A stretch of 64,000 nucleotides of DNA from Candidatus Methanomethylicia archaeon (GTDB lineage: Archaea > Thermoproteota > Methanomethylicia > CALHIW01), in assembly GCA_038845975.1 (NCBI GenBank), contig JAWBQF010000002.1, positions 93,652-157,651 of the forward strand. The letters run 5' to 3'. The notes under the pieces were generated by a model. The model was given only the letters and a program-made list of their open reading frames with translations, ran no database searches and was not told the DNA's origin. The translations under genes were made by a program, and so were the position numbers. Shown here one piece after another: positions 1-64,000 of the stretch. Numbering within the stretch: the first letter of the stretch is position 1; the number at the start of each line of letters is the position of its first letter.

Positions 1-581
1 GGTGGACATGGCCAGCTCTTAAACCAATACTTGCTTTCAGGAGGATTCTTTATTCTCTCATAGCATAGGAATTGAGTTTCACCCACATCTCCAAAATGTA
101 TTTTTCCATATTTAGTAGATATCTTATATAATGCCATAGCAACTGAGCTATGCCAATTCCACCCAAGTATATCAACCCCCAGCCTTACTATAGCATCCTC
201 ATATGCTTTAACAGCTTCAGCAGGATCCGACTTACTATCAAGCCATATAAGCTCTATATCTCTAAGCTTTCCATCAACTAGAATAGGAATTTTTCCTGCA
301 GCTTTAAGCTCTGCATAGGTAAACTCTATAGCATCCTTAAACTCCTTACCAGTTCTAGCAGCAGGACCAGTTAATGGGGGAATAAATGCTATCTTGATAG
401 GGGGACCGACAGGAGTAGTAACAGGAGTAGGAGATGTAGGGGATGTAGGAGTAGTAACAGGAGTAGGAGTGGTTGGTTTAGGAGCTGTAGCAAAGTAGTA
501 TGCTAAGGCTGCAATAATTATTATTATAACAATTGCTATAGCTATATATGGTACCTTCCCAGAGGATTTACCTCTACTCAT
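1..581 (-). CDS. Branched-chain amino-acid ABC transporter substrate-binding protein (LivJ/K-like); 3' end runs off the window
   Basis: Not in the ORF track. Manual translation from ATG at 581: MSRGKSSGKVPYIAIAIVIIIIAALAYYF (TM anchor), Pro/Thr linker, then IKIAFISPLTGPAARTG...DSKSDPAEAV...SSVA (Peripla_BP_6 motifs). Divergent from livH/livM-like permeases. Confidence 0.85.
   Translation of the reverse strand, partial: MSRGKSSGKVPYIAIAIVIIIIIAALAYYFATAPKPTTPTPVTTPTSPTSPTPVTTPVGPPIKIAFIPPLTGPAARTGKEFKDAIEFTYAELKAAGKIPILVDGKLRDIELIWLDSKSDPAEAVKAYEDAIVRLGVDILGWNWHSSVAMALYKISTKYGKIHFGDVGETQFLCYERIKNPPESKYWFKSWPCP
409..478 (-). repeat. Low-complexity tandem repeat encoding a Pro/Thr linker
   Basis: Repeated ggagtagtaacaggagtagga / gatgtagg units encode PTTPTPVTTPTSPTSPTPVTTP. 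Confidence 0.8.
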
Positions 582-633
582 AAGAGTCCATACTTAAGTA
601 CAAAACTAACTTATAAATCTATCCACTGAAATT

Positions 634-1387
634 ATGTGTCCTGTCAACTTTAGATGTTTACACCATTTTTATTATCTCTCTTGTTAGAATTCTTTATTTT
701 ACCTATATCTCTAATTTTTCATTTCCCACATGGTGTCTGATTGTTTATTGATACATGTGATCTTATTCAGTTGTAGTATACTACGCAACATAAAATTAAT
801 CTCCTAGCATATTCTAATGGCTTTCCACATTTACTGCATGTATTGATCATTCTTCTATTAAAATCTCTATAATGTTTCATTAGTTCTCTTAAGAATTTTG
901 CATTTATCAACTTAATAATCTCTTAATCCATTAGCCTTAGCTGCATAGCATTTTAAATAATCATTAATAACTATTTTAACACCGTATTTTTCCTTAAAAT
1001 CCTTAGAAACTTACGGGCATTAAAATCGATATGTGAAAATGATGGGTGAATATATACTATTCTTCTACACTCTCAAATGCAAACCATATTCATACAATGA
1101 ATGTACCTATCTTAATAGTGTATTCATTAACATATATCTTCCTAACATGACTAAATAGAATAATTGATATTAAATTATAATCTACGAATTCACCTACATA
1201 CTCATAACTATGATCAATAGCTAAAAGTCTATTTGCCCTCTTAAACAACAACCATAGAAATAGATTAATGGCATAAAGTACAAATATAAATGGTATTCCT
1301 ACCTACTAAAGAATCCATAACTACAAACCGTATCAGCATATGATAAGAACACTCCTACTTAAAACCTTGAAGTTGGCAGGACACATC
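634..1387 (-). mobile_element. Decayed IS6-family element
   Basis: Terminal inverted repeats atgtgtcctgtcaactt (634) and aagttggcaggacacat (1370) differ by 1 nt in 17. Minus-strand fragments WFAFE, RRIVYIHPS and VYYN*IRSH resemble an IS6 transposase with many stops and frameshifts. Confidence 0.7.
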
Positions 1388-1445
1388 TTATTAAGCATAA
1401 AGTATAAATATCTCCTCAAAACTTAGAGGTGAGGTGTGATATGAG

Positions 1446-2333
1446 TTGATTACTCCGATGGATATTGTGTTGACCTTAATTAGAGGATCTTTGTATGTAC
1501 TTGTTTCAGCAAGTTTGGCTTTGCTTTTCGGGATAATATCTGTAGCAAGCTTTATGCATGGAGACTTTGCAATGCTTGGAGGATATGTATCATTCTTTCT
1601 GCTAGTTAGCTTGGGATTGGATCCTATTTTGGCTCTAGTAATAACAGGGGTTTTAATGTTTTTTTTAGGATGTACTATTGAGAAAGCTTTATTATTACCA
1701 CTACGTAAAACTAGTGGGAAGTTATGGATGTTTAATACATTTGTGTTAACACTTGGAATTTCCCAAGTATTTCAGAATGGAGCTCTTGCTGTTTTCGGAC
1801 CTATATTTTATGGTGTTAGAAGTCTCTGGGCTGGAGAGGTAAGCATTTTTGGAGTATCTATATCTATAGATCGCTTAATTATACTGGTTTTAAGCATTAC
1901 GATAATAGCTGGTTTATGGGCTTTTCTAAAGTATACGAGGATAGGTAGAGCTATTTTAGCTACTGGAATGAATGAGGAGGCAGCATCCATTTATGGAGTT
2001 AATGTTAATAACATATATACATTAACATTTGGTATATCAGCATTACTCTCCGGTATTGCAGGAGTATTCTATATGGCTTTATTTACAACATATCCATTAA
2101 TGGGGGTAAGCTACAATTTAAAGGCATGGATTGTTGTATTGATAGCTGGTTTAGGAAATATAAAGGGAGCAATATACTGTAGCTTCCTATTAGCATTTAT
2201 TGAGATAGTAGCTACGAAAACCCTAGCAGCTGGATGGCAGAATGTTTTACCAGTTATATTTGTTATACTTGTATTGCTGTTTAAGCCGACAGGTATTTTT
2301 GGAACAGAGGTTAAGGGAATATGGGAAAGATAG
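1446..2333 (+). CDS. livH: Branched-chain amino-acid ABC transporter permease (LivH-like)
   Basis: Hydrophobic; FMHGDFAMLGGY and TRIGRAILATGMNEEAASIYGVN motifs; GLGNIKGA; KPTGIFG; SD gaggtg upstream. Confidence 0.9.
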   Translation: MITPMDIVLTLIRGSLYVLVSASLALLFGIISVASFMHGDFAMLGGYVSFFLLVSLGLDPILALVITGVLMFFLGCTIEKALLLPLRKTSGKLWMFNTFVLTLGISQVFQNGALAVFGPIFYGVRSLWAGEVSIFGVSISIDRLIILVLSITIIAGLWAFLKYTRIGRAILATGMNEEAASIYGVNVNNIYTLTFGISALLSGIAGVFYMALFTTYPLMGVSYNLKAWIVVLIAGLGNIKGAIYCSFLLAFIEIVATKTLAAGWQNVLPVIFVILVLLFKPTGIFGTEVKGIWER

Positions 2334-3286
2334 CGATCTCTAAAGGGAGAATATTCCTATATGTATTGACTGCTTTAGCATTTATCTTACCATTAATCTT
2401 TAGAAATGAATACGTATATAGTGTACTTATATCTATTATTCTTTGGGCTGCTATCTCATCATCATTTGATCTAACAGCAGGATTTATTAAGGTTACAAAT
2501 TTTGGATATGCAGGTTTCTTCGCAGCTGGAGCGTATACTTCAGGTTTACTTGCTCTATATTACGGGGTTTCACCATGGATAGGCTTAATACCTGGAACAC
2601 TAGTAGCTTCATCCCTGGCTGCTGCTGTAGGTTTTCTAACATTGAGGCTACACGGCATATTTGCTGCTGCCTTCAGCTGGTTTATAGCTGAAGCGTTGAA
2701 ATATACATTAGCAGCACTTACTGATATAACACGTGGATATCATGGATTAGCATGTCCACCATTCTTTCCAGGTATAACTAGATTACCATACTACTACATG
2801 ATACTACTTACATATATAGTTGAACTTCTAATAATAATGAGGATTGTTAATGGAAAGATGGGGTTTGCCTTTAAAGTTATAGGAGAGGATGAAACAGCGG
2901 CTAGAACTATAGGAGTGAATGTAACTTTCTATAGGGTTTTATGCTTTGTAATATCATGTGCATTTGCAGGCTTCTTAGGGGTTTTCTATGCTCACTACTA
3001 TAATGTAATAACACCTGATGTCAGCAGTTTATCTGTAACTGTTCCTGCATTAGCTATATGCTATGTTGGTGGTAGAGGATCAATATGGGGTTCCCTTCCA
3101 TCAGCTGCTATAATACTAATGATATTTGAACTTCTCCGACCATATGAAGCCATAGGAATCATATCATTCGCACATAAATACATAGTTTACGGTATTTTAT
3201 TGATAATTGTAATGATATGGGTACAGGGAGGATTAGCTGGAGCTGTGAAGAAACTTATGGAGAAATATGTGAGAACCACAAGTTAA
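2321..3286 (+). CDS. livM: Branched-chain amino-acid ABC transporter permease (LivM-like)
   Basis: NFGYAGFFAAGAY, LRLHG, TRGYHGL, GEDETAARTIGVN, VGGRGSIWG; overlaps livH. Confidence 0.9.
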   Translation: MGKIAISKGRIFLYVLTALAFILPLIFRNEYVYSVLISIILWAAISSSFDLTAGFIKVTNFGYAGFFAAGAYTSGLLALYYGVSPWIGLIPGTLVASSLAAAVGFLTLRLHGIFAAAFSWFIAEALKYTLAALTDITRGYHGLACPPFFPGITRLPYYYMILLTYIVELLIIMRIVNGKMGFAFKVIGEDETAARTIGVNVTFYRVLCFVISCAFAGFLGVFYAHYYNVITPDVSSLSVTVPALAICYVGGRGSIWGSLPSAAIILMIFELLRPYEAIGIISFAHKYIVYGILLIIVMIWVQGGLAGAVKKLMEKYVRTTS

Positions 3287-3431
3287 AACATAATTTCTCT
3301 ATTTATAGTTGTATGCTAACTTTAACCATAGTAACTCTCATCCAGTGTCATGATGTGTTCTTATCTTTTACTAATACATTCTCATTTTATAGATTTCATC
3401 TCTTTATTTTTCATTAATGGATTTTAAGAAA

Positions 3432-3521
3432 GAACCCATCTGGAAACTCTTTAAATGTTTTTAAGACCTGATTAGGTTAATAAGTTAACTACCAATAATT
3501 ATGAAGTTTTCAGACAAGCTC
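3432..3521. mobile_element. ~90-bp MITE, family C (TIR consensus GAGCTTGTCTGAAAACTC)
   Basis: Ends gaacccatctggaaactc ... agttttcagacaagctc; the interior closely matches 9284-9370. Confidence 0.65.
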
Positions 3522-3702
3522 AAAGATAAAAGCTCCCCTATACCTCCACCGTATACTGCCATAAATCTTTCAGATTTACCTCATCATTATTAGTTACAAA
3601 AATGTATAGTCCATCTATTCTGAAAATGCTGATTCTTCTACTTATGCTTATTACTTTTTGAACTCTATCTATTCCTTCTAAGTTATTCTTACCTAACTTT
3701 AC

Positions 3703-3759
3703 AGATCTATGGACTTTAAATATAGAGGTATACGTAGCTGATAGCTTAATCCATAAGGT
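3703..3759. mobile_element. Degenerate copy of the ~60-bp MITE (family M60)
   Basis: gatctatggactttaaatatagaggtatacgtagctgatagcttaatccataagg aligns with the copies at 9099 and 62884. Confidence 0.55.
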
Positions 3760-3827
3760 AAATCTATAGTTTCCTACTATTCCATTATGATGCTAACCAG
3801 TTATCGAAATATGGGAATATAATATTA

Positions 3828-5006
3828 TTAATTCAGGTTGTATTTTATTAGCCATTTCCATAATGAAATGAACCTTACTTCTTTGTTTTCAATTTTAATA
3901 TTGTCTTCATAATCCCATGTTATGATAAGTAGTTTTTGACCTTTAGTATTTCACCTGCCTTAATTAGAGAGTTAACTTCTCTCTTCTCGACTTCATCTCT
4001 TCATGATGCATATGTTACTTGTATTAGTTGTTTTGTTTCTTGACCATCTCTTATTAGGAAGTCAACTTCTTTATTGTTAGTTTTGAAGTAGTAGATTTTC
4101 CAGCTTTTAAACCAGTAGCTTTTCCTTCTCAAGAGTTCTATAGCTACTAAATTTTCTATTAGTCTACCAATATTTTCTGATATCTTGAATCCTATTGTAT
4201 TTATGATTTCAGTATCTATGCAGTAGACTTTTACGGTACAAGTACTCCCTATGTTTAGAATATTCTTAATTTTATTAAAGGATATTTCCTTCGAGCAATT
4301 TGAGATAAGATATTTTGACAGTTCTTTTAGTTTGTTTTTGAATTTTATATTATATCTTTGGATTACATCTATTTCTATTATGTCTCTATAGTTTTCTGCT
4401 ATAAAGCTTCTTCCAAGCTTATAGACTAAGGGGATCCGCCCATGTTTAAGTATTCAATGAGCATATTCTTTGTTTTTACAATGTCCCTTGTTAGATAAAT
4501 GTTTGGTTTAAAGTTGTTGAATACTAAGTATTCACGGAAGCTAAAGGGAAACAATTCAAAGTTAATATGTCTCCCTGTTAGAAATGTTGCAAACTCTTTA
4601 CTTATTAACCTTGCATTACTTCCTGTAATAATTATTTTCTTGGTTGGTAATATTCTGGAAATGAATCTCTCCCCATCCTTCTACATATTGAATTTCAATC
4701 AAAAACTATGAACTCCACATTTCCCTTTAGCGAGATTATAGCTTCTAATATGGAGTTTAGTTCTTGCTGTTTCATCTGTAGTCTCCCATCTTCGAAGTTT
4801 ACATATGCAGCATTTTCCTGCTGTGTTAAAAGGAATGCAAGTATTGACTCACCACATCTTTTTACTCCCATAATTATACTAGATACATCAGCACTAAGCG
4901 TTTCTATCTTAAGCTCTCTTTCTATAATATGTTCTGTTTTAACTTTACTTCTTAACTCCTCTTTCTTATCTACTATTGCTGACTTTATTACTTCTATACT
5001 TACCAT
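3828..5006 (-). pseudogene. AAA+ ATPase / DUF4143 family pseudogene
   Basis: N-terminus GVKRCGES (degenerate Walker A), YVNFED and FD then a stop. Downstream frames give IIITGSNARL, LTGRH, FPFSFREY, KVYCID, ENLVAIEL, EVDFLI and LWKWL, separated by frameshifts. Confidence 0.85.
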
Positions 5007-5295
5007 GCTTAAAGCGGTGCAAACTTTAACATGAATCTATCCTGCTGTAAAGAGCTAAGATATAATGAAGAGTTCTTTGTAAGTCTTCATTAATCTATTA
5101 CCGAATATAACCATAAGGAATTCCTAAACAATTTGATTATTATTTAATGCTTTGATATCTACTTGCCTTTCTATAGAGTTTAAGGCTTTCTTTACGATGC
5201 TTCCTCTAAATATCTATTCTTAACTAATACATGTTACAATAGATAACGTATAGCTTAATGATTCTCAGCAGCTTTATGTAGGATTATTAGGAGTT

Positions 5296-6144
5296 CTAGG
5301 ATTTGTAGAATTCAGTATGGTTTATGTTAATCTTATGTTTTAATGTTTTATTCATGCTTCCAGGATTATAACCGCTTAAATCTAGAGTTACATATATAAA
5401 TCCTATTGATTTAAGGGATTCATTGATTCTATTCATTACATCAATATTGAAGAATTTAGACCTCTCCTCAGGATTTACTTCAATTCTAGCTATACCGTCA
5501 TGATCTCTAACTCGGATTTGTTTAACATCCACTATATCCTTCACCATTCTTTCAGCTTCATCAATTCTCCTAAGTCTTTCCTCTGTGATTTCTGATTCGT
5601 ACGGTATTCTAGATGCTAAGCATGCCATTGATGGCTTATCCCAGTTTGGTAGTCCTACATTTTTAGCTATATTCCTAATATCCATTTTAGTAAATCCAAG
5701 TTCTACATATGGCGTTTTAACTCCTTCCTCGATTTCTGCTATATGGCCTGGTCGATATTCTCTTAACTCATCAGCATTAGTACCGGTAACTATGGTTTCT
5801 ATGTTGAGTTTAGAGGCTAAATCCTTAAGTTTACGGATTAGAGACTTCTTACAGTAGTAGCATCTATTTGGAGGGTTTCTAGTGAAGTTGAAGTCTTTAA
5901 GCTCATCAGTTTCAATAACTATATGTCTAATATTGATTATTGAGGCTATCTTAGTAGCTTCGTTAAGCTCTCTTGATGGGAGAATAGGGGATTTTGCAGT
6001 AACAGCAATAGCATTACTGCTAAGAGCTTCTTTAGCAGCTAGAGTGAGAAGTGAGCTATCAACTCCTCCGGAGAACGCGATGATAACGGATTTAAACTGT
6101 TTAAACCATGAAGTTAACATCACCCATTTCTCAGAAGCACTCAT
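5296..6144 (-). CDS. larE: LarE-family ATP-dependent sulfur insertase (PP-loop)
   Basis: AFSGGVDS PP-loop; RCYYCK; RPG; WDKPSMACLASRIPY; RVRDH; TLDLSGY. Confidence 0.88.
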   Translation of the reverse strand: MSASEKWVMLTSWFKQFKSVIIAFSGGVDSSLLTLAAKEALSSNAIAVTAKSPILPSRELNEATKIASIINIRHIVIETDELKDFNFTRNPPNRCYYCKKSLIRKLKDLASKLNIETIVTGTNADELREYRPGHIAEIEEGVKTPYVELGFTKMDIRNIAKNVGLPNWDKPSMACLASRIPYESEITEERLRRIDEAERMVKDIVDVKQIRVRDHDGIARIEVNPEERSKFFNIDVMNRINESLKSIGFIYVTLDLSGYNPGSMNKTLKHKININHTEFYKS

Positions 6145-6231
6145 AAACTAGTTAGGATTAAGACTTATTTAAACATTTATAAGATAGTATTATACATGCT
6201 TAGTAAGATATGTTGAATTTACTGCTGTCTT

Positions 6232-7518
6232 ATGATGGAGACATATTCAGGTATTGATAGGGAGATTGGATTAGAATACTATACAACTAATACTGTAGGG
6301 CTTAATGGAGTTTTAAGAAGGGAGTTCAGTGATTTTATCGTAGAAGAAATTATTAATGAAAAATATATTACATCAAATTTAGAGGCACCATACATTCTAT
6401 GTAGGCTAAGTAAGATTGGAATGGATACGTTTGAGGCTTTACGTAGAATTTCTAGAGCTATAGGTATTCCAATAAGTTCTATAGGTTATGCTGGCTTAAA
6501 GGATTCAAGAGCAGCTACAACACAATACATAACGGTAAAGTATACAGATAGAAACCTTAAGATGTTAAGTATGGTTACTGATGATAGATTGAAAGTAGAG
6601 GTTATTGATAGATGTTATGAAAGCCTTAAGCCTAGAATGATTCTTGGAAATAGATTTAGAATAACTATAAGAGAAATAGATTTAAAGCCAAGTATAGTTA
6701 GGGAATATGTTGAGACTACTATTAGCCAGATAGAGAGTATTGGTGGGGTGTTAGCCTACTTCGGCTATCAAAGGTTTGGATCTAGTAGACCTAATACACA
6801 TAAAATAGGCTACTACATAGTTAAAGGGAGATGGAAAGAAGCTGTCTATGAGCTTCTTGTAAATACGTATCCTTACGAAAATGAGGAGATTAAGAGTATT
6901 AGGGGGAAAATAGCTAAATACCTAGAAGGTTATGGTAAACCTCCAGAAATCCCATCTAAACTATATTATGAAGCCATAGTTTTAAGAAATCTTAGGAAAA
7001 CATTAAACTACAGGAAAGCTATACTTAAATTACCAAGATATGTATTAAGACTATTCATCAATTCTTATCAAGCATATCTATTCAATAAAATACTCTCACA
7101 GAGAATTAGGAATGGTATTTTACCAAACATAGCTATTCAAGGTGATAAAATACTATCCCTAAAAACAGGTAGAATAACTAGAGTAGATAGTGAAATAATG
7201 ATTGGGAAGGACTATGTAACTCTAATAGATATTCCAGGTTATAATACAGTACTTAATGATACAGATTCCTCAATAATTATACTGCAAATACTTAAAAGCG
7301 AAAATATAAATATATTGGATTTTAAGCAGTCTATAGAAGCTAAGGGATCATTAAGACCGGCTATAATGAAAATTAGGGATCTAAAATATAAGGTAGAATC
7401 TGAAAACAACAGCTCAACTATTCATTTAAGCTTTACCCTTGATAGGGGGATGTATGCTACAGTTCTATTAAGAGAGATTGTAAAGCCTGAGAATCCAGTA
7501 ACATGTAATCTAGCATAG
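6232..7518 (+). CDS. truD: tRNA pseudouridine(13) synthase TruD/Pus7
   Basis: DFIVEE, YAGLKDSRAATTQ (catalytic Asp), GNRFRI, YFGYQRFG, YQAYLFN, FTLDRGMYAT. Confidence 0.95.
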   Translation: MMETYSGIDREIGLEYYTTNTVGLNGVLRREFSDFIVEEIINEKYITSNLEAPYILCRLSKIGMDTFEALRRISRAIGIPISSIGYAGLKDSRAATTQYITVKYTDRNLKMLSMVTDDRLKVEVIDRCYESLKPRMILGNRFRITIREIDLKPSIVREYVETTISQIESIGGVLAYFGYQRFGSSRPNTHKIGYYIVKGRWKEAVYELLVNTYPYENEEIKSIRGKIAKYLEGYGKPPEIPSKLYYEAIVLRNLRKTLNYRKAILKLPRYVLRLFINSYQAYLFNKILSQRIRNGILPNIAIQGDKILSLKTGRITRVDSEIMIGKDYVTLIDIPGYNTVLNDTDSSIIILQILKSENINILDFKQSIEAKGSLRPAIMKIRDLKYKVESENNSSTIHLSFTLDRGMYATVLLREIVKPENPVTCNLA

Positions 7519-8244
7519 CAATAAAAGTACATGTAGCTTTAATTTACGTTGTAGACTTCTATCTAGGTTTCATTGCTTTCAGCAGTTTACATTTACAATG
7601 TTAAAGTATACTAATGTTCATATCTCTAAGCTCAAAGTGTAGAAACTCTCTGTAAAGCCGCATTTATAGTACTTATTTATCCTTAGCTTTTCCACTCTTT
7701 CGACATGGATGCGGCAATTCTAGAAAGATTTCTCATGAAGTCATAATATTAGAGGTATAGGCTTAATCATAGGTCTTCTATAAAACCAGCTCAGTATAAA
7801 TTCAGGAATATATTAACCACAATACTTCATGATCAAATTCGCTGGTTTTAAAATGTTCAAGCCTTGTTGATTCATGATTTACATAGAGCTTCATGAGCTT
7901 AGTAATGGTAAATGGAGGTTTATTAGGTCTTCATCCCCTAGACCTATTAGGAGTAAGGAGATAAAGTTAACAATAAGTTTTGATTAACAGTATCCTGCAC
8001 ATGGTTACTATTAGCTGTAAGTAGAGTAATGATGGATAGAGGCGAAGATGTTAATCAATTTAATGTTCAAAATAGTAACATTCACATACATAATAATAAA
8101 CATAAAATATGAGTAGTGAAAGACTTAAATATTTTGAAACACTCCATTATAGCCTAATACTTCATCCTTAACTTCAATTACACTAATATTTAGTTACAAG
8201 CTACTGTAACTTGTAGAATGAGAAATCAAATATGATTTAACAAG

Positions 8245-8679
8245 TTAGCTTATATGCTTCCTTATTATCCATCCATTCTTTTTTTGAGTTAATTGCTTAT
8301 TAGCAATCAACTCGTTAAAGATTCTTCTTAAATCACTCCAAAAACCTCTATCATAAATTACTAAACCATCTTTTAATGAATCTAGAATTAATGGGTTGAA
8401 GTCTTTAAACATAAGCTCAACTTCCTCCTTACTATATATGAATGCTTCAACCCAACCATTTGAAAACTTGGAATATTTATAAAGCCTATCTTTAAAACTT
8501 AGTTCTTCATGCGAAACAACAATTAGAAGATCGTAATCACTATGCTTAGTATAAGTGCCTTTAGCCATAGAGCCGAAAAGTACTATAGAGAGAATTCTAC
8601 CACCCTCCTTCTTCAGTATTGAGTTTACAAATTTTTTAAGAGATGTAAATCTAGGTAATTCCTGTAATTGATTTAGCAA
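8245..8679 (-). CDS. Minimal nucleotidyltransferase (MNT)
   Basis: LFGSMAKG...SDYDLLIV motif; directly downstream of a HEPN gene. Confidence 0.88.
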   Translation of the reverse strand: MLNQLQELPRFTSLKKFVNSILKKEGGRILSIVLFGSMAKGTYTKHSDYDLLIVVSHEELSFKDRLYKYSKFSNGWVEAFIYSKEEVELMFKDFNPLILDSLKDGLVIYDRGFWSDLRRIFNELIANKQLTQKKNGWIIRKHIS

Positions 8680-8682
8680 GAT

Positions 8683-9042
8683 TTAACACTCCTCAGCATA
8701 TTGGAGAGCTTCTCTTGCATCATCTTCATTAAACATGTGTACTGGTGCTCCGCTTGGAAAAGCATTAGGATATCTTGTTGGAATATAGTATCGGTTAAGT
8801 ATTCTACATGCATTCTCTATATTTTTAGATATACTTACGAACTTTGAGACTTCAGCTAATAAAACCAATAGATTACGACCTATTGTTGGACTACCGAAGT
8901 GTTCTAAAATAGCTTTTAATGCTTTCTCAGCTGCTTGATGACATGTAAAGCAACACCATGCATAATTAGCCGTTACAAAAAGGTCACGTGCAGCTTTAAA
9001 CTCACCCTTAGCCTGCTCCATCCAATCAACAGTTCGATGCAA
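8683..9042 (-). CDS. HEPN-domain protein of a HEPN-MNT pair, possibly C-terminally frameshifted
   Basis: W..QA...A..L, CFTCHQAAEKALKA, YYIPTRYPNA; ends abruptly at AEEC*. Confidence 0.85.
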   Translation of the reverse strand: MHRTVDWMEQAKGEFKAARDLFVTANYAWCCFTCHQAAEKALKAILEHFGSPTIGRNLLVLLAEVSKFVSISKNIENACRILNRYYIPTRYPNAFPSGAPVHMFNEDDAREALQYAEEC

Positions 9043-9098
9043 AACACCACCAATACTAATAAGAAAAACCTAAATATTTACTTTACCAACTTCCTAAT

Positions 9099-9157
9099 GA
9101 CTCTGTAAACTTTAGATATGAGAAGTATATGTAGTTAATGGTTTAATTTCATAGGAT
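9099..9157. mobile_element. ~60-bp MITE (M60)
   Basis: gactctgtaaactttag...ttaatttcatagga; flanks cttcctaat / gttcctaac (7/9 direct repeat). Confidence 0.75.
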
Positions 9158-9283
9158 GTTCCTAACTATTTCTGAATGTTATTGAGTTATCTTATAATAG
9201 ACTTTGAAAGTTACTCATGAAATATTCCATCAAGATTTCTTAAAGTTCCTTAAGAATAGTAGTTTCCGAAACTAATCTACATA

Positions 9284-9370
9284 GAACTCATCTGAAAACT
9301 CTTAAATGTTGTTAAGACTTAATTAGGTTATAAGTTAACCATCAATTAATCATGGATTTCAGACTCATTG
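9284..9370. mobile_element. ~90-bp MITE, family C
   Basis: gaactcatctgaaaactcttaaatgttgttaagacttaattaggttataagttaacc...gatttcagac; homologous to 3432-3521. Confidence 0.65.
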
Positions 9371-9747
9371 TTTACTTAACTAATTGTTCATATTCACTTT
9401 AGGTTTAATGTTTATATTTCATGTTGATTTATAATAGGTGCATCATTTAGGATTAGAAGTTCCCTCTAGGTTAAGAGGCATTTACTAAACCTATTATAGG
9501 GCTTTGTAGAGCTTTTATTGAGGCTTATAATTGCTTTAAGAAAACATGATATGAAAAGTTTTATTCATCAAACTGAAATGATGAGAAAACCATAACTCTA
9601 CTTATAAGCTGAAATATTAAGCTACTGACTAGGTAATAATATATGTAAACATAACAATCGGCTAAGTACTCCCAATTAAGCTTCAAAGTTAGTGGAATAA
9701 TGTAGTTTATGGAAAAGTTTTTATATTTTCCTCTATCCTTGATTTTG

Positions 9748-12177
9748 GTGGTAGTTTTTGGTGGTGTAGTAAGCTCTAAGCTTAAGGATCATAGGTGGAA
9801 TATTAATAGGGAGGAAGAGTTAATAAGCATATGGGATAAAGAAGAAATCTACAAGTTTGTTTTTGATCCATCCTCAAATAAGCCATTAATGGCTATTGAT
9901 ACACCACCCCCTTATACTTCGGGTAAATGGCATGTTGGAGCAGCAGCGCATTACGCTCAGATAGATATGATTGCTAGATTTTACCGTATGTATGGTTGGG
10001 GGGTTTTAGTACCATTCTATGCTGATCGTAACGGTTTACCTGTTGAAGTGCTTGTTGAAAAAACTTATGGTATAAATCCATTTGAAGCTGCTTCAACACC
10101 TGAAGGAAGATTGAAGTTTCTAGAGATGTGTAGAGTATTTCTAGATCGTGTTGAGGAGGAGCTTGTAAGAATATGGAGACGACTTGGATGTAGCTTTGAG
10201 TATTGGAGAAATGGTACTGATAGCCCAGAGTATAGGAGGATATCTCAAGCAACATTCATAGAACTATGGAGAAGAGGATTAATATATGAGGCTGAAAGAC
10301 CTGTAATATGGTGCCCACGATGTAGAACAACACTTGCAGAAGCTGAGATTGATAGAGTTGAGGAATACACGAAGCTATACTATTTAAAGTTTAGGGTTAT
10401 GGAAGATAGTAGGGAAATAGTTATTGCTACGACTAGACCTGAACTCCTTAATGCATGTGAGGCTGTAGTATATAATCCTGAGGATGAGAGATATGGAAAA
10501 CTATATGGACTACATGCAGTTATACCATTATACAGTAGAAGCGTACCTATACTTAAACATAGCTATGTTAAGCCAGATTTCGGTACAGGTCTTGTAATGG
10601 TGTGCAGCTATGGCGATGTAAGTGATGTAAGGATGTTTAGAGAGCTTGGACTTAAGCCACGTATCATAGTAAATCCTGATGGAACAATGAATGAAGAGGC
10701 TGGAGAATACTTAAAAGGGTTAAATATACGTGAAGCCAAATCCAGAATTGCTGAAATTCTAGATAGAGAGGGAGTTATAGTTAGGGTTGAGGAGATAAAG
10801 CATGAAGTACCTACATGCTGGCGTTGTAAAACCCCGATTGAATATATAAATATGAGGGAGTACTTCCTGAAACAACTTGAATTCCACGATGAACTACTAA
10901 GGCTAGCTAGAGAGCTTAAGTTTTACCCTGAGGAACATAAGTTAAAACTTATAGATTGGATTAATTCGTTAACAATGGATTGGCCAATATCTAAAACAAG
11001 ATTCTACGCTAACGAAATACCACTATGGAAATGTAGTAGATGTCTAGAAACATTAGCTCCTGAGCCTGGAATATATTATAGACCATGGATTGATAAGCCG
11101 CCATGGAATAAATGTCCTAAATGCGGTGCACCTCAAGAACTTTTAAGAGGAGAAGTAAAGGTTTTCGATACATGGTTCGACTCCTCAATATCACCACTCT
11201 ACATCTCAGGATATCTTAGAGACAAGGAGCTATTCAATAGAGTATTTGGAAACATTCTTAGACCACAGGGATACGATATTATTAGAACATGGTATTACTA
11301 CACTATACTTAGAGTATACTTACTAACTGGAAAACCTGCATTTAAATGGTCTAGAATAACAGGTATGGGTCTAGATGATAAAGGAAGGGCAATGCATAAA
11401 AGCCTAGGTAATGTTGTAGACCCGGAACCTATAGTTGCAAAGTATGGTGCTGATGCATTTAGATACTGGGCTGCAATATCAGCAAAGCTTGGAGGGGATT
11501 ATCGATGGTCTGAGAGACATGTTAAATCAGGAGCCTTATTCATTACGAAGATATGGAATATTGCAAGATTCATATCATCATTCCCAGAACCTAAAGAAGG
11601 ATTTAAGCTTAAACCAATAGATGAATCAATACTTACATTAGCATCAGAAGTAGGTATTAAAGTTATTGAATCATATAAAAATTTCGATGTTTATGAACCT
11701 ATAAATCAACTCTACAACTTTACATGGAATATCTTTGCAGACCACTACATTGAAGCTGTAAAACCTAGAGCATATAATACACTAAAAAAATATTCAGAGG
11801 AGGAATGTAGAGCTGCATGGTATACACTTCATACAGTACTTAAAGCCATACTGAAACTATTAGCTCCAATAATGCCCTTTGTAACAGACCATATATGGAG
11901 ACAAATATATGATTCAAGGGGAGTACATATACAGAAAATAGATGAAAAAGAGTTTACATATACTTCAAGCTATGGAAAACTATTTCCGAAATTTATGGAA
12001 TTAAACAGTAAAATCTGGAAGTATAAGAGGGAAAATAAAATTAGACTTTCAGAACCGTTAAATATTACAGTACACATACCTGAAGAACTTAAACCATTCA
12101 TAGATGACATAAGAGATCTACATAGGGTAAAAGAAGTAAAAATAGGCGTATCTGAATCAGACCAGCTACTACTATGA
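9748..12177 (+). CDS. valS: Valine--tRNA ligase (archaeal type)
   Basis: DTPPPYTSG.WHVG (HIGH), ATTRPE, GTGLVM, DWPISK, DTWFDS, AMHKS (KMSKS). Likely start is GTG at 9748, about 25 nt after TATA-like tttttata at 9718, rather than ATG at 9709. Confidence 0.93.
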   Translation: MVVFGGVVSSKLKDHRWNINREEELISIWDKEEIYKFVFDPSSNKPLMAIDTPPPYTSGKWHVGAAAHYAQIDMIARFYRMYGWGVLVPFYADRNGLPVEVLVEKTYGINPFEAASTPEGRLKFLEMCRVFLDRVEEELVRIWRRLGCSFEYWRNGTDSPEYRRISQATFIELWRRGLIYEAERPVIWCPRCRTTLAEAEIDRVEEYTKLYYLKFRVMEDSREIVIATTRPELLNACEAVVYNPEDERYGKLYGLHAVIPLYSRSVPILKHSYVKPDFGTGLVMVCSYGDVSDVRMFRELGLKPRIIVNPDGTMNEEAGEYLKGLNIREAKSRIAEILDREGVIVRVEEIKHEVPTCWRCKTPIEYINMREYFLKQLEFHDELLRLARELKFYPEEHKLKLIDWINSLTMDWPISKTRFYANEIPLWKCSRCLETLAPEPGIYYRPWIDKPPWNKCPKCGAPQELLRGEVKVFDTWFDSSISPLYISGYLRDKELFNRVFGNILRPQGYDIIRTWYYYTILRVYLLTGKPAFKWSRITGMGLDDKGRAMHKSLGNVVDPEPIVAKYGADAFRYWAAISAKLGGDYRWSERHVKSGALFITKIWNIARFISSFPEPKEGFKLKPIDESILTLASEVGIKVIESYKNFDVYEPINQLYNFTWNIFADHYIEAVKPRAYNTLKKYSEEECRAAWYTLHTVLKAILKLLAPIMPFVTDHIWRQIYDSRGVHIQKIDEKEFTYTSSYGKLFPKFMELNSKIWKYKRENKIRLSEPLNITVHIPEELKPFIDDIRDLHRVKEVKIGVSESDQLLL

Positions 12178-12261
12178 GATTCATAGATTCCACTATTTGC
12201 ATAGGAATTAGTACGTTAAAAAATTATCAAGCACTTTTAGAAATATATTTCTGCATCCACA

Positions 12262-13163
12262 GGTTTTGCTTAACTTGATATGTTACATAGACAAGATATG
12301 TTTAGTAGATCTAATAAATTTAGATTTGAATTCTGCCATAGAGATCATTGGTATGTGAGCTAAATCTTTATGAAGCATAATGTGAAATTCTAAATCTATT
12401 TTCTATCTTCTCCAATATTCTTTGAGAACACCATAAGCTTGCTCATCTTCTGAAACATAAATGTTATTTAATCAATTAGAGCTTTACGAACTAGGTCTTA
12501 TTTTGAGGTTTCCCTTCTACTTATGATGAAATTACAGTTAGGGTTACTAGGTTTATTAGAAGGATATCTCTTATTGTTATGATACGTATACATGTTTATT
12601 TAGGATGACCTAAGATATAGACTTATTTATTGTAGGATTTATACATCTATACATGGTTTATTTTAAGATATTAAGTTTGATAAAGAGGAGCTAGAATTGC
12701 TAGTTGATGATACCATTGTTAGTTAGGTTCCAGAAATAGGATTATTATGCTGTTTTCAAATCCCTTACTAGGAAGAATGTTTACATACATTTACAACGCT
12801 ACAAATACGTTTACATCTTCATCATCCCCTAAAAGAATTAGGACTATATATAGATCTAGGATAATTGTATTTAGCGATGCCTTACCATTAAAGCTATGTA
12901 GAATAATACTAGCTAGCAAGTATATAGTTTAGAAGTTAGAAACTTAATGAGGAGGATAATACGGTTAGAATAGGAATATGTTCTTCGATAATTATATGTA
13001 TGTAAAGGATAATGGTAAACACGTTATCTATGCTTATAAAATTAATAGTATACATACTAAACAAACATGAATTAATGAAAATGTAAACGCATAAAATATA
13101 ACTTTTCCAAAATTCATAAAAACAATCAAAAATAGAGGGGTGAACATGCTAAGCTCATAAAGC
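12262..13163 (+). mobile_element. Decayed IS6-family element (family A)
   Basis: Degenerate ends ggttttgcttaacttg ... ctaagctcataaagc; interior homologous to 20100-20632, 49990-50217 and 57180-57410. The left boundary is approximate. Confidence 0.65.
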
Positions 13164-13206
13164 TTATGGAAAAGTTTATATAATTGTATACATGAAGTAT
13201 ACATAG

Positions 13207-13434
13207 ATGTTTATGCCTGTTATTAGTGTGAGAGTTGATGAGAAAGTTAAACAAGTTTTAAAGGAGGCTAATATAGATATTAGTAGAGAGGTAAAGCTGT
13301 TTTTGGAGAATTTGGCTTGGAGGATTGAAGTTAAAAAAAGAATTGAGAGATTAAATAGTATATTAAGTGGAATTAAACCAGCTGAGGAAGGGTTCTCAAC
13401 GGCTTCAATAAGGGAGGACCGTGAGAATAATTGA
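13207..13434 (+). CDS. vapB: VapB-type antitoxin (RHH)
   Basis: VISVRVDEKVK N-terminal RHH strand; C-terminal SIREDRE; overlaps the PIN gene. Confidence 0.82.
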   Translation: MFMPVISVRVDEKVKQVLKEANIDISREVKLFLENLAWRIEVKKRIERLNSILSGIKPAEEGFSTASIREDRENN

Positions 13435-13816
13435 TGCATCCTCTCTAGCCAAGTATGTTAATCATGAGAAAGGTTGGAAAAACATAGAATCCTATTTAAT
13501 TGAGGGATGTGTTACATTAGATTTAGCTGTTAAGGAGGTTTTAAACTCCATCTGGAAAAGATACTTAAGAAGTGAGTTTAAGATTGAACAAGCACAGAAT
13601 ATTATGTTTGAATTCCTAAATAATATTCCTGTAAAAACAATAGCTCAAAACAAATATTTAGCTGACGCTATTAAGATTTCCTTAAAGTATAAAATTACAA
13701 TATATGACTCACTATATTTAGCTTTAGCTATAAGGGAAGGATTGGAGCTAATAACTTCTGATGAAAAACAATATAAAGTAGCTATAAGTGAAAATTTAAA
13801 AACAATCTTAGCTTAA
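13421..13816 (+). CDS. vapC: VapC PIN-domain toxin
   Basis: IIDASSL, EVLN, TIYDSLYLALA and LITSD PIN motifs. Confidence 0.9.
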   Translation: MRIIDASSLAKYVNHEKGWKNIESYLIEGCVTLDLAVKEVLNSIWKRYLRSEFKIEQAQNIMFEFLNNIPVKTIAQNKYLADAIKISLKYKITIYDSLYLALAIREGLELITSDEKQYKVAISENLKTILA

Positions 13817-13965
13817 TAATCTCATAGTACTTCAATTTTAAATCCTCTTAAAGTTAATAGAAAATTAAGCTTTACAATATGCTGACAGAAAGTTTAGAAC
13901 TTTAATTCTAGAATGTTAGACGTGACCACATATTCATAATTCTCATTATTATAATCTTCAACTAA

Positions 13966-14033
13966 GAACTTGTCTGAAAACTCTTAGGAGGGATTCTAAC
14001 CGGCTAAATTAAATAATGAGTTTAAATAAGCTC
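13966..14033. mobile_element. Short family C TIR element (68 bp)
   Basis: gaacttgtctgaaaactc ... gagtttaaataagctc. Confidence 0.5.
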
Positions 14034-14329
14034 TATAAAAGAAATTAATGACTTAGGAATAATTAAACATCACTTAAGATACTGGTTTAGAATATGTCTC
14101 TATACTAGATTTTGAGTTGGACGCTTATATGTGGCCTAAATATTTAAAGCCCAAATAAAGTTCAAAGCCAAGATAGAAGGTTTGGTAGTGTTTTACATAA
14201 GTTTTCCGTGATGTATCTCTCCGTACCAATTTGGTTATAATCTATATTATTATGATCTAATTTATATTCACCTTGCTTCTTATTAAATGATAACTCTTAT
14301 CAACATAGATTTAAAATTAGTTGACAGAA

Positions 14330-14745
14330 CTTCGTGAACTTAAGCATGTTTATCATCTCTATTTTGTTATTGCTTCCATGAATTCTAGCTTTACCTTCTT
14401 ATCAATCAATGTTTGTTAACTATACTATTGATTTTATAAGATGAGTACATGTCCACCATTACATTTATCCTTCATGTTATTGAATAGTCTATATATCTTA
14501 CTGTATAATTAACTATAACAATTCTAACCTTCTAAACTCAAATAGGAAGCCTAAGATAAATCATAACATCATAGATACATAACTTCACAATAATGAAGCT
14601 TAAAATATATGAAGCAATCCTAAATGAACAAATATATAAGAATAATTAAAGTAAATGGAGCTCTTTAATAAACCTAATAACTTTAGCCATATTACCCCAT
14701 AAATAAGGAAATGGAACTTCCAAATAAAGCTAAAGTTCACAGAGC
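14330..14745 (-). mobile_element. Internally deleted IS6-family relic (family A)
   Basis: Ends ttcgtgaacttaagcatg ... ctaaagttcacagagc; the interior is the reverse complement of the 3' part of the 20400-20632 relic. Confidence 0.7.
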
Positions 14746-14801
14746 AACTAGTAACATAGAGAATTTATATATTACGTTGGTTAAACTAATTAGGTGAAAT
14801 T

Positions 14802-15974
14802 ATGGGTATTTATCCATCTAGGAAGCTTATAATGCTACCTGGACCAACAAATGTTCCTGAACGAGTTCTGCATGCCATGGTTAAGCCGGTAATAAACCAT
14901 AGGGGACTTGAATTTAGAAAGCTATATAGAAGCATTGTTGAGAAGGCTAAGCTAGTATTTGAAACAAATGGTGATGTAGTTATACTTTCATCCTCTGGAA
15001 CAGGAGGTGTTGAGGCAAGCGTAGCTAACATTGTTAGGAAGGGAGATAATGTAGTAGTCCCTGTTTTTGGTGAGTTTAGTGGAAGACTTGCTGAACAGAT
15101 TGCTTTAGCTGGAGGGAATGTTATAAGAGTTAATGCACCATTAGGATCAGTTCCTACCCTAAGCGAAATTGAGGAGACAGTAGAGAAGACTAGAAATATT
15201 AAGGCTATATATGTTGTCTATAATGAAACATCTCCTGGAGCAACATATAGACAGCTTAAAGAGGTTTCAGATATAGCTAGTAAATATGGTGCGTTTATGG
15301 TAGTTGATGCCATATCCATTTTTGGAGGTGATGAGCTTTTACAGGATAAATGGAATATAGATATTGTTATTGCAGGTAGTCAGAAATGTTTAAGTATGCC
15401 TCCCGGCCTAGCTTTACTTGGAGTAAGCGATAAAGCAAGAAAATATATACAGTCAAATCCTCCTCCAACAGCTTACTTCAATATTGCAAGATATATAGAG
15501 TATGGAGAAAAGGGGGAAACTCCATACACACCCGCAATTCCTTTATTCTATGCCTTAGAGGAGGCTTTAGAAATAATTCTTGAAGAGGGATTACATAATA
15601 GAATAAGAAGACATAGAGTTACAGCTGAAGCATTCTATGAGGGATTAATATCGATTGGACTTAAACCCTTTGTAAAGCCAAATGCAAGATCAAATGTAGT
15701 TATTTCAATAGAGTATCCTAATGGAATAGATGATAAAAAATTTAGAGAAGAGTTAGATCAAAAATTCGGAGTTGTGATTGCTGGCGGCTTTGGAGAGCTT
15801 AAGGGTAAAATATTTAGAATTGGAAACATGGGTGAAGTATCAAGATACCATGTATTAACAACTCTTAACGCTATAGGAGCTACACTAAATCTGAATGGAT
15901 TCAACGTAGACATGGAGAAAATGATTTCAATAGCTGAAGATAAGCTTAAAACATTAGGTAGCCCAAAACATTAA
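14802..15974 (+). CDS. Class V PLP aminotransferase (alanine-glyoxylate/serine-pyruvate family)
   Basis: MLPGPT, HRG, SGTGG, YNETS, VDAIS, GSQKCLSMPPG (PLP Lys), TPYTP, FRIGNMG. Confidence 0.92.
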   Translation: MGIYPSRKLIMLPGPTNVPERVLHAMVKPVINHRGLEFRKLYRSIVEKAKLVFETNGDVVILSSSGTGGVEASVANIVRKGDNVVVPVFGEFSGRLAEQIALAGGNVIRVNAPLGSVPTLSEIEETVEKTRNIKAIYVVYNETSPGATYRQLKEVSDIASKYGAFMVVDAISIFGGDELLQDKWNIDIVIAGSQKCLSMPPGLALLGVSDKARKYIQSNPPPTAYFNIARYIEYGEKGETPYTPAIPLFYALEEALEIILEEGLHNRIRRHRVTAEAFYEGLISIGLKPFVKPNARSNVVISIEYPNGIDDKKFREELDQKFGVVIAGGFGELKGKIFRIGNMGEVSRYHVLTTLNAIGATLNLNGFNVDMEKMISIAEDKLKTLGSPKH

Positions 15975-16052
15975 TAGAATACCATACCAATACAGTGTTC
16001 TAATAGATAGCTCTACAAGATGAAAAGAGGAGGCTTTACATGAATATATTTC

Positions 16053-16682
16053 TCAGCTAGATTCTCCAGACATCCTGTAAACAACTTCAGAACAGAAGCT
16101 CCTAACAGGACATTCAATACACCTCCTTTTTTTACAGTATTCAATCCCTATCCTTACAAGTTGCGATTCAAAGCTTTTAACATCACTAAACCCTATTTTC
16201 TGAGCAGTTATAATAGCGATACTTGATGGTTTTGGATCTGCTTTAACCCAAATACCTCTCAACTCTCTTAGAAATATGTTTATAGCTACAGGACCTACAC
16301 CTTTAAGCTTCATTAATCTCCTCTCCAAATCCTCTGAATCCTTAGAGTGTTTATGAAGCTCTTCAAGATTCCCATAAATATTTTTTAATGTATTTAAAGC
16401 TTCAAGAATATTGGAGGCTGTTGAAAAATCATATCTTACATATCCCCCCTCATCAAGAACTTCAACAAGTCTATTCCATCCAGCATTAAGAATATTATCA
16501 GGACTGTCAAGCTTATACTCTATGAAGAGCTTAAACGTTCTCTTAGCTATATCTGATGAAATCCTCTTAGCAAATAATATAGAGGCAATAAACCATTTAA
16601 ACCTATCTTCAACCTTCCTTAAATCCAATCCAAGCTCTACCGAATAAGTTGGAATCCTAGATAAAACCTCTGGAATACTCAT
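16053..16682 (-). CDS. HhH-GPD/endonuclease III-like protein with a C-terminal Fe-S motif
   Basis: FKWFIASIL, GGYVRYD, LKGVGP (HhH), C-x4-C-x2-C-x5-C at the C-terminus. Confidence 0.75.
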   Translation of the reverse strand: MSIPEVLSRIPTYSVELGLDLRKVEDRFKWFIASILFAKRISSDIAKRTFKLFIEYKLDSPDNILNAGWNRLVEVLDEGGYVRYDFSTASNILEALNTLKNIYGNLEELHKHSKDSEDLERRLMKLKGVGPVAINIFLRELRGIWVKADPKPSSIAIITAQKIGFSDVKSFESQLVRIGIEYCKKRRCIECPVRSFCSEVVYRMSGESS

Positions 16683-16729
16683 AATTAATAGATTAATAGA
16701 TTCAAATAAACCTAATTTACAAATTAAAT

Positions 16730-16789
16730 ATTCTTGCGAACTTAAACCATCAACTACATTTATCGTCCATATCTAAAGTTCACAGAGCC
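16730..16789. mobile_element. ~60-bp MITE (M60)
   Basis: tcttgcgaacttaaaccatcaactac...atctaaagttcacagagcc; flanks aaattaaat / aaattaaac (8/9). Confidence 0.8.
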
Positions 16790-17041
16790 AAATTAAACCT
16801 ATCATATTTAACATAATGAATAATAACTAATTCATCATCATGGATCCATGGATTTTACTCCCCATCTCTTACAATTTCAAAAATTTCATCATTAACAAAG
16901 ATCTACATAATAAACATGTTTTATAGAGGAAAGCCAGTATTAGCTTGATAATGCCTAAATATCTATTTAGGAACTTTTGGTAAGCTGGCTTAATTGGAAA
17001 TATTTAGCATTAAATACAAGGTTAGAGTAGGATTTAGGTTA

Positions 17042-19189
17042 TTAGGTACTTCTACTCCTTCCTAGAAGGACTACTAGAAAAGCTATTATGATTATTAGTA
17101 TAAGTATGGTAGCTATTACTTCTAGAGTAGGGAATGTGGTGGTTGGTGATGTTACTAAAGGACTAGGAGTTGAGCTTACTGGTTGAGTTAATAGTTTAAC
17201 TTCTATTGGAGCTATGTAGGGTTTTAATCTTGAAGCTATGGGTATGCTTATTTCAGCTATTGGTTGCTCCTCCTCCACTTCTACTCCTAGACTTGGATCA
17301 TGCTCTAGCATTCCATCATTAAAGTATGGGTAGCATATATATAGCTTCAGAAATCCAGGTGCTTCAAGATAACTTGCATAAACGTTAGTAATATTATATG
17401 TACCATTAGGATATCGAACTATTGCTTCACCCATAAATTTAAAGAAGCCTTTAAGCATTCTATCCCTGGATATAAAGTTGAATTTTACCGGTAGTTTCCC
17501 TACTTTAATTTCTACTTCATTCTCAGCTTCAGCATTAATATCTATACTTAAGTTTAAATCCTTTAGTAAAATGGTATCTGAAGCAGATAAATCACTACCA
17601 TACTGACCATGCCATACATTCCTAATACGTGTCATATTAATCGATGCTAAATTAACCCATAATGCTAATGCACTAAATAGATTTATTGAAGTATTAACCC
17701 TCCTATCTACTGCTTGAGTAACCATATCTCTTATCGTTGGCGTAATCCATATCCAATTTTGAACTATAAGATCTATTTTAAGTTCAGCTTTTGAAACATT
17801 ATACTTTAAACCATTAATCCTCTCAACTACAGGGAATGTGTAGAGTCTACATCTAATCATTATGTTTCCTTCAGTAAACCCAAATCTTAATGGAGCTGAC
17901 TTAAGCATATATGTAAATGCTAAACCAGTAGCTTCACTACTTCTCGATGGAATATATTCTAAATCCATTAAGGACCATTCACACTCCTGAAAGCTTAGAA
18001 ATGGGGGATGTGTAAATTCCATTATTTGATTTACATTCTCAATAATTCCACTTATCCTACTGTTAATGTTCTTCCTCAATACTAATAGTCTAGATTTAAG
18101 CTCTACTAGATTACTAACTAGTAAAACTCTACATTTAAGATAGTTTTCAATACCTCCTTCTAAACATTCTTTAACCCTCTCTACTATGGATTTACATGAT
18201 GAATCTAAGGAATCCATGATTGGAGTAATAGTAGCTAGTAGATTACTGAGAATTAGTAGTTCCCTATCTAAATCTACTTTATTCATGAATGTTTCTACGT
18301 ATATATTAAACTTTTCAATAGATATGTTTAGATCATTAAATTTACTTATTAAACTATATAGTAGGATTAAACAATCGTTACGTGTAGAGTTCATTACGTT
18401 TCTACATGATGAACAATATTCATTCTCAATAAGATCATCAATATATTTACTTAAATCTATAGATTGATTCTTCAAATCATTTATTAAACTATTTAGCCTA
18501 TTAGTTCTCTCATCAACTTCCCTAATATATAAGGATATAGCCGTTAAATTTAAGCTAGCCATATCCGAAAGGATCAGTAATAATTTATCTAGGTTAAATA
18601 GTATCTCACTAATTGTTTTCTGTTTTACATATATGTATGGATCAAAACTACGATATTTTATCTTTAGAGATCTTATGGAGTCTCTAAGAGTAGTAAGTGA
18701 TTTATTATATAGTTCAACATCTTGAATAATATTGTCAATCTTAAACATTATAGCTACTACCTGATTTTTAAAATCCTCTATGCTAACTCCAACTTCCTCG
18801 TATTGATCTATAATGTTAATGATGTTATTAATACAAATACTTAAACCTATAAACTCATCAATAACTGGCTTAACTAACGTTACATTTATGTTTGTAGTAT
18901 TTGCTACATGTATTCTTCTAAACGGGCTTGGTGTAGAATTAACTACAAAATACTCCCATAAACCCACAAAATCAACCAAATACTTAGTATTGCTACTATC
19001 GTTACACCACCATATAAACATTGGACGTGAACCATTAGAAGTAAACATAACCGTTAAATCATTAGTCTTAACAATACGCCAACCATTACCCTCTACAACC
19101 TGAATACTAGATGCACTAACATTTAAATGCAATTGTAGAAGTAAAACAGCCAATATAGATACAATAATTACTCTACAATTTCTACTCAT
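17042..19189 (-). CDS. Secreted, C-terminally membrane-anchored surface protein with a long helical/coiled-coil insertion
   Basis: Signal peptide; beta-rich N- and C-parts (PMFIWW; ELKIDL...W.W; HDPSLG); ~290-aa heptad-rich middle; S/T/P linker; TM helix with basic tail. Confidence 0.8.
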   Translation of the reverse strand: MSRNCRVIIVSILAVLLLQLHLNVSASSIQVVEGNGWRIVKTNDLTVMFTSNGSRPMFIWWCNDSSNTKYLVDFVGLWEYFVVNSTPSPFRRIHVANTTNINVTLVKPVIDEFIGLSICINNIINIIDQYEEVGVSIEDFKNQVVAIMFKIDNIIQDVELYNKSLTTLRDSIRSLKIKYRSFDPYIYVKQKTISEILFNLDKLLLILSDMASLNLTAISLYIREVDERTNRLNSLINDLKNQSIDLSKYIDDLIENEYCSSCRNVMNSTRNDCLILLYSLISKFNDLNISIEKFNIYVETFMNKVDLDRELLILSNLLATITPIMDSLDSSCKSIVERVKECLEGGIENYLKCRVLLVSNLVELKSRLLVLRKNINSRISGIIENVNQIMEFTHPPFLSFQECEWSLMDLEYIPSRSSEATGLAFTYMLKSAPLRFGFTEGNIMIRCRLYTFPVVERINGLKYNVSKAELKIDLIVQNWIWITPTIRDMVTQAVDRRVNTSINLFSALALWVNLASINMTRIRNVWHGQYGSDLSASDTILLKDLNLSIDINAEAENEVEIKVGKLPVKFNFISRDRMLKGFFKFMGEAIVRYPNGTYNITNVYASYLEAPGFLKLYICYPYFNDGMLEHDPSLGVEVEEEQPIAEISIPIASRLKPYIAPIEVKLLTQPVSSTPSPLVTSPTTTFPTLEVIATILILIIIIAFLVVLLGRSRST

Positions 19190-19554
19190 ACAAGTTATCT
19201 CATTATAAACGGGGATAATTAAACATTTCCATATTGCATGCTTTTATTTCAGGAATATAAAATTTGCCTTACAACAAGTAAATGAAAAGGTTTAGTCTTT
19301 ACTTATGCTAAATTAGTATACATTGTTGAGCTAGTCCAGAAATGAAACCCGATAGTGCATAGAGCTTTTGATTTAAAATGAAACTGCTACAAGCATAAAT
19401 TATGCTAGTTAAACTATTACTTCTTAAAACTAAAAATTGTTAATATACTTTAAGCATACGTTGATAAGTTTCCCTAGCGCCATTTGTATTGTAAAGACCT
19501 GCTTATAACAACCAAAGCTAAAACATCAAAGCAGCCAGGCCACTAACACAGACT

Positions 19555-20010
19555 CATTCCAAACTGTCGACTATCTCCCCACCTATAGATGAAGCTAGCT
19601 TAATGGCAATTGTTACTTCGTTTCTACATGCATTATCATCCATATCCAGTTCGCCCTTAACGAGTAGCGTATATGCGTCTATGTAGCATATTCTAGACGG
19701 AATACCTTATGCCCCAAGTAAAAGTTAATGTCCTAGCCTTGTCTGGATTAAACTCTATGAAATCCTGCATAGGCCCAACTTCAAGCCCACCATATTAATA
19801 GCATCTTAACTCAAAGGATTCTATTCTGCTTCCATCATTTTCCACTATAACCTTTATGGTTACGGCTTCACTTCGAAATACATCTGTCAATTCTGGGACA
19901 TGACTTGTAATCACTATAGTGTGAGTCATTACCTTCATGTATGCAGTAGAGGTGAAGATATTGTTGGTTTCATCACTTTCATTTATTTCATATCCACTAT
20001 ATACAAAGGT
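19555..20010 (-). pseudogene. CARDB-domain cell-surface protein remnant
   Basis: Minus-strand translation: INESDETNN...VTIKVIVENDGSRIESFELRCY*...RTLTFTW, frameshift, VKGELDMDDN...SIGGEI. These are CARDB motifs with an in-frame stop near 19795. Confidence 0.7.
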
Positions 20011-20049
20011 CTTTATGTAATGGATGTATGCTCATTTGAAAGATGGTTA

Positions 20050-20632
20050 TGTGTTTTTCGTTCATGTAGGATGTCTTCAATATTCTAAGCTTCATTATTT
20101 TAGGTTATGCATCCATACTTTCACGGCTTAGATCTTTAGCTTATATTAATTATGATAAGAGAAATGTTAGGGTCGTTATGGTTTATGAATACTATTATTA
20201 ATATTAGTTCTAAAGTAGGATTGTTGTTTTGAGCCATTATTGAGGGATACTATATGTATGGATTTATGATGTTGTAAATACGTCTACATATTTAGTATTC
20301 ATTAGGGATTAGAGCTGTTTACAGCTCTAAATGGGTGTATTAACTATGGTGCTCAATATTATAGGGCTTCACGTAAGATATTGAATTTAAACATCAAGTA
20401 TATAGTTGAGGTAGGAATCTAATGGAGGGAATAATTCAGTATGTTAAGGATAAATAAGCTATTCGATAACTACATATTATGAAGGATAAATGTGATGGTG
20501 AACATGTACTCATCTTATAAAATCAATAGTATACATACAAATGAAACATGGATTGATGGGAAGATAAAAGCAGAAGGGTTCATAGAAAACACAATACAAT
20601 AGAGGTGATCAACATGCTTAGGTTCACAAGAC
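20050..20632 (+). mobile_element. Decayed IS6-family transposase (family A)
   Basis: Fragments GAQYY, RNLMEGIIQYVKD, FDNYI and KCDGEHV (IS6 DDE C-terminus); right end cttaggttcacaagac. The left end is uncertain. Confidence 0.75.
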
Positions 20633-21039
20633 ATCAAAGATCATCCGAAGCTTACATCATCCTAGCTAGTTTATGCCTTCATAAATTGGAGAATGGCAAT
20701 ATATGTTTAAGTTAAGTCCAGTTTATATCTGCTTTTAAGATATTCCCTCTTTAATATCTCTAATTCTTTTGAGAACTGATATCGTTTATTTATATTCATC
20801 ATTTAGTGTTTTACATAGCATCATTGAGCATAAACCCTAAAGAAACAACGTATGTGAGCATTGCTGTTAATAGACTTATTTAAGCTTATCTATTCTGATC
20901 GTGATACTGTCAAGTTAAGCCTTAAATTTTATAATTTTACTCACACTAACTTGATGGACCTCATAGCTGCTGTGTAAGATATGCTTAAAGAATATTTCTT
21001 TCAAAATAATGAGTGAAATTTAGGTTATTAAATATATTT

Positions 21040-21585
21040 TTAGTTAGATATATTACTTAGCTTACTTCTGAATATTGGTAGTGTAACTCCACTCTGATAC
21101 TGATACTTACCTAGATATGGCTTACTTGTAGGATTCGTTAGTTTTGCGAAGATTAAATGTAAAATTCTATCACCGACATACAGTTTAATAGGGAATGCAG
21201 TACCAGTAATTCCTACGGTTAATTGTCCTTCAAAATTTGCATCAACAACTGTTGGCGGGATCATTAAGCCTAGCCTAGCATAGGTGCTTCTTAACTCTAT
21301 AAAAGCCATAACATCAACTGGAAGCTTAATTTTTTCAAGAGTTGTTATTAGTATATGTTCGTGAGGATTTATTGTAAAGCTTTCACCCTTCTCAACTTGA
21401 TAGTAGCTTTCTAAATCTACATTAATCTTATAGTCTAAAATCATATTGGAACTCTTTATCCTCGCAATCTCGCCTCCAAGCCTTAGATCAATACCATTCT
21501 CTCTTAAGCAATCCTCAGTAAATGGAGTTATAACTATACGTTTATTTTCAATATAGCTTTTTAAGTCGGAATCGCTTAAAATCAT
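21040..21585 (-). CDS. dcd: dCTP deaminase
   Basis: MILSD, ENGIDLRLG, ELRSTYARLG, VDANFEGQLT, YQYQ.G. Confidence 0.93.
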   Translation of the reverse strand: MILSDSDLKSYIENKRIVITPFTEDCLRENGIDLRLGGEIARIKSSNMILDYKINVDLESYYQVEKGESFTINPHEHILITTLEKIKLPVDVMAFIELRSTYARLGLMIPPTVVDANFEGQLTVGITGTAFPIKLYVGDRILHLIFAKLTNPTSKPYLGKYQYQSGVTLPIFRSKLSNISN

Positions 21586-21673
21586 ATAAACACCAAAATA
21601 AAATCTACTATAAATATTTTATCTACCAGTAAATTTATAAAGAATGATGATTAGGTAATTAATTGGTGTTAGA

Positions 21674-22837
21674 ATGGATTTTGAAATTTCAAAGGAACAT
21701 AAATTAACCATTGAAGTTGTTAGGTCCTTCGCTGAAAAAGAGTTTAAGCCTGAAATTGCTAGGAAATATGATAGAGAAGAAAGGTTTCCATGGGAGATCC
21801 ATAGGAAAGCTGCACAACAAGGATTTGTAAGACCTCACTGGAGGGAGGAGTATGGTGGTCAGGGAGCAGACTTCATAACTACAGTACTTGTTGTTGAAGA
21901 GCTTTGTAGAGCAGATTCAACGCTTGGCCAAGCAATACATACAGCTCAATTTGGAAGTGAACTTATTAACATGTATGGAAATGAAGAACAGAAAAGAAAG
22001 TATCTACCTAAAATAGCATCTGGAGAATGGACTTCAAGCGGTGCAGCAACAGAGCCTGCACGTGGAAGCGATATTACGATGCTGGATACTACTGCTCAGC
22101 GAAATGGTAACTACTATATAATTAATGGACGTAAAACATTCATAAGCAATGCACCTATATCTCAGTTTGCAGTTGTCCTATGTCAAACAAATCCCCAGCT
22201 TAAACATAGAGGACAAAGCCTAATTATTGTTGAGAGGGGAACACCAGGATATGAAACAACAACACTTCACGGTAAACTAGGTATAAGAGCATCTGAAACT
22301 GGTGAATTAATCTTCAATAATGTGAAAGTTCCAGTAGAAAACCTTGTAGGACAGGAGAATCAAGGCTTCTACTACTTTCTAAACTTTCTAAACCTTGGAC
22401 GTGTAGAAGTATCTGCTGAAGCATTAGGTATGGCTCAAGGCGCTCTAGAAAGAGCTTTAAGCTATGCTAAGGAGAGAGTATGCTTTGGGCAGAAAATCAT
22501 AAACTTCCAAGTATGGCAGCATAGACTTGTAGATGCTGCAACACAGCTTGAAGCAGCTAGACTACTCGTATATAGAGCAGCATACTACGTAGATAAGTAT
22601 AGGAATCAGCCTCGAATACCGCCAGAAGTTACTTCCATGGTCTCTATGGCGAAAATATTTACAACAAGAACAGCCATACATGTTATTGATGAAGCTTTAC
22701 AAGTATTTGGAGGCTACGGATACTTTGAAGAATTCGATATTGAAAGACGTTATAGAGACATAAGAATAACAGACATATATGAGGGAACAACAGAAATAAA
22801 TAGAAATATAGTTGCATCCTATCTAATAGGAAAATAA
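21674..22837 (+). CDS. Acyl-CoA dehydrogenase
   Basis: TEPARGSD, NGRKTFISNA, KLGIRASET, QVFGGYGY, IYEGTTEI. Confidence 0.95.
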   Translation: MDFEISKEHKLTIEVVRSFAEKEFKPEIARKYDREERFPWEIHRKAAQQGFVRPHWREEYGGQGADFITTVLVVEELCRADSTLGQAIHTAQFGSELINMYGNEEQKRKYLPKIASGEWTSSGAATEPARGSDITMLDTTAQRNGNYYIINGRKTFISNAPISQFAVVLCQTNPQLKHRGQSLIIVERGTPGYETTTLHGKLGIRASETGELIFNNVKVPVENLVGQENQGFYYFLNFLNLGRVEVSAEALGMAQGALERALSYAKERVCFGQKIINFQVWQHRLVDAATQLEAARLLVYRAAYYVDKYRNQPRIPPEVTSMVSMAKIFTTRTAIHVIDEALQVFGGYGYFEEFDIERRYRDIRITDIYEGTTEINRNIVASYLIGK

Positions 22838-23083
22838 ACTTTAAAATAAACTTATTTCTTTCATGTCAATTTAAGCCTCACTACTATTATAAGTCTTAAG
22901 CGCTTATCCTAACATAGTTTTCAAACACAGTAATTAGATTTAATAAGTTACTCTCTATAACCATCCCTCAATAAGTAAGCTATAACATGAAACTAATTAA
23001 ACACTACTAATAAATCACTTAAACACAACTATAATGCATCTATAGCTTAGTTAAGTTTCATTTAGTTAAGTATGCTTAAACAT

Positions 23084-23329
23084 TTAACCATTTATTTTAG
23101 TTAGATAGCTTAATACAAATCTATTATATGTTCTCGTTTTCCTATCAATTATCTCTTTAATATCTTCAATATATTTCCTCTGCAGTACTTCATACTTCAT
23201 CACGTCAATCACTCCGCTTTTAAGTTCCTCCTCAGCTTTAATTAAGGCTCCTAATGGTTCTCTTAGCTCCCGCCACTCATCAGGAATAATAAAAAGATTA
23301 ATATCGATATCTTTAATCCTTAATTCCAC
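23084..23329 (-). CDS. Small hypothetical protein
   Basis: 81-aa ORF with SD-like ggtgggtg upstream and protein-like composition; no family recognised. Confidence 0.55.
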   Translation of the reverse strand: MELRIKDIDINLFIIPDEWRELREPLGALIKAEEELKSGVIDVMKYEVLQRKYIEDIKEIIDRKTRTYNRFVLSYLTKING

Positions 23330-23478
23330 AGCACACCCACCAGTAATTCTACTAGAAAATTTAAATAAAGATATCTTTAGTAGGTTAATAAATAATACTA
23401 TTGTATTACGTTAAGTTATTAAACTAATATAGTGTATTTAAGCGAAAAATTTAAGCTTAGAGAATACATAGAACTAAC

Positions 23479-23830
23479 TATGGAGAGGAAGAGGAGAAAA
23501 ACAATATTTGACGAGTTCTTCGGAGAATCTATATTTAAGGATTTAGAAAACATATTTGAAGAGGGATTTCCAGTTAGGGGAGGATACTCAATATCGATTC
23601 AGCAAGTAGGTGGTAAAACGATTGTAAATGCTAAGGTTAGTGAAGAAGTTGATGTAGAACAGCTTGAAAAAGAACTTAGAAGAAAATATCCTAATGCCCA
23701 AATAAATATTGAAGGAGGAAAACCGAGAATAAGAGAAGTAACTGAGGAAAAGGAGGAGAAAGGCAGGGATACGAAAACACTTATGCAAAGAGAAGCTAGA
23801 AAGCCAAGAATAATAGTAGAGGATGAATAA
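23479..23830 (+). CDS. Hypothetical protein resembling the archaeal Hsp20 N-terminal arm, without an alpha-crystallin domain
   Basis: MERKRRKTIFDEFFG..IF..LE..F...GGYSISI...GGKPRIRE; likely start is ATG 23479. Confidence 0.65.
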
Positions 23831-23850
23831 CTAACAAAAGCTTAGCTATT

Positions 23851-24492
23851 ATGGTTAAGATTGTTTCATTTGATCTTGACGGTACACTTATTAAGAAGAG
23901 TTTTGCAGACTATTTCTGGCTTGAACTAATTCCAAAACACTACTCTAAAAAATATGGATTAACAATTGATGAAGCTAAAAGAATAGTTATTAGAGAGTAT
24001 GAAGCTGTAGGAATGGATGATATTAGATGGTATATACCTGAATATTGGATAAATCTTTTTAGACTTAACTTCAACGTGGAGAAGGAGCTTAATAGTATTA
24101 AGCATCTTGCTGAACCTTATCCTGACGCTATTGAAATACTTGAAAGCCTATATGGTAGATATGATCTAGTAATTGCAACAAATGCACATAGGAAATTCAT
24201 TGAGGTTGAAATCAGAGTAATTGGCGAGAAATATTTTAAACATGTATTTTCATGCGTTTCAAACTATAACCTACCTAGAAAAACAGAGGAATTCTACATT
24301 AATATAGCTAGAGAACTAAACGTGGAGCTAAACGATATAGTTCATGTTGGAGATGATGAAAAATACGATTTTATAATTCCGAGAAGAATTGGAGTTAAAG
24401 CATATTATCTAAATAGAAACTGTAAGGAAAGCTCTCAATACATAATTAAAAGCCTACTAGAGCTGAAAAACATATTGATAGATAATCTATAA
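23851..24492 (+). CDS. HAD-superfamily hydrolase
   Basis: FDLDGTL, ATNA, K and HVGDD...D motifs. Confidence 0.92.
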   Translation: MVKIVSFDLDGTLIKKSFADYFWLELIPKHYSKKYGLTIDEAKRIVIREYEAVGMDDIRWYIPEYWINLFRLNFNVEKELNSIKHLAEPYPDAIEILESLYGRYDLVIATNAHRKFIEVEIRVIGEKYFKHVFSCVSNYNLPRKTEEFYINIARELNVELNDIVHVGDDEKYDFIIPRRIGVKAYYLNRNCKESSQYIIKSLLELKNILIDNL

Positions 24493-25281
24493 CTTAGCTA
24501 ATCTACTTAAAACCATTTCTAACATTACATCTTTCCAAAGCCTACTAGCATCTTCAAAATACGCCCATCTTCCTCTTATTCTTTCTATGACCTCTATATT
24601 TACATTATATATTCCAATAGCTTCATCCTCGTTAAGCTCATATACGATTTCACCTTCAGGCGATGCTATATAGCTATGCCCATTTACCAATCTACCATCA
24701 GGATATGTGGTTCCAGTATTATTTACAAATACATAAAAGACAGTATTTTCAGCAGCTCTAGTACATCCTAAACTACGCCATAAACTTATCCTATTATATG
24801 GTATATTTGATGGATTAAATATTATTGATGCTCCTTTAATAGCTAGAATTCTTGATAGTTCAGGATACATAGCATCAACGCATATTAAAACTCCAAAACA
24901 TATATTACCGGCTGTAAATACTTGAATATCCGTATATGAAGTAACATAATCACGTTCCCCTACAGCTCTTGATGGAAAATGCTTACCAGCATATCCTATA
25001 ATCTTACCGTTTAAAGCTACATGACATAAATCATAAATTCTACCATTACAATCTATGAAGAGCCCACCAGTAATAATTACTTTACCAGTACTCTCCTCCA
25101 AAATTCTTGGTAGTATTTTTTCCTCTAATACCTTAACAGATATCGTATTTCTTGAAACCCAGGCTTCAGGGAAACATACAATATCGACGTTATCTATGGA
25201 GTGTAGTATTTCATAGGCATGTTCCAAATTAGCTTCTAAATCCCTACTTCTTCTAAACTGTATAATTCCAATTTTAACCAT
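24487..25281 (-). CDS. Carbon-nitrogen hydrolase (nitrilase/amidase family)
   Basis: E-K-C triad: FPEA, GKH, LICVD; GHSYIASPEG. Confidence 0.9.
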   Translation of the reverse strand: MVKIGIIQFRRSRDLEANLEHAYEILHSIDNVDIVCFPEAWVSRNTISVKVLEEKILPRILEESTGKVIITGGLFIDCNGRIYDLCHVALNGKIIGYAGKHFPSRAVGERDYVTSYTDIQVFTAGNICFGVLICVDAMYPELSRILAIKGASIIFNPSNIPYNRISLWRSLGCTRAAENTVFYVFVNNTGTTYPDGRLVNGHSYIASPEGEIVYELNEDEAIGIYNVNIEVIERIRGRWAYFEDASRLWKDVMLEMVLSRLAKL

Positions 25282-25288
25282 ATAGACA

Positions 25289-26260
25289 CTATCTTAAATG
25301 CTCAAATCCTCTTCTCTCAATTTCAAACTTTACAGCTCCATCATCATAATATATTCTCCCACCATCTATTACCCTTCCTATTTCTATTAAGACACCGTTT
25401 AAAGCCTTAACAGCTTCAACCCACTTCTCAGGCTTCACTGTTACTACAAGTTCATACTCTTCTCCACCGTAGAGTGCAAGATCTATAGGATTCAATCTAT
25501 TAGCTTCTGCAAACAGTTTAACTTCTTCTGCTATAGGTATATTATGTATATGGAATCCAATATTTCCAGCCTTTGAAAGCTCATGTAGACTCCAAGCTAA
25601 ACCATCACTACTATCAATACTTGAAGTTAATGCGTCAATACTTGATAGCTTTAACCCCTCATTAAGTCTAGCCTTAGGCTCATATATAGATCTTAACAGT
25701 TTCCCGGCAATATTCATTGGGGCAAAATATCCTTCAAGAGCTATCTTTAACCCTGCAGCTGATCTACCAAACTCTCCAGTGACAGCTACAATATCTCCTG
25801 GCTTCGCCCCTCTCCTACCTACTATTCTATTTTTGAATCCGATACCAAATAGAAAGCCGGCTAGAATAAGATTTAGAGATTCATTAGTATCACCACCTAA
25901 ATAGTTTATAGAATAGTATTTACATGCATCTCTAATACCTTCAATAAGCTCTCTAAGAGGCTTAACTTCAAATCCTCTTGGAATCCCCATGGAAAGCAGA
26001 AATACCTGAGGCTTAACTCCTTTAGCTGCAAAATCACTTACATTCATTGTTACTACCTTCCATCCTGCCTGATAATAACTCATACCGGGGGGAATATCAG
26101 TATAGTCTACAAGCATATCAGTTTTAACTACTGCAAGTATATCTCCTCCTAAATCATAGGCAACAACATCATCGCCAAATCCTAAAAAATCCCCTTTAAA
26201 ATCTTCTACAATTCTTGAAATAATCTCTATAATCCCTCGTTCTCCAATACTTAAAACCAT
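25289..26260 (-). CDS. thiL: Thiamine-monophosphate kinase
   Basis: IGERGII, GDD, KTD, NVSDFAAKG, GGDT, DSSDGL, GGEEYEL, GFEH. Confidence 0.95.
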   Translation of the reverse strand: MVLSIGERGIIEIISRIVEDFKGDFLGFGDDVVAYDLGGDILAVVKTDMLVDYTDIPPGMSYYQAGWKVVTMNVSDFAAKGVKPQVFLLSMGIPRGFEVKPLRELIEGIRDACKYYSINYLGGDTNESLNLILAGFLFGIGFKNRIVGRRGAKPGDIVAVTGEFGRSAAGLKIALEGYFAPMNIAGKLLRSIYEPKARLNEGLKLSSIDALTSSIDSSDGLAWSLHELSKAGNIGFHIHNIPIAEEVKLFAEANRLNPIDLALYGGEEYELVVTVKPEKWVEAVKALNGVLIEIGRVIDGGRIYYDDGAVKFEIERRGFEHLR

Positions 26261-26367
26261 AAATGAAATTTAGAAAGCAGAATTTAAGCTTAATCTCTTA
26301 AAGATTAAAATATTACTATATCTAAGTGGAAGGATAATACCGTATTAAATCTTTAACAACTCAGTAT

Positions 26368-26424
26368 GGCTTATGAATTTTAGATATAAAATCATGTATA
26401 GCTAATGGTTTAAGTTTGTAAAGC
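26368..26424. mobile_element. ~60-bp MITE (M60)
   Basis: ggcttatgaattttagatata...gctaatggtttaagtttgtaaagc; flanks actcagtat / tctcaatat (7/9). Confidence 0.7.
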
Positions 26425-26471
26425 TCTCAATATTAAGGAAAAGTTTTTAAGAGATGAAGTCAGGTTAATCT

Positions 26472-27032
26472 ATGCATTTTAGAGAAATTACATTAATGCT
26501 TATTGTTAGCACTTTAATTTTCATCATGTTTATTTTCATAGGATATGAAGCTGAATCATTTCTAGATGTTTTTGAATCATTAGGTGAAACCTTCAAATCT
26601 CTAGCGAGACTTAACCCATACCTACTAGCTCTAATAATATTTCTAAACAATGCTATTAAGATGTTTATAACAATAGTTTTAGGAGTTACTATAGGTATAT
26701 TTCCAGTAATATTTATTTCTCTTAATGGATTAATGCTTGGCTATGCTATACGTATAGCACTACCTGAATTAGGAGTATTAGGTGTAGCATCATTAATTCT
26801 ACCCCATGGAGTTTTAGAAATTCCAGCAGCACTACTCTCAACAGCTCTTGGGCTTTTAGTAGGTTTAGAAACAATTAAGAAGATAATACATAAAGAAGCA
26901 TCCATTAAGGAGACTTTAAAGCATAGTCTAAAAATATATGTTAAATATGTAGTACCAATGCTTGCTATTGCAGCAGTAGTAGAGGGATTTATAACGCCAT
27001 ATATTTCAAGACTAGTTATTCCAGGAAGATGA
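26472..27032 (+). CDS. SpoIIM/DUF95-family membrane protein
   Basis: IFLNN, NGLMLG, ILPHGVLEIPA, AAVVEGFITP. Confidence 0.9.
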   Translation: MHFREITLMLIVSTLIFIMFIFIGYEAESFLDVFESLGETFKSLARLNPYLLALIIFLNNAIKMFITIVLGVTIGIFPVIFISLNGLMLGYAIRIALPELGVLGVASLILPHGVLEIPAALLSTALGLLVGLETIKKIIHKEASIKETLKHSLKIYVKYVVPMLAIAAVVEGFITPYISRLVIPGR

Positions 27033-27493
27033 TTTAAACTATTAATAAACTCGATATTCTAACATACAACGTCCTAACGAGAAACTTTTAAACTCTAGAT
27101 ATGGTTTTGAAGGATTTCAAAGATTATTACAATTATAAAGATAGATTGTAAGATATAGTTTAAATATTAAGAGAATATTCCAAAATTTAGTTTAAGCATA
27201 AATAATTCATAGAGTTAAGTGTTGAGAAAATAGTTGTTTAGAAGTTTTCAGGTAAAAATAGGAGAAGTTTCTACAAGCATTATTCATTGAGAATAGAATC
27301 ACTCCATAAATGGAAGCTTAATAATGTCTATGAAGTCGGTAAAGTAAACAAGTAACTAAAATTGTTAGAGGAATGGTGAAAACCTAATTTATGATAAAAC
27401 AATGAAGCTTAAACGAAGCGATTTAATTCCTAGTAATAATTTATCCTCATGGTTAAAATCAGTAATATATAGTAGACATTAATACTCTACAAA

Positions 27494-29398
27494 TTATTGA
27501 TTATTCATTGTATTATTGAGAATTGTTTGTTTATTATTAAGTTGACTACTAGCTAATAGAATGGAAACAATTTTTCTAACTAGTTGGCTAGCTATTGGAC
27601 AGTTCCTTAAGCAATTCCTACAGCTAATACATGATTTTTCATTTACTGAAACATAGCTATTAACCGTTATAGAATTTGTTGGACAACTATATGTACACGA
27701 TCCACATTTAACACAGTGTAAGCTACGATAAATAATTCCTAATACATCAGCAATATTTATAATAGAGCAGTTTCCCTTGATATTTAATGTAGACCCGTTA
27801 AATTTAAATGTATAGTTTAAGCCTTTAAGAGTAATTGTTTCACAATCATACTGGTTGAGAACACCTAGAATTCGATGTTGTTTAAGAACTAGGCTAGGAT
27901 CTATTCTACTACCTAACTTTACATATGCTTCATCTACTCCCAGTTTAAACTCTAGAATTACTGGATTTAACCATTTTAAGAGGGAACTATTCCAGTCTTG
28001 AATTCTTATCTTCACTTTTCTTGCTATTTTTATTTTTGGAGATGTATTACTTAGCCATCTCCATAATCCAAAATCAACCCATTCCTCACTATAGCCTAAT
28101 TTACGAGCCCAGTTAGAAAGTAGGCTTCTCCATTTAGACCATAGTTCAGGATATGTTTCCTCAACATGTTTAAACTCAGATAGTCTACTTGCAGGACATA
28201 GGAAACATCCGATTCTATCAAATCCTTTAAAGTATAGCTTATTCACGTCAAGTCTTTTAAAATGTATATATAGCCAAACTGCTAGTGAACTCCATCTATA
28301 TATTGGACTTGTACATATAAGATTTGGTACCCATTCATTCCTCCATACTGGTGGATTTTTAGATCTTTCTATGGATTCAAATGATCTTTGACCTAGAATG
28401 TTTAAGGCTTCATTAGGCCAATGTTTTAAAGCAGTTCTAGCAGCAGGTATTAGCTTACATATTTTACAGCACCATCTATAATCCCTACCTGGAGGACCGA
28501 AAACACTAAACGACCTCCAGAAAGCATCTCCTGCTGAAGCAACTACAAGATTTAAACCCATTGAATCCGTAACTCTATAAACATTGCTTACCGTTTCCGG
28601 AAGTTCAATACCTGTATCGTTGAAAAGTACTTGAACACCACCAACAGTTGAAACCGTTAGATGTAGGGAAACTAGACTATCCTTACCTCCAGAATATGAT
28701 ACTACAATAGGCTTCTTAAACTTCTCCCATAAAACATATATGTGTTTACATGCTCTAGATTCAAGCCTATAAATATAGCTGGAATTACATTTATAAACAT
28801 CATCTAGAAATGTATTCCTAGATGGAATATTATTCTCTCTTGATCTAAATTTAAAAACATTTAAAACTCTAGCTTTACCATTTTTACCAACATAAGCTAT
28901 AGCTATAGGCTCACCATTAAAAACAATAATAACCTGATCCCCATTAGAAAACTTTGAGGCATCTAGAAATACTCCACGTTTAACCATCCAGTCAACATTT
29001 AAAACCTTACTAAAACCAATTTCTAAAGCTCTTAAAGCACCGGTATATGAAAACCTAAATCTCCACCTTCTCTCAACAGGATTATAAAATATCTTACCTA
29101 GCCTAACACCATTAACAAAAACTTCTTTCATATCGTCAATATACATAAGCTTGTTTAGAAGAATAAAGCTATTATAACCGATAAACTTATCAAACATATT
29201 AAATCCAGACTCTAACTCTAAAGCATTCCTTAAAATCTCCACATCATAGCTGAAAGCAGGCCTAGCATCACCAGGATCAGCTAAATCAATCCTAAACCCA
29301 TGGCCACCACACTTACAGCATAAACTATCCAGAAGAGGGGAATTACATACACTACACCACCAAAGCTTTACAGTTTCACCAGGCCATCTTACAGCCAT
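27494..29398 (-). CDS. PAPS-reductase-family protein with N-terminal Zn ribbon/PUA-like region and C-terminal 4Fe-4S dicluster
   Basis: WCSVCN..CCKCG; SYSGGKDS; RWCCKICK; RIGCFLCP; CxxCxxCxxxCP twice. Confidence 0.88.
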   Translation of the reverse strand: MAVRWPGETVKLWWCSVCNSPLLDSLCCKCGGHGFRIDLADPGDARPAFSYDVEILRNALELESGFNMFDKFIGYNSFILLNKLMYIDDMKEVFVNGVRLGKIFYNPVERRWRFRFSYTGALRALEIGFSKVLNVDWMVKRGVFLDASKFSNGDQVIIVFNGEPIAIAYVGKNGKARVLNVFKFRSRENNIPSRNTFLDDVYKCNSSYIYRLESRACKHIYVLWEKFKKPIVVSYSGGKDSLVSLHLTVSTVGGVQVLFNDTGIELPETVSNVYRVTDSMGLNLVVASAGDAFWRSFSVFGPPGRDYRWCCKICKLIPAARTALKHWPNEALNILGQRSFESIERSKNPPVWRNEWVPNLICTSPIYRWSSLAVWLYIHFKRLDVNKLYFKGFDRIGCFLCPASRLSEFKHVEETYPELWSKWRSLLSNWARKLGYSEEWVDFGLWRWLSNTSPKIKIARKVKIRIQDWNSSLLKWLNPVILEFKLGVDEAYVKLGSRIDPSLVLKQHRILGVLNQYDCETITLKGLNYTFKFNGSTLNIKGNCSIINIADVLGIIYRSLHCVKCGSCTYSCPTNSITVNSYVSVNEKSCISCRNCLRNCPIASQLVRKIVSILLASSQLNNKQTILNNTMNNQ

Positions 29399-29407
29399 AA
29401 AAGCTAC

Positions 29408-29665
29408 CTAAAGCATGGAGATATCTAAAACCTTTAACGCTATTAGTCTCTCTTTTTCTCCATAGTATAATGTAATCAATCCATCCCAAGTTATATCCCA
29501 ATATTTAGGTTTCCCTCTCTTAAATCTTATAAGAAGAGTTCCAGTATACCTATTATACTTAGCTGTAGTAATTCTTCTAGGAAGAACTAAACTGTATTTT
29601 TCTTCAATTCTAGTTAAGACATCGCCTAAATCTATGTATAGTAGATTATACGTACTCCTATTCAT
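29408..29665 (-). CDS. Small protein, DUF2283-like
   Basis: Y....LLIRF.....WD...DG.I.L.Y.E...LIAL.VLD pattern; co-oriented in an operon. Confidence 0.55.
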   Translation of the reverse strand: MNRSTYNLLYIDLGDVLTRIEEKYSLVLPRRITTAKYNRYTGTLLIRFKRGKPKYWDITWDGLITLYYGEKERLIALKVLDISML

Positions 29666-29710
29666 TTAAACCCCTAGTAAATTAATAATAAATTCTTCCA
29701 TTATCTTAAC

Positions 29711-30781
29711 CTATATCCTCCAATACCTTCCAATAATTTGTCTAATATCTTTCATTAATTTATCTATATGTTCTAAAGCTCTCTTTGATGAATTTGTTAA
29801 TCCCTCACCAACCTCATACATTAATCCAGCCATCTCTGCAATAACAGCTACAATCGATATCTTTAAGCCGTATCCATAGCCACCTTCAAGAACAGCAGCA
29901 ACCCTACCACTACATGTTTCTGAAGCAACATTAAGAATCTTATTGAAAGCATATCTATATCCATGAGCTGATAGATTCATATTCGTTATCGGATCACCTG
30001 AATGAGCATCAAAACCAGTAGATACAAGTATAAATTCCGGCTCATACTGTTTAAGTATAGGTACTACAACAGTATCGAAAACCATCATATACACATCATC
30101 ACCAGTACCTGGAGGTAAAGGTATATTGATGTTGTATCCCTCACCATCACCCTCACCAACTTCATCGATATATCCTGTTCCAGGATATAGTGTACGTGGG
30201 TCTTGATGTGTACTAATAAATAAAACCTTAGATGTATTGTAAAATATTTCCTGTGTACCGTTTCCATGATGACAGTCAACGTCAACAATAGCAATTTTAC
30301 TGAAACCTTCTCTAAGAAGTTTTGAAGCAGAAATAGCAACATTATTAAATATACAGAAGCCAGCTGAAGGAGCTGTAAGAGCAGCTCCATTAAAACCTAC
30401 ATGATGACCAGGTGGTCTAACCAATGCGAAAGCATTAGAAAGCCTACCTTCAACTATAAGTCTACAAGCCTCCAACAACCCACCAGCAGCAAACAGAGCA
30501 GCATTCCAGCTATCTTTAGACACTACAGTATCAGAATCTAATGCTCCACCACCACGTTCAGCAATTCTCCTAACGAGATCTATATAATCGCTACTATGAA
30601 CAAGCTTAATCTCATCAATAGATGCTTTCCTAGGCTTAACAATCTCTACGGAGCCTGAAAACAACAATCCAGATTCTCTAAGAGACTCCAAAGCATCTCT
30701 AAGCCTCTTCGGAGATTCAGGATGACCAAAACCAGTATCATGAAGTAAATAAACATCATCATATATTATTCCAGCCTTCAT
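29711..30781 (-). CDS. Histone deacetylase/acetylpolyamine amidohydrolase family (class II)
   Basis: HPESPKRL, RPPGHH, GFCIFNN, DCHHGNGTQ, YPGTG, GFDAH, LEGGY. Confidence 0.95.
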   Translation of the reverse strand: MKAGIIYDDVYLLHDTGFGHPESPKRLRDALESLRESGLLFSGSVEIVKPRKASIDEIKLVHSSDYIDLVRRIAERGGGALDSDTVVSKDSWNAALFAAGGLLEACRLIVEGRLSNAFALVRPPGHHVGFNGAALTAPSAGFCIFNNVAISASKLLREGFSKIAIVDVDCHHGNGTQEIFYNTSKVLFISTHQDPRTLYPGTGYIDEVGEGDGEGYNINIPLPPGTGDDVYMMVFDTVVVPILKQYEPEFILVSTGFDAHSGDPITNMNLSAHGYRYAFNKILNVASETCSGRVAAVLEGGYGYGLKISIVAVIAEMAGLMYEVGEGLTNSSKRALEHIDKLMKDIRQIIGRYWRI

Positions 30782-31102
30782 AAATAGCTATAGAGGAAGA
30801 AATATATATTCTTAACTAGCATCAATCTACAAGATTCTCGCTAGAAACCTACGGAGTAAAGGATGCTTCAAGTAAATATAAACTAAAAATAATATTTCAA
30901 CCTTAAAGGAGACTATATATGAACTAGATGAATCCTCAAAACCCAATAGCTATAGTATTATCTAGTATTTGAAAACTAAGTATTTCTACTATTATTTTCC
31001 CGCATATAATGGTTAAGTATGGGAAATTCAGCATGTTTTACTTATTTCATTCAGTGCAGAGTTCTAGCTTAGTATTGTTATTACTATTGGATATGAAGTT
31101 CT

Positions 31103-32017
31103 CTATGAAGCTAATCTATCAACGGCATCTATAATCCCTATGAAGGACTCATATTTTCCCGGTGGAGTATATAAACAGTGGCATAAACCTTCAAAAACAT
31201 AAATTGGGAAAACATATGTTCTCTGGGGATATCCTCCTCCAACTTTATATCTTATATTTATTTTGTTTATGATTAGATTATCAATGTCTTTATAGTTTAC
31301 GAAGCAAACTAAGGGTCCCTTTGGTGGATGGCCGTACCTTATGTATTTTAGAAGGATTTCGTATGCTTCTTTAGGTTTTATTATTTTAAATTCTTTATCT
31401 GGTTTGAATCTGTATATTAGCCCCTCAATACATAGGACTTCGCCTCTTTCACCGAGGGATATATATACTCCTAGAGTATCAGCTGTATAATTTCCTATTC
31501 TCATTCTGAAGGCTACCGCTGTTGCTGATCCCCCTCTATTTACACTTATAACGGTATCTGGTAGTGTAAGGTTTAACTCCTCTATGATTGACTTAGCTTT
31601 AGCTATTGCTTCCTCCTCAGATAATGGTTGAGGTCTTAGCAATCCCCAATCACCTCTCTTCATATATCTAAACCATCCAAGAGGTACATTAACCTCAAGC
31701 TCACTAGTTTCATCGGCAAAACAATAGACTTCACCGTCTGTTGCGTTATGTATAAGATTTTTAAAGAGTTTACGTGCAAGATCATAGGCAAACATATTTG
31801 CCTCCTCCTGATTTACCGGTATTATCTTATAAACCATGAGGTTCTCAGGCACTTCAGGAAATGATGTATTAACTACAACATTAAATAATAATGAATTACC
31901 ACCACCTAGACCAAATATTCCTTCTTGAAGAGTTTCTGAAGGTAGATATAAAATAACTATGGATGTAAATATAGCTATAATTATAATTGGAAGAATAAGT
32001 TTAGCTTTCATATCCAT
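31103..32017 (-). CDS. Membrane-anchored exported protein, partner of the DUF6345-like gene
   Basis: N-terminal TM; FPEVP...VYK; LSEEEAIAKA (PepSY/YcdB-like); P.Y.F.G...IDAV; overlaps the upstream gene. Confidence 0.7.
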   Translation of the reverse strand: MDMKAKLILPIIIIAIFTSIVILYLPSETLQEGIFGLGGGNSLLFNVVVNTSFPEVPENLMVYKIIPVNQEEANMFAYDLARKLFKNLIHNATDGEVYCFADETSELEVNVPLGWFRYMKRGDWGLLRPQPLSEEEAIAKAKSIIEELNLTLPDTVISVNRGGSATAVAFRMRIGNYTADTLGVYISLGERGEVLCIEGLIYRFKPDKEFKIIKPKEAYEILLKYIRYGHPPKGPLVCFVNYKDIDNLIINKINIRYKVGGGYPQRTYVFPIYVFEGLCHCLYTPPGKYESFIGIIDAVDRLAS

Positions 32018-32811
32018 CCACCTTCACCTGTGTAGTTGCCATCTGATCCGAGCCACCAGGTCTGCATGTATTTACTTGAATCAACGGTTATGTATGGATT
32101 ATACTGATCTATATAGTCATTATAGGCTACATTATTATCTTCAGCTATAATACGTACAACATTATTTTTATGAGCATCGTCGTTTGCAATAAAGGTTTTT
32201 ATGAATGCCCATCTAACACTATCCTTTGGGTATGGGTAAACGCCTGTAAGTCTTTTGGCGAGTGTTCTACAATCTATTGATGTAACATTGGTTACTTCGC
32301 TTTTAAATGATAGTATCATGTGGGCTCCGTTTAGAGCCCATTTCCAGTATCCAATAGCTGTATCTCTAAGTATACCGCACTGTACTATGAATGTGAATAT
32401 TGATTTTCCTTGGTATGTTTTGTAGCCGAGATATACCTCGTCAGCCCATGCATTCCCATTAGGAGCAAAACCTATAGATGTCTTTCCCCCTAAGACAGAG
32501 CCTGCATGACCAAGTATTAGTGATGCTTCATAGTAGTCAGCATATAAGTGGTCTAATCCACCCTCATACGTATCTATCCACATGTATGGGTATGGATTAT
32601 ATGTTGAGAAACCCTCACTATAACCACTAGCATACTGCCTAATTATAGATACAAAACCGCTTACATCATAATACCACTGAGTATTATTCTCATAAAGCTC
32701 CCTAGTACAAGCACCCATTACGCCTCTTGCATGAAGTTCCATACAGCAAAGTGATGAAGTAAGGAAAGACAATACAAACAATACAGTAAATAACTTAACC
32801 TGCCTCTTCAT
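32008..32811 (-). CDS. Secreted DUF6345-like protein (caspase/gingipain-like His-Cys pattern)
   Basis: Signal peptide; GGLD..YAD...LILGHAG; FIVQCGIL; W..ALNGAHMILSF. Confidence 0.65.
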   Translation of the reverse strand: MKRQVKLFTVLFVLSFLTSSLCCMELHARGVMGACTRELYENNTQWYYDVSGFVSIIRQYASGYSEGFSTYNPYPYMWIDTYEGGLDHLYADYYEASLILGHAGSVLGGKTSIGFAPNGNAWADEVYLGYKTYQGKSIFTFIVQCGILRDTAIGYWKWALNGAHMILSFKSEVTNVTSIDCRTLAKRLTGVYPYPKDSVRWAFIKTFIANDDAHKNNVVRIIAEDNNVAYNDYIDQYNPYITVDSSKYMQTWWLGSDGNYTGEGGWI

Positions 32812-32928
32812 ACTACTATAAATTATTCCTTACTCGAATTTATATTTTTTGAAAAAAAAAATTCCAATAGGAATCATACATTAATAAGATATATGGGTTG
32901 TTTTAAGATGTTTACGGCTTACTCTTTA

Positions 32929-33624
32929 GATACTGTTACTTTTAGATTTTTGAGGGGCTTTGAGAAGTTATTCTTTGGAGGTGATATTAATAGATAAGCT
33001 TCTCAAAGCCCTAAGAGATAAAGGAGTTTTCAGATAAGGTTTCGCTTAAAAGAAGCTAGGGCATGTATTCCCTACATGGCTTAGCTATAGGGATATTGCT
33101 ACGTCTGTCTGGTTGTTGATGTGGGCCATGTATCAATATGGCGTTGGGTTCAAAAGATTGAAAGCGTAAGAATTGATGTGAATCCAATAGAGGGATGGTA
33201 GCTATTGATGAGACGAAGCTGAGGAGGCTGGGCATCATTTCTACGTATGGGCTGCAATAGACGTTAAGACCAAAGAACTCCTAGCCATAAGGGCTTCATG
33301 GCGGAGAAGCATACTGGATGCGGATCTTTTCCTGAAGCAAGTCCTTAAGGCATTAATAAGCTTCTAATCCTAGTAGGGGCCTTGGTATCAGGCATTGTAT
33401 AACCATGGTCTAAGATGGAGGCATCAATCCTTCGCTAGGAATACTATAGAGTGATGGTTTCGAACACTTAAGGATCGAACAAAGATTCTACACAACTTCA
33501 GACAAGAAACTCATAAAGATCAACCTATTCCTAAACTTCTTCATACTCTGGTATAACTGGATAAGACCTCATCAAACCATAGGAAAACCACCAGCAATAA
33601 CATAAACCTAAAAGTAACAGTATC
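32929..33624 (+). mobile_element. IS6-family element with a pseudogenised transposase
   Basis: Perfect 17-bp TIR gatactgttacttttag / ctaaaagtaacagtatc; perfect 9-bp flanking direct repeat tactcttta; transposase fragments VAIDETKL, YVWAAIDVKTKELLA, GPWY, WFRTLKDRTK and WYNWIRPHQ. Confidence 0.92.
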
Positions 33625-33871
33625 TACTCTTTAAGTTTTTCAATATGCTTTAATTTATGGATTAGGAAGTTGTTAATGAAGGGGTTATTAAGTAAGTTTC
33701 TTTAAGCCTTGAGTTTGCTAATGGTTACAGTATTGAGTTTGAATTTATTATGGTATGATGTTTAACGATAATATTGATGTAATCTTTTATTATTCTAGGT
33801 TTTCCCATTGAATTTTGTAAAGAAATATTTATGATGTTAAGTCATTGATTATGGAGTAGTATTAGTAGTAT

Positions 33872-34657
33872 TTAATGTAGTAGGTCTAGTATATGTTTTA
33901 ATGTTTTTCTAGAATCCTCAATATTATAGTTTTCCGCTGTAATCCATCCTTTAAACTCTCTAAACAAATCCTTTAGTAGGTTTTGCGGAGCTTTACCTGA
34001 GCCCAATGGATTATGTGTGTCTTTAACTCCATCATTATCATGTACATGTAGATGAATTATCTTATCTCTAAGCTTATAAATAATATCTGTAAGAGAGTTT
34101 GAAATTATGGCATGACCAATATCTAAGCATAAACCGACGTTATCTAGGTTTAAACTATTAACTATACGTAATCCATCATCACTATTTCTAAATAGATCAG
34201 TTCTACCTGAACCGTTTTCAACAGCTATGTTTAAGCCATGTTTATAAGCATATCTAGCAATATGATTAAGAGATTTTATAAGAGAATTCCATGCAAGCTC
34301 GGGGTAGAAGTAGGTTAGAGATGTTAAGCTTCCAGAATGCAGAATGTAAACTTCAGGACTTATTCTTAAAGCATTACTAATGGATTTATTTAAATACCTT
34401 ACATAAGTATCCCTCAAGTATGGTTCGGATTCAGCAAGATTAATACTTAAAATTGGTGCATGAATACTAAAGGATATATTAGACTTTGAAGCTATTTCTT
34501 TAAGTTTAGGTATTACATCATCACTGAGCCTATGGAATCCCTCATCAATAATTTCCCAAAACTCAACATCACTATTCTCTTCAATAAAACCGGCAAGATC
34601 AGCATCTCTATGGGTGTATATTGAAAGAGTTGAAATAGCCAGCTTAATATTTAACAT
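33872..34657 (-). CDS. Sugar phosphate isomerase/epimerase (AP_endonuc_2 TIM barrel)
   Basis: SIHAP, LHSG, AVEN, LDIGHA, HLHVHDNDG..DTH..LGSG, TAE. Confidence 0.88.
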   Translation of the reverse strand: MLNIKLAISTLSIYTHRDADLAGFIEENSDVEFWEIIDEGFHRLSDDVIPKLKEIASKSNISFSIHAPILSINLAESEPYLRDTYVRYLNKSISNALRISPEVYILHSGSLTSLTYFYPELAWNSLIKSLNHIARYAYKHGLNIAVENGSGRTDLFRNSDDGLRIVNSLNLDNVGLCLDIGHAIISNSLTDIIYKLRDKIIHLHVHDNDGVKDTHNPLGSGKAPQNLLKDLFREFKGWITAENYNIEDSRKTLKHILDLLH

Positions 34658-34784
34658 AATAATGTTAGAATCAACATATACTTAAGCTTTCCGTAATGGA
34701 AATGAAACATGTAGCTTAGAATAGAATTCAATACTATTAGCTTACATCCTAATGAATAAATATAGTTAGAGTGATTGGAATTGA

Positions 34785-35546
34785 TTAGCTACTAGCTTTT
34801 AGGGATGTTAAGATTTCATTAAATATATTCCTCATCATCACTGCATCGTTTGCTATAGAGATAAATTTGAAACCCATTTCAATATATTTTCTAGCTTGAT
34901 TGAGATTGTAAGCCATAATTCCGGGAGTAGTATCTGTTTTCCTACATGTTTTTATAACTATTGATAGGGCTTCTAGAAATTTAGGATGATTAAACTCTCT
35001 AAAAATGCCTAGTGAAGCTGATAAGTCGTTTGGACCTATAAACACAATATCCACTCCATTAACTGAAGCTATTTCCTCTAGGTTATCTAGAGCTTTTCTA
35101 GTTTCAGCTTGAATAGCTATGATAAGTTCATTTTCAAATGTTTCATAGTATTTTTTAATATCATATGCACCATACATTATACATCTTCTTGGACCTACAC
35201 CTCTTAAACCATGTGGGGGATATTTACAGGCTATAAGAGCGTTTTCAACATCACTTCTACTATTAACCCAAGGTATAACTAAACCGTAAGCACCAATATC
35301 TAGAACCCTCTTAATAACTACTAGATCATTCCATGGAATTCTAACTATAGGAGTAATATTAGTGCCTTTTAGTGGCATCATAAGGATTTCAACAACCCCT
35401 ATATCTAGAGGTCCATGTTCCATATCGAATACAAGCCAGTCAAACGGTAGTGTTGATAGGATATCAGATATTTCAGGATGACCTATCGTCACCCATGTAC
35501 CTAAAGTTACTTTCCCACTTCTAATAGTATTTTTTAATCCATTCAT
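34785..35546 (-). CDS. HpcH/HpaI class II pyruvate aldolase
   Basis: FDWLVFDMEHG, VRIP, LDIGA, YPPHGLRGVG, QAET, FIGPNDLS. Confidence 0.92.
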   Translation of the reverse strand: MNGLKNTIRSGKVTLGTWVTIGHPEISDILSTLPFDWLVFDMEHGPLDIGVVEILMMPLKGTNITPIVRIPWNDLVVIKRVLDIGAYGLVIPWVNSRSDVENALIACKYPPHGLRGVGPRRCIMYGAYDIKKYYETFENELIIAIQAETRKALDNLEEIASVNGVDIVFIGPNDLSASLGIFREFNHPKFLEALSIVIKTCRKTDTTPGIMAYNLNQARKYIEMGFKFISIANDAVMMRNIFNEILTSLKASS

Positions 35547-35554
35547 AAATAAAG

Positions 35555-37405
35555 CTACCTAGAATAACTAGCTTTAATATAGTTATCCAGCTTTAATCTT
35601 TTAAGAGTATCTACTGAGGGTTTTCCATCAATCCATCCTCGAATATTATAGTATTCGTTACGCATCTTAATAAACTGATCTCTATTAACGGTTTCACCTT
35701 TTGAAGCACCATATCTTAAGGGCTCCTTAAACATTCTCTCAGGCAAATTATCATCCTCAGTCTTTAATCCCTCCCTAATATTGTATAGTCTTACTAGATT
35801 GTTTATTCTTTCACCTACTTCAACCATGTAACTAATAGATACATCAATTCCAGTTACTGCTGAGTATAGTTTTGTAAGTTCACTCCAGAGTATAGGTCCG
35901 ATTCCAGGTAGAGCGTGAAACTTACAGAGAATCATGGAGTCTATGACTGCATAGAAATCTTCAAGCTCCTTAACAATCTCTGCTTGACCACTATATGATA
36001 ACCTATCAACCTTAACTTCAGATTTAAATGGATGTTGACCAGTAAGATTTGGTCTATGTGCTATATGTCTAAGATGGCAAGCACCCCTACAAGATATAGC
36101 GTAGGCTAAAGCAACAGCTTTTAATGCTCTAGGATCATATGCTGGAGGCTCAAGACCCTTAACATGTATAGCTTCATAAACAGCATTCTCACCAATAATT
36201 TCAGAAGCTTTCCTAACGCCTTCAGCAAGTATATTTCCAAATCCTTTCCTATATGCAATCATCTCTATTAGTTTAAGCATATCTTCAGGATTACTGTAGG
36301 ATATATTTACTTCAATATCTTTAAGTATTCCTTTCTCTCTAAGATGCATTGTAAATGCTACAATATTACCTGTACTTATCGTATCAAGCCCTAAGGCATC
36401 ACATAAATAGTTTGCTTTAATGATCAATTGGGGGTCTTTAACCCCACATAATGAGCCTAAAGCAAACCATGTTTCATATTCAGGCCCCTCAACATCGAAA
36501 CCATCAATTCTAGAGTGTTTACGACAGGCTATATGACATGCATAACATGTTGAGCTTTTATAGTAATGCTTTAATAAAACATCTGGACCTATATTCTCAA
36601 ACCATTCAATAGCTCCATCAACCCAGTACATTGATGGTAGGGAGCCTGTAGTATTTGTAAGTATGGATATTGCTGGAGTACCATACTTCATCATTCCCTG
36701 ATGGGTCTTCTTAGTCTTCTCAATAATCTCCATTTTAATACTATTTAGAAGCTCAGAGTTAACTTCCTCAAACCTATGGGAGCCCTTAACAACAATAGCT
36801 TTAAGATTTTTAGACCCCATAACAGTACCACAGCCACATCTTCCAAGCTGTCTACCAGCATCATGACTTATACATGAATACTTAACAAGATTCTCACCCG
36901 CAGGACCAATACATAATACTTGCGATCCCTTATGATCAGATTTCAATATATTTTCACATTCAAACGTCGTTTTACCCCATAGATGAGATGCATTCCTAAA
37001 CTCGATGTTATCATCAAAAATATCTAAATAAATAGGATTATTTGATCTTCCAGTAATAACGATAGCATCATAGCCAGCCTTCTTAACCTCAACACCAATA
37101 AAGCCCCCAGCATAAGCTTCACCATAGAAACCTGTAAGAGGAGACTTGAAAATAACTCCAATCCTATTAGCTGCTGGAAAAGCTATACCCTCCATAGGTC
37201 CAGAAACAAATATTAAAGGGTTCTGTGGAGATAAGGCCTCAATACCTGGATCTGTTAAATCCATAAGAAGCTTAATGCCTAAACCCTTACCACCAATAAA
37301 CAGCTTATAAATACTAGATTCAATACTTACCTTCTTAAAAGTCCTATTTGACAAATCAATGTGTAGAATAAATCCAGCATAGCAACCAACCAAGTTAACC
37401 ACCAA
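35555..37405 (-). CDS. aor: Aldehyde:ferredoxin oxidoreductase (tungstopterin)
   Basis: IGGKGLG, KSPLTG, IGPAGE, GRCGCGTVMGSKNLKA, CYACHIAC, GPEYE, GLDTIS, RGACH, EYY..RGW. Confidence 0.93.
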   Translation of the reverse strand: MVVNLVGCYAGFILHIDLSNRTFKKVSIESSIYKLFIGGKGLGIKLLMDLTDPGIEALSPQNPLIFVSGPMEGIAFPAANRIGVIFKSPLTGFYGEAYAGGFIGVEVKKAGYDAIVITGRSNNPIYLDIFDDNIEFRNASHLWGKTTFECENILKSDHKGSQVLCIGPAGENLVKYSCISHDAGRQLGRCGCGTVMGSKNLKAIVVKGSHRFEEVNSELLNSIKMEIIEKTKKTHQGMMKYGTPAISILTNTTGSLPSMYWVDGAIEWFENIGPDVLLKHYYKSSTCYACHIACRKHSRIDGFDVEGPEYETWFALGSLCGVKDPQLIIKANYLCDALGLDTISTGNIVAFTMHLREKGILKDIEVNISYSNPEDMLKLIEMIAYRKGFGNILAEGVRKASEIIGENAVYEAIHVKGLEPPAYDPRALKAVALAYAISCRGACHLRHIAHRPNLTGQHPFKSEVKVDRLSYSGQAEIVKELEDFYAVIDSMILCKFHALPGIGPILWSELTKLYSAVTGIDVSISYMVEVGERINNLVRLYNIREGLKTEDDNLPERMFKEPLRYGASKGETVNRDQFIKMRNEYYNIRGWIDGKPSVDTLKRLKLDNYIKASYSR

Positions 37406-37839
37406 ATAGAATGATAGTAAACCCTAATAAATATTATTACTAAAGATAGGCTTATGTAGTGAATTATCAGCTAAATATTTACGTTGTTATTTCTACCGTA
37501 AAGATTTCATACTTCACTTAACAATCTCTAATTGCTGAATGTTTATTCTGAAAGCATTATGGTTAATTATGTGTATATCTAGTCATATTGGTGTATTGTA
37601 TATATTAGTTGTCTTCTTACTAGTTTAGAGTTCTTAATAAGCCTAATATTGGTTTCTATGAATTCACGTTGGACTTGATTGATTATGATCATTATGCAAA
37701 GGGATTTCATTTATTAAGCTAAGATAGAATAGGAATATTCTAAAATAAACTAAGAAATATATTGTTGAGAACGCTATGAATAATAACGTAAACTAAATAT
37801 TAACGATTAGCCGAATAATTTCATTCTATAGGTAATATA

Positions 37840-38646
37840 CTACCGGCTACTACTATAGTATGCTACTATACTATTAAATATGAAGTATCCATCTCCAAAA
37901 TCTAAATGGTTAGATAGACTTGTCCAGTCTGGTAGCTGCCATTTAAAATAGGCTCTTTCAGGATGGGGCATTAATCCTAGTATATTGCCGTCTGGATTAC
38001 ATATTCCAGCTATATCATGTATTGAACCGTTTGGATTATATGGATACTCGCCCATAGCAGGCTTTCCATTAGGCTTTGAATATCTAAAAACTATCTGTTT
38101 ATTCCTAATAAGCTTCTCTAATCCATCTTCATCTATTAGGAACCTACCTTCACCATGTCCTACAGGTATTCTTAATACTTTCCCATATGGAATTCCACGT
38201 GTTAGTAAGCATTTATTAGCTTCATGTATTACATGTATCCATCTACATTCATATTTTGCAGATATATTTGTAGATAATACTGCTTCAGGCTCACTACTAA
38301 TACCGTTAAAACCTGGAAGCAGCCCAGCTTCAATAAGTACTTGGAATCCATTACATATACCTAAAATCATACCTCCAACACTAAGAAACTCTTTAATATC
38401 ATTTCTCAGATAGGTAATTAGCTTCTTACCCCATACGGCTCCAGCTCTAACATAGTCACCATAAGAGAATCCTCCAGGAATTACTAGTAGGTTATAGTCT
38501 AGTAGATTTCTTAATCTCTTGATAAGGTAATTCATATGTATAACTTCAACAAATACATTTAAGTTCTCAAACGCTATCTTTGTCTCATAATCACAGTTTG
38601 TTCCACCAACCCTTAAGATACATACCTTAACATTCAAACTATCCAC
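37840..38646 (-). CDS. purQ: FGAM synthase glutaminase subunit
   Basis: GTNCD, PGGFSYGD, GICNGFQ, HGEG, MPHPER. Confidence 0.96.
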   Translation of the reverse strand: MDSLNVKVCILRVGGTNCDYETKIAFENLNVFVEVIHMNYLIKRLRNLLDYNLLVIPGGFSYGDYVRAGAVWGKKLITYLRNDIKEFLSVGGMILGICNGFQVLIEAGLLPGFNGISSEPEAVLSTNISAKYECRWIHVIHEANKCLLTRGIPYGKVLRIPVGHGEGRFLIDEDGLEKLIRNKQIVFRYSKPNGKPAMGEYPYNPNGSIHDIAGICNPDGNILGLMPHPERAYFKWQLPDWTSLSNHLDFGDGYFIFNSIVAYYSSSR

Positions 38647-41000
38647 CTAAAACCGGATTTCCAGGCTTCTCTAAGATTCTTAATACATTCATCAACTATT
38701 ACACCCCCATTAATTCCATGAATTACAATTTTATCCCCAGTAATTCTACCAATTAATGCATATGGAAGATCAGCAATAAGCTTCTCGAAATCCTCAAGAA
38801 ATCTACTTGGAACCTCAACTATAAATCTAGTATTAGATTCTGAAAACAGAATAAAGTCGTTTCTAGATGTTTTAAAGCTTCTAGGAACTCTATCTAAATA
38901 TACTTCTACACCATAACTACTTGATAAACACATTTCTGCAAGAGCTACTCCTAATCCACCATCAGATACATCATGACAAGCCTTAATAAAACCCATATCT
39001 ATAGCTCTCGTAACAGCTTCAATAATCCTATTAGCATTACTTGAAACTTTAGGTACTAATCCTCCTTTAACACCTATAAGTCTATGATATTCAGATCCTC
39101 CAAGCTCATATTTTGTTAATCCTAAAACGTAAACTAGATCTCCGGATTCCTTAAAATCAATAGATACGGCTTTCCTAATATCAGGTATGATACCGATAGC
39201 TGTTATGAGGAGAGTTGGCTTTATTGATCCTAAAGGAGACTCATTATATAGGCTGTCCTTACCTGAAATAAATGGAGTATTGTAAAGCTTCGCAGTATCA
39301 TAACATGCCTTAACAGCCTGAAGAAGAGCTCCCATACGATCAGGCTTTTCAGGATTACCCCATGTAAAATTATCAAGTAAAGCAATTCTACGACCGCCAA
39401 CAGCAACATTATTCCTAATAGCTTCATCAATACTTGAAGCAGCCATCCAATATGGATCAAAACCATAACTAGGCTTTAAACCAACAGAAACCACAATACC
39501 CCTCCAGGAGTTAGGTAGAGGTTTAAGAATTACAGCATCATTAGGACCGTTGTAAACACCATGTAACGGTTTAAGAGACGTAATTCCTTTAACTTCATGA
39601 TCGTAAACCCTAATAATGGACTCTCTACTAGCAATATTTGGTGAAGATAAAAGCTTCAATATTATCTCCCCGTAGCTTTTAGGTTCCTCATAAATAGGAT
39701 CATTAACCTCTACTGGAACATATGAGGCATACCTAATAGTTTTAGGTGGATTAAATAGGAAGCTAAGATCTAAACATCCAACCATATATCCTCTATAATA
39801 TATCTTGAGACTACAAGTATCAGTAAATACACCTATCTGAACTGCTTCAACCTCCTCCTCCATGAAAATCTCTAGAATACGCTCTACATTCCTTCTAGGA
39901 GCTGCTATTAACATACGCTCCTGGGATTCAGATAGAAATATCTCCCATGGACTCATATCTAAATCCTTTAATGGAACCTTATCAAGTTCAACAATAGCTC
40001 CACAACTACTCCTATATGCTGTTTCACCTATAGCTGAGGATAAGCCTCCACCACCTAGATCAGTAATTCCTGAAGCCAACTTCTCATCTCTAATCCTCAA
40101 TATAGCTCTACGTAGCTTCTCCTCCTCGATAGGATTAGGTATTTGAACAGCTGATCTTAATTCCTCTCCTGAGTTACTGGTTAGCTCAAGTGAAGCAAAG
40201 GTAACACCATGAATTCCATCACGTCCAGTTCTACCTCCAGCTAGTATTATAGTATCTCCAGACTTCACATTCCTAACATACTTATCAATAGGTAGTAAAC
40301 CTATACTACCACAATATACAGCAATATTTCCTATATAGCCCTCATCGAAATATATTGCTCCACATACAGTTGGAACACCCATATTATTACCGTAATATGC
40401 AATACCTGCTACAACACCTTTAAGAAGATAGCGTGGATGATTAATACCTTTAGGTAGACTATTATAATCTATATTTAGAGGACCGAAACATAGAACATCT
40501 ATGTTTGCTATTGGATCAGCCCATACCCCTAAAATATCTCTTAAAACACCGCCAATACCTGTAGCTGCACCACCAAATGGCTCAATAGCTGATGGATGAT
40601 TATGAGTTTCAACCTTTACAGCAACTGCATAGCCATCCTCAAACTCTATTATTCCAGCATTATCCTCAAAAACTGAAATACACCAGTTAGGCTTAATCTC
40701 CTCTGTAGCTTTAACAATGTATGTTTTGAAAATGTTTTCAATAACACCATTAGGAGATATTATAACACCCTTAAACGTCTTATGATAGCAGTGTTCAGAC
40801 CATGTTTGAGCTATGGTTTGAAGTTCAAGGTCTGTTGGGTTTCTACCAATATTTAGAAAGTATTTTCTAATAGCTTTCATCTCATCTAGACTTAATGCAA
40901 GTCTAAGATCAGTATTTATCCTAATAAGCTCATCATCACCAGCATTTAAAACATTAACCTCATATAGATTGAATGGTAGATTAATCCTCATGTAAAGCAT
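38634..41000 (-). CDS. purL: FGAM synthase subunit PurL
   Basis: QTWSEHCYHK, KVETHNHPSA, DLGGGG, SESQER, GKDSLYN, HDVSDGG; start probably ATG 41000. Confidence 0.95.
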   Translation of the reverse strand: MLYMRINLPFNLYEVNVLNAGDDELIRINTDLRLALSLDEMKAIRKYFLNIGRNPTDLELQTIAQTWSEHCYHKTFKGVIISPNGVIENIFKTYIVKATEEIKPNWCISVFEDNAGIIEFEDGYAVAVKVETHNHPSAIEPFGGAATGIGGVLRDILGVWADPIANIDVLCFGPLNIDYNSLPKGINHPRYLLKGVVAGIAYYGNNMGVPTVCGAIYFDEGYIGNIAVYCGSIGLLPIDKYVRNVKSGDTIILAGGRTGRDGIHGVTFASLELTSNSGEELRSAVQIPNPIEEEKLRRAILRIRDEKLASGITDLGGGGLSSAIGETAYRSSCGAIVELDKVPLKDLDMSPWEIFLSESQERMLIAAPRRNVERILEIFMEEEVEAVQIGVFTDTCSLKIYYRGYMVGCLDLSFLFNPPKTIRYASYVPVEVNDPIYEEPKSYGEIILKLLSSPNIASRESIIRVYDHEVKGITSLKPLHGVYNGPNDAVILKPLPNSWRGIVVSVGLKPSYGFDPYWMAASSIDEAIRNNVAVGGRRIALLDNFTWGNPEKPDRMGALLQAVKACYDTAKLYNTPFISGKDSLYNESPLGSIKPTLLITAIGIIPDIRKAVSIDFKESGDLVYVLGLTKYELGGSEYHRLIGVKGGLVPKVSSNANRIIEAVTRAIDMGFIKACHDVSDGGLGVALAEMCLSSSYGVEVYLDRVPRSFKTSRNDFILFSESNTRFIVEVPSRFLEDFEKLIADLPYALIGRITGDKIVIHGINGGVIVDECIKNLREAWKSGFRWIV

Positions 41001-41247
41001 AGGGAAACACTTCAACCCTATAAATATCCTTTACAGGATTAGCTAGTAGTCTTCTACATACTTCATCAGATATCCTTTTAGCCTCATCAAGTGAGGTAGT
41101 ATCTAAAACTAGTTCATAGACTTTACAGATCCTAGCATCAATGATTTTATAGCCTAGATCGTTAAGAGTATGCTTTACAGTTTCACCTTCAGGATCGAGA
41201 AATCCAGGTTTAAGCTTAACCTCAACTCTAACCTTAAACACCGCCAT
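40981..41247 (-). CDS. purS: FGAM synthase subunit PurS
   Basis: KPGFLDPEG...LLANPV; likely start is ATG 41247 (MAVFKVRV). Confidence 0.92.
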   Translation of the reverse strand: MAVFKVRVEVKLKPGFLDPEGETVKHTLNDLGYKIIDARICKVYELVLDTTSLDEAKRISDEVCRRLLANPVKDIYRVEVFPYALHED

Positions 41248-42382
41248 ACCTAAACCTACCATATCTACTATGAATTGTAACCATATTACTTCCTCTAGCT
41301 TTTTCACATTTACCAATAACTTGAGCTTCCAATCCAAATCCTTCACATATATCTATAATGTTATCAGTAGCCTCAGCTGAACATACAACTTCAAAACCTA
41401 TACCCATATTGAAGTCTCTATACATATAGTACCAGTCCTCACGGGATTCACGTTGAATTACATGGAATATGGGATCTGGATCTGGAAGATTATTCTTAAC
41501 ATAGTGTATATTGAAGCCTACATTTAAGCACTTTGTTAAGCCACCACCAGTATTATGGATTAAAGCCTTAACATTAGCTTCCTCCTTTTCAAGTATTTTA
41601 AGAATTATTGGTGTATATATTCTTGAGGGGGATAATATTGCTTCACCAATAGTCATTCCAACTTCATCAAGATATTCATCAATCCTATATCTACCATAAT
41701 ACCCTATACCCCTACCGATTTCAGGATACTTTACCAAATAATCGTTTTTAAGTAGTGAATGTCTAGCAAGAGTAACTCCATTACACATTATACCGCTATT
41801 CTCCATGGATTCATACTTTATCCTACCACCACTTCTAAGACCTATAATAACATCACCATCCATTATATTCTCACAAGTTACAACTCTTTCAAGCTTAACA
41901 ATTCCCAGTATAGTGGCTGAAAGATCAAGAGTTCTAACTTGATCAGGTAGATCAGCTGTTTCACCACCAGCTAGAACTATATTAACATTTAAATCTTTAA
42001 GAGTATTTAAAACCTCAATAAATCCATTCCTAATAGCTTCAAGTAGTTTCTCTCTTGGAACTATGCTTTTATTTAGAGATACATAGTCAACTAAACATAT
42101 AGGAATAGCACCTACACATACAATATCATCAATATTCATTGCAACAGCATCATAAGCTAGGCTTTTAAACCATTTCATATCTCCGGTTTCCCTCCAATAT
42201 ATGTAGCTAACAATAGGTTTACTACCTACACCATCGACATGCATTACAAATCCATAACTGGAATCTAGAGGATTCCTAATAATAGGCGTAAAGCTGAATC
42301 TATATAGATTCTCAATAATGGATTTAAACACATTTACTCCGCTCTTATTAGCATCAACGCCGAACATAGCATACTTAGACAT
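41234..42382 (-). CDS. purM: AIR synthetase
   Basis: DGVGSK, AMNIDD, GGETA, HNTGGG, FNMGIG. Confidence 0.93.
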
Positions 42383-42797
42383 TTCTCTGAATCCTCCTTC
42401 TTAACTCAGAGTCTTCAAGAGCTAGAATCCTAATAGCTAGTAGAGCTGCATTAACTCCATTATCGATTCCAACAGCTGCAACAGGAATACCTTGAGGCAT
42501 TTGAACAATCGATAGTAAAGCATCAAGTCCTCCAAGAGCTTTAGATACTGGAACACCAATAACAGGCTTTACAGTTCTTGAAGCTATAAATCCCGGTAAA
42601 TGAGCTGAAAGACCGGCTATAGCTATAAACACTTTAGCGTCTACACTTTTAACATATTCCTCAAGCTCTTTAGGATTTCTATGAGCTGATAAAACCTTAA
42701 CCTCAAAGGTAACTCCGTACTCTGATAAAATCTTAGCAGCTTCATCAGCTATACTTCTATCATTTTCACTACCGATTAAAATAGCTACGTTAGGCAT
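42375..42797 (-). CDS. purE: AIR carboxylase / N5-CAIR mutase
   Basis: [30 protein letters not shown]. Confidence 0.95.
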
Positions 42798-42801
42798 AAA
42801 C

Positions 42802-44028
42802 TCACCTTAAACTATCCTCAATAATATGAGCTGCTTTCTCAGCCTTAACTCTAGCTTCATCAATAGTTACTCCTCTCGCTAATACAATACCCATTCTACG
42901 TTCAGGGTATGTTACAGGCTTACCGAATAATCTAATGTTTACACCAGGTATTTTTAGAGCTTCTAGGATACTATATTTAGGAGCCCAAACATTGTCTTTA
43001 TGTGCTAATATTACATGTGCTGCTGCAGCTGTTAATACCTTAACTTCAGGTATTGGTAGGCCTAGAATTGCTCTAACATGAACTGCAAATTCTGAAAGAT
43101 CTTGGGACATCATTGTAACCATACCTGTATCGTGGGGTCTAGGTGAAACCTCGTTGAAGTATACTTCATTATTGGAAACTAGAAGCTCACATCCGAAAAC
43201 ACCTAAGCCACCAAGCCTCTCAACAATTCCCCTAGCTATTCTGCATGCTTTATCCTTAATATTACTAGATACTTTAGCTGGCTGCCATGATTCATGATAG
43301 TGGAATCCAGGTCTCTTATGCTCTACAGGCTCAAAGGTCCATGTAGTAATAGATCCATTATTGAAGCTACGTACAGTAAGAACTGTTAATTCAGTATCTA
43401 GCTTTAAGTACTCTTCAACTATAACCATTTCACTTTTACCTCTTGCACCCCTAATAGCATGCTCATAGGCTGAATCTATATCTTTATAGCTGTTAATTAT
43501 AGCTGATCCATGACCACTACTTGACATTTGAGCTTTTACAATACATGGATACCCTATACGTTCACAAACATCTCTAACATCATCTATAGATGATGCGAAA
43601 CCATACCTTGTAGTTTTAACACCAACCTCTTCTACAGCCAGCTTTCTAAGTAGTATTCTATCCATCGATATCTTAACTGCTTTAGCATTAGGTATGATGA
43701 AGTATCCCTCCTCTTCAAGCTCAATTAACGCGTTAGTATCTATAGCTTCAACTTCAGGAACTACAACATCAGGATTCTCCCTACGTATAATAGCTTTTAA
43801 AGCGTTTCCATTAAGCATGTTTACAACATATTTTCTATGTGAAACATGCATTGCTGGAGCCATATCATATCTATCTACAGCTACAACCTCAACTCCGAGA
43901 CGCTGAGCTTCTATAGCTACTTCTTTACCTAGTTCTCCAGAACCTAAAAGAACAATCTTCACAGAATCTCTAAGTAGAGGTGTTCCAACTTCACATCTGG
44001 GCTTACATAGTGGAGACATATATACCAC
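42802..44028 (-). CDS. purT: Formate-dependent GAR transformylase
   Basis: [41 protein letters not shown]. Confidence 0.95.
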
Positions 44029-45509
44029 TAATAGTTAACAGTTATTTTACCCTTACCGGGAATCCAATCTAAATGTAAACCTAATAGTTTACGTGTAGCA
44101 CGATACTTATAGACGTTACGTATTGTTTCAGCCTGCTCGATCTGTCTAGCTAAAACATCCGGATCACCTATATCGGATCTGTGGAAAAGCCTCCATCCAT
44201 CAATAGACTTAACATAGCTAGTAGCCTTCTCACATATTCTACTAGCTTCAGTTATTGTTTCACTAAAAGCTATTATTTCAATAGCTCTAGAGCCCATGGT
44301 AACTAAACCATTATCTACCTTTTGAACAGATCCATAATATACCTTACAGCCTAAAGCATTAATTGAGTTTTCATCAACACTTATTAAATGCCCTCTAGCA
44401 AGATCTCTTCTCTGTGGATAGCCTTCAGGAGCTATGCATTTAACAACTGTAGCAATAGGCTTGAATTTAAGCTTAATCTTAGCAAGCTTTCCACTAACTA
44501 TAGCTTCAAAAAGCTCTACAATATCTGTCTCCATAGTAGCCATAATATTTAATGCTTCAGGATCACCTAGCCTACTATAGAATTCAATAATAGTTGGTCC
44601 CCAGAGAGTTGTTAGCATCATTTGGCCGGAGATAACTCCTCTATACCTAATACCGGTCTCCCTATATAGTGCCTTAATTGACTCCTCAACTATTCTAACA
44701 CTCTCCAAATATTCTTCTTCAGTTATGAATGGAAGATTATGTTTAGAATCTGCTATTGTACCCATACCTCCTGTTTCCTGACCTATTCCCATTTCAAAAG
44801 CAGCCTTATGATCCTGAACTAAAGGTGTAGGTAGAACTGTATATCCATCAGTAAAACATTGTAAAGTATACTCTGGTCCTTCAACCCTCTCTTCAACTAG
44901 GATTTTATCGTCAATATCTACATAATCCCTCATAATCTTCTCATATATATCCCTAGCATGCTTAACTTTAACTTCACATCTATCACTTGAAAGATATGTT
45001 TGCAAATCAGCAAGTACCTTAACCCCTTTACCGCCAACCTGTCTAGCAGGCTTTATCGCAATGCTTTCAGCGTACTCCTTCAAGTATTCAATAGCTTCCT
45101 CTACATTTTTAAAAACATGAAATCTCAATCTACCTGGAATACTATACTTCCACATTAGCCTCCTCATAAAAGCCTTAGACCTCTCAATCTCAGCAACCTC
45201 CCTCCTAGCACCTATACATGGTATTTGAGAATTCTCAACAGCATTAGCTACACCGTAGAATTGAGGTTCCTCCGGACCTATAACAACCATATCTACACCA
45301 AGTCTACTAGCTGTTCCAGCTACGAAGCTAGGATCTAGAAAATTCCCAATAACAACTCCACCATTAGTTTCCTCAGCAATTCTAGCTATACCTGGATTTC
45401 TATACGTCATTAGTGAGTATAGTCTTGGAGAATATGTGCTTCTAGCTATAGCATCAGCTATTGCATGTTCCCTAGCAGCCTCCCCTACAAGTAATATTTT
45501 AAACGTCAT
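44028..45509 (-). CDS. purD: Phosphoribosylamine--glycine ligase
   Basis: REHAI, NPG, IGPE, GGKGV, QDHK, ETGGMG, RLGDPE, GYP. Confidence 0.94.
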
Positions 45510-46771
45510 AAAGATACCTCAGGATAGAATCCTGTAAAGCATCCTAAGCAGAGTTCTCCACAATCTATACCTATTGCTTTCGAAAGCCTATCTATTGAAA
45601 GCCAATGAAACGAATCCGCACCAGTAACGTAGGATACCTCTTCATCACTTAAATTAGCTGCTATAAGTTCATCTCTTGGAGGAACATCTACACCGTAGGG
45701 GCATTCATACATTACCTTAGGACTTCCAACAAGTACATGAACCTCTTTAGCTCCAACCCTATTCTTTAGTAGTGAAACAATATTTCTAGTAGTTGTACCT
45801 CTAATAATACTATCATCAACAATAACTATCCTCCTCCCCCTAAAAACGCTTTTTATAGGGTTTAGCTTAAGCTGTACTCCAACAATACGTTCAAATATTG
45901 AAGGCTTAATTGCAGTTCTATATTTTCTACCTGTAGATATGAAGCCTATATGGAACTGTAATCCTAGTGTTTGAGCGTAAGCTATAGCAAAGGGTAAAGC
46001 AGTATCAGGTATTCCAATAACATAGTCAGCTTCAATAGGCCATTCTCTTGCAAGCTCAACACCAATTCTATACCTAGCATCATAAACTGAAACACCATCA
46101 ATAACTGAATCCGGCCTAGCGAAGTAAACATACTCGAAGGAGCAGAGTTTCCTATTAGTTTTAAATAGGACTTCACGTCTTATACTGTATGGAGTAAACA
46201 AATATGCTTCACCCGGCTTAACATCACTTTTAGGATCAGCACCTATACATTCAAGGGCAGATGTTTCAGATGCTACAGCACCATAATCAAATCCGTAAGC
46301 ACCAATAGAGAGAGGGTTTAAACCGAGAAAATCCCTAAACACTATAGCTTCACCACTTCCAGTTAAAGCTGTAAACGTTATTGGCTTATTAACTTCCCTA
46401 ACTAGCTTCTCAATAGCTTCAAAGAAATCATACCTACTAAGATTATTTGAAAGCTTTACAGCTAATTCTTCAGCTAAACTATTAGTACAGATTATAAGTT
46501 CGGTAGGCTTCTTCACATAGGACATGCATACACAATTACTTCTAGATGAAACATATCCTATAGAGGAGAAGCCTTGAATTAAATTTAGAACATTATCGTT
46601 GAAAACATTATCAACAAATCCCTGAGCTACGTAATGGTTAAGCATACCATTATAGGCTGCAATACCTGTAGATTCCTGTCCTCTATGTTGAAGTGCAAGT
46701 AGAGCATAATATGTAAATCTCGATGTTTTCCATGCATTATCGAAAGCATATATACTAGTAAACCCCACCAT
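45506..46771 (-). CDS. purF: Amidophosphoribosyltransferase paralogue lacking the N-terminal catalytic Cys
   Basis: LQHRGQES, CSFEYVYFARPDS, IVDDSIIRGTT, CPYG, CLGC. Begins MVGF instead of MCG; lacks GHVRY and HNG motifs. Confidence 0.85.
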   Translation of the reverse strand: MVGFTSIYAFDNAWKTSRFTYYALLALQHRGQESTGIAAYNGMLNHYVAQGFVDNVFNDNVLNLIQGFSSIGYVSSRSNCVCMSYVKKPTELIICTNSLAEELAVKLSNNLSRYDFFEAIEKLVREVNKPITFTALTGSGEAIVFRDFLGLNPLSIGAYGFDYGAVASETSALECIGADPKSDVKPGEAYLFTPYSIRREVLFKTNRKLCSFEYVYFARPDSVIDGVSVYDARYRIGVELAREWPIEADYVIGIPDTALPFAIAYAQTLGLQFHIGFISTGRKYRTAIKPSIFERIVGVQLKLNPIKSVFRGRRIVIVDDSIIRGTTTRNIVSLLKNRVGAKEVHVLVGSPKVMYECPYGVDVPPRDELIAANLSDEEVSYVTGADSFHWLSIDRLSKAIGIDCGELCLGCFTGFYPEVSL

Positions 46772-46775
46772 AAAC

Positions 46776-48167
46776 TCAACCTCTAAATAGGCTTTGTAGC
46801 TCATCGTAATTGTATGATGATCTAAGCGGATACTTACCTGTTAAACAGGCAAGACATAGATCCTCTGAACTACATCCTATTCCACGACATAAATCCTCAA
46901 CAGTATTATATATTAAAGTATCAGCATTAATTATCTCTCTAATTTCCTCAACACTATGTCTAGAAGCTATTAATTCACGTTCTGTAGGGAAGTCTATACC
47001 CATAAAGCATGGATAGAGGATTGGTGGGCAAGCTATACGTACATGTACTTCCCTACAGCCCTTAGCCTTCATTAATGGAATAATTCTCGTTAATGTAACT
47101 CCACGAACTATAGAATCATCAACAACTACTACCCCTCTATTCTCAACAAGCCTCCTAACTATGTGGAACTTAAGCTCAACAGCATTCCTTCTAGCATCAG
47201 ATTCAGGTAGAATAAATGTTCTACCAATATATCTATTCTTCATTATAACCTCCTCAAATGGAATACCGCTCTCCTCAGCAAAGCCAAGAGCACTACTTCT
47301 ACCTGAATCCGGAATTGGAGCTGTAAAATCAGCTTTAATAGGATTAGCCCTATATAGAGCTCTACCTAGGTTCTTTCTAACTTCATGTATAAGCTTACCG
47401 TTAATAATGGAGTCAGGTCTTGAGAAATATACGAATTCAAACATACACATAGCCCTTCTTAACGGGGGATATGCCTGTATCCTCTCAACAACCTCGCCAT
47501 TAGCTATAACTAATACCTCTCCAGGCTGAACATCACCTATACATATACCATCAATACATTCAATAGCAATACTTTCAGAAGCTATAGTGAAGCCATTATC
47601 TACAATACCATAGCTTAACGGTTTAAACCCATATGGATCCCTAGCAGCAACTATGTATCCATCACTAGTAAGTAGGGTAAGAGAGTAGGCTCCATCAAGA
47701 ATACTCATAGAGCTACGTAGAGCCTCAACATAGTCGAAACCCTCATCAACAAGACTTCTAGCTATAAGTAAACCAATAGTTTCAGTATCTGTTTCAGTTT
47801 TAAAAGTTGAATTCTTCAATATTTCTCTACGTATATAGTGATGGTTAACAATATTACCGTTAAACGCTATGGAAAACGATTTATTTGAAACATTAAGTAG
47901 GAATGGTTGAACTTCATAAATACTCCTTCTAGACCCAGTAGTGGAATATCTTACATGGCCAATAGCAGTACTACTATTAAGCTCAGTAATATCTACATGT
48001 CTAAAAACATCTGGAACAAGTCCAAACCCCTTATATACGTTAAGACTGGAATTGATAAATGCAATACCTGTAGATTCCTGTCCTCTATGCTGTAGTGCTA
48101 GGAGCATTTTAATAACTTTAGGGATAGCATTACATGACTTAAGACTTAAAGCAGCAATACCACACAT
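46776..48167 (-). CDS. purF: Amidophosphoribosyltransferase
   Basis: MCGI (Ntn Cys), QHRGQE, GHVRYST, NGN, VDDSIVRG, CFMGID, CLAC. Confidence 0.96.
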   Translation of the reverse strand: MCGIAALSLKSCNAIPKVIKMLLALQHRGQESTGIAFINSSLNVYKGFGLVPDVFRHVDITELNSSTAIGHVRYSTTGSRRSIYEVQPFLLNVSNKSFSIAFNGNIVNHHYIRREILKNSTFKTETDTETIGLLIARSLVDEGFDYVEALRSSMSILDGAYSLTLLTSDGYIVAARDPYGFKPLSYGIVDNGFTIASESIAIECIDGICIGDVQPGEVLVIANGEVVERIQAYPPLRRAMCMFEFVYFSRPDSIINGKLIHEVRKNLGRALYRANPIKADFTAPIPDSGRSSALGFAEESGIPFEEVIMKNRYIGRTFILPESDARRNAVELKFHIVRRLVENRGVVVVDDSIVRGVTLTRIIPLMKAKGCREVHVRIACPPILYPCFMGIDFPTERELIASRHSVEEIREIINADTLIYNTVEDLCRGIGCSSEDLCLACLTGKYPLRSSYNYDELQSLFRG

Positions 48168-48178
48168 AGAGAAATCAC

Positions 48179-48889
48179 CTAGCTAACAATTCTTCTATAA
48201 GCTTCAGTGTAGACATTGTAAACTTCAGATATTGAATGCCCCCTACGGTAAATATCCTTATCTAATGGTTTAAGCGTGTTTAAATCCCATAGCCTCATGG
48301 TATCAGGAGATAATTCATCACAAACCATTATATTACCTTCATTATCAAATCCGAACTCAAGCTTAAAATCAACAAGAACTAGATTACAAGTACCTAGATA
48401 TTTTGAAAGTACACTATTAACATTAAGAGTTATCTCCCTAACTTGATTTAGCTGATTAAAAGTTAAAATTCCAGCTTCTATAATATCATCATCAAGAACT
48501 AGAGGATCACTAAACTCATCATTTTTCAAGTGGAACTCAACAATAGGCTTACTTAACCTATACCCATACTTAATTAGAGGCATTCTCTTCAATAAGCCAC
48601 CAGCAGCAATATTTCTACAAACAACTTCAAGTGGAATAACGTTAAGTCTATGAGCTAATATACTGGATTCATCAAACATTCTTATGTAGTGATTACTAAT
48701 ATTGTAGGAGTGAAGAACATCAAAAAGTCTAGCTGAAATCTTAGCGTTAATTAATCCTTTACCATGAAGCTCGTCTCTCTTCACACCATCAAATGCTGTT
48801 AGCATATCCTTAAACTTAATAACTAGACTATTATCATCGTAAAGATAAACAATTTTAGTTTTACCCTCATAAAGCTTCAGCATAAACAA
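48179..48889 (-). CDS. purC: SAICAR synthetase
   Basis: YEGKTK, PLEVVCRN, LVDFKLEFG, DELSPD.MRLWD, DKD. Confidence 0.96.
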   Translation of the reverse strand: MFMLKLYEGKTKIVYLYDDNSLVIKFKDMLTAFDGVKRDELHGKGLINAKISARLFDVLHSYNISNHYIRMFDESSILAHRLNVIPLEVVCRNIAAGGLLKRMPLIKYGYRLSKPIVEFHLKNDEFSDPLVLDDDIIEAGILTFNQLNQVREITLNVNSVLSKYLGTCNLVLVDFKLEFGFDNEGNIMVCDELSPDTMRLWDLNTLKPLDKDIYRRGHSISEVYNVYTEAYRRIVS

Positions 48890-49144
48890 CCTAGTATAAA
48901 CCTTCTTATAAATTCGGTTTGTAAACTTTAATTAAATTTTACACGTTTAAGTTAATGAATAATACGACTTAAATCTGAAACTTACAAATTCAATTTATAA
49001 GGAATATCTTAATAGAAACTATAATCATAGCATTTATAGAAGTAAGAGAATAAATATTAAGGCAAATCTATAAAAACTTAACAATATTTATTGTAGACCC
49101 ACTACTAACTGTTAATTCATATTGAATTCTTGAAGCCAATAATA

Positions 49145-49429
49145 CTACTCCTTTTTCTCTTCTGTAGGTTTCTCCTCTACTTCCTTAAGCTCCTTCTCTA
49201 TTTCTTTCTCTATTTCCTCTATTGGTTTTGGTGGTGGTGTTGTAGCTAATGTATATCCTATCCATGCAAGTACTCCAAATACACCTCCAATAGCAACTGT
49301 TCCTGTAAGCTTTAACATTACTATATCAATATTAGGCCATGGTGGAAGAAATGTAAGCCATATATAGGCAACAATAACAACTACAGATACAACCATTAAA
49401 ATAGCGCCAATAACCTGATCCTTCGACAC
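49145..49429 (-). CDS. Two-TM membrane protein, DPM2-like N-terminus
   Basis: MSKDQVIGAILMVVSVVVIVAY...WIGYTLATTPPPKPIEE; likely start is GTG 49429. Confidence 0.75.
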   Translation of the reverse strand: MSKDQVIGAILMVVSVVVIVAYIWLTFLPPWPNIDIVMLKLTGTVAIGGVFGVLAWIGYTLATTPPPKPIEEIEKEIEKELKEVEEKPTEEKKE

Positions 49430-49841
49430 AGTAACAACACCAAGCAAAACTACAACACTAAAATATAAACTTAATTGTTAACAATATGGAGAATTCCATG
49501 AATTCCACATTAATACATTTCACAACTAAAGTTGGGAAGTTCTTGCTTCTAAAGCTTTCATTCAATTATTCACTATCCTTAATTCATCTTAGAGATAGAC
49601 TACCTGTTAACCTTGCTTGACAGTAATTGAGTGGCTTAAATAAGTAGCATCATATTCTAATAGGTATTTAACATTTTAATATTCTATGATTTAACTAGTT
49701 TACAGTTATATTCTACTATAAATTTCCAATAGTACATGTCTATTTAGGCTTTCAAACTTTAGATTGAGAATTGCTTAAAGAGCTTTAATGATGTAGCTGA
49801 AACATTTCCATTAATGAATAAAACTCTTCATAATTGTAGTT

Positions 49842-50217
49842 GGCTTTGTTAACTTTAGTTTTATTTTGGGTTTCCCCCTTATTTATGGTGTTAGTATGTC
49901 TAAAATTATTAGGTTTGTAGGAGAGAATCTCATTTACTCTAGCTTTATGGTGCTTATATTTCAGTTCATCTAGAATGGCTTCAGACATTTAGTTTATTGT
50001 TGTAGGAGTTATGCATCCATATTATGGTTTATCTTAAGCTTCTATGAGTTTGATAGGAGGAAAGTTAGATTTTATAGTTAATGGATACTATTATAATTGT
50101 AGGTTCTAGAATAGGGTTATGCATATTGCTTTCAGGCCATTATTAAGAAGCTAAAGAATTCATGGAAGCACAATATCGAAAATAGAGATGGTAAAACATG
50201 TTTAAGTTAACAAAGTC
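49842..50217 (+). mobile_element. Internally deleted IS6-family element (family A)
   Basis: TIR ggctttgttaactt / aagttaacaaagtc; interior homologous to 20100-20260; degenerate flanks ttgtagtt / ttatggtt. Confidence 0.75.
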
Positions 50218-50303
50218 TTATGGTTAAAGGTTGAGTTAATATATACTGGATAAGTTAACGTGTTAAATTATATTTATATTCTTGTTTTCTAATTGTATAG
50301 TAA

Positions 50304-51011
50304 ATGCCTAAAATCATTAAAGTAAACGAGTATCGTGAAGTTATTTATGATGAGAAGCAGTGGACTATACTTAGTAGGAAGAGGGAAATAGCTAGATACC
50401 TAATGGAGATTCTTAGGAGTATAAGCGTTAATGTAATGGTTCATGGTAGTATTGCTCGAGGGGATGTTGATGAAGATAGCGATATCGATATATTTATTCC
50501 AAGTATAATTTCACCATTTAGACTTGAAATCCTACTTGAAGATAGAGAAGTAACAGTATATCTTAGAAGAATTATTCAGGCAACACCAACAATGATTCCT
50601 AAAGTATACTATTACCTTGACCCTAAAGAGCTAATAGCAGTATCATATCCTCTAGCTAAACTGAATAGAAGAGAAATAGAGTTTTATAGATTTAGTGGAG
50701 TACTAGATTTGAGTAGGCTAGCTAGAAGTGAGAGGGTAGCAGGTATTAATAAAAGACTTGTATTTATTGAACCTACAAGCTATGGACATATTGAGTATAG
50801 TGTTATAGGCTGTGAAGCTGAGGCTGCTAGGAAACTTGGGGTTTCACCAAGTATTATTAAAGAGAGAATATCAATATTAACTAGACGTAGCAAAATCGGT
50901 AGAACAGGACTGTTTATAAGCTATGATGTACCTCATAACGAGCAGATTGAGGAAGCTATTGAGAAACTAGCTGTGAAAAACAAGATATTTAGAAAAATAA
51001 TTAGTAGATAA
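50304..51011 (+). CDS. Archaeal nucleotidyltransferase-domain protein (Pol-beta superfamily)
   Basis: HGSIARGDV...SDIDI, QATP, EFY.F.G, RVAG..KRL, GRTG. Confidence 0.85.
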   Translation: MPKIIKVNEYREVIYDEKQWTILSRKREIARYLMEILRSISVNVMVHGSIARGDVDEDSDIDIFIPSIISPFRLEILLEDREVTVYLRRIIQATPTMIPKVYYYLDPKELIAVSYPLAKLNRREIEFYRFSGVLDLSRLARSERVAGINKRLVFIEPTSYGHIEYSVIGCEAEAARKLGVSPSIIKERISILTRRSKIGRTGLFISYDVPHNEQIEEAIEKLAVKNKIFRKIISR

Positions 51012-51031
51012 CTTAAAGTAATCTAGAGTTA

Positions 51032-51760
51032 TTAATACGGATTATAGCTTAATTTATGGCTTACTATATCTATGAAGTCTGATAGATCAATATTTAGACT
51101 TAAAATTTCCAATACCTTGCCTGTAAGTATTTGAGCTGATTTAGGATCAGGATCTTCAGGATCTTCAGGATTTGGAGTTGTTCTGGAAAGAAGACATAGA
51201 GCATCCATATTCTTAATGTATGCTTCACCAAGTACAAGTCCAGTAAACCCCATAAGAGGACCACTATAGCTTACATTAAGCATGTATTTGGAGGAAAATT
51301 CTTTGATTAAATCCTCTCTTACAGCTGCAATACATACTGGATCACCTTCAACTCCATAGGCTGCAAGAGCAATAATTCTCTTAACACCAATATCATAGAG
51401 TAGATTAACTGTTTCTTCAGCGGCCTCCCATTGCCCATGAAAATTCGCCTGATAACCTTTTACAAGAACTATATTGTCGTAAAGATAAAACTTTACACTT
51501 GGAATCTTAATACTACCACTATCTATCAATACGCCAATATATCCATAAACTCTAGGATGAGTACTATATGATGGAGATGTTTCATACATTACTGGGAAAT
51601 GAGCTGAGTAAAGCTCAGCAAACAGTTTAGCATTAAGCTTAGATATTAAATATTCTAAAGCCAATACTCCAACAGATCTTAAGCCTGGAGATGCAGTAAT
51701 AGCTACTGCCTGATTTAAACTAGGCTTTGAATCTAAATATTTAATCCATGCTGTAGCCAT
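51032..51760 (-). CDS. PAC2-family proteasome assembly chaperone
   Basis: SPGLRSVG.LA..YLI..L.A, FAELYS.HFP, G..G..LG, DPKSA. Confidence 0.85.
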   Translation of the reverse strand: MATAWIKYLDSKPSLNQAVAITASPGLRSVGVLALEYLISKLNAKLFAELYSAHFPVMYETSPSYSTHPRVYGYIGVLIDSGSIKIPSVKFYLYDNIVLVKGYQANFHGQWEAAEETVNLLYDIGVKRIIALAAYGVEGDPVCIAAVREDLIKEFSSKYMLNVSYSGPLMGFTGLVLGEAYIKNMDALCLLSRTTPNPEDPEDPDPKSAQILTGKVLEILSLNIDLSDFIDIVSHKLSYNPY

Positions 51761-51775
51761 AACAACACCGGTAAA

Positions 51776-52555
51776 CTATCTAATATATGATGGACCCTTA
51801 AACCATGTCTTCTCATAAAGCTCCCTTAAAGCCTTCTCTTCAGCATCCTTAATCTTCTTAAACACCTCTTCAAACTCTCTCGCTCTAGACTCTATATCAG
51901 TCATATCGATTTCTAAACCTAAAATTCTAGTTAATACTTTAAGTAGGGATTCTGAAGCTTTAACATCTGCAACGTATCCATAATATGCTGTATATGATCC
52001 GGTTTCACCGAGAAGACATACTCCATCAATACCCATCATCTTAGCGTATCCCAGAACAATACCGTTAGCACCACTTATACTTCCCTCAGACATAGGTATA
52101 ACACCGTAGTATTTAAGCTCATTAGAGAGATTACTACTAGTTACAACACCATACACTTTAGGTTCACCTATTCTTTTCTCAACAACATAAGCAGCCATAG
52201 CATAAATTCTTCTTACAATACAACGTTTGGTAATTTCTCCAAGCAGTACGTCAATAAGTTCATGCTGTCCCTCGGGAGTTATAGGCTGCGTATTACCTGT
52301 AACTAGAACTATCTGTTTATCATTAAGACTTGATGAATATACCTCAATCTTTAAGGGTTCAATTACACCATTATCCCTCACGATAACAAATGATGGGAAA
52401 TGATGGGAGTAAACCTCGGCGAACAGTTTAGCATTAAGTTTCTCGATAAGATAATCTACTGCAATCTTAGCTACATATGCAATTCCTGGAAAACCAACTA
52501 TTAAGTATGGATTTTTAACATTCAACTCTCCTAGGAATCTAAATTTAACAACCAT
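51776..52555 (-). CDS. PAC2-family proteasome assembly chaperone
   Basis: GFPGIAYVAKIA.DYL, GNTQP, ISGANG, CLLGET, C-terminal SYIR. Confidence 0.9.
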   Translation of the reverse strand: MVVKFRFLGELNVKNPYLIVGFPGIAYVAKIAVDYLIEKLNAKLFAEVYSHHFPSFVIVRDNGVIEPLKIEVYSSSLNDKQIVLVTGNTQPITPEGQHELIDVLLGEITKRCIVRRIYAMAAYVVEKRIGEPKVYGVVTSSNLSNELKYYGVIPMSEGSISGANGIVLGYAKMMGIDGVCLLGETGSYTAYYGYVADVKASESLLKVLTRILGLEIDMTDIESRAREFEEVFKKIKDAEEKALRELYEKTWFKGPSYIR

Positions 52556-52661
52556 CAGAACCCTATTACCCAGTAGACTTTAAACTTTTCTATAATTGAG
52601 CTATACAACACCCTATATTTAACCATTATAAATTCAGTCTAACTTCGATACGTAGATGTTA

Positions 52662-53096
52662 CTAGAGACTTTCAATATATTTAAAAGCGTTAGCTATTAA
52701 CCATATAGTCATCGAAATAACTACTAGTATAAGTATGGATTGAATATCTATATTTATTCTGTATTCCTGATACTCTATTATTACAATGCCGAAACTCAAT
52801 AAACTTGATAAATAAACAATTACAATTATAGGTATAGATAAACCTATAATAACACCTATAATGTTTCCTGATAGTATTGAGATAGCTATTGATGATAGTA
52901 TTAAGCCTATTAAAACCCATATATTAAGTAGCTCCATATTAATTAGCTTACTAAATATTATCTGGCTTCCCATAGCTTGAGGAATTACAAGCCATTTTAA
53001 TACCGCTAAGGGTATAAGATAGTAGACAATATAGTTTACACAGCCATTCAAAACTCCAACTAAAAGCTTCTTAACTAGCTTAGCATTACTAGGCAT
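52662..53096 (-). CDS. Hypothetical membrane protein (~4 TM)
   Basis: Hydrophobic ORF tightly coupled to two upstream genes. Confidence 0.7.
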   Translation of the reverse strand: MPSNAKLVKKLLVGVLNGCVNYIVYYLIPLAVLKWLVIPQAMGSQIIFSKLINMELLNIWVLIGLILSSIAISILSGNIIGVIIGLSIPIIVIVYLSSLLSFGIVIIEYQEYRINIDIQSILILVVISMTIWLIANAFKYIESL

Positions 53097-53100
53097 TAAA

Positions 53101-53487
53101 TCACAATTTAATGTTAAGTTTTGGAGTAGATATACTTATCCTTACAATATTCATATAGTTTAAACTAAGTCTTACATAAATATCAGATGTAAAAATATTT
53201 TCTAGAGGTATAGTGTAGGTAAACATCGTAGACCCCTTCTTAAGATCTAAAACATAGGTTTTACTATAGTTTCCAGCTATAAGCGTTAATGTAAAGTCCT
53301 TCAATACTTCTCTACCGTTATAGGTTACGTTTAACAATATGTTTACTGAGTTTATGTTAAGTTTAGAGTTAACTGAAAATCTTAAGCTGGATAGATCAAT
53401 ATATAAATTGTAAAATATGTAGCTACATGCTGTTAAAGTAGCTATGAGGAGTAGGAGTGAACATACTTTAAGCGTAGTACTAATCAC
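53101..53487 (-). CDS. Hypothetical protein with N-terminal TM and a beta-rich domain
   Basis: TM, then NVTYNG...alternating beta pattern; 4-bp overlap with the upstream gene. Confidence 0.7.
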   Translation of the reverse strand: MISTTLKVCSLLLLIATLTACSYIFYNLYIDLSSLRFSVNSKLNINSVNILLNVTYNGREVLKDFTLTLIAGNYSKTYVLDLKKGSTMFTYTIPLENIFTSDIYVRLSLNYMNIVRISISTPKLNIKL

Positions 53488-53741
53488 TTCTCCTCAGCTC
53501 TTAACAACTGTACACCTCTACCCAGCATTATTGATCCTATAGCAATCATAACCCCCACCCATATAAGTCTAGGTATAATATTAGTAAAGACATTAATTAG
53601 GCTTGTAATAGCATCCTCAATACTACTCATATCTACATTTCTAGCTGAAGTATACTCTAAACATGCTAGTGTAAGGGAAGATGTTAAAATTATAAGCCCA
53701 ATAGTAGTTATTATAAGCCCTACTACTCTATTTTTAACCAT
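53484..53741 (-). CDS. Hypothetical two-TM protein
   Basis: Two hydrophobic helices; C-terminal IG..MLGRGVQL. Confidence 0.7.
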   Translation of the reverse strand: MVKNRVVGLIITTIGLIILTSSLTLACLEYTSARNVDMSSIEDAITSLINVFTNIIPRLIWVGVMIAIGSIMLGRGVQLLRAEEK

Positions 53742-54416
53742 GATAGAATACTACATAATACCTAATAAGCATTGCTAGAATACTTCTAGGTTTCCAGTAT
53801 TAGTAATTTATATTCTCTATGATAATAGGACGTGGTAACTTAAGATTTTAACACGTTTCAAAACTATTTAAGTCTCGCTGACTATAGGTTATAGAGTTTG
53901 GAAGACAATTAATAATGTGTGAGAGTTCATTAAGCTATTACCTCCATCAAGGAATTTTAATATTAATGATGAGGTCTTTATTTCATCTATATATTCAATC
54001 AATTTCAATATGATAGACTTAACAATAATAGAATCAATAATAGCATAATAAATAGAGAATAATCTTAGAGCTTGAGTCGCCGCATCCTAGTAATATTCAA
54101 AACTTTATCACTAGAATTTCAAAGCAATATCTAAAATAGCTATAGGATACTTAAATCCATACCACTTCTACTAACTGAGAAAATACATGTTTAAATGCCT
54201 AAAATTATAATGAACTGCACTAGGTTAAATCTAATACCTTCATGGATACATGTTAAAGATTGTTTAAACTAATTACCCATTGATCAGTTGAAAGATCAAA
54301 TAGTTTTCGGTAAGTTTAATTTATAATATCTACAATTCTAGCATTCAGTTCATAACACATCATGATTGCTCAATATTTAAAATGGGGATAATAATATATT
54401 CATGAGTTTCCAGAAT

Positions 54417-55225
54417 CTATACATGTACATACTCCATTAAATACCTTCTTAATATTGGATCTATAACCTGATATTTCCCATTCTTCCGTTCTATAATCAT
54501 GGAGTTTATTAATGCATCAATAATTCCCTTAATTATCGCATCATTTACAGTTACACCTAGCTTGCCTGTAACCCATGTTTTATTTCACTCCATGACGTTG
54601 TCCATGCTATGATGTTTAATACTGCTTTTTACTGGTGATCTGCCGTAAGTGGAGATGATAACTATGGCTCTAACAACGTCCTCACTAAGCCAAACATAGA
54701 TCCTGAAAATACAAATCTAATATTTTGATTAGGTATTAAATACATTTCCAAGAAGCTTAAGAAAACTTAGAGAAACATTTGAAAGCTCTTGAACCTCATC
54801 AAGCATTAAAACAACATTACCTCTAAGCCTTCTCAACCAAGATAGAGAGAATAGAGAAAGTAGTATTTACAGGTTTCTATCTATTTTTAAAGTGAAGCCT
54901 GTAGGTGTAAATGATAGCTCTTCAACACATATTAAAGCATCCCCTACCTTCTCTAGAAGACTTCTAGATCTATTAATAGAGTCAATTAACACGGATAGGA
55001 ATCCTTTAAATCCTCTAATACCCTAAAGATTAGTATAAACAGATTTAAAGCCTTCACTATCTAAAATAGTCTTAGAAGTTTTTAAAAGACTTGGTTTACC
55101 CATCATTCTTGGACCTAAAACTGCAACTCAGAAGCGAGTTTAACAAGTCTTATAAGCTCGTTAAGCTCATAACTTCTACCGAAAAGCTATTTAGGAGACC
55201 TCTTTGGATAAAGACTGAAAAGCAA
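54417..55225 (-). pseudogene. Archaeal ATPase (ATPase_2/AAA) pseudogene
   Basis: Fragments MLFSLYPK...*LFGR, VAVLGPRM, MLDEVQEL (Walker B), GSMFG, GRSP and C-terminal YQVIDPILRR, with stops, frameshifts and an apparent deletion. Confidence 0.8.
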
Positions 55226-55718
55226 GCTTAACACCCCTAAGTACTTAATACCCCTAAGTATATAGGTCTATGCTAAGTATATTTAAACTTAAACAGATTC
55301 AACTTACTTAATGTTTAGATAGAGGCGATAATGACTTATCCCTCACGGCCTGCCTTACAAGAATAATACTCATTAACAATCATAAATATAGTCTTCTTAA
55401 CGAAAACATTATATCACTATAATTCATACTGTAATATAGGGGCAAACTTAAATTTATGGAGGCTAGGGTTTAAAGCAGTTTTGAAGTTCCTCATTGAAAT
55501 ATAATGGAGAAAAGCTTTCCACAATCTTAAAATAGGATTAGGTAATTCCTTATATACTATAGATTCAAGAATGGACTATGAAATACTAATATGGTTCAAC
55601 ATCGTAACTTCCCCACTCCACTTTTCAACATAAAATAACTTACCCTTTTTATCCAGTAATAGATCTTGAATATCCCTATAGACTCTATCAAGTGAAGAGG
55701 CTTTAAGAAGCCTACAAC

Positions 55719-55771
55719 TAGAACTTAAGCCATCAGCTATACATGTCCTCCACATTAAAGTTCACAATACC
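55719..55771. mobile_element. ~60-bp MITE (M60), left end eroded
   Basis: gaacttaagccatcagctatacatgtcctccacattaaagttcacaatacc matches 63018-63069. Confidence 0.75.
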
Positions 55772-55816
55772 CCTCTACAAATAGCAAAGTATTTAATACT
55801 GAATAACTAAGTATAT

Positions 55817-56866
55817 TTGATGGTTAAAGAAGCATACTTCTACAATAAGCTTAAAAACAATATTGTTCAATGTATTATATGTCCAAGAAAATGTATAGTT
55901 AAACCTGGAAGTAGGGGATTCTGTAATACTAGGGAGAATAGGGATGGTAAATTATACTCATTAATTTACGGTAGGGTTTCAGCCATGTCCGTTGATCCTA
56001 TTGAAAAGAAGCCATTATTCCATTTCTGGCCAGGATCACCAACATTCTCAATAAGTAGTGTTGGATGCTCCTTTAAGTGTCCATGGTGTCAAAACTGGCA
56101 TTTAAGCCAACCTGGAAAAATCGAGGATGTATATACGGAATACATTCCACCTGAAGATATTGTTGTAAACGCTAAAAATAGAGGATGCCCATCAATATCA
56201 ATTACATACAATGAACCGATAATATGGCTTGAATACGATTTAGATATAGCTAAAATAGCTAAAGCTGAAGGGTTGAAAATAATTTTTGTAACTAACGGCT
56301 ACATTAGCATTGATGCTTTAAACGAAGTAGCTAAATATATAGATGCTGTAAATGTTGATGTTAAGGGATTTACAGAGGAATTCTACCATAAATATTGCCA
56401 GGCAGATCTTAAAGGAGTGCTTGAAGCAACAGCTGAAATGAAGAATCGTGGAATACATGTAGAAACAACAACACTTCTAATACCGGGATTGAACGACTCT
56501 ACTGAGGAGTTGGAGAATCTGTGTAAATGGCATTACGATACTCTAGGACCTGAAACACCAATACATTTCAGTAGGTTCTTCCCACACTTCAAGTTTACAA
56601 GTCTACTTCCAACACCGATCAAAACACTAGTAAAAGCTAGAGAAATAGCTTTAAATAGGGGATTAAGATATGTTTACGTTGGAAACATACCTGGACATGA
56701 AGGGGAAAACACATACTGCCCAAACTGTAAAAACCCAGTTATAGAGAGAGTAGGATTTGAAATAACTGGATGGAGACTTAATGAAGAAATGCGATGTTTA
56801 AACTGTAATGAGAAAATACCTATAATTGGGAAATACGATAAGAAGTATAAATGGTACTACTATTAA
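55817..56866 (+). CDS. amrS: AmmeMemoRadiSam-system radical SAM enzyme
   Basis: CIICPRKC...GFC, DPIEKKPLFHFWPG, CSFKCPWC (CxxxCxxC), TYNEP, HFSRFFP, YVYVGN, C-terminal CxxC pairs. Confidence 0.93.
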   Translation: MMVKEAYFYNKLKNNIVQCIICPRKCIVKPGSRGFCNTRENRDGKLYSLIYGRVSAMSVDPIEKKPLFHFWPGSPTFSISSVGCSFKCPWCQNWHLSQPGKIEDVYTEYIPPEDIVVNAKNRGCPSISITYNEPIIWLEYDLDIAKIAKAEGLKIIFVTNGYISIDALNEVAKYIDAVNVDVKGFTEEFYHKYCQADLKGVLEATAEMKNRGIHVETTTLLIPGLNDSTEELENLCKWHYDTLGPETPIHFSRFFPHFKFTSLLPTPIKTLVKAREIALNRGLRYVYVGNIPGHEGENTYCPNCKNPVIERVGFEITGWRLNEEMRCLNCNEKIPIIGKYDKKYKWYYY

Positions 56867-56895
56867 ATAACATCTACTAGTTATTGATTTTAGAA

Positions 56896-57142
56896 ATTGA
56901 GGGTATGGCTTAATCTTCTCAATAATCCCCTACTCTCATTAACTATAACTCCGGAGTTTAAATCTATGCTGACCATATCATCATCAATAGAGGAAGCAAT
57001 AAATTCTGTTGAAGCTACTATTACTAGTAAATCTATATTATTTATAGCTTTTCTAAAGAAAATTCTGCAAAAACTTAGCTATTACAATTCTTCCAGCAAC
57101 CATTACTGTATCCTTACCAATTATACTTATAAGACTTGGATC
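56896..57142 (-). pseudogene. 3-isopropylmalate/homoaconitate dehydratase small subunit (leuD/hacB) remnant
   Basis: Minus frame DPSLISIIGKDTVMVAGR-IVIAKFCRIFFRKAINNIDL...DDMVSIDLNSGVIVNESRG matches the LeuD pattern, with NFGCGSSRE deleted. Confidence 0.65.
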
Positions 57143-57179
57143 AAGACTTCAAGCTTGAAGATATTGAATTTAGCATCAA

Positions 57180-57410
57180 GCATATGGTTTGAAGATAGGA
57201 ACAATAGAGAAAAATCACAAGTATATTGGGATAAAGTAATATACAATAATTATATATCATGCATGAGAATAAATGTAATGAAAGTATGCATCAATACTTA
57301 TAAATCAATAGTATACATGCTAACATCGTGAATTGATGAGGGGATAAATCTAAGAACACATAGAACAATACAGAATAAAGGTGATAAACATGCTTAAGTT
57401 AACAAAGCCA
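57180..57410 (+). mobile_element. 3' end of an IS6-family relic (family A)
   Basis: Homologous to 20400-20632; ends cttaagttaacaaagcc. Confidence 0.7.
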
Positions 57411-57420
57411 CTAAATTAGT

Positions 57421-57435
57421 AGATAGATTTAAATA
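57421..57435 (+). promoter_or_regulatory. Putative BRE/TATA promoter for queT-queC
   Basis: Purine-rich agataga followed by TTTAAATA (57428-57435); standard spacing puts the TSS near 57458. Confidence 0.6.
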
Positions 57436-57457
57436 ATTCTAAAATAATGTTAAACCT

Positions 57458-57560
57458 ACCGGCGGGTTGAGCTCCGCCATTACTCCATATGTGGATAGCC
57501 TTCAGATGATAAGGCATCCGAAGGAGAAATCAACCGCTCACCTCAAAATGTGGTGAGGCT
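57458..57560 (+). ncRNA. Structured 5' leader; candidate preQ0/preQ1-type riboswitch
   Basis: GC-rich island with several stems (GGCGG/CCGCC; GGUUGA/UCAACC; UCCA/UGGA; CCUUC-GAUG/CAUC-GAAGG) and an anti-SD CUCACC that can pair with SD GGUGAG; lies directly upstream of queT-queC. Confidence 0.55.
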
Positions 57561-58037
57561 ATGGAGAATATAAAGTCAAAAAACTTAGCTATAACAGCTA
57601 TAATAGCTACACTATACTCAGTGCTAGTATATGTTTTTAGCCCTATTAGCTTTCAAATGGTTCAAATTAGAGTTGCTAATGCATTAATGGGTTTAATTCC
57701 AATTCTAGGAGTTCCAGCTATAATTGGAGTTGTACTAGGTGTTTTCATAGCGAATTTAGTAAGCCCACTAGGATTTATAGATTTACTAAGTGTAGCTCCA
57801 ACCTTTATTGGACTTACAATCATATATAAGCTTAGAAACTATAGCGTACTACTCGGACTAGCAATATACAGTATTATTCTTGGCGCTTGGGTTTCATTTA
57901 TGCTTTGGTATGTTTTCAAAATACCATATGTAGAATGCTTTATCTATGTTACTGTAGGTATAGCTATGGCAACAGTAGGTTTAGGATATCCTGTATATAA
58001 GACTTTTAAAAGAATACTTGGTGGCTGTAAGCTATGA
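57561..58037 (+). CDS. queT: QueT-family (ECF S-component) queuosine-precursor transporter
   Basis: AIIATLY..L.....PISF..VQIRVANAL, G..LG.FIANL.SPLG..D; adjacent to queC. Confidence 0.88.
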   Translation: MENIKSKNLAITAIIATLYSVLVYVFSPISFQMVQIRVANALMGLIPILGVPAIIGVVLGVFIANLVSPLGFIDLLSVAPTFIGLTIIYKLRNYSVLLGLAIYSIILGAWVSFMLWYVFKIPYVECFIYVTVGIAMATVGLGYPVYKTFKRILGGCKL

Positions 58038-58732
58038 AGAAAATTGTTGCTGTTATAAGTGGGGGGCCTGATAGTATTGGATATGCTGCAATATGGAGAA
58101 GTAGAGGATATAAAATATATCCTATAATTTTCAACTATGGACAGAAAGGCATTAAGGAAGTTGAAGTTGCTAGAGAATTATGTGGAAAACTTGAATTTCA
58201 TAAGCTGATAGTTATCGATATATCGTTCATGAAGAATCTATGGAGAGGATTTCAGCTAACAGATGAAAGTGTAGGGGTTGAATCCACATATACACCAACA
58301 GTAGTTATACCTATAAGGAACGCTGTATTTCTTACAATAGCAGCAGTATATGCATACATGATTGATGCGGAGAAGATAATTTATGGAGCACATTTAGACG
58401 ATAACTTTCCAAGGCAAGATACTTATGAACCAATATATCCAGACTGCTCACCTGAATTCCAGTATGCATTACAGACAGCATTAAATCTCGGATACTTTAG
58501 AGGTAAGCGTAGAATTGAAATATGGAGTCCGGCAAGAGAATTATGGACAAAAGCTGAAAATCTAAGAAGAGCATTTAACATAATAGGAGATGTAATCTAT
58601 AGTACATGGAGCTGCTATCTTAGCGGTATGAAACATTGCGGTAGATGCGAATCATGCATTAACAGACATAAAGCCTTCATCCAAGCACAAATAATAGATA
58701 AAACAGAATATGAAAATACACCACATATCTAA
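58034..58732 (+). CDS. queC: 7-cyano-7-deazaguanine (preQ0) synthase
   Basis: SGGPDS, FNYGQ, VIPIRNAVF, YPDC, TWSCY...HCGRCESC. Confidence 0.93.
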   Translation: MKKIVAVISGGPDSIGYAAIWRSRGYKIYPIIFNYGQKGIKEVEVARELCGKLEFHKLIVIDISFMKNLWRGFQLTDESVGVESTYTPTVVIPIRNAVFLTIAAVYAYMIDAEKIIYGAHLDDNFPRQDTYEPIYPDCSPEFQYALQTALNLGYFRGKRRIEIWSPARELWTKAENLRRAFNIIGDVIYSTWSCYLSGMKHCGRCESCINRHKAFIQAQIIDKTEYENTPHI

Positions 58733-58781
58733 CAATAGTAGAAACAGTTAAATCTATATTAACAACTTTAATTTATAAGTA

Positions 58782-59663
58782 ATGATTAGTAGAATTAATA
58801 CTACACATTATAGTTTAGATGCTACAATCTATCCTTCATACACATACGCTTTATTTAGAGTAGATAATGGATGGTGGATTAAACAATATGGATTTGGAAG
58901 AAGGGGTAAAATGAAGCTTATAAATGAATCCCTAGAATATACAGGATTTACGGAGGAAGAGATAATGGATTTATCTGGATTATGGTATGACCCAATATTC
59001 TTCCTTAATGATCTAGACTCTAAGCTTAGAGAAACTATTAAGGAGATAATCAATACTTATAGATACGTAAGGATTTCAATAAGTCCCTATGACCGTAACC
59101 TAATATTCATTCTTACCTTCCTATCAAGAAGAACAGATTTCCACATAAACGTGGTTAAATGGGCTTCAAAACTATTCAGTAATATAAATGATATCGATGA
59201 GGTTTTAAAGATCAATATAAGCAGTATTGGAAATAGCTACCAGCTAAAACAGCTTAGAGAAGCTGTAGGAAACTATTTAAAAGTTATTGAGGATAAAATT
59301 AGTGATCCATGGAGTTTAAGAATGAAGCTTCTCGAAATTAGGAATGTTGGCCCTAAGATAGCTGATGCATTTATACTTTTCCATACTCGTAATTCATGGA
59401 TAGCTCCAAGCGATATACACTACCAAAACTTTACTAGGAGACTTAACATATTCAGATACAGTTCAATACCTGAAAAGAAAACATGTCTGAAATATACATG
59501 TATTGAATGTATTAAAAGCAATACATGCCTAACAGGATTATCATACTATAAACTTGGAAAAATAGCTGGTTGGCTTCAAACAGTTTCATACATTCATGAT
59601 AAGAAGTATTGTAGTAGAAGTAAATGTATAGAATGTAAAATTAAACATTTATGTGAACATTAA
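58782..59663 (+). CDS. HhH-GPD glycosylase-fold protein with two Cys clusters
   Basis: FLSRRTD, IRNVGPKIAD (HhH Lys), APSDIH (Asp), C-x4-C-x2-C-x5-C twice. Confidence 0.75.
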   Translation: MISRINTTHYSLDATIYPSYTYALFRVDNGWWIKQYGFGRRGKMKLINESLEYTGFTEEEIMDLSGLWYDPIFFLNDLDSKLRETIKEIINTYRYVRISISPYDRNLIFILTFLSRRTDFHINVVKWASKLFSNINDIDEVLKINISSIGNSYQLKQLREAVGNYLKVIEDKISDPWSLRMKLLEIRNVGPKIADAFILFHTRNSWIAPSDIHYQNFTRRLNIFRYSSIPEKKTCLKYTCIECIKSNTCLTGLSYYKLGKIAGWLQTVSYIHDKKYCSRSKCIECKIKHLCEH

Positions 59664-60628
59664 TATTTTACTTTAAGCTGTTTAATACTTTCTACAATAA
59701 TCTTAAGCTTACTAAGCGATACATTATAGGCATCCTCAGATGTTTTAAACAATCCCTTTAAAGATATAAATCCACAATCCGGCTTAAACATGAATACATG
59801 ATTACCATATAGACTTATAGATTTAGAAATTAAAGATTTTACCTCATCAATACTTTCCACCCTCCCACTTCTTGAAGATACAACACCTATAGATAGAAGC
59901 TTATCATACTTTTCAAGATCTACTCTTCTATAGGCTTCAAAATTTCTAGGAGTATCATGATGTTCATGATCGAAAACCTTAGCTCTAGTATTTAGAAGAA
60001 TTTCAGCTAAAAGAGGTGAAACAACTCCACAAACATGTACTGCACCTAAACAATTAATGTTTAAAACCTTATTCAACACATCAATAATTTCATCCTTAGT
60101 ATAGTTGAACATTATTAATTCACGGCCAACCATTAATGAAAGTATAGGTTCATCTATACAGATCATATTAACCCCTAAATCCTCAACCCACTTTACAACT
60201 GAGAAAATATAATCTACAATTCTCCAAGTATAATCCTTATTTGTAAGTATACTATTACTTAAACCCGTTTTTCCACTATTAATATATATTTGGGAAGCCA
60301 TTGTAAATGGACCTGTAACAGCAGCTCTAATACCTCTAATTAAACCCCTATAGTTTTCTAGATAATTAAAAGCCAATAAATACTCGGGAAGATTAGGCTT
60401 TAGACTTAATACATCATCTAGATTTAATACAGTAAACCCCTTCAAAGCATGTTTAATAGCCTTAACACTAACTAGAGGCTCCATAAACATATCGATAAAG
60501 CTTCTTAACTGAGGTAGAGCTGGATAATCAATACCTATATCAATAACATCCCTAATAATTCTCTTAAAATTCTCAGTAGAATAATCAAGCGGAAATGAGC
60601 CAACATATGTAGTATAGAAACTATCCAT
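59660..60628 (-). CDS. metE: Cobalamin-independent methionine synthase, core (single-barrel) type
   Basis: YVGSFP, VTGPFT, IDEP, Zn ligands HVCG / E / PDCG, GVVS. Confidence 0.82.
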   Translation of the reverse strand: MDSFYTTYVGSFPLDYSTENFKRIIRDVIDIGIDYPALPQLRSFIDMFMEPLVSVKAIKHALKGFTVLNLDDVLSLKPNLPEYLLAFNYLENYRGLIRGIRAAVTGPFTMASQIYINSGKTGLSNSILTNKDYTWRIVDYIFSVVKWVEDLGVNMICIDEPILSLMVGRELIMFNYTKDEIIDVLNKVLNINCLGAVHVCGVVSPLLAEILLNTRAKVFDHEHHDTPRNFEAYRRVDLEKYDKLLSIGVVSSRSGRVESIDEVKSLISKSISLYGNHVFMFKPDCGFISLKGLFKTSEDAYNVSLSKLKIIVESIKQLKVKY

Positions 60629-61208
60629 TACAGTATCTATAAAATGGCAAATATAAATTTTATGATGTATGAATAGTATCAGCTTTACTACAGATATACT
60701 TCCACAATATCTAGAAGCTTTATAAGAGATTGTTAAGAAATGTCAAGTATATCCTTTAAGTTATTATAAGCATACATTTATAAATTCAAGAGATTACTCA
60801 AATATAAAGACAAAAATTCATCTAACAGTTAGAATTGGGAATTCATGCATCATCAATTCAAGAAATTTAATAGTCTTGCTAGATTCTAAGGGTCTAAACT
60901 ATGAATTCGTTGCAAAACCAGAATTTAAACATGTTAACAACATTCTTACAATAATATTCTAACATGTAGAATTAAATAAGTTAAACCTTAGTAGTAAAGT
61001 TTTACAATAACTTCCATAGGGATTTTAGATACAATATATCCTTTCTAGATTTTATTTTCACATATGAACTATTCATTACGTTAAATGTAGGAAGTCAGAT
61101 AAGCTAGTAATAGCTTTATATTCTACTAACGATAACTACTTTTCTCAGAATCCTACATTAAGAGAATATGGAAGATGATGTTTCTCAATTAATTAGGACA
61201 TGTAAGAT

Positions 61209-62660
61209 TTAGCTGAAATGGAGTTTTACATAATTCTCTACTTCCATAATATAGTTCTCAGATTTAACTGAGGGCTTAGTTAATAAGCTTACCAGTATGA
61301 ATGTAATTGTTGATACTAGTATTGTTAAGGGACCTGCACCAAGTCCGTAAATACTTAATTTAAAAAGCTGAATGAATGCTGATGTTAATGCCCCAATAGC
61401 AATACTCAATATTGAAGCTATCTTACTACCCTTCCTCCATTTAAAAGCTGCTATTAATGATGGAACTACTGATAGAAGACCTGCTGATGATGCTACGGAA
61501 AGCTCAACAATAACGCCAGGTCTAGTTAATGCAAACACTACAGCTATAATGGTTAATACAGTCATTGATAATCTACCAGTAAATACAGGTTCATATTTAC
61601 CTCCGACTATGTCTATACTAATAATGGATGATAATGTAAGAAGTATTGAGTCTAAGGTTGATATTGAAGCAGCCATTATACCAATCATAGTGATAATGGC
61701 TAGAGGAGATGGTGATATTTCAAGTATTGCAGGAGTTACATAGTCAGGCTCAAGTCTAGGCTTCACCATTGAGGGCTCAATAGATACTCTTGCAATCAAT
61801 CCTATCAATACAACAATAATAGTATATATAAAACCTACAATAACAAATCCCTTAATCATCCTACCCATGGCTTTAGGGGATCTAGGTATGAAAAATCTTT
61901 GTGCAACTTGAGGGTTTGAAAGACAGAAGAAGAACCATGGAATCGTTAAATTCAGAAAGTAGGTAAATGTAAATCTACCCATACCTCCAGGAACAGATAA
62001 AAGCTCAGGATATTTAGCTTCTAAAATACTGAAAGCATTAAATCCACCAGCCATACTGAAGACGTATAGTAGTAAAGCTAGAGCTGAAGATAGGAAGATT
62101 AATCCTTGAATTAAATCTGTCCATGCAACCCCCCTCATACCACCTATAAAGGTATATGTTAGAGTTGTAGTAGCCATAATTAAAACACCAATCTCAAACG
62201 GTAACGTATGATTTGATAACCTATCAAAAATTATTGCAGGACCTATAAGCTGAACAGACATGTATGGTATAAGGAAAACCAGGTAAACCAATGCTACAGT
62301 AAAGCTTACCGTTTTGGATTCGTATCTATCACCTAATATTTGTGATGGAGTTAAATAATTTCTAACTCTAGAAGCAGCATAGAAATATGGCCCAAAAAAT
62401 ACAGCTAACATTAAACCCATAAGATATATAAGCTCAAAACCTAAAGCTCCAACACCAAACATATAGGAGAAGCCTACAAGCCCTACAAGCATGAAAGCGC
62501 TATAAGTAGTTGAGAAGTAGGTAGCCCATGAAACCAGGCTGCTAATCTTCCTGCCAGCTAGATAATATTCATCAGCTCCTAAACCAGTTCTACGTTTAGC
62601 ATAAACACCTACAATAAACATTAAACAAACAAATACAATCACAATAAACACTAAATTCAC
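61209..62660 (-). CDS. Sodium:solute symporter (SSS/PanF-like)
   Basis: EYYLAGR, SAF...G, GGMRGVAWTD.IQG, PQVAQRF, AASISTLDS. Confidence 0.93.
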   Translation of the reverse strand: MNLVFIVIVFVCLMFIVGVYAKRRTGLGADEYYLAGRKISSLVSWATYFSTTYSAFMLVGLVGFSYMFGVGALGFELIYLMGLMLAVFFGPYFYAASRVRNYLTPSQILGDRYESKTVSFTVALVYLVFLIPYMSVQLIGPAIIFDRLSNHTLPFEIGVLIMATTTLTYTFIGGMRGVAWTDLIQGLIFLSSALALLLYVFSMAGGFNAFSILEAKYPELLSVPGGMGRFTFTYFLNLTIPWFFFCLSNPQVAQRFFIPRSPKAMGRMIKGFVIVGFIYTIIVVLIGLIARVSIEPSMVKPRLEPDYVTPAILEISPSPLAIITMIGIMAASISTLDSILLTLSSIISIDIVGGKYEPVFTGRLSMTVLTIIAVVFALTRPGVIVELSVASSAGLLSVVPSLIAAFKWRKGSKIASILSIAIGALTSAFIQLFKLSIYGLGAGPLTILVSTITFILVSLLTKPSVKSENYIMEVENYVKLHFS

Positions 62661-62827
62661 TTAATCCACCTCCTTACACTATAAAATATCAATACTATAA
62701 CAATTAAGCTAGATAAAACCCAAAACGTAAAAGAACCTAGAAAGCTACATACCCCACTTAAAAAAGTATAGGGTACTATAAACGATAAAGCTAAAACTAT
62801 GAGGTATATTAACACTACTAAACGCAT
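62657..62827 (-). CDS. Small two-TM SSS partner protein (56 aa; below the ORF-track cutoff)
   Basis: MRLVVLIYLIVLALSFIVPYTFLSGVCSFLGSFTFWVLSSLIVIVLIFYSVRRWIK; its TGA overlaps the SSS GTG start (GTGA). Confidence 0.75.
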   Translation of the reverse strand: MRLVVLIYLIVLALSFIVPYTFLSGVCSFLGSFTFWVLSSLIVIVLIFYSVRRWIK

Positions 62828-62883
62828 GGAACACCTTAATAAGGCTTAGAAAAGTGAAATTTAAATTTTTCTCAAGTATAAAG

Positions 62884-62942
62884 GGCTTTATGAACTTTAT
62901 ATACGAGAAATACGTGCAATTGATGGCTTAAGTTCACAGGAC
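62884..62942. mobile_element. ~60-bp MITE (M60)
   Basis: ggctttatgaactttat...tgatggcttaagttcacaggac; flanks agtataaag / agtataaaa (8/9). Confidence 0.8.
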
Positions 62943-63009
62943 AGTATAAAAGGGTCTAGTAACTTAATAAGGAAGCTATAACATGTAAGTTATTACGTCC
63001 TATTGTTGA

Positions 63010-63069
63010 GGCTCTGTGAACTTAAGCCATCAGCTATATAATTCTTCCATATCTAAGGTTCACAAGACC
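63010..63069. mobile_element. 60-bp MITE (M60), best-preserved copy
   Basis: ggctctgtgaacttaagccatcagctatataattcttccatatctaaggttcacaagacc; flanks tattgttga / tattgttaa (8/9). Confidence 0.85.
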
Positions 63070-63116
63070 TATTGTTAATCGTAAAATTTTTATTTAGTGA
63101 AATATTTAATTTAATA

Positions 63117-63497
63117 ATGGTAAAGGTTAGTGAGCATTTGGAGAACGCTATAAAATTTTATGAAATTGGAGTTAGCGAGTATGAAGATGGTAAGAGAAAG
63201 GGAAATTTAATTTTAATGCGTGAGGGGTGTGAAAAGATTTTCCACGCTTACATTGAAGCTTGCTCTGCATTAATTCAGAAGAACGGATTACCAGAGCCTG
63301 AATCTCATGGGGGGAGAGCTGCAATTTTAAGTAAACTAGGTGAGAAAAGCTTAGTAGAGATAGGTAGGGATGCTTTCGTCTATCTTCATAAATATGCTTA
63401 TTATGATTCTGAAATTCTCTTAGAAGAAGTTGATTATAGCATTAAAAAAGTTGGAAAGGCAATAAACTACATTCAAAGAAAAGTTACTAAAGCGTAA
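63117..63497 (+). CDS. PaREP1/HEPN-like protein
   Basis: REGCEKIFHA, P.SH, LH..AYYD helical pattern; likely start is ATG 63117. Confidence 0.7.
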   Translation: MVKVSEHLENAIKFYEIGVSEYEDGKRKGNLILMREGCEKIFHAYIEACSALIQKNGLPEPESHGGRAAILSKLGEKSLVEIGRDAFVYLHKYAYYDSEILLEEVDYSIKKVGKAINYIQRKVTKA

Positions 63498-63676
63498 CTA
63501 ATATTCTAGATTTTAAGAGCTAAGCATATTTCTATTAGGATCAATTAGTTTAAAGCTTAAACTTTAAGATATCATTAGATTTACTCTTATTTCCAGTGAA
63601 CTATAGGTTTCTGATTAAGCTAGTTCAATACTCCAAATAATGTTAACTGCTAATATTCTCTATTATAGAGACTGAG

Positions 63677-64000
63677 GATACTGTCAAGTTATCGGTATTG
63701 CTGGCGGTCTTCCTAGGGTTTGATGCGGCCTTATGAAGTTGTACCATGGGATGAAGAGCCTTATGAAGAGTTTATCTTGAAGATAGGCTTTTCCTTATTG
63801 GGAAGTTGTTGAAGAAGCGCTTAGTCCTGGCTTTCATGGTTCTAAACCATCGTTCAATACGGTTCCTCTCACCGAAGGTTCTATGGACCCATTCAAGCCC
63901 AAGGGCTTGAAGCGCCTCAGGATACCAAGGACCCTTATCAACGAGGATAATGGGCTTGTTCACGCATGCTTCCAGAACCTTCCTCAGAAAGGCTTCATGT
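63677..64000 (-). mobile_element. IS6-family element, 3' end; continues beyond the window
   Basis: TIR gatactgtcaagtt at 63677; LVDKGPWY...RNRIERWFRTMKARTKRF, then a frameshifted WYNFIRPHQTLG; visibly higher GC than the host. Confidence 0.92.

Follow-up and report, generated by a model that had tools for sequence, protein, structure and literature searches.

What is the role of the GC-rich segment that precedes the queT-queC gene pair in a Candidatus Methanomethylicia archaeon? Riboswitches are common in bacteria and scarce in archaea, where, to our knowledge, the classes predicted besides that for fluoride are all common to bacteria. In the present study, the segment was analyzed in a window of 64,000 nucleotides, which is the whole stretch under consideration (contig JAWBQF010000002.1, positions 93,652 to 157,651, forward strand). 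The original prediction, made from the letters of the window, had proposed a translational deazaguanine-sensing switch in this leader, perhaps a variant of the bacterial preQ1-II class or else a new class for preQ0 or an archaeosine base. The coordinates of the features discussed below are collected in Table 1.

Table 1. Features of the queT-queC leader and neighboring genes, numbered from the first letter of the window
Feature	Position	Strand	Sequence, match or remark
TATA-like box	57428..57435	+	TTTAAATA; read directly; 24 nt before the aptamer
Aptamer, type A	57460..57535	+	76 nt; covariance model R1, 85.3 bits at 57460-57536
P1	57461-66 / 57473-78	+	GGCGGG / UCCGCC, loop UUGAGC
Junction	57479-82	+	AUUA
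P2	57483-86 / 57523-26	+	CUCC / GGAG
Internal loop	57487-92 / 57520-22	+	AUAUGU / GAA
P3	57493-96 / 57516-19	+	GGAU / AUCC
P4	57498-502 / 57511-15	+	GCCUU / AAGGC, loop CAGAUGAU
Tail	57527-35	+	AAAUCAACC
Expression-platform hairpin	57537..57557	+	CUCACC / GGUGAG; starts 2 nt past the last base of the aptamer
queT	57561..58037	+	158 aa, S-component type transporter; Pfam PF06177, 1.3e-22, 81 bits, cut-off 33.7
queC	58034..58732	+	232 aa, 7-cyano-7-deazaguanine (preQ0) synthase; Pfam PF06508, 1.1e-44
293-aa ORF	58782..59663	+	same strand as queC, 50 nt 3' of queC

The GC-rich island in AT-rich DNA was found where it had been described, with a GC content of 0.48 at 57450-57549, against 0.23-0.30 in segments over 57150-57449 and 0.31-0.40 downstream. 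On re-reading, the coordinates given for its elements proved exact (GGCGGG/UCCGCC at 57461-57478, AUUAC at 57479-57483, CUCACC at 57537-57542 and GGUGAG at 57552-57557), and AUUAC is reportedly a junction of the preQ1-II riboswitches as well. The segment 57455-57575 folds at -39.5 kcal/mol, compared with -28.6 +/- 3.6 kcal/mol for shuffled sequences (z = -3.0), and 1 of 200 shuffles was as low. Judged from its position, the TATA-like box would set the start of transcription at about 57458-57461. All 44 distinct loci scored have a TATA-like 8-mer at a distance of 15-45 nt upstream, by a loose score in AT-rich DNA, which as a weak test is consistent with a location of the aptamer at the 5' end of the mRNA.

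The two genes downstream are queT and queC, as had been named from the sequence, although the QueC protein scored 137 bits against NCBIfam TIGR00364, under the equivalog cut-off of 150. The queC gene overlaps the stop of queT by 4 nt, and co-transcription is therefore probable. The 293-aa ORF may be the third gene of this unit, and it is kept 3' of queC in three distinct close relatives (L146, L144 and L156). It matched no Pfam family at E<=0.001 (the best was DUF5767, E 0.083) and had no relative in PDB; look-alikes by a protein language model included glycosylases of the HhH-GPD/OGG type (OGG_N/HhH-GPD clusters, feature score 0.91), which is a lead only. The gene 5' of the leader encodes an AmmeMemoRadiSam radical-SAM enzyme (TIGR04337), and a tRNA scan of 57000-58000 returned no genes. 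The stretch is contained in 17 DNA runs from 9 studies, all but two labelled as hot-springs metagenome; no RNA run was listed.

A DNA search of 61 related genomes recovered the leader (57457-57558) at 73-80% identity in nine further genomes, with E values of 4.7e-11 to 8.7e-5; these genomes represent two additional families of the class. The covariance model R1 was built from nine aligned copies and has 75 positions and 17 pairs. It matched 10 of the 62 class genomes, 3 of 151 in a phylum sample and 4 of 151 genomes of a second class, one of them marginally. Among 71 loci from an exact-pattern scan of a 185,579-species collection, R1 matched 14 (70-104 bits), and these coincided exactly with the 14 loci that bear archaeal titles (Nezhaarchaeales, Methanomethylicia, Bathyarchaeia, Hecatellales and 'Nitrososphaerota archaeon'), whereas the other 57, with bacterial titles, gave no match. 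A comparable pattern scan of metagenomes yielded 41 loci, of which R1 matched 38 at 72-104 bits. The element, termed type A, amounts to 55 copies with 34 distinct aptamers from related genomes, named archaeal assemblies and metagenome contigs, and two assemblies carry two copies each. Its distribution is patchy. QueT is present in 37 of the 62 class genomes, and type A is absent from at least 27 of these 37. The second queT of the window's own genome has no type A leader, and R1 with its filters off found only a weak variant (L170, 11.5 bits) in 27 other queT loci of the class. One Bathyarchaeia match (L118, 26.9 bits) was not counted because it is located within the 3' end of a radical-SAM ORF and is followed by neither QueT nor YhhQ.

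Comparison of the relatives' leaders supported an aptamer of four helices (P1-P4) and a conserved tail. Among the 34 distinct sequences, 99.0% of the cells in paired columns are paired (shuffles, 86.9 +/- 0.7%), and 9 of the 18 pairs show changes on both sides in 71 cells (shuffles, 5.6 pairs and 18.9 cells; none of the 500 shuffles attained the observed values), on an alignment that was fitted to the model and with sequences that were partly selected by pattern. When the 3' partners were slid by 1-3 columns as a control, pairing dropped to 41-54% and at most 3 pairs changed on both sides. Covarying pairs make up the whole of P4 (all four) and number two in P2 and two in P3; P1 contributes its closing pair, which is CG in 26 sequences, AU in 5, GC in 2 and C.A in the window itself. 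Furthermore, RNAalifold recovered P1-P4 without a supplied structure, with 20 pairs, of which 9 were compensatory. An additional pair between columns 42 and 75 (U57492 and A57522 of the window) consists of C-G in 19 rows and of U-A in the remaining 15. The wobble G7.U22 occurs in 34 of 34 sequences and pair 43:71 is GU in 7; such invariant or recurrent G.U pairs fit the sense RNA strand only, which argues against a DNA palindrome. The leader is almost certainly a conserved cis-regulatory structured RNA.

The helix GGCGGG/UCCGCC of the original prediction, here P1, is conserved in the relatives, and two other hairpins drawn from the single sequence found no counterpart in them. The first (UCCA/UGGA) can be drawn in the window only, and covariation favors the P2-P3-P4 arm instead; the second (CCUUC.GAUG/CAUC.GAAGG) belongs to the minimum-energy fold of the window and is not kept. 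Both are alternative pairings of bases of the P2-P3-P4 arm. An interpretation of the AGAUG and GAUGA loops as K-turns or K-loops was rejected by eye, as the positions of the tandem G.A pairs did not fit.

Except for its closing pair, P1 is without covariation, and P1 and the loop GAGCUCC are invariant across the aligned copies. The search patterns dictated GAGCUCCGCC, AC and GAAAUCAACC in 52 copies, and the invariance of these segments is independent only in the roughly ten copies that were found by similarity or by the model. That P1 hardly covaries would also be in keeping with a triplex or another sequence-specific tertiary contact. A competing long-range helix in which GGUUGA pairs with UCAACC had been proposed as well. 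This complementarity is real and, in the window, free of mismatches, but among the 34 sequences the two pairs at its center are formed in only 20 and 18. Over the whole pairing (columns 6-11 with 84-89), 84.7% of the cells are paired, with outer four pairs that never vary and a tail that was fixed by pattern; in the divergent copy L039, the loop (GGGU...) and the tail (ACCC) are changed together. The tail-loop interaction would form an H-type pseudoknot in which the P2-P4 arm is embedded.

The genes downstream, identified by blastx of the 3 kb 3' of each copy, tie type A to a single pathway. The first gene encodes QueT (35 loci) or YhhQ/Vut_1 (19 loci) in 54 of 55 loci, and the 55th ends at a contig edge; the QueT or YhhQ gene starts 22-81 nt past the aptamer. 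The second gene is queC in 20 loci and encodes an ABC ATPase in 13. Pfam confirmed the families of the 18 QueT, YhhQ and QueC proteins scanned (QueT, PF06177; YhhQ/Vut_1, PF02592), and the YhhQ type scored 191 bits, at a cut-off of 51, against the NCBIfam model TIGR00697, 'queuosine precursor transporter'. Since the searches relied on RNA features alone, they did not build in this association. QueT and YhhQ have unrelated folds and are non-homologous transporter families. Both have been tied to the salvage of preQ0 or preQ1 and to bacterial preQ1 riboswitches, which also govern queCDEF (PMC5372724, PMC11625349). Three general features of riboswitches were found at these loci: covarying aptamer helices, a position in the sense-strand leaders of linked non-homologous genes, and a platform over the ribosome-binding site.

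The invariance of P1 and of the loop GAGCUCC is also typical of protein sites. The leader could then be one through which the archaeal tRNA-guanine transglycosylase (TGT), QueC or a general RNA-binding protein represses translation by contacting P1 and its loop, perhaps as a mimic of tRNA. The small number of riboswitches in archaea would be in keeping with this explanation, since fluoride was the only one experimentally shown by 2021 (PMC8241225). We nevertheless consider protein binding unlikely. The element is small, with many invariant unpaired nucleotides across its junctions and tail, and its recurrence before two unrelated transporter families in two classes is the usual signature of a riboswitch. 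Moreover, no regulator gene was consistently adjacent among the loci examined, and no K-turn or C/D-box pattern fits. A riboswitch for a ligand other than the free 7-deazaguanine bases, such as guanine, another purine, or a nucleoside or nucleotide form, appears still less probable. The possible glycosylase-like nature of the 293-aa ORF, a lead only, hints at the handling of nucleosides or nucleotides; against this, all 54 first genes are of the QueT or YhhQ type, QueC follows in 20 loci, and no purine-metabolism genes were found downstream of the copies among the loci examined.

The preferred reading of the leader as a riboswitch for a 7-deazaguanine precursor raises the relation to the known preQ1 classes. 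A 2024 review lists three such classes, all bacterial, with class II in Bacillota only and class III confined to Ruminococcaceae and metagenomes (PMC11625349). Rfam gave no matches to the whole window at the gathering thresholds, and none of its 4227 families that matched the aptamers of the window and of L003 at E<=10 was a preQ1 family. The permissive scans returned chance-level matches only, far under threshold (CRISPR-DR40, JPX, L31 leader, RAGATH-28 and ALIL). The preQ1-II model (RF01054, threshold 47 bits) had no match at E<=10 on 57380-57620 or 57458-57540, and its four weak matches in the whole genome (at most 18.9 bits) all lay away from the leader; the preQ1-III model (RF02680, threshold 63 bits) had none at E<=10 in the whole genome or the leader. 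An archaeal C/D box sRNA was likewise rejected. Such an RNA carries its C box (RUGAUGA) close to the 5' terminus and its D box (CUGA), which is invariant, close to the 3' terminus, and the sole CUGA-like site here belongs to the loop of P1, at the 5' end, and varies (UUGA, CUGA, CAGA, UAGA or CCGA); no C/D families came near threshold in the Rfam scans.

Several likenesses to the preQ1 classes should nevertheless be weighed, and for classes II and III this was done from the Rfam models and the text of the review. With preQ1-II (PMC11625349), type A shares the association with queT (COG4708), the location in the 5' UTR, and the order of its parts, namely stem, pyrimidine-A-C junction, embedded hairpin and, ahead of the 3' strand, an A-rich segment. 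As in preQ1-II and preQ1-III (PMC11625349), type A may have an HLout-like topology, with a pseudoknot that is putative here. In preQ1-II, however, the whole Shine-Dalgarno (SD) sequence is the 3' strand of the pseudoknot helix P3 under the pocket (PMC11625349), whereas in type A it lies in a separate downstream hairpin. PreQ1-III (PMC11625349) resembles type A in its position in queT 5' UTRs, its aptamer of about 100 nt including the platform, a ribosome-binding site sequestered by a helix outside the ligand pocket and a presumed translational OFF mode; it differs in its helices and conserved nucleotides, and in its anti-SD strand, which is in the P4 loop there and 3' of the aptamer in type A. 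Type A is also set apart by its archaeal hosts and by its expected ligand, preQ0 rather than preQ1. PreQ1-I (RF00522) controls queCDEF, queT and yhhQ, yet its model did not match, and type A is double its size, with an additional arm of three helices.

A divergent member of preQ1-II, -III or -I, acquired or inherited by archaea, would explain the same queT/yhhQ association. It would also account for the HLout-compatible order of stem, UUAC-like junction, embedded hairpin, A-rich segment and tail, and for the complementarity of the tail UCAACC to GGUUGA in the window. Such a member is very improbable, given the lack of any preQ1 model match at E<=10 in the window or L003 aptamers, the separate SD hairpin unlike the arrangement in class II (PMC11625349), and the inconstancy of the central pairs of the putative pseudoknot. 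The suggestion of a preQ1-II variant was therefore abandoned, as RF01054 found no match and the SD lies outside the aptamer. Type A most likely represents a candidate riboswitch class that is undescribed as far as open-access full text shows and that has so far been seen in archaea only.

With regard to the ligand, archaeal tRNA-guanine transglycosylase inserts preQ0 on the way to archaeosine. The genome of the window, which is 93% complete, contains QueC, a QueD-like gene and a single TGT (a 543-aa frame), and no match to QueF was found in this assembly. With QueC and TGT present and QueF not found, the free base to be expected is preQ0 and not preQ1, and the placement of a transporter and QueC under one leader fits an end-product control by preQ0. 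The role of preQ0 as the base for archaeosine is summarized in PMC5372724. The description of the bacterial QueT as a preQ1 transporter (PMC11625349) counts against preQ0. PreQ0 specifically would be the ligand in an assignment that we hold to be evenly balanced, and CDG, archaeosine base or preQ1 may take its place.

The SD-sequestering hairpin CUCACC/GGUGAG, which formed part of the original prediction, is kept in the relatives. Each of the 39 distinct leaders has a hairpin that starts 1-4 nt past the aptamer and ends in a 3' arm of consecutive purines, with few exceptions to none in the forms GUGGGAGG, GGUGAGG, GUGGGGGUG or UUGGAGGUG. In a plain MAFFT alignment of 26 leaders, one per sequence type, RNAalifold predicted 8 pairs, 7 of which change on both sides. 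The window has the SD-like GGUGAGG (57552-58) as this arm, with 2 nt left to the ATG at 57561; in the YhhQ loci, a TTG or GTG start follows directly after GGGAGG, so that the SD or the start codon, or the two together, are buried in the hairpin. The pseudoknot between UGAGC of the P1 loop and GCUCA of the hairpin, which had been thought to free the SD, is confined to the lineage of the window, as most relatives have UCUCCC at this place, leaving GAG:CUC only.

A different partner for the C/U-rich anti-SD strand emerged from the comparison. The 3' strand of P2 (GGGAG) is itself SD-like and can pair with this strand, and for nine full leaders RNAalifold preferred GGGAGA:UCUCCC, the pairing proposed for the ligand-free state, over P2. 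In the window, this pairing comprises only about 3 bp. Constrained folding revealed no clear two-state switch: in the 11 leaders inspected, the aptamer fold was 0-4.2 kcal/mol above the minimum-energy fold, and the ribosome-binding-site hairpin persisted in most of the leaders even when P2 was blocked. A constitutive structured 5' UTR that binds no ligand, serving mRNA stability or as an RNA thermometer in a hot-spring organism, would be compatible with this persistence of the hairpin in most predicted folds whatever the state of the aptamer, and with the origin of the hosts from hot-spring metagenomes. We attach a very small probability to it. Such a UTR would have no need of a 76-nt aptamer with about 40 invariant positions, and its tie to one pathway across two transporter families would be unexpected.

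For a riboswitch, the following scheme is proposed. The segment 57460-57557 would be the 5' leader of the queT-queC mRNA, and its 76-nt aptamer would bind a free 7-deazaguanine precursor, most likely preQ0. Binding of the ligand would lock the aptamer, including P2 and the conserved tail, and the downstream C/U-rich strand would then pair with the purine-rich ribosome-binding site. The masking of this site would lower the translation of the transporter and, with it, that of the last biosynthetic enzyme. When no ligand is bound, the G-rich 3' strand of P2 and the tail would pair with the C/U-rich strand instead and the ribosome-binding site would be freed. This would represent a classical three-strand competition among the 3' strand of P2, the anti-SD strand and the ribosome-binding site. 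In this scheme, the identity of the ligand, the OFF mode, the alternative pairing and a possible pseudoknot or triplex that joins the tail to P1 are inferences.

A second motif, termed type B, was found by reading the upstream regions of those queT genes of the class that lack type A. Its order is GGCGGGUGAGUGG, a spacer of 1-10 nt, CC(U)CCACCCGUUCCGCC, an A-rich linker, AAACCCCGG and an SD hairpin (for example, L183:1406-1481). The exact core occurred in 35 of 401 sampled phylum genomes, with no matches for the reversed control, and QueT was next in 29 of 29 loci examined, followed by QueC in 17. The closing pair of its stem covaries (AU in 14, UA in 9), and no Rfam match was found. Types A and B have in common the P1 stem GGCGG/CCGCC, the GGCGGGU-GAG start, the UNA...AAA linker, the C-rich tail and the SD hairpin. 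In type B, however, the hairpin is inside the P1 loop, whereas in type A the arm follows P1; type B is without the P2-P4 arm and is more widely spread. L039 combines the arm of type A with a type B-like tail, AAACCCC, and L039 and L170 look intermediate between the types. As read from these sequences, type B suggests a common core and strengthens the view that the queT leaders of these archaea are regulatory RNAs. The invariant GGCGG/CCGCC stem, the A-rich linker and the C-rich tail would constitute a shared ligand core. PreQ1-I is built from a small stem whose loop pairs with a tail past an A-rich linker, and we conjecture that the core of types A and B could share this plan.

In conclusion, the queT-queC leader is probably a translational OFF riboswitch, with preQ0 as the likeliest of the 7-deazaguanine precursors to which it is predicted to respond. 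A new riboswitch class is in accord with the comparative data because a covarying aptamer precedes two non-homologous transporters and QueC and is followed by a covarying SD-sequestering hairpin; the deazaguanine-sensing switch of the original prediction was upheld in this form, as distinct from its preQ1-II option. That prediction had known of no such switch in archaea, and no report of an archaeal preQ0 or preQ1 riboswitch was found in the open-access full-text literature. A bolder proposal, which we offer tentatively and hold to be a little short of evenly balanced, is that type A is the first archaea-confined class and the first natural aptamer tuned to preQ0, and forms one family with type B, with a shared core and the hairpin inserted elsewhere. 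If restricted to archaea, the element would indicate that archaea evolved metabolite-sensing RNAs of their own. It would add a fourth architecture that senses 7-deazaguanines, and a fifth with type B, and would offer a compact, thermostable and ligand-controlled translation switch for archaeal genetics. Furthermore, it would provide a handle on the regulation of archaeosine precursor supply and salvage in uncultured hot-spring Thermoproteota.

In addition to type A, the 76-nt candidate aptamer that precedes queT and queC in the window, a second conserved leader, designated type B, was found upstream of queT or queT-queC. This leader is composed of GGCGGGUGAGUGG..CCUCCCACCCGUUCCGCC, an A-rich linker, AAACCCCGG and an SD hairpin, and a comparison of type B with Rfam gave no match. 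The type B core was present in 35 of 401 genomes sampled from the phylum, with none in the reversed control, and the downstream gene encoded QueT, a transporter of 7-deazaguanine precursors, at all of the loci examined (29/29). Type B is probably a sister class of predicted riboswitch.

Two divergent type A copies look like intermediates between type A and type B. In both L039 and L170, the P1 loop is longer than in type A and the tail is altered (AAACCCCGCU and AAAUUCUCCC, respectively), and the covariance model built from nine type A copies (R1) scored them at 38.9 and 11.5 bits. These two copies are the sole natural test of a loop-tail pairing. A partial leader in one further genome (L010) retained the 3' half, made up of GGGAGAAAUCAACC and the SD hairpin; its P1 region was replaced, and a TTTAT box lies immediately upstream. 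This leader is possibly a copy that has decayed or been re-promoted.

The R1 match in a Bathyarchaeia genome (L118; 26.9 bits, GGCGGACUGAGCUCCGC...AAUCAAC) falls within the final codons of an AmmeMemoRadiSam radical-SAM gene and is either chance or a relic. A gene of the same radical-SAM family lies about 600 nt upstream of the candidate riboswitch in the window.

Features of the queT leaders and neighboring genes
Feature	Location	Strand	Remark
Type B examples	L183:1406-1481; L165:1400-1476		L194-L205 and others
Type B example	L167:1959-2035	-	
Divergent type A copy	L039:1501-1584		upstream of queT
Divergent type A copy	L170:2060-2130	-	upstream of queT
Partial queT leader	L010:53-132		R1 17 bits
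R1 match	L118:1501-1554		
YhhQ-locus starts	L002:1590-1605; L006:1590-1600; L007:1113-1125; L008:1590-1602		
Second queT	G000 contig C4:107049-107489		locus L175; relative L174
AmmeMemoRadiSam gene	window 55817-56866		
144-aa ORF	window 56897-57331	+	TTG start; between radical-SAM gene and leader
CRISPR-DR40-like match	window 57427-57455	-	
293-aa ORF	window 58782-59663	+	50 nt 3' of queC

The second queT of the window's genome encodes a protein that shares 58% identity with the L040 QueT, which is of the Bathyarchaeia type; the region upstream of this second gene is AT-rich, and the type A and type B motifs were absent from it. At the loci of YhhQ, a transporter family unrelated to QueT, TTG or GTG is the only in-frame start, 0-1 nt after the GGGAGG run, and the N-terminal residues xxGEGxR are conserved. 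Either the SD at these loci lies in the 5' portion of this purine tract, or initiation is unusual.

The 144-aa ORF upstream of the window's leader matched no Pfam family, is of low-complexity, AT-driven composition and is probably not a gene, leaving some 690 nt of intergenic DNA. The CRISPR-DR40-like match in the AT-rich promoter region was weak, scoring 23 bits (E 0.24) where the gathering score is 42; with no repeat array present, it was treated as chance.

Downstream of queC, close relatives keep the Cys-rich 293-aa ORF at the same position with 74% identity. No relative of it was found in Pfam or PDB; its language-model look-alikes include, at a score of 0.91 and as a lead only, OGG_N/HhH-GPD glycosylases. 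Speculatively, its product could act on a nucleoside or nucleotide to liberate a deazaguanine base.
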